From: Eledone cirrhosa | Taxonomy: Eukaryota | Assembly: GCA_964016885.1 (NCBI GenBank) | Contig: OZ024760.1 | Location: forward strand, 25,172,001-25,236,000 | Reading direction: 5' to 3' | Length of the DNA stretch: 64,000 nucleotides | Part shown: in pieces, positions 1 to 64,000 of the stretch | Layout of the letters: the number at the start of each line of letters is the position of its first letter | Numbering within the stretch: position 1 is the first letter of the stretch | The notes under the pieces: model-generated | Told to the model about the DNA's origin: nothing | Seen by the model: the letters and a program-made list of their open reading frames with translations, nothing else | Databases searched by the model: none | Made by a program: the position numbers and the translations under genes

Positions 1-178
1 GTTTCACGCCATGACAGTGGGATAAGTACCAGCACTAGCTGGGGGTTTAACCCTGTGATAGACTGGCGTCCTGTCCAGGGTGGGGTCTTGTACTCCCAGT
101 CGCTTCACGCCATGAAACCAGGATATTCACCGTCCAAATGAGCCTTCAGGATTAAGACAGACTTTAGACTTTTTAGAT
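1..178 (+). mobile_element. SINE family 2, 3' portion
   Basis: aaccctgtgatagactggcgtcctgtccaggg...cttcacgccatgaaacc...agactttagac matches the reverse complement of the tails of the full copies at 14868-15144 and 44918-45208. Confidence 0.75.
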
Positions 179-334
179 GTATATATATATGAATCCTGGG
201 TATAATTAGGAGTAACCACAGGAAGGAACTCAATATATTAGGAGGGCGTAAACATCATGCTTAATATACAAATGGCTTCTAAAGTACTACAAATGGCTTT
301 TCAAGAAATCACCAGAAAAATAAAAATCTATCTT

Positions 335-464
335 ATTTCTCATTCTTTCTTTTGATGAAGGACCTGCATCCGAACGGTTGAGACCCTCTTCCTGCTATAT
401 CAAGCGTTAACCTAATATATCCCTTCCATATACTGTACCGATTGTGTTGTTATTTCAGTTTACC

Positions 465-470
<6 letters not shown>
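335..470 (+). mobile_element. HHR-element family A, decayed copy
   Basis: Similar to 7890-8030 and to the reverse complement of 28841-28975; degenerate core TTGATGA-a-GGA-cctgca-TCC-GAAC. Confidence 0.6.
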
Positions 471-514
<44 letters not shown>

Positions 515-663
515 CGGTCGCTATATTTGATTTGCAAAGCTGTCTAAACGTATTGTTATCATTCTGGGGTGTTATTCTCCATCGAGTGCTAAGATGCATT
601 CGTTAGCTTAGACGCAGCCAAAAGCTTCGTTAATGCAGTACTAAAATTTGTATATATATATAT

Positions 664-692
664 CTGAAGAAGGGATTATGCCCGAAACGTCG
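664..692 (+). ncRNA. Minimal hammerhead ribozyme core; 5' strand of stem I replaced by TA tract
   Basis: CTGAAGA-a-GGG-attatg-CCC-GAAA-C-GTC: complete core, 3-bp stem II, palindromic ACGT stem III, GUC site. Confidence 0.6.
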
Positions 693-907
693 TTCCCCAC
701 CCCGACCCCCACTCTCAAGAGCGTGAAACTAATACACCTGTGTTTGTATTGCCTCTCTGTTTTCTTCCCGTCCAATTTGTCACTATATATATATATACAT
801 ACACACACAGACACATGTATTTGTGTGTGTGTGTTAATACGTGTGTGTGTGTATGTGTGTGTGTCCGTGTGCGTGTGCGTGTGCGTGCGTGTGTGTATGT
901 GTGTGTG

Positions 908-982
<75 letters not shown>

Positions 983-1363
983 AGTTTTCCTTACACTTCT
1001 AACGTCTTAGTACGTCAGTCAGGACACAGGATTTCTTTCTATGTTGAAATGTTTGAAATATTTAAAGGCAGATAAATCAATACGCAAACACGAAAGAGTT
1101 CCCTCGAGACACGTCACTTAACATGTACAATTGTCAATTCGTGACTGCCCAAGATAACAGCGTAGTGATATGTTATGTGACAATACAAACCGTGTTAGAC
1201 TTACTAGCAGCAAACCATTAAAAGAGAGCAGTGGTTAGCTCGTTCGCCTCAATACGGTAAAGTGATGAGTTCGATTCCAGGCTGCTTGCTGTGTCCGCGG
1301 CGAACACGACTTGGTTTCAAGTGGTTAGAGTTCACTCAGCTAGCCAAAAATGAGTTGTACCAG

Positions 1364-1900
1364 CAGGGACATATTTAATACAGGGCAAAGAGGGCAATTA
1401 CTCCGATCCCCTTGCAATGGGGGCTCCACCAGCGAGAGCCGTAGCAATAGAGTTGTTCTCTAAGCTGGGCCTTCTAGTGTTAGGATGGTTAGATGTTTTG
1501 TATTTAATACATGTATGTATAACTTTTCTATTCCATCTGCATGTGCAAAGTTAAATTTGATATGTACAATTGGGGGTTTGTAGCTCAAAGCTAACTTGCA
1601 TATATAAAATTCGTGGTTTGTAGCGCAAAGCTAACTTTGATATGCAAAATTGGGGGTTTGTAGCCCAAGGCTAACTTTGATATGTAAAATTGGGGATTTG
1701 TAGCGAAAGCTAACTTTGATATATAAAATTGGGGGTTTGTTGGGCAAAGCTAACTTTGATATGTAAAATAGGGAGTTTGTAACGCAAAACTAACCTTGAT
1801 ATATAAAATTGGGGGCTTGCTATGTATTCTATTTTTTTCTTTAGACAGGCCACACAAACATGAAACGGCCTGAGACCGCTAGAGTCAAAAACCAACTCTG
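1364..1900. mobile_element. Non-autonomous hAT-like element (MITE)
   Basis: CAG...CTG termini; exact 8-bp flanking duplication TGTACCAG at 1356-1363 and 1901-1908; 8-bp TSDs are typical of hAT. Confidence 0.7.
1545..1822. repeat. About 40-bp minisatellite (about 7 copies) inside the MITE
   Basis: Unit ctaactttgatatgtaaaattgggggtttgtagcgcaaag; starts at 1631 and 1671 are 40 bp apart. Confidence 0.85.
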
Positions 1901-2149
1901 TGTACCAGTAATTTAAAGGGGCCAAAGTTGTCACATTTCTCAATTGGAAACGTGTTAAACTTATACGAGTCTGAAGAGTGCTCAGACACTTGAATACCAA
2001 CTCCCCGAGTAAGCTGGCTGCTCTGTTGATCAAACAACAGTAACAGTTATCATCGTAGCCTTAACAATCCGCCATTTTCTTTGTTGCATATATTCTGGTA
2101 TTTAAGTGTAATTGCGAAAAACATCTGATATTTTCAATTGTATTACAAG

Positions 2150-6900
<4,751 letters not shown>

Positions 6901-7520
6901 ATCTGTATATATGTGTATCGTGAAAGGATAGGAAATATGGTATCACGAAGACTAGATGTTACAAAAGTCACCGTTATTATTTTCACACATAGATGTATTG
7001 AAAGCCATTGACGTTTCGTAATATATCTTACTTTGGAATGTAGTAGAAGAAACCGAGAGAAAAAATGTATAAACACATTGATTAATTAAAAGTGCTAACG
7101 TGTAAAATGTCGTGTGTCTATTTATAATGCTTTCATTATTATACAGGACAGAGCAAATGGCATTTTTTTTGTGAACAAATACCCGCTGACGAACGAACTC
7201 CAGATACAGTGCATTTACGACTTGCATTTGTATATACCCGGGTGCAGAGAAACCTATGGAATGATTTTTTGAATTCGAAACGCCCTGTTTATTCTCTTCC
7301 TATGTATAGTTGTTGTGGCTATATACTCTGGCCACGTACATCTAGTCGATTTACTGATCGTTTCACACTTTTAGAAGATTATGTGATTATGTGATGCTGG
7401 GCGGAAAAAGTTACTACGGTTTGGCTCCATTGACTACTTGGTGACGGCTTCATTCAATTCAATTGGAATCTGCTCTAGTTATTACTAGAACTTCAATTTA
7501 TATAATACACACACACCGAC

Positions 7521-7554
<34 letters not shown>

Positions 7555-7577
7555 GTATATATATGTATATATATATA

Positions 7578-7610
<33 letters not shown>

Positions 7611-7631
7611 TTATTTATATATATATATATA

Positions 7632-7670
<39 letters not shown>

Positions 7671-7733
7671 TTATATATATATATATTTATTTATATATAT
7701 ATATATATATTTATTTATATATATATATATATA

Positions 7734-7810
<77 letters not shown>

Positions 7811-7811
<1 letters not shown>

Positions 7812-8030
7812 AGATATCAACAAGAGTGGTGGACCTGTTATTTTTATCTAAAAACATTTTTTCCAATTCCATTCCGCCCATCCCCTGAATCTATGTAATT
7901 TCTCATTCTTTCTTCTGATGAAGGAATAGAGTCCGAAACGTTAAAACCCTCTTACTGCTATCTCAAGCGTTAACCTAACATATACCTTCCATATACTGTA
8001 CCGATTGTGTTGTTATTTCTGTTTATCTTA
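7811..8030 (+). mobile_element. HHR-element family A between (TA)n and (CA)n tracts
   Basis: Core at 7915-7942: CTGATGA-a-GGA-atagag-TCC-GAAA-CGTT; homologous copies near 335, 28841(-) and 58520(-, core deleted); stem I weak. Confidence 0.65.
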
Positions 8031-8060
8031 TACACACACAGACAGACACAGACACACACA

Positions 8061-8123
<63 letters not shown>

Positions 8124-8611
8124 ACACATATATATATAAATATATATATACATCTGAGAGAGTACGATCGTGTGTATATGTCTATAAAGATAATTTAGAT
8201 ATAATTGCCTCAACTTTTGGTACAAGGCCAGCAACTATCCCAGTACATTACTAGTACTTTATTTTATCGACCCTGCAAAAGGATGCAGGCGTTGAATAAA
8301 TACCGTAAGAACTGGCCTACAGTTTGTTAAGATGTTGATATATTTCTGTCTGCACCGTTTTTCATTCGGAAACACATCCTTTACTTTGTGAATAAATAAG
8401 ATCTATACCCAGCCACCTGCTCACAAACACACCCATATATATATAGAAAAAAATGATGAAATCGAAAATGCGGCTGGAGTCTTATTTAAAAAAATATATA
8501 TATATATAATTATTTGGTTCCTTTACCGATTTCGCAGTTCTTCTGCTTTTCAAAAGTAGAGTTGAGATGAAGGGTCTTTGGTTTTTCTCACACACATATA
8601 TATATATATAT

Positions 8612-9027
8612 AACACGAGACAACCAAGTGTTCGAAGGCTGCTTTATATAGCGGCCGCATTTTGTTTGTTCACACCGGTTTGAGGTAGAACGGAATCCCT
8701 GTTGATGAAATTAATCCTCTGTTCGATCATGGAATACCACGGACGTGCGTCTTAGGTAAGTTGTATAATTGATTTCCGGATTTCAGAGAAACACTTTAAA
8801 AGTATATCGTTTGATTTTTCCAGGTGTCTTTTAAACTGTTAGTTCTTTCATTCGTTTGGTATTGTGTGGTTGGGCTTTGGCTACCGCAATTTTCAATTTG
8901 TCAAGCTATTAAACGTATATTATTACTCTAAGGACCTACCCTCATTGAGTGGTTTGCTAACTCATTCCTATTGTAGGTCGACTTTACTTGCCCACGGCCA
9001 AATCTTCGATTTTACTAAGATACCACT

Positions 9028-9030
<3 letters not shown>
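8612..9030 (+). repeat. Interspersed repeat family C (unclassified, TA-flanked)
   Basis: Shared blocks cacaccgg and gtcaagctat..aacgtat..ttac..taag...gccaaa.cttcgat..tt.ctaa with 22735-23146(+) and 58040-58420(-). Confidence 0.6.
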
Positions 9031-9113
<83 letters not shown>

Positions 9114-9616
9114 CGTGTACACAAATATGGATTGAGAGAGACGAGGTTATGTCGTTACTGATAGCGAATGTTAGAAAGTAAGCTGACACAAACAAGGATT
9201 GGAAAGTTTCCCTTCGTCAGTTGACTACTACGGGTCACAGATATTTCAAAAATTGAATATAGAAACGCTATGTGACGACAAGTGGGACTAGAACTGTTTC
9301 ATTGGAAGGATACATCAGCAAAAGCAGGGGTTAACCACTCGGTATTGAACTGACCACATTTTGCGTCTCTGCCATCCCAGAAAATGGCGAAGACTAAGAT
9401 ATCTAGACGAAAGATCTTATATTTACCATTATACTTACTGTCATACATACATACACAAATACAGACACACGCACTTATATAAACATATACATACAAACAT
9501 ACGTGAATATAAATATATGTGTATATTTATATGTGTGTGTGTGTGTGTTTGTGTGTGTTTGTGTGAGTGTGTGTGTGTGTGTGTGTAGATACACAAATAT
9601 ATATAATATATATATG

Positions 9617-9694
<78 letters not shown>

Positions 9695-9854
9695 GAGATA
9701 TATATATATATACATACATATATATATATATACATATATATATATACGTATACATATATATATATAAGTATGTATACGTACATACATATATGTGTACAGA
9801 CGTACAGTAGTATGTATATATATACATACATGCACACATATATATATGTGCATG

Positions 9855-9892
<38 letters not shown>

Positions 9893-10050
9893 CTACTGTA
9901 CGTCTGTACACATATATGCATGTACTTATACATACTTATATTTACGTATCAGCCGTACTAAGAGTGGAAAATGAAATTTCGTTTAATTCTTTTCGATATA
10001 TATATATGTATACACATATACATATATATATATGTATACACATATATATA

Positions 10051-10124
<74 letters not shown>

Positions 10125-10417
10125 GTGCGTTTTATGTCTACTACAAACCATGGCGCAGATATTTATGGTAACGTTGGTTTTCATTCGATTCCAGTCAACA
10201 ATGTCCACGTCCGTTCTAGAATTCTTAATGAAATCCACCATTCAATAAACTGTAATCTTGGACTACTAATTTGGTGGACTTGTTCCAAACACAGAGATCA
10301 ATCGATATCTGATTGACAGATGTATAAATACGCAAACTGATTGGTGTACTTATGCCTACACTCATATAAAAACCTCTTGTGTGTGTCTATACATATTTCT
10401 CTGTCTCCGGCCCTGTA

Positions 10418-10467
<50 letters not shown>

Positions 10468-10591
10468 TATATATAGATATACATAATTATATATATATAT
10501 AGATATATATATGATTAAAAATATATATATATTTATGCATACATATAAATATATATATAAAAACATACGTATATTTAATCATATATATGTC

Positions 10592-10653
<62 letters not shown>

Positions 10654-10792
10654 TATATATAAATATATATATATATGTAAATATAAAATTATATATATAT
10701 GCCTATATATAAATATATATATATATGTAAATATAAAATTATATATATGTATATATATATATATATATAAATATATATATATATGTAAATAT

Positions 10793-10823
<31 letters not shown>

Positions 10824-11071
10824 CATAGATATACATATACATAGTGGTCTATCTACCTATTTATAGATATGTATATGTGTGTCTACATATATGTGTGCAT
10901 GTGTGTGTGTCTACGTATGCGTGGGCTGTATGTGTGTGAGAGAATGAGAAACATAGAGAGAAATAGAGAGGGAGAGAGTGACAGCAAAGAGAATTTGAGA
11001 TGAGCAAGACGTTAGAATTATGAATAGGCAAATAACTGAATATATAAATATATAGTTTGATCGGACAATAG

Positions 11072-11125
<54 letters not shown>

Positions 11126-11148
11126 ATATATATATATATATATACATA

Positions 11149-11248
<100 letters not shown>

Positions 11249-11496
11249 CCTATATATGTATATATATATATATACATATATACATACCTATATCTATATA
11301 TCTATCTATCTAGCTAGCTAGCTATCTATATATCTATATATATATACATATATAGATATATATATAGATATAATATATATATGTACATGTATATATATAT
11401 GTATAATATGTATATGTACATGTATATATGTGTATATATATATACATATATATGTATATGCATATATATGTATATATAAATATATGTATACATATT

Positions 11497-11527
<31 letters not shown>

Positions 11528-11761
11528 TTATATATATATATGTATACATATATTTATATATACATATATATGTATATATATATATATATGTATATATATA
11601 CATATATATACATGTACATATACATATTATACATATATATATACACATATATATACATGTACATATACATATTATATCTATATATATATATACATATTTA
11701 ATGAATTGTTCTTGTTTCCTCTGATATTTAGTACATGCTACGCACACCGACAAACACACAC

Positions 11762-11824
<63 letters not shown>

Positions 11825-11921
11825 GGGTATATAGATATATATTATGGGTATATAGATAAAGTGGGAGATAGGTACGACTGAAATAAATATATGCGTTGCT
11901 TTACATATACATGTGCATATA

Positions 11922-11995
<74 letters not shown>

Positions 11996-12114
11996 AATAT
12001 ATATATATATATTTATATATCCATATATATATATATATATATATTTATATATCCATATATATTTATATATATATTTATATATCCATATATATATATATAT
12101 ATATTTATATATCC

Positions 12115-12146
<32 letters not shown>

Positions 12147-12176
12147 CCATATATATATATATATATATTTATATAT

Positions 12177-12250
<74 letters not shown>

Positions 12251-12660
12251 GTATGTCTGCATATACCTGCCTCTTTGTATCTATTTACGCATATATATAT
12301 TATGTATATGCATGTGCCTATGTGTGCACTCCTTTACGTATGCGTGTTTATTTATATATGATTCACTGCCCTAGAGGAACTCTTCAACGGTGCAAAATTG
12401 AAAGAAAATTTGTGCATTTATTAGAATAATGGAATCAAAGATTAATAGACTTGAAATTCTAAAGTTATTGTTCTGTTCTCAGTCCTAAGGTTTTCCTTGA
12501 TGTGTGACGTTGTGTCTGTTGGTGTACGTGTGTATATACGTATGCCAGTACCGGACTGGTGTATTGTAGAAATATTTATGTGAATAATGGTATAATATGT
12601 ATTTCTGGTCCATGTATCTCTGTGTGTATATGTGTATATACATAAATGTATCATACCTTG

Positions 12661-12705
<45 letters not shown>

Positions 12706-12742
12706 GTATATATATATATATATATGTATATATATGTATATA

Positions 12743-12796
<54 letters not shown>

Positions 12797-12947
12797 CAAA
12801 TATATATATATATGTATTTATATATATATACATATATACATATATATATATATATATGTATATATATGTACGTATATATATACATATATGTATTAATATC
12901 TACTTATATGTATTAATATCTACTTAATATGTATTAATATCTACTGC

Positions 12948-13522
<575 letters not shown>

Positions 13523-13524
13523 AA

Positions 13525-13575
<51 letters not shown>

Positions 13576-13594
13576 AATGTATATATATACATTC

Positions 13595-13648
<54 letters not shown>

Positions 13649-14104
13649 GCACCTACATGGATACATACCTTTATATACATACATAAATATACTTACACAC
13701 ATACACACGTGTGTGTTTTAGCAAGCTAAGCTGCAGTATTGTGTGTTGTCGGATTTTTCTAGAAATCAAATTAAACTATACTTACAGACAATGTCTGATG
13801 TTCAAACATCCGTTCTGAGTATGGATGTCCAATGATATCACAGATATCAAAAGGAAATCCTAGTTTTCGATATTCAGTACGGTAACTACCAACGTACAGG
13901 ATGATCACAGTTTTTGTTCAGAATTATACAGGACATTGGGCGAATTATGTGACAGTGACAGGATATGTTTTCTCTCTCTTTGGGGACGAAAAACAAACAT
14001 AAAAGGAAGGTGATAGTAAATTACTATTATAATAATTAGCAAGAGAGAAACAATAAAATAGAGCGTTTCCTCAGACAAATTCGCTGAAAAGTGAAATAGA
14101 GAAA

Positions 14105-14440
14105 CTGTCTTAAGGCCGGACAGGTTGACCATCTTCCCGTTCTGCGGTGGCAAACCACTCATCTGGGATGACACTTGCAGTGAAACTTTCTCCAGCCGCA
14201 ACTGGGTGCAGTCTACGACTAACCTAGTCTCCGCTGTACTTCAGATTGAGGAAGACAAACCCTCCAATTATCGTTCGTTCCGCTCTCTGATAGGTTTGCG
14301 GTCGTGTCCCTAGCAGTGGAGACTTCTGGTGTCCTAGATCCTAAGGCTACCCCCCGAGTTAACACTATAGCTGCTGCGCTAGCTACCTCTAACAGTGAAG
14401 ACCTCTAGTGTCCTTGGCCCTAGAGCTACCTCCATACTTA
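14105..14440 (+). mobile_element. Remnant of a non-LTR retrotransposon restriction-like endonuclease (CRE/HERO-type)
   Basis: LRPDRLTIFPFCGGKPLIWDDTCSETFS...EEDKPSNY, then after a frameshift FAVVSLAVETSGVLDPKA, fits RPDG..PW..GK.L.WD.T / K..KY / F.P.AVET.G; last segment internally duplicated. Confidence 0.65.
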
Positions 14441-14867
14441 CCACCATAGGCGCTTACCTTTGTAAGGAGTAGTAGAAGATATATTTGCGTAAAATGAGTT
14501 GGGCTAAAAATATATTTCTTCATTTTATTAGCGGTTAGAGGGTAACTACGACTACACCCTTTACTCCAAACGCTGAGTTAAAATAGGAAACCGAGCCACT
14601 TGGGGTTCATGATGAGGAGAACGACTAATTAATTACTGTGGCATTAAACAGGCCTATTTGCAACACCATCAGTGTGAAATATAACTAAATTAATACATAT
14701 ATATAATAGTTATACATAAATATATTTCATGTCTCTATAAAATCACCTTGAACTTGACCACCACCTTGACTGACCAGTCTGTCGTGCGCCATTCGGCGCC
14801 GCTGGTCACAGCACGTGCTGTTTTAGCCACACGTTGACGCCATCCCACTGGCTGGGCGGGCAGGCCG

Positions 14868-15144
14868 TAAGTCTAAAATCTGTCTTGAGCCTTTTGGTGC
14901 TTATCCCGGTTTCATGGCGTGAAGCGACTGAGAGTACCAGACTCCCCCCTGGACAGGACGCCAATCCATCGCAGGTTTAAACCACCAGCTATTGCTGGTA
15001 CTCATTTTCAGCTGGGTATACTGGAGCAACGTGAAATAAAGTGTCTTACTCAAGGAAACATCACATCACCCGGTCCGAGAATTGAACTCACATCCTTTCT
15101 TTTGCAACCCTACTGCTCTAACCACCAGGTCATGCGCCTTCACT
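14868..15144 (-). mobile_element. tRNA-derived SINE family 2, near full length
   Basis: Minus strand gtgaaggcgcatgacctggtggttagagc...gagttcaattctc (A/B boxes) followed by ccttgagtaagacactttatttcacgttgctccagt body. Confidence 0.85.
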
Positions 15145-15164
15145 AAGCCATGCATCTCTATGAA

Positions 15165-15353
15165 ATAATTGTTTCTACTTTAGGCACAATGCCAGCAACT
15201 ACCCAGTGCATTACTGGTACTTTATTTTATCGACCCCGTAAGGATGAAAGGCAAAGTTAACCTCGGCGGGATTTGAACTCAGATCGTAGAGGGACGTAAC
15301 TCTGCTGGAAAGCATGGCGTCCGACCCTCTACCGATACTGCCAATTCACCGCG
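15165..15353 (-). mobile_element. tRNA-derived SINE family 1
   Basis: Minus strand gcggtgaattggcagtatcggtag...gagttcaaatccc (A/B boxes) followed by tttgcctttcatccttacggggtcgataaaataaagtacc; at least 12 copies in the window. Confidence 0.9.
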
Positions 15354-15364
15354 TCTCTATAAAA

Positions 15365-15576
15365 TAATGATTTCTTATATAGGCCAGCAATTTTGGGGGA
15401 GGGGTAAGTCGATTAAATCAACCCCAGTTCGTCACTGGTACTTTATTTTATCGACCTCGTAAGGATGAAAGGCAAAGTTAACCTCGGTGGGATTTGAACT
15501 CAGATCATAAAATGCCGTAACTCTATGCAGCAAAGCATGGCGTCTGACCCTCTACCGATACTGCCAATCCACCGCC
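15365..15576 (-). mobile_element. SINE family 1, tandem neighbour with a variant tail
   Basis: Same head and core as the previous copy; tail contains ttttgggggaggggtaagtcgatt. Confidence 0.85.
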
Positions 15577-16058
15577 CTCTATAAAATAATACATATATAT
15601 TATATTAAGAGAATGTTAAAATTTAATTGAAGCGTTGTGGTGTATAAAAAATAGCGGTTTTGGAAGCCTCAACAATTCGGATGGTTAAATCTCCGGGAAA
15701 AGAAATCAGGTCGTATTGTGAGACATAGAAGTAGGGGAACGCGTAGACAGAGACGTAGAGTGCTTAAAACTTAAAAAAATCTGTAAAAAATAACACGAGA
15801 TAGAATTACCTTGGAAAGCATTTAATAATCCCTATATTTTGGATTTCACATCCGTCAGCATGCGGGTTTTTCCGAGTGGGAAGAGTTGTGTAGGGCAAGG
15901 ACACATGTGGCCTTCTGAATTTTGTTACACAGATATCTATCCATCTGCATAGTTGAGGCTTCCAAAACAATTATTTATATATATATTATTATATTATGTA
16001 TATATAATAATTATATATGTATTTATTATATTATATTATATTATATTATATTATATAC

Positions 16059-16104
<46 letters not shown>

Positions 16105-16409
16105 TAATTATCATGGAAAGGGTCATCGGACTTAAATCGGTCGAGCGCTGGGGGTGTTATAATGAAAATCATTTCCATATTGACAATAGTTAGGAAAGCT
16201 TCTAAAGTACAATTCAAATACAACATAGCTGTGTGTAGGCACACACAGACACACACACATATATATATATATATCTATGTGTATATATATATATATGTGT
16301 GTGCGTGTGTGTCTCTGTGTGTCTGTGTGTTCACACATGATGGCATCTTTAAACTAACTTATATTTATATATATATACACATACATTATATATATATATA
16401 TGTATATAT

Positions 16410-16442
<33 letters not shown>

Positions 16443-16504
16443 CATTTATATATATAAATACACATATATATTTATAAATACATACACACACACATATGTA
16501 TATA

Positions 16505-16554
<50 letters not shown>

Positions 16555-16949
16555 CACGCGCTGTGTGGCTGGGGATATTCAATAAACGTGATAAACTAAA
16601 ACAAAACAAAATATATAATAAGACATATAATAAGCCCAGAAAAGATTCATAAATGTTAAACTATCTGATGGTGGAAATACTCTTAGTGCTAAATCTAAAA
16701 CAATTGGCCAAGTTATAAAGTGCCTGAGGCGAGGAGGGTGGGTTCTATAAGTTCCTAGAGAACATATAATTTACATACCACGTACAACTAATTATGATTG
16801 CTGCCTGAGGTTATTGAACAGTAGAACGGTAAAGTTTGGGAATACTAATTCGTGAAAATCTTATTTAATATTTGTTATATATATATATATACAAAGAGAA
16901 AGAGAATTACACCTATACAGCCGCAGTCAATGAATAAAACCACTATAGG

Positions 16950-16982
<33 letters not shown>

Positions 16983-17086
16983 ATATATATATATGTATAT
17001 ATATTTATTTATTTATTTATTTATTTATTTATTGAAATAATACCATGTGTGTTGTGTATGTGTATATGTGTGTTGATATATATAAT

Positions 17087-17275
17087 ATAATTATTTCCAC
17101 TTTAGACACAAGGCCAGCAATTATACAGTACATTATTGGTACTTTATTTTATCGACCCCGTAAGGATGAAAGGCAAAGTTAACCTCGGCGGGATTTGAAC
17201 TCAGACTGTAAAGGGACGTAACTATGCTAGAAAGCATGGTGTCAACTCTCTACCGATACTACCAATTCACCGCCC
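17087..17275 (-). mobile_element. SINE family 1
   Basis: Near-identical to 15165-15353. Confidence 0.9.
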
Positions 17276-17323
17276 TTGATATATATATAATATAATATAA
17301 TATAATATAATATAATATAATTC

Positions 17324-17405
<82 letters not shown>

Positions 17406-17421
17406 TACATACATACATACA

Positions 17422-18790
17422 TATGTTAATGTTGGAACTCGAAAAATACTGAACAACACCGGAAACTTCCACATCAACAGTGACATAGACCGCCTTTACT
17501 TGAAACGTAAGCAGGGAGGCAGAGGCCTAACATCAATCCAGACAACATTTGAATGTCGCATCATATCTCTCTGACAACATCCACGAACCTCGAAGCGTAG
17601 GAGCCGGCTTCTCGAGCAAGTCTATCTGCATGAAACAGATAAGATCATGAGAGTTTGGAAGGAACTCCTTGAGAGATATTCCCTGTGTGATAATCAAAAT
17701 CTCAAACCCAGGGATGTCGCTCAGCAGTATCGCAGTGAATTCATGGATGAAAAAATGCATGCTTATCAGCAAAAAAATCATGTATGGATATGTTGCCAAG
17801 AAGCTCCAGAGTGAGAGTAATATAGATAAAGAAAGTAGTCTATCTTGGACCAACAACCGCTATATTGGCTCCCACTTTGAAGGATACGCTTTTGCAATCC
17901 AAGAACAGGAGATTAGCACAAAATAACTGATTCACAAAAGAGATAGGGATGCATGCAAAACACCTAGATGTGATAACAAGTGCAGACTCTGCAGAACTAA
18001 CATCGAGGCTATCACCCATGCCATCAGCAGCTGTCCAAATATGTCATCGCGGTACTATATACCTATGAGGCATGATGTAGTGGCCAAAACACTGTACAAT
18101 GCAGTTCGTAAAAAAGATAGCCCCGATAATAAACACATTAAAAGCTACAACAATGTGGAAGACATCCGTGTACATAATATGAAAGAGTACTGGTGGAATG
18201 TTCCAGTAAAAACCCCAATAAAATGCAGACATAACAGACCAGATATGGGACAGGGAGAAGAAAACATGTATAGTAGTGGAAATTAGCTGCCCAGCAGGTG
18301 CCAATATAATATCAAAGATTAGTGAAAAGGAGAATATTTATGCAGAACTGATGAGAAATCTGCAGATACTCCACCCTGATTACATCTTCAGATTTATGCC
18401 TGTGATCGCTGGGGCACTGGGATATGTTAGTAACTGCCTCAATACAAATTTGAGAAGCTAGGCTTCACAGGACCAGAAAGAACACAATTAGTTAGGAAAC
18501 TACAAGTACAATCCATTAATGGAACAATAAAAAATATGTAAAACATTCCAAAATTGTTGCATCTAATAACTGCATATACACACGTACAGATACAAAGCAT
18601 ATACACATGCACACATACAACTCAAAACATACACATCCACACATACAATAATAACCATATCTACACATGCATGCATACATACATATCTACCTAGTTGATG
18701 TTGTGTAAATTCCAATGAGAGAGACGTGTGTCTATGTTAGAAACCGACACTCTCTCTATTGGTAAAACTTTGTGAAATTATAAAACCAGA
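17422..18790 (+). mobile_element. 5'-truncated R4/Dong-like non-LTR retrotransposon (RT C-terminus, CCHC finger, restriction-like endonuclease), pseudogenised
   Basis: DIDRLYLKRKQGGRGL; FAIQEQEI; KCRLCRTNIEAITHAISSCP..YYIPMRHDVVAK; HNRPD; EISCP; GALG; stops and frameshifts present; flanked by (CATA)n on both sides. Confidence 0.85.
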
Positions 18791-19018
18791 ACATACATAC
18801 ATGCATACGCTTGGATCAAAGTATGACTGAACTTGGATTTGCGGACAAAGAGCGCGCTCCCTAATTCATAGTCTACAAATAGCTGCGATAGTTGGCACCT
18901 TCAAAATTTGCAAAACATTCTTGCGATTCAAGGGATGACAATTTCTTTTCTTTTACAACCTTGCCATTAGGGAGGTGGCCGGTCAAAAAAATATACTCAA
19001 AATTAAGAGAAAGAGATA

Positions 19019-19115
<97 letters not shown>

Positions 19116-19809
19116 GACACATTTTAATGGCTAGATATAGAAACCCCAGAGTTACCTCCCCGCATGCATTAACTCCCCTTAGCCACACACACACTTCCGG
19201 TAATCAATGGCGTTTCTCGAAACGTAACAACGTCCTGTATCGAACTAAAGAACACCAGACTACGATCTCTAACTGGATTGTCGTGGATTATGTGAAAGGC
19301 ATATAATCGAAATATACACTCCCTTGACCATGAAAATGCCGAAGTACATGAATTACTTGACATCCCTGCGCTGTGCATCTCCAATACTTATAACACTTTT
19401 AATGCTTGCACTATCTTTAATGCTTATAATATTTCTCCACACACAGACTATATCAATCATATAAAGATTTTGCCACCAGATCTACCAACCTAACACTCTT
19501 ATTTACCTACCTAAGTGCCTCTACCACACATATCTCTCTGCCACACTATATAAACAAGACGCACATGCGTGCCACACATATAACATTTGCACTATATAAC
19601 CACTTATCTTCATGTTGTACTTTAACCTATATCTTTGATTTTTGATTGTACCTATTAATATAAATGTAATCTCGAAGTGTGTACTGCCACTCTAAATTCT
19701 GTAATGAATGTTGACCCACAATGTTTGAATATGTATCAATGTTCGAATATGTATTGGTATGTCTCTCGGCTGAAAAGGAGGTCATATAACTGTCCATGCA
19801 TTAATAAAT

Positions 19810-19856
19810 TGCTCCGAAAAATCCAAACCTCGGTTTGGAGGAAACAGCTGTAAGCA
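19810..19856 (+). ncRNA. Hammerhead motif with a decayed core (paralogue of 35911-35957)
   Basis: Stem I tgct/agca; CCGAAAA; stem II tccaaacc/ggtttgga; GAA; palindrome ACAGCTGT; H=A. Confidence 0.6.
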
Positions 19857-20241
19857 CAATAATGTTTTGAACAGTTCTTTGATTCTTATATTTCATATAA
19901 CTGCTCTGTAAATCATCTGATGTTTTTACATTGAGCTACTTAACTTACTGGTAATAAGGTAGTAATACATTACTGCCTACCACTATTTAGGGTGTGTGTA
20001 AAATACTTACAACTGCTTAAGGTTTTGTATTTACATAACCATAAATAGTATAACTAATACTATATATATACATACATTTACATAAAATTTCCAGTCTACA
20101 TTTACAAAAAATTATTATATTCCATGTCATTGGTAAAATATAACATAGAACATGACATGTAGAAGTCGACTGGGAAAATGTAGTTGTTTCCATATCTACT
20201 ATACAGCTTCTCTCTATCTCTCTCTCTTTCTCACTATCTCA

Positions 20242-20322
<81 letters not shown>

Positions 20323-20496
20323 TCTCTCTCTCTCTCCGATGTTCTAAGCTCTATTCTCTGATCTCTTCTACGTTTCCAAATTTTGAAAATCTCGAATAAT
20401 TTCAATTGGTCCGACGCTGTAAATGTGTGTGTATGTGCATATGTACATTCATTTATATATGTATATATATATGGATATAAATATATATATATATAT

Positions 20497-20787
20497 AAAA
20501 TAAAATAAAATGAATAAGTCAAATGTTTAACATTTGGCTTTGTTTATTACTGCTATATATAATTCGGTGACAGCCATCTTTGGTTGTGACCTCTTCAGGC
20601 AGTCCGAATTAGTGTGGTAGAGACGAGTACACATGTTGTTGAGGTGTTTAACTTTGTCAATAGTCTGATATGCCCAGTTCCTGGTTGGGTTGTTATTTCA
20701 CTGATGGCTGTCACCGAAATATATGTAGCAGTAATAAACGAAGCCAAATTTAAAAACATTTAAACATTTGACTTATTTATTTTCTTT

Positions 20788-20790
<3 letters not shown>
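20497..20790 (-). mobile_element. Imperfect fold-back HHR element; hammerhead at 20549-20603(-)
   Basis: Arms about 20497-20578 and 20703-20790; minus strand actgc-CTGAAGA-ggtcacaacca..tggctgtcacc-GAAT-tatata-TA-gcagt; the right arm keeps GAAA. Confidence 0.75.
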
Positions 20791-20886
<96 letters not shown>

Positions 20887-21030
20887 ATATATATGTATAT
20901 ATATATATATGTATAAACATAAATATATAGAAGTAAATGTTCGGAAGTAGTTACAAGATATATCAAAGCAAAGAAGACTGTTTAAAGTAAGATATATGTT
21001 ATAATAACAGTTAAAACAGTAGGTACATAG

Positions 21031-21066
21031 TCTTTACGTTTCGGTCAATACTGCTTCATCAGAAAA
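21031..21066 (-). ncRNA. Minimal hammerhead candidate
   Basis: tttt-CTGATGA-agcagtattgacc-GAAA-CG-TA-aaga; stem II imperfect. Confidence 0.45.
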
Positions 21067-21476
21067 TAACAAAGGAAATAAAAGATAGATTGGATGGGAC
21101 AGAAAAATCTGTTGAGGAAAAACACGATATGTATTCAGTCAGCCATGTGTGTAGGTGTGTGTGTAAGTTTGTGTGTGTCTATATGTGTGTGCGTGTATGT
21201 GTGTGTGTGCGTGTGTTTGTGTGTGTGTGCGTGTGTATGTGTCTGTGTGTGTGAATCTATGTAGTTGTCTTTGTATACACTTAGGAAATATGTATAATGT
21301 GGATGTTAAACTTATTTATTGTATAGGAATAGTATGGAATTTTTTCTTCCTTGCAATGGTTTCATGACGAGAACATCTATCTCTATCTGATGAGCTTTGT
21401 GGAAATTACCTAGAAGGATTCCTGTTCTAAGACTGTGGCGGTACAATTGGTTATTGTATCCCATAAATCGCGTAAG

Positions 21477-21730
21477 TGGAGGCACCTCTGTCCTAGCGGT
21501 AAGTTCGTTGGGTTTATGATCCTAATGTTTGATTCCTGGGCTTAGTTGCCTGTTGTTTTCTTGAACATAACACTTCACTTCACATTGCTCCAGTATACTC
21601 AATTGAAAATAAATACCAGCAATAGCATGAGGTTTAACCTTACGATGGACAGTCGTCTTCTTCTCCCAGTCGTTTCACCTCATGATCCCGGAATAAACAC
21701 CAGCCTAACGAGCCTTAACTTTAAGCCAGG
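21477..21730 (+). mobile_element. SINE family 2, diverged
   Basis: gtggaggcac...cctagcggtaag head; ttcacattgctccagtatactc body; aaccttacgatggac tail. Confidence 0.7.
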
Positions 21731-22081
21731 CTTTAATATATATATATATATAAATGAAAGGTGTAGAAAACATTGTAGCAAAAAGCCATATATATATAGT
21801 TGTGTGTATAGGATAACAATAAATTGTTAAAGGTAATCCGATAAGAGTCTGTGTAAACTACTTATCATGGACAGTTTAAGCATACGGTGCTGTGTGACTC
21901 AACAATAGGTTTACGTTGGTGACGATTTTATGACTTCGCTTGTATTCCTATGTAAATATATCTTGTGTTCCTATGTAAATATATCTTGGAGTAATAAATA
22001 ATTATTTATCATTAATACTATTATTGATGTAGTAATCTGAATTTTGAAGTTTACCGTTACGCATATATTTTATATTTCTTA

Positions 22082-22180
22082 ATAGTTTCTGATGAAATTA
22101 TTGAAGTTAGATGTTTTGTAAATTGAGTCATACTGTCTCCAGTATTTAGCAATTTATCATGGAAACAATTGTAAGACTGT
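22082..22180 (+). ncRNA. Type I hammerhead with long stem II (family of 30538); inverted copy of the family tail at about 21800-21930
   Basis: Stem I atagttt/agactgt (G:U); CTGATGA; 66-nt stem II region; GAA; ACAATTGT; H=A. Confidence 0.7.
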
Positions 22181-22245
22181 AAATAAATATCTTTGTTTGT
22201 ACTGTCAACCATGTTATTCTTCACTTTTTTGTCTATATATATATA

Positions 22246-22680
22246 TATATTAATAAGAGGAATTCCAACTTTGTCTGATTTACTCGTTTTATTTACAATC
22301 CTTTAAAATATATATAATGGTATTATAATGAAATAGTATGATAGAATATTTAATTCTAAGTGTTAATTGAACAAGTACTTTCATGATTTCGCAATCTTCA
22401 GGTTCATGATATGTGGTGACAGTCGAGTTTGCAGTTTTCAACTGTTTGAACATTGCAAACTCGACTGTCACCACATATCATGAACCTGAAGATTGCGAAA
22501 GCATGAAAGTACTTGTTCAATTAACACTTAGAATTAAATATTCTATCATACTATTTCATTATAATACCATTATATATATTTTAAAGGATTGTAAATAAAA
22601 CGAGTAAATCAGACAAAGTTGGAATTCCTCTTATTAATATAATCTTCTATACACAATCATACACACCCGTGTATATTTAC
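22246..22680 (+). mobile_element. Fold-back HHR element: 396-bp near-perfect palindrome (22246-22641) between (TA)n tracts
   Basis: Centre 22443/22444; ORF track shows mirrored ORFs 22289..22474(-) and 22413..22598(+). Confidence 0.9.
22481..22519 (+). ncRNA. Minimal type I hammerhead ribozyme
   Basis: Stem I tgaac/gttca; CTGAAGA; stem II TGC-GAAA-GCA (GNRA tetraloop); GAA; palindrome AGTACT; H=U. Confidence 0.8.
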
Positions 22681-23146
22681 CTATCTATATCTATATATAT
22701 ATATATATATACATAAACCGGGGTTTACCTCCCTTTGGGGAAAAACCACGTGATCGCTAGTAGTTTACTGCTACGATTCACACCGGCTCGCGTCACATAT
22801 CGGAAGCCTGTTGATAAAGTGAGTCCACTGTTCGGTTATCCAAAATCTAAAACTGGCATACAACGCAAGTGGAATTGTTTATTTCGGATTCATAGGGGTC
22901 TATCGGAGATATTGCTTAATATCGATCGAGATGGTCGAGGTTTGTCAATACCTGATTTGTTTTTCTCGTTGCTTTTGTTCATGTGACTGGGTTCACCGGT
23001 CACAGTTTTCAATGTGTCAAGCTATCTAACGTATGTTATTACACTAAGTTGACACAACCTCATCGAGTGCTTTGCTCCACATACCTAATTGTATATCGTT
23101 AGCTTGGCCACAGCCAAAACTTCGATCTTTCTAAACTTCAATTTGT

Positions 23147-23190
<44 letters not shown>

Positions 23191-23194
<4 letters not shown>

Positions 23195-23558
23195 GTAGGT
23201 CCCGGGTTGAGTCGGGGATAACCACAGTAAGTAAGGTACTCAATACATGGCAGAGTAAAATTTTTTTTATTTTATAGAAGGAGCTTCTACAGGACTAGTA
23301 CTGTTTCATTCAGATGAAATCTTCAGGAAGCTCTGGTTATAAGGGCACTAGGGTGTGCTTGGATACGTAGGTCCCGGGTTGAGTCGGGGAAAACCACAGT
23401 AAGTAAGGTACTCAATACATGGCAGAGTAAATTTTTTTTATTTTAATAGAAGGAGCTTCTACAGGACTAGTACTGTTTCATTCAGATGAAATCTTCAGGA
23501 GCTTCCTGAAGATTTCATCTGAATGAAACAGTACTAGTCCTGTAGAAGCTCCTTCTAT

Positions 23559-23563
<5 letters not shown>
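23191..23563 (-). mobile_element. Retrozyme-like 172-bp head-to-tail repeat with two minus-strand HHRs (23281, 23453) and an inverted plus-strand HHR (23499-23551)
   Basis: atacgtaggtcccggg at 23191 and 23363; HHR gagcttc-CTGAAGA-tttcatctgaat-GAAA-cag..ctg-TA-gaagctc. Confidence 0.85.
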
Positions 23564-23591
<28 letters not shown>

Positions 23592-23596
<5 letters not shown>

Positions 23597-23770
23597 AAAA
23601 TGTATGACCCCGATGGCAGAGCTCAAGCCGTTTCGACGGCTATTTCTTGACTAAATTAGAATTTCGTCCAGAAATCGCCGTTGAAATGGCTTGAGCTCTG
23701 CCGTCGGGATCAAGCATTTTCCTATTACCAACTCTACTACCCTAAGTATTGAATACTCTGGTACGTTATG
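23592..23770 (+). mobile_element. Family B fold-back element carrying only the GAAA/stem III/GUC half of a hammerhead
   Basis: Inverted repeat (IR) 23592-23725; GAAA-cggc-ttgagctct-gccg-TC; homologues at 39932, 49622 and 57655, single arms at 24352 and 49325. Confidence 0.7.
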
Positions 23771-24246
23771 GAGGTTTAAACCTACGATGGACTGGCGTCC
23801 TGTCCAGGGATGAGTCTTGAAATTTCACGTCATGAATCCGGGATAAACACCAACTTAAGGAGCCTTAAATGGATTAAAGGCAGACTTTCATCACGTAAGG
23901 TATCTCCCCGACCCCTTAGTCAAAGGTGGGATAATTTTTCGAGAGACTGCGTACGTTGACAATAGGTCTCTGCTCTTCCCCAAATTCCTGTCACATAATG
24001 TGTTTGTGTCTTATCATAAGTTTCTCATCTTAATTAATTTAACGTTATCAGTTAATATGACGTATTTCATGTTTAACATATATTAACATTAAACACACAC
24101 AAACACGCATGTATTTATGTATAGATATATACACACTCTCAAAGCGACAAACGCACACGCAAACATATCCACTCTCAGATATACCCTGATATTGATACAT
24201 ATTATATAGATAGATGCTCCTCCGTATATAAACCAAATACATAGAC

Positions 24247-24317
<71 letters not shown>

Positions 24318-24415
24318 CAGACATATATACATACATACATGCACATAAATAGTTCGGATGTAGCTGTCGAAACGGCCGGAGCTCAGCCGTCGGGGTCCTG
24401 AATCTGTTCAGACAT

Positions 24416-24473
<58 letters not shown>

Positions 24474-24547
24474 TCACACATATATATATTTATATATATA
24501 TATGAATATATATATATACATACATATACACACACACACACATATAT

Positions 24548-24604
<57 letters not shown>

Positions 24605-24673
24605 CACACATCACAGACATACCTACACACACATGCATCCACATATATACACATATATTCATTATTTAATACA

Positions 24674-24856
24674 TTAATTGTTTCTACTTTTGGCACAAAG
24701 CCAGCAATTATCCCAGTGCATTACTGGTACTTTATTTTATCGACCCCGTAAGGATGAAAGGCAAAGTTAACCTCGGCGGGATTTGAACTCAGAATGGCAA
24801 GGGCCGTAACTCTATGCGTCAAAACATGGCGTCCGACCCTCTACCGATACTGCCAG
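24674..24856 (-). mobile_element. SINE family 1
   Basis: Matches the family consensus. Confidence 0.9.
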
Positions 24857-25172
24857 TCTTACATTAATGTCACCTAAGTATTCCTGTCAAATTATGCTAT
24901 TAATAATATTAAATATATTTGATCCAACCGCGCTGAAGCTCATTTCATCGTCATTTGATATTCCAGTCATTCTGGACAGCAAGTTTCGTTTCTTAACCCT
25001 TAGAGGCATCAAGTCTATCTCTCTTTAGAAAATAAATACACCATGGCTTCTGCTAATTGCTGTGGGCTAACTGTAGCTATTGAATAAACCAACTGAGTCT
25101 ATTCTGTATCGTGAACGATGTAAATTACTATGTATATCCGCCGAAATTAGAAGTGGTGTGATTACTGATCCG

Positions 25173-25252
25173 AACATCCCCTGAAGAGATTTGGATCTTT
25201 AACTCTCTCCACTGATTTACGAAACAGTTATACCCAAAGCTGTCTAGATGTT
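25173..25252 (+). ncRNA. Decayed hammerhead candidate
   Basis: aacatc..CTGAAGA...GAAA-cagtt..agctg-TC-tagatgtt; stem II poorly paired. Confidence 0.45.
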
Positions 25253-25423
25253 GATAGTTATCATAATCGGTTTGTAAATCCTAATTTATCCTTTCATCAT
25301 TTCATTTTACGTCCGCCTTTTCCCTGCTTGCAAGGGTAGATTAATCATTATTTAATTTTAATATTTATTTCCTTGGTATAAAGTGATACTTTCAATCAAT
25401 GAAAAAACGAATTCCAAACTTAC

Positions 25424-25543
25424 CAGAATCATTACCAGCAGAAACAGTTCCATTATCTCTTAAGAAGCAAGGTTTCAGTTTAGCCAGAGTTTCTGTAGTG
25501 GAGTTGGGCCGAGGAAATTCATCTGTGTCTATAATCAGTTCCC
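25424..25543 (-). CDS. Internal coding exon (120 bp) of a thiolase, resembling cytosolic acetyl-CoA acetyltransferase ACAT2
   Basis: Acceptor ttttttag and donor gtaagt; translates (G)[39 protein letters not shown](G), matching the thiolase DE.PR...L.KL.P.F...GTV.AGN.SG block. Confidence 0.85.
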
Positions 25544-25881
25544 CTAAAAAATTGGAATATTATAAAAAGGAAAAAGAATGAGTTCAGAAAATATTTTAAG
25601 AATGATATGTGTAAAAGGTGATGAAATGGTCATGAGGTAAAAATGAATGATATACTATCGACAAAAATGGCAGAGAGTGAAAAGTTTGATCATGATAGCA
25701 TAGTTGGGCCATAGATAGTTATAATATTGTGGCAATAATGTCAGTGGTAAAGTTGTGATGTCACATTAGAGTCAGTGGTACCGTTGTAACTGTGTCTTGT
25801 GAGCCGTATTATCTTTAGTCAGTGTTCCTTTCACCTTGGCGGTTATTGTCCGTTGTGATTTGAACACACACCCACACCCAT

Positions 25882-25950
<69 letters not shown>

Positions 25951-26038
25951 TTAAAATAACAGACAGTTCTGATATATTTGATATATATTTATCCTTATTG
26001 AGCCCTCTTTGGATTTTAGTCTTCAAATTTATTATTAT

Positions 26039-26080
<42 letters not shown>

Positions 26081-26651
26081 GTCTCTTTATAGTATTTTTA
26101 CGGTCGGGGAAATTTCTCCTTGAGCTACTTTGATTATAAGGGACTGATTTGAGTTTTTAATGCATACATAATGTATATATATTGAGTTAAATTGACCTGC
26201 AGTTTGGGTGTTTCTAAGTGGTCTTCCAACAATTTAAACTGCTACCACGTCTGTTGGTCAACACTAACAAAACAACGGACAAAAATATAAACTTTCTCTC
26301 TAAATATGTATGTAAAAACTTAAACGTTTTTCTCCATTTTATTATTGTTCGTATAAATATGCAATTTAACTGCACTATATACTTCCGTCGTTGAAAAAGC
26401 AGTTAAAGCTAAAACCGGTACACGATAAAATGCGGAAAACCCTACTTTATCAATAAATATTTTGATAGTATACTGACAAAATCCCTCCGGCATTTTCTAC
26501 TGTATTTTTGTACGTTTTTACTATTTATTTATATATATCAACTCGTGTGTCAATTCTCGACATTCCATATACATATATTGCAACATCAACATTTTAAAAT
26601 TTTATAATATATCCGACCTGACCACTTGTTGTTTTAAATATATATAAATAC

Positions 26652-26733
<82 letters not shown>

Positions 26734-26821
26734 ATTTATATATATATATATTTATATATATATATATTTATATATATATATTTATATATATACATTTATA
26801 TATATATATTTAAAACAACAA

Positions 26822-26877
<56 letters not shown>

Positions 26878-27071
26878 ATATTTATATATATGTATATATA
26901 CATATATATATACATATATATTTATATATATTTATATATATTTATATATACATATATATATACATATATATTTATATATATTTATATATATTTATATATA
27001 CATATTTAAAACAACATGTGGCCACATCGGATATATCCTTTTAAAATGTTTATCTTATGTTGTTTATTACA

Positions 27072-27148
<77 letters not shown>

Positions 27149-27201
27149 AGGAGGTTATAGTTGGCTAGAGATGTAAGACGCTGGTTTGAGACCTTTATTT
27201 C

Positions 27202-27236
27202 CCTCCGAAGAAGAGATATTATCTCGAAAATTAAGG
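27202..27236 (+). ncRNA. Minimal hammerhead variant (CCGAAGA core)
   Basis: cct-CCGAAGA-a-gagat-att-atctc-GAA-AATT-A-agg; TA tract just upstream. Confidence 0.55.
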
Positions 27237-27819
27237 ACATTTAAATAAATTCAAGGTGAAAGACGAATTCTTTTACTATTGCATTATTTTTTCTATGTCC
27301 ATACCTGCATTGTTTTGGCCTTATTACACATATACACAAACGTTTATATATATATATATAAAGTTTTGTAGCAACAATTACTGGCGGCGCAGCGGTACGG
27401 GGTCCGTTTTGTTTGGGTTGCATTCCAGTTTTACGGCTGTAGTGTGGAGAGCGTGAATACATTTAAAGAGTCGAGGTCAGTTTAGATGTGTCTTTGCTCA
27501 TATAAGCTCGCATATCTGACGGGATTTTGAAAAAGAGTCGGACCCCGCCACCTTGATTGTATCCTGAGGTGATCGACATTGAAATAATTGTAATATGCAA
27601 ATAAAGTTTGTACAAATGCTGTAACCCTGACCACGACTCTCCCTCTCTATCTCTCTTTCTCTCTGTCTTTCTATATATATATTAATGACGTATTATATTC
27701 GTTTTTTCTCGTTCTTTGCCAGGGAACGTTTCCACGAACAAAAGTATCGTCTCCCTGTCTTCCTCCGGTTGAACCGTTTTTTGAAATATCCACTTCTGCG
27801 TTTACAGATTGACTTTGTT

Positions 27820-27870
27820 AGTTTCAGAAGATCCCGTTAAGGGTGAAAGCAGCGATTCTTTGCTTAAACT
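27820..27870 (+). ncRNA. Hammerhead variant (CAGAAGA core)
   Basis: agttt-CAGAAGA-tccc-gttaa-gggt-GAA-AGCA..TGCT-T-aaact. Confidence 0.6.
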
Positions 27871-27908
27871 TTAATCTGTTATTTTAATAAATATATATAT
27901 ATATATAT

Positions 27909-28458
27909 ATAAAGTATTAAAAAAATAATGAATAAAACAATGAAACAGTTCCTTATATTAAACAAAAAAAGTTCATTATTTAACGATCGTTTCTAGGACA
28001 TATATGTGTTAGAATTGGTATGCATATTCAACAGATCTATGTACAAAATTATACAAAATTATACAAATCATCAAATATAATATACATACACAACACATAC
28101 ATATGCCGTCTTCATTATTTCTGAAGACGGCATATGTATGTGTTGGTATGTATATTATATTTGATAATTTGTATAATTTTGTATAATTTTGTACATAGAT
28201 CTGTTGAATATGCATACCAATTCTAACACATATATGTCCTAGAAACGATCGTTAAATAATGAACTTTTTTTGTTTAATATAAGGAACTGTTTCATTGTTT
28301 TATTCATTATTTTTTTAATACTTTATCTTGACTTTGTATTCCGTTTATCTTTCACCGAAAGTGATTTTTTAATGCATCTCTTCTTTCCATGATATCCGGA
28401 TTACATTGAGTTCTTCATACGGATTGGACACTACCGTAAACTCTTGGTAGATTTATCT

Positions 28459-28460
<2 letters not shown>
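27909..28460 (+). mobile_element. Fold-back HHR element: 418-bp near-perfect palindrome (27909-28326) plus tail; tail fragment also at 37480-37576(-)
   Basis: Arms are reverse complements around gtcttca-ttatttc-tgaagac; TA/CA flanks. Confidence 0.88.
28111..28263 (+). ncRNA. Type I hammerhead with a 114-nt stem II
   Basis: 10-bp stem I ttcattattt/aaataatgaa; CTGAAGA; stem II ggcatatgt..ttggtatgtatatt/aatatgcataccaa..atatatgtc; GAA; palindrome ACGATCGT; H=U. Confidence 0.75.
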
Positions 28461-28518
<58 letters not shown>

Positions 28519-28840
28519 ATATTAAATAAATGGAAACTATATTTATAGAACCATATTTATTTTATTATATATATTTCAAGGGTGCCAAGACACATTGATA
28601 CGCTTTCATCAAATGGACTTCCAACAAATTAAATACCCCTTCTACTTATATATATATATATATATATATATATAAGTAATATATTAATAAATACACTATT
28701 GGGTAACGGGTCTAGAATAGAACATTCCAGCTAAGTGGTCGATGATAAACACACACACTCACACACGCACACACACACACAGACACACACACATATATAA
28801 ATATATATATATATATGTGTGTGCGTGTGTGTGTGTGTGT

Positions 28841-29062
28841 AAAAGGAAAACTTAAATAGCAACACAGTCGGTACAGTATATGGAAGGAATATATTAGGTT
28901 AACGCTTGAAATAGCAGTAAGAGTGACTGAACGTTTCGGAAGCTAGTCCTTCGTCAGGAGAAAGAATGAGAAATTAGATTGATTGCAGGTACGGGTAATT
29001 TGAAAACGTTTTTAGAGAAAAATAGCAGGTAGGTCCATTCATGTTGTCATCTCTTTATTTAT
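28841..29062 (-). mobile_element. HHR-element family A; core at 28931-28957(-)
   Basis: CTGACGA-a-GGA-ctagct-TCC-GAAA-CGT; nested between the inverted arms 28685-28765 and 29147-29241. Confidence 0.7.
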
Positions 29063-29064
29063 TG

Positions 29065-29096
<32 letters not shown>

Positions 29097-29652
29097 TTTT
29101 TTTTTTATATATGTGTGTGAGTGTCTGTGTGTGTGTGTGTGGCGTCTGTGAGTGTGTGTGTTTATCATCGACCAATATGAAATTAATGCCTTAGCTGGAA
29201 TGTTCTATTCTAGACCCGTTAGCCAATAGTGTATTTATTAAGATACAATATATTGTTGTTTGCTGAAGCAGACTTGTTTTCAATATATCGACAATCTACC
29301 TTAAATTTCACACACGAATTTCTGGAAGCTTGTTAGTTGGAGCATGTAATTCTATATAGATTTATTGGAATTTCTACTTCAATATATGTATGTGTCCTGA
29401 TTCAGAAAAAAACTTTCCTCTCTCCACCTTGCTTGTTTCAATGATCCCGAAAAGGGTCACGGCATTATCGAACATTAAAGTACCCCTCCAGAGCTGGGCT
29501 CATGTATATTTGCTAACAATTCTCCACACCATACTGCAGCCTTGTGTTTAAATTCAAAACAATTACTTTATGAATGTAAGCATGTATCTATGTATGAATG
29601 TATGTATGTATGTAGGTAAGTATATAAATATGTATGTATCTATGCATGAATG

Positions 29653-29688
<36 letters not shown>

Positions 29689-29888
29689 TTTAATGTAGAT
29701 GAGATTCTACAGGACTAGAACTGTTTCATTCTTTAGAAATCATCAGGAATCTCAGAGATTCCTGATGATTTCTAAAGAATGAAACAGTTCTAGTCCTGTA
29801 GAATCTCATCTACATTAAAACTTTTATACTCTGCTATGTATTGAGTACCTTACTTACTGTGGTTACCTCCGATTCAACCCGGAATAAC

Positions 29889-29892
<4 letters not shown>
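29689..29892 (+). mobile_element. Fold-back HHR element (131-bp palindrome 29689-29819 plus tail); canonical HHR at 29755-29807
   Basis: gagattc-CTGATGA-tttctaaagaat-GAA-ACAG-ttctagtc-CTGT-A-gaatctc; same family as 23191 and 63835. Confidence 0.9.
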
Positions 29893-29943
<51 letters not shown>

Positions 29944-30239
29944 TATTTAGGTATCGAGAGAGAGAAAAAAAAGTGGAGGATAAGTGATACATATAGTTAT
30001 TTGCCAAGTAGGGAGTAGGGTATGCCAAAGGTGCTCGATACTAGTGCCGGCCGTATTAAATATTCGAAGTGTTAATATTTAGTGGGCTAGAGAGTTAGCA
30101 GAGCGTAAGCACGTGGGAAAGTAAGAAATCGGAGAATAGACCGTTAAAACATGTTTATTTAAAACAACACCTACGTACGTTTCGCCAAGTTGGGCTTCTC
30201 ACGGGCATAAATAATCAAAAGTGTTCCTTACTTTCCCAC

Positions 30240-30276
<37 letters not shown>

Positions 30277-30279
<3 letters not shown>

Positions 30280-30860
30280 AATTGAAAAGGTGGGGAATAA
30301 CATGGTCAATAGTACCAAAAAGGGGATTTATTTGCAGTCTAACAATTGTTTAACTGATAGAGATGTCTAAAAATTGCTGAAAACTAAAAGCAGTGCCACT
30401 CATTCCTTTCCTTTCTTTCTTTACTGTATCTATCTCCCTTTCTTCCTCCTTGTCTTTCTATATCTCTATTATTAATATTATTATTGATGATGTAATTTGA
30501 ATTTGTAATTTTGCCTGTTACATATATATTTTTTTAACAGTTTCTGAAGATCTAATAGAGTATTTAAAATTGAGTGGCACTGCTTTTAGTGTTCAGCAAA
30601 TTTTAGACATCTCTATCAGTGAAACAATTGTTAGACTGCAAATAAATCCCCTTTTTTTTACTGTTGACCGTGTTATTCTCCATTTTTTTCAATTTCATTA
30701 CTCCAAGATAAACTTACATAGGAATACAAGTGAAATCATAAACTCGTCATCTACGTAAACCTCTTGTTGAGTCAAGCAACGCCGTACGCTAAAACTATCC
30801 ACAATAAGAAGTATTCACAACCTTTAATTGGATTACCTATAACGATATTTTGTTATCCTT
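30277..30860 (+). mobile_element. HHR element with spaced inverted arms (30277-30405 and 30569-30696); HHR at 30538-30638
   Basis: cagttt-CTGAAGA-70-nt stem II-GAA-ACAATTGT-T-agactg; related to 22082. Confidence 0.8.
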
Positions 30861-30870
30861 TATATATGTA

Positions 30871-30906
<36 letters not shown>

Positions 30907-31055
30907 GCAATATATGGGGAGGGTCATATTGTTATACTATTGCCAGAATTCATAATAAAACACACACAGTTTGGTTTGGATTGGTTTTCGCTTCTGTATC
31001 TTTTATATCTCCACCTAGCAATGAATGTTTATCATTGATTGACCAATGGTTAAAA

Positions 31056-31096
<41 letters not shown>

Positions 31097-31100
<4 letters not shown>

Positions 31101-31619
31101 CTATCAAATTTCTTTCGTCACACATCTGTGACATCATCAGTGTTACTATTATGTTTCCTCCCGTTGTATCGTAATATTTATGTGTGTAGTGACATATGGG
31201 GTTTCTCAGGAATTTTAAGCCTAGCGGACCCCATCACTTTCCTTTTTTCTTAATTTACGTTTAACTAATCGAAAAAAATCCCGTGATAATAGAGGTTCGA
31301 ATGGGCTTCTAAAATGTTCACTATAGGTGGTTTAACCCCCATTAGGGTGTCTTAATATTATTGAAAATTGCTGAAATGTTGTGAAGTACCTATGGGTTGT
31401 CACTTACCTATGGCTTAAATTTCATATACATCGAAGGGAAAACATTTCCAGCGGGGGTTTGTGCCCCCGTGTAACCCTTTGATTAAAATGAAATATACTT
31501 ATCCAAGTACCCTGGGCAGTTTCAGTATATATATGGCTATGGGGGTCTATCTCCAAAACAATAGGAGGAGATCGTGAACAAACAAACAAACAAACAAACA
31601 GACAGGAACTACAACGAAA

Positions 31620-31622
<3 letters not shown>
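31097..31622 (+). mobile_element. Possible non-autonomous Helentron/DINE-like element
   Basis: ggaggagatcgtgaa followed by (ACAA)n-acagacag near the 3' end; short GC-rich hairpin gggggtttgtgccccc; TA flanks; assigned by general architecture only. Confidence 0.35.
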
Positions 31623-31650
<28 letters not shown>

Positions 31651-32024
31651 TCGTATTGTAGCTAGGATGCGTCCATACGCGGTTCACTAAGAGATCGCAC
31701 CTCGAGCTGTTCGCCAGTGAAACAATTGTAATACGTAATATATTCAGTTCCGATGCATCACTGATTCTTCGTTTTCCCTTTTACATATATAATTTCACCC
31801 ACCATGTAGAAATCTTTCAATGAAACGATTCGTTTGGGAAATGAGATCTTTAATATATCTCACATAAAATAATACAGCCACACAATACAATATAGTTAGC
31901 ACTCAAAACGTTTAATTGGGAATATACTCTGGTATTTCCTAATGTTTGTTGAGTGAGTTTGAAATTGGTCAGAGTATCGCTAATAGCTTTCTCCGTTTAT
32001 GTAGTTATATATATATATATATAT

Positions 32025-62760: not shown

Positions 62761-63342
62761 TTTCACTGCACTACTATCACCACCACCACCACCACCACCA
62801 CCGCCACCACCACCACCACTATCGCCACTACTACTACTACTACCACCTCCACTACTACCACCATCACCACCACTACCACCACCACCACCATCATTAACAA
62901 CAACAGCAACAGCAACAACAGCAATGCCGTCCACTGCGAGTGCTTCTAAGTAAGTTTAATGTAAAGTTAAGTGTATTGCAGTCATTTCAAAGATGGCCGC
63001 CTCATCTTATCAACGAGAGAAGAAGAGAGCTTTCTATCAACATACGGCTCTTGTAATCAGTACTGATGGATTCCACTAACGCGCTATCTTGGAAACAATT
63101 TCTACAATTATTGCTCTAATACAAATAATTAATTTTCTCTCTCTCTCTCGATCTCTATATTTCTATCTATCTATCTATCTATCACTCTATATCTCGATCT
63201 ATATATCTATATATACTCTCTCTGTATCTCTTTCTCTGATTCTCTCTCTCATTTCTCTCCTGTGTGTCTCACTTTCTCTCTATTCTCCCGCTGTCTATCA
63301 TCTCCCTCTCTTTCGAACTATATATATATATATATATATATA

Positions 63343-63784
63343 TACGATATTAAATAAATGGAAACTATATTTATCTATCTATCTCTCTATATCTATTTCT
63401 CTCTATCTATCTCTCTATATCTATCTCTCTCTATTTAGTTGCATGCATTTCTTCTTTTTCTTCGTTTTTCTTTCTTTCTTTCTTTTCATAACTGTCCCTA
63501 ATATTTTTTCACTACCAAATCAACTTTTCAAATAGAAGTCGAAGTTGAAAGGTATGTCGAATCTATCTATTTATAAGACTGTTTCATATTGTATTTTGTC
63601 TGAAGAAGGCATAACATATTTTTAATATGATATCCCTGAAATATATATAATGAAATAAATATGGTTTTATAAATATAGTTTCCATTTATTTAATATCGTA
63701 AATATACTCCAAATACTTGTTGAGTGCTTTTATATCAGTTATAAATATTTACTCGTTGTTAACCCAACAATTTAAATAAAACTT

Positions 63785-63790
<6 letters not shown>
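63343..63790 (+). mobile_element. HHR element of the 42256 family; HHR at 63592-63657; short inverted arm at 63343-63375
   Basis: tattttgt-CTGAAGA-agg.ata.catatt-ttt-aatatg.tat.cct-GAA-ATATATAT-A-atgaaata. Confidence 0.8.
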
Positions 63791-63834
<44 letters not shown>

Positions 63835-63835
<1 letters not shown>

Positions 63836-63965
63836 GTTATTCCGGGTTGAATCGGAGGTAACCACAGTAAGTAAGGTACTCAATACATAGCAGAGTATAA
63901 CAGTTTTAATATAGATGAGATTCTACAGGATTAGAACTGTTTCATTCTTTAGAAATCATCAGGAA

Positions 63966-63968
<3 letters not shown>
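63835..63968 (-). mobile_element. HHR element of the 29689 family, single copy between TA tracts; HHR at 63918-63968(-)
   Basis: Near-identical to the reverse complement of 29756-29890. Confidence 0.88.

Positions 63969-64000
<32 letters not shown>

Follow-up and report, generated by a model that had tools for sequence, protein, structure and literature searches.

A probably conserved hammerhead-like motif heads ~140-nt non-coding elements of Eledone cirrhosa that appear to be copied from uncut RNA

Introduction

Families of hammerhead ribozymes with covarying stems were described in 2014 in the pseudo-LTRs of metazoan Penelope-like elements (PLEs) (Cervera and de la Pena, PMC4209133). The protein of one PLE, Poseidon of Anolis carolinensis (PAc), nicks and extends both strands of its target (PMC11167929), and a hammerhead whose helix II has U·U at its base has been found among the cleaving motifs of axolotl (PMC7229834). 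Here we describe a 64,000-nt window of Eledone cirrhosa (contig OZ024760.1, positions 25,172,001 to 25,236,000; coordinates below are window positions), in which three loci are ~140-nt non-coding elements, each headed by a type I hammerhead-like motif of a kind already known in Penelope-like retroelements. A sequence-only reading had proposed, from matched mutation pairs in two stems, that selection acted on ribozyme folding and that the subfamilies amplified through an RNA needing an active hammerhead. As posed, the covariation finding repeats the pattern published for Penelope-like repeats; what remains of value is natural evidence on the role of the PLE hammerhead, in that the fold is probably maintained, while the cut site is intact in thousands of copies and these begin at helix I.

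Literature searches returned no report of the window family or its motif; Repbase and Dfam, which lay outside the search, may hold the family. Octopus gave 0 matches in two supplement files of PMC4209133, two probes of the family gave 0 matches in one supplement file of PMC8557442, the main text of PMC13282606 contains neither 'ribozyme' nor 'hammerhead', and PMC12602865 was uninformative on the family. In sequence collections a core pattern occurred at 13 metagenome loci and one viral locus, none of which resembled the family in blastn, and a tighter core pattern had 0 matches in prokaryote genomes.

Results

The 53-nt motif occurs at 23499-23551(+), 29755-29807(+) and 63968-63918(-), with further copies at 23333-23281(-), 29753-29701(-) and, 5'-clipped, 23500-23449(-). 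The core CUGANGA, GAAA and an NUH triplet, which is GUA in all six copies, lie in a three-way junction whose open helix is helix I, and the type I descriptor matched 12 times in the window vs 0-1 times per shuffle in 30 local shuffles. A- and B-type motifs differ at 8 of 53 nt, namely the helix I pair, N7, all four loop II nucleotides and one loop III nucleotide. The helix I pair is C-G in A (23502/23548) and A-U in B (29758/29804), a real compensatory change as had been claimed, but one that separates two subfamilies and counts as a single event. The B loci share 98% identity, so the three motifs, all present where the sequence-only reading placed them, amount to two independent sequences. 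The stem I letters given in that reading hold at 23499 and 29755, but the 63918 copy reads cagattc, not gagattc, which leaves a 6-bp helix I with the outermost base missing. Between the subfamilies the core differs only at N7, and the helix III pairs are invariant across the six copies, both as described earlier.

The second matched pair did not survive. Helix II consists of a U·U, 3 bp and a 4-nt loop; the proposed pairing ttcA-tc-Tgaa would need a 2-nt loop, which ViennaRNA scores as impossible, and in thousands of related records the supposed partners read U·U (77% of depth in run X6, 49% in X8) or U·C (727/1445 and 733/1446 reads in X23). Only one of the two claimed mutation pairs is therefore real. 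We also considered a template-switch inversion as the source of the loop II difference and rejected it, as the two loops are not reverse complements.

The motif has no G10.1-C11.1 pair and no stable helix II (pair probability about 0.01), and it lacks the other traits of the minimal hammerheads of metazoan PLEs, an extra nucleotide that separates position 9 from 10.1, a long helix II and a minimal helix III; the window motifs 664+, 7915+ and 28957- fit that pattern by eye. No Rfam hammerhead model reached its gathering score among the best 150 of 435 matches or in a further search, RF00008 scoring 12.8 bits vs 48.5, and the top Rfam matches, microRNA models on palindromes and microsatellites that were themselves below gathering score, were rejected. 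The active fold lies above the energy minimum in monomers (-9.6 vs -12.7 and -7.1 vs -10.5 kcal/mol) and in the dimer (-57.8 vs -63.1). In the predicted fold of the tandem dimer, helix III pairs between copies with probabilities of 0.39 and 0.76, as does helix I with 0.82. We interpret the motif as a putative weak type I hammerhead with a predicted cut site. A decayed relative with a broken core, carrying a 19-nt exact match to the B-type motif, lies at 9285..9303(-), and in other families of the window intact cores are combined with helix III palindromes of different sequence.

Each of the three loci has (TA)n on both sides. At the A locus, the full ~143-nt element A1 (23191..23333, minus strand) consists of the hammerhead 23333-23281, with a predicted cut site at 23288/23287, an AU-rich linker and a 3' region ending in (TA)n. 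It is separated from the upstream tandem unit A2 (23363..23500, minus strand), whose helix I 5' strand is reduced to 2 nt at the inversion centre, by a spacer of 29-30 nt with a small AC-rich hairpin (23334..23362, minus strand), which we read as the Penelope-type 'tail' of A2 and which sets the tandem period at 172 nt. The inverted 5' piece A3 (23499..23564, plus strand) carries the hammerhead 23499-23551 with pair C23502-G23548 and 13 nt more, and abuts (TA)n. At the second locus, an inverted 5' piece B2 (29686..29753, minus strand; hammerhead 29753-29701 plus linker) likewise abuts (TA)n and faces the full element B1 (29755..29892, plus strand), which has hammerhead 29755-29807, pair A29758-U29804 and a predicted cut site at 29800/29801, and ends in (TA)n. 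The third, B3 (63835..63969, minus strand), is a solo element between two (TA)n tracts, with an additional loop III change that weakens the palindrome. An inverted 5'-truncated copy thus stands beside the terminal repeat at two of three loci, and the ~30-nt tail with a partial tandem is found at one, and again in run X1. The distance from the cut site to the 3' end is 94-97 nt.

Conservation was followed in 7331, 4512, 3342 and 985 related records from four organisms, aligned to the A locus; the runs, named here in no particular order, are X1, X6, X8 and X23, all DNA reads or contigs, X23 being RAD-seq, and variant frequencies are marginal rather than haplotypic. Among the best 40 of 79 variant rows, 13 fall inside the motif, at 11 positions: all four of loop II, one of loop III, N7 and five of helix I, while the invariant core and helices II and III have none. 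In X6, 12 of 14 variable places could be located, and in X8 11 of 13; any that fall in the motif belong to the loops or to N7. A second helix I change, A-U to G-C, is weakly seen in X23 (23282 A>G in 716/1519 reads; 23332 T>C in 6/6). The two subfamilies by themselves give no significant stem conservation (2/28 vs 14/82, Fisher p 0.35), and a shuffle control (2/500) was set aside because its six rows amount to two subfamilies. Cumulatively, the hammerhead-like fold is probably conserved, variation being confined to the loops, N7 and helix I, so that the earlier claim of selection on folding stands at family level without its helix II part.

The claim that amplification needed an active hammerhead received no such support. 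The predicted scissile bond is intact in all six window copies; the edge of the family lies at helix I, not at the cut site, with depth past 23333 dropping 70-, 92-, 151- and 468-fold in the four runs; and catalytic hammerhead mutants left insertion unaffected in the one purified PLE system (PMC11167929). Among the places listed, molecule ends cluster only at 23329 (90/427 reads, X23), and none cluster at the cut site. Copies appear to be made from uncut RNA. Loose (TA)n ends join at 23261-23273, and in 10 of 11 joints an inverted piece that starts at 23311-23331 is connected to a body cut off at 23233-23261, each joint being one contig or 3-26 reads at a likeness setting prone to repeat artefacts; shared upstream sequence could be among the 257 loose ends beyond those listed.

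In addition, 10 unrelated repeat groups within the window carry a GAGTRCY motif 40-80 nt ahead of the (TA)n junction. In the present family it takes the form ACTC-N11-GAGTRCY, about 40 nt before the 3' junction at 29828..29849(+), and again at 23256-23235, 23428-23407 and 63896-63875 on the minus strand. An RNA helix between ACTC and GAGT was not established, as shuffle p ranged from 0.03 to 1.0 per site and the family's minimum-energy fold pairs the GAGUA segment downstream instead. The motif is a candidate for a shared recognition signal.

Discussion

What is observed is the anatomy, a 5' edge that falls sharply at helix I, a conserved core and helices with free loops, and one compensatory pair. 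The explanation we favour, with a probability of roughly 0.6, is that the loci are insertions of a high-copy, non-coding, ~140-nt pseudo-LTR element moved into (TA)n by a Penelope-like reverse transcriptase (RT)/GIY-YIG endonuclease. Purifying selection on master copies would maintain a weak type I hammerhead with a U·U-based 3-bp helix II and a palindromic helix III, probably folding as a dimer or with the help of protein, and the template RNA, ending at the 5' strand of helix I, would be left uncut. The main copy would arise where one nicked (TA)n strand primes, about 95 nt downstream of the cut site. The 65-70-nt inverted piece would come from the other strand, priming within the AU-rich linker that directly follows the hammerhead, so that priming from both strands would produce the palindromes. 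The helix I pair may have changed once in a master lineage and been inherited by subfamily B.

Support comes from published PLE features, namely inverted 5' copies, a 30-40-bp tail and a (TA)n bias (PMC8557442); from the 94-97 nt spacing, close to the 85-92 nt that we computed from the anole Poseidon figures (PMC11167929); and from the depth edge at helix I, the ends at 23329 and the opposite-strand joints. The inter-copy helices of the dimer, the U·U precedent in axolotl (PMC7229834) and the different palindromic helix III sequences of the other families also support it. The energetically disfavoured active fold, the missing G10.1-C11.1 pair and the sub-threshold Rfam scores count against it. 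No PLE RT or GIY-YIG family matched any of 100 scanned frames (of 146 listed in the window), and the mobilising partner is therefore inferred.

An alternative that we regard as unlikely, and yet as the strongest competitor, is a non-LTR retrozyme, in which tandem masters are transcribed, dimeric hammerheads cut out ~172-nt monomers, these are circularised and a PLE enzyme copies across the ligated site, so that cleavage is required. A circle would likewise yield copies with an intact scissile bond, and circles have been proposed or shown in PMC4209133 and PMC7229834. The 172-nt tandem of the window, the pairing of helices I and III between units in the dimer fold, and a tandem joint in X1 (23362 to 23198) at depth 522, where long single records have 7-20, all speak for it. 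The spacer that would close such a circle is nevertheless covered in X1 alone, where it is 70-fold below the adjacent bin, and has zero depth beyond 23345 in X23, X6 and X8, although a spacer more than 20% diverged would escape alignment. Moreover, the upstream tandem unit lacks most of helix I, and long arrays are absent from the window.

We give still less credence to the possibility that the paired change was a single-step template switch between the strands of helix I, spread by descent, the motif having lost cleavage and being kept as a relic or as a structure that binds protein. Such switches can create or restore stems in one event (PMC8794818), only one solid event is present here, and the 5' end of the element is a helix I strand that often folds back at that place; the unfavourable energy of the active fold and the 67-bp hairpins of the palindromic loci, which bury the motif, also speak for it. 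Template switching leaves unexplained an unvarying catalytic core beside a loop II that varies at 4/4 positions, and the intact cores with different palindromic helix III in other families. That the palindromes are foldback or MITE-type DNA transposons with an incidental hammerhead likeness is highly improbable: long inverted repeats make up two of three loci and the window has many other palindromes, but one arm measures 65-70 nt and the other ~140 nt, the symmetry is centred on the 5' end of the element, 12 motifs match the descriptor vs 0-1 by chance, and the solo copy at 63835-63969 and the variable inversion joints already largely refute this idea.

Extending PLE mobilisation beyond the present family, we tentatively suggest that a guild of unrelated hammerhead-capped mini-elements might share a 3' cis-signal, ACTC-N8-22-GAGTRCY, located 40-80 nt ahead of where RT starts and recognised by a Penelope-like enzyme that targets (TA)n, with the folded hammerhead marking the 5' boundary of the template rather than cutting. 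If this were true, two-strand priming on RNAs ending at helix I would explain the long-unexplained inverted pseudo-LTR, and PLE retrotransposition would gain a first testable recognition element and a minimal cargo of ~140 nt. Through the shared 3' motif and the geometry of the inversions, both template recognition by PLEs and the formation of inverted pseudo-LTRs become directly testable with a ~140-nt RNA.

Compared with the motifs of PMC4209133, the A/B type is without the extra nucleotide before 10.1 and the G10.1-C11.1 pair, and has a shorter helix II (3 bp), a longer helix I (6-7 bp) and helix III (4 bp with an 8-nt loop); compared with the elements of that study, no linked ORF was found. 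The family resembles animal non-LTR retrozymes, especially axolotl HHR_Amex2 (PMC7229834; bioRxiv 10.64898/2026.07.22.740005), in its short non-coding unit, a type I hammerhead whose helix II has U·U at its base, occurrence as monomers and dimers and likely PLE mobilisation. Unlike retrozymes, its copies are mostly solo or inverted rather than in arrays, with units of 140-172 nt, and, since the element stops at helix I, a contact between loop 1 and loop 2 is not evident. With PAc (PMC11167929) it shares a similar spacing of cut site to RT start, a tail with an AC-rich stem-loop, AT-rich targets and, probably, an uncut RNA template, whereas PAc is autonomous, with an ORF starting in helix II, and the ATG within the window motif reaches a stop within five codons. 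The Naiad PLEs of Octopus (Craig et al. 2021, PMC8557442) share its (TA)n preference, inverted 5' copies and tail, but have no hammerheads of canonical type and, in cephalopods, are described as inactive for a long time.

Hammerhead-like motifs at three loci

The hammerhead-like motifs are real features of this repeat-rich animal DNA, which is dominated by (TA)n tracts. A type I descriptor retrieved 12 motifs in the window, five of them from the hammerhead family considered here, vs. zero to one per local shuffle (n = 30). The family is represented by six motif copies at three loci: the A locus (23191–23564), with two minus-strand units at a period of 172 nt plus an inverted plus-strand piece (at 23499); the B1/B2 locus (29686–29892), with one plus-strand unit and an inverted piece; and the B3 locus (63835–63969), a solo unit. 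Of 53 nt, 8 differ between the A and B types: both bases of the helix I pair, the N7 base, the whole of loop II (four positions) and a single position of loop III. B1 and B3 match at 78 of 80 aligned bases downstream, so the A/B comparison is one of two independent sequences. The letters quoted in the sequence-only reading are present in the window, except that helix I of the copy at 63918 has 6 bp, not the quoted 7-mer.

Between the A and B loci there is a 120-nt thiolase exon with splice signals (25543–25424, minus strand; PF00108, E 2.6e-08), so both may be intronic. In the minus-strand unit A1 the base preceding helix I makes a splice-acceptor-like CAG (23334–23327, minus strand), in one copy and possibly by chance; helix I is described as the intron end in D. 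virilis Penelope (PMC4209133).

Compensatory change in helix I but not in helix II

Read and contig records from four organisms (7331, 4512, 3342 and 985) were aligned to 23190–23362 at 80% likeness; the variant figures are marginal frequencies, with 40 of 79 variant entries listed, and one data set, X23, is RAD-seq. One of the two proposed compensatory pairs holds. The helix I change from C-G to A-U is genuinely two-sided, but it is a single event, and two changes among 28 paired positions would hit one pair and restore Watson-Crick pairing with a chance of about 1 in 80, calculated post hoc. Among the raw X23 reads, 406 of 1612 have the change in the 3′ partner; the corresponding 5′ letter is found in the consensus of a loose end made up of 537 reads (agreement 0.61). 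A second helix I pair, A-U to G-C, is hinted at in X23: one side is changed in 716 of 1519 reads and the other, thinly covered, in six of six. With just the two types compared, stem conservation does not reach significance (2/28 vs. 14/82, p 0.35).

The compensation proposed for helix II is refuted. Its fourth pair would leave a 2-nt loop, forbidden by the energy model; helix II consists of three pairs on a U·U base, with a loop of 4 nt. In X6 and X8 loop II reads UCUU, the 5′ end being changed in 77% and 49% of the depth and the 3′ end lacking a comparable change; a loose end of 21 contigs is consistent with this loop. In X23 loop II reads UAAC (727/1445 and 733/1446 reads). The loop ends of these related records are thus U·U or U·C, and where both ends have changed, complementarity is expected by chance 4/9 of the time.

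Probable selection on the fold

The hammerhead-like fold is probably under selection, as had been proposed, in that the listed variation within the motif avoids the invariant core and helices II and III. The motif holds 13 of the 40 listed variant entries (of 79), confined to loop II, loop III, N7 and helix I; among the variable places that could be located (12/14 in X6, 11/13 in X8), those within the motif all fall in loops or at N7. The core is also kept in other families of the window despite different palindromic helix III sequences. Against selection, the active fold is energetically disfavoured, lying 3.1–3.4 kcal/mol above the minimum in the monomer, with helix II barely formed, and 5.3 above it in the tandem, though helix III and helix I pair between units. 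Rfam models missed the family. The axolotl HHR_Amex2, as described in PMC7229834, has a U·U-based helix II and cleaves weakly, but better as a dimer.

The other type I families, with differing palindromic helix III, lie at 13080−/13221+, 22401−/22486+, 39484−/39610+, 42353−/42465+, 49871−/49895+, 57594− and 63600+; most are head-to-head palindromes centred 0–70 nt upstream of the core, and several pairs have a damaged core in one arm. Look-alikes of the classical minimal hammerhead of Penelope-like elements (PLEs), with an extra nucleotide, a G-C closing pair and a CG palindrome, occur at 664+, 7915+, 28957− and 21062−, and, decayed, near 352+.

Proposed copying mechanism

That amplification requires cleavage is unproven. 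Past 23333 the depth drops 70- to 468-fold, the sole end pile-up among those listed is 23329, and the aligned records show no boundary at the predicted cut site. The (TA)n loose ends attach at the AU-rich linker 23261–23273, and in 10 of 11 joints, each thinly supported, a truncated 3′ body is joined to an inverted piece whose start lies in the 5′ part of the hammerhead. In the proposed scheme, each of the two nicked target strands would act as a primer, the first at the 3′ start site and the second in the linker. The template RNA would be uncut at the family's hammerhead, with its end at helix I, and selection for the fold would work through master copies. The chief alternative, a 172-nt retrozyme circle, has in its favour the tandem at the A locus and a joint at depth 522 in the X1 data set, although the spacer that such a circle would carry is absent in three of four runs. 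One-step template switching can also yield a paired change (PMC8794818), but it leaves the fixed core unexplained.

A shared motif before (TA)n tracts

YGAGTRCY occurs 19 times in the window vs. 7.7 expected; 14 of these non-independent matches stand 35–80 nt before a (TA)n tract (background 10.8%) and three have one upstream. The shorter GAGTRCY keeps this spacing in 10 groups unrelated by blastn, with AYTC 8–22 nt upstream in eight (background 11.5%). Besides the hammerhead family considered here, nine unrelated repeat groups carry it 40–80 nt before (TA)n, usually with the upstream AYTC: 584+; 13347+; 23065+/58122−; 39744+; 40913+; 42588+/50221−/63722+; 50006+; 49597−/57766+; and 57425−. 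ACTC-N10-22-GAGTR gave 31 matches vs. 4.5 expected, mostly the same sites on both strands. The motif was chosen by eye within the window, which is all that these statistics cover. GAGTRCY is a candidate for a recognition signal common to elements that target (TA)n, and might act as an RNA helix or as a binding site on DNA or RNA; a text search turned up no paper on Penelope that names it.

The shared 3′ motif also occurs in a family that is embedded in (TA)n and contains an internal inverted duplication (23581–23771, 39807–40065, 49497–49778, 57627–57865). The part of this family that is present lacks a hammerhead core, and one of its copies comes directly after the A locus.

Comparison with Penelope-like elements

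A scan of 100 of the 146 window frames gave no PLE protein. On the minus strand, a LINE-type ORF has left a 3′ fragment that contains a zf-RVT domain (59193–59846) and is 58% identical to an Argonauta hians protein, the sole named match of five, which makes an octopod host likely. A dispersed repeat of ~190 nt (84–96% identity; 15159, 17081, 24675, 35159, 43836, 56031, 56995, 60758, 62215) presumably resembles an Octopus SINE.

All three hammerhead loci have (TA)n flanks; they start with the 5′ strand of helix I and stop 94–97 nt past the predicted cut. Published PLE features include inverted 5′ copies, a 30–40-bp tail and a (TA)n bias (PMC8557442); the supplement of the same paper gives a (TA)n preference for Octopus Naiads. 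Covarying hammerhead families were already reported in PLEs in 2014 (PMC4209133), and the present family may already be listed in Repbase, Dfam or a supplement of that paper; a 2026 preprint traces animal retrozymes back to PLE repeats (bioRxiv 10.64898/2026.07.22.740005). The anole Poseidon protein, according to PMC11167929, extends both target strands and uses uncut RNA, and catalytic hammerhead mutations make no difference to it; by subtraction from the figures of that paper, it starts 85–92 nt behind the hammerhead cut, at an AC-rich stem-loop.
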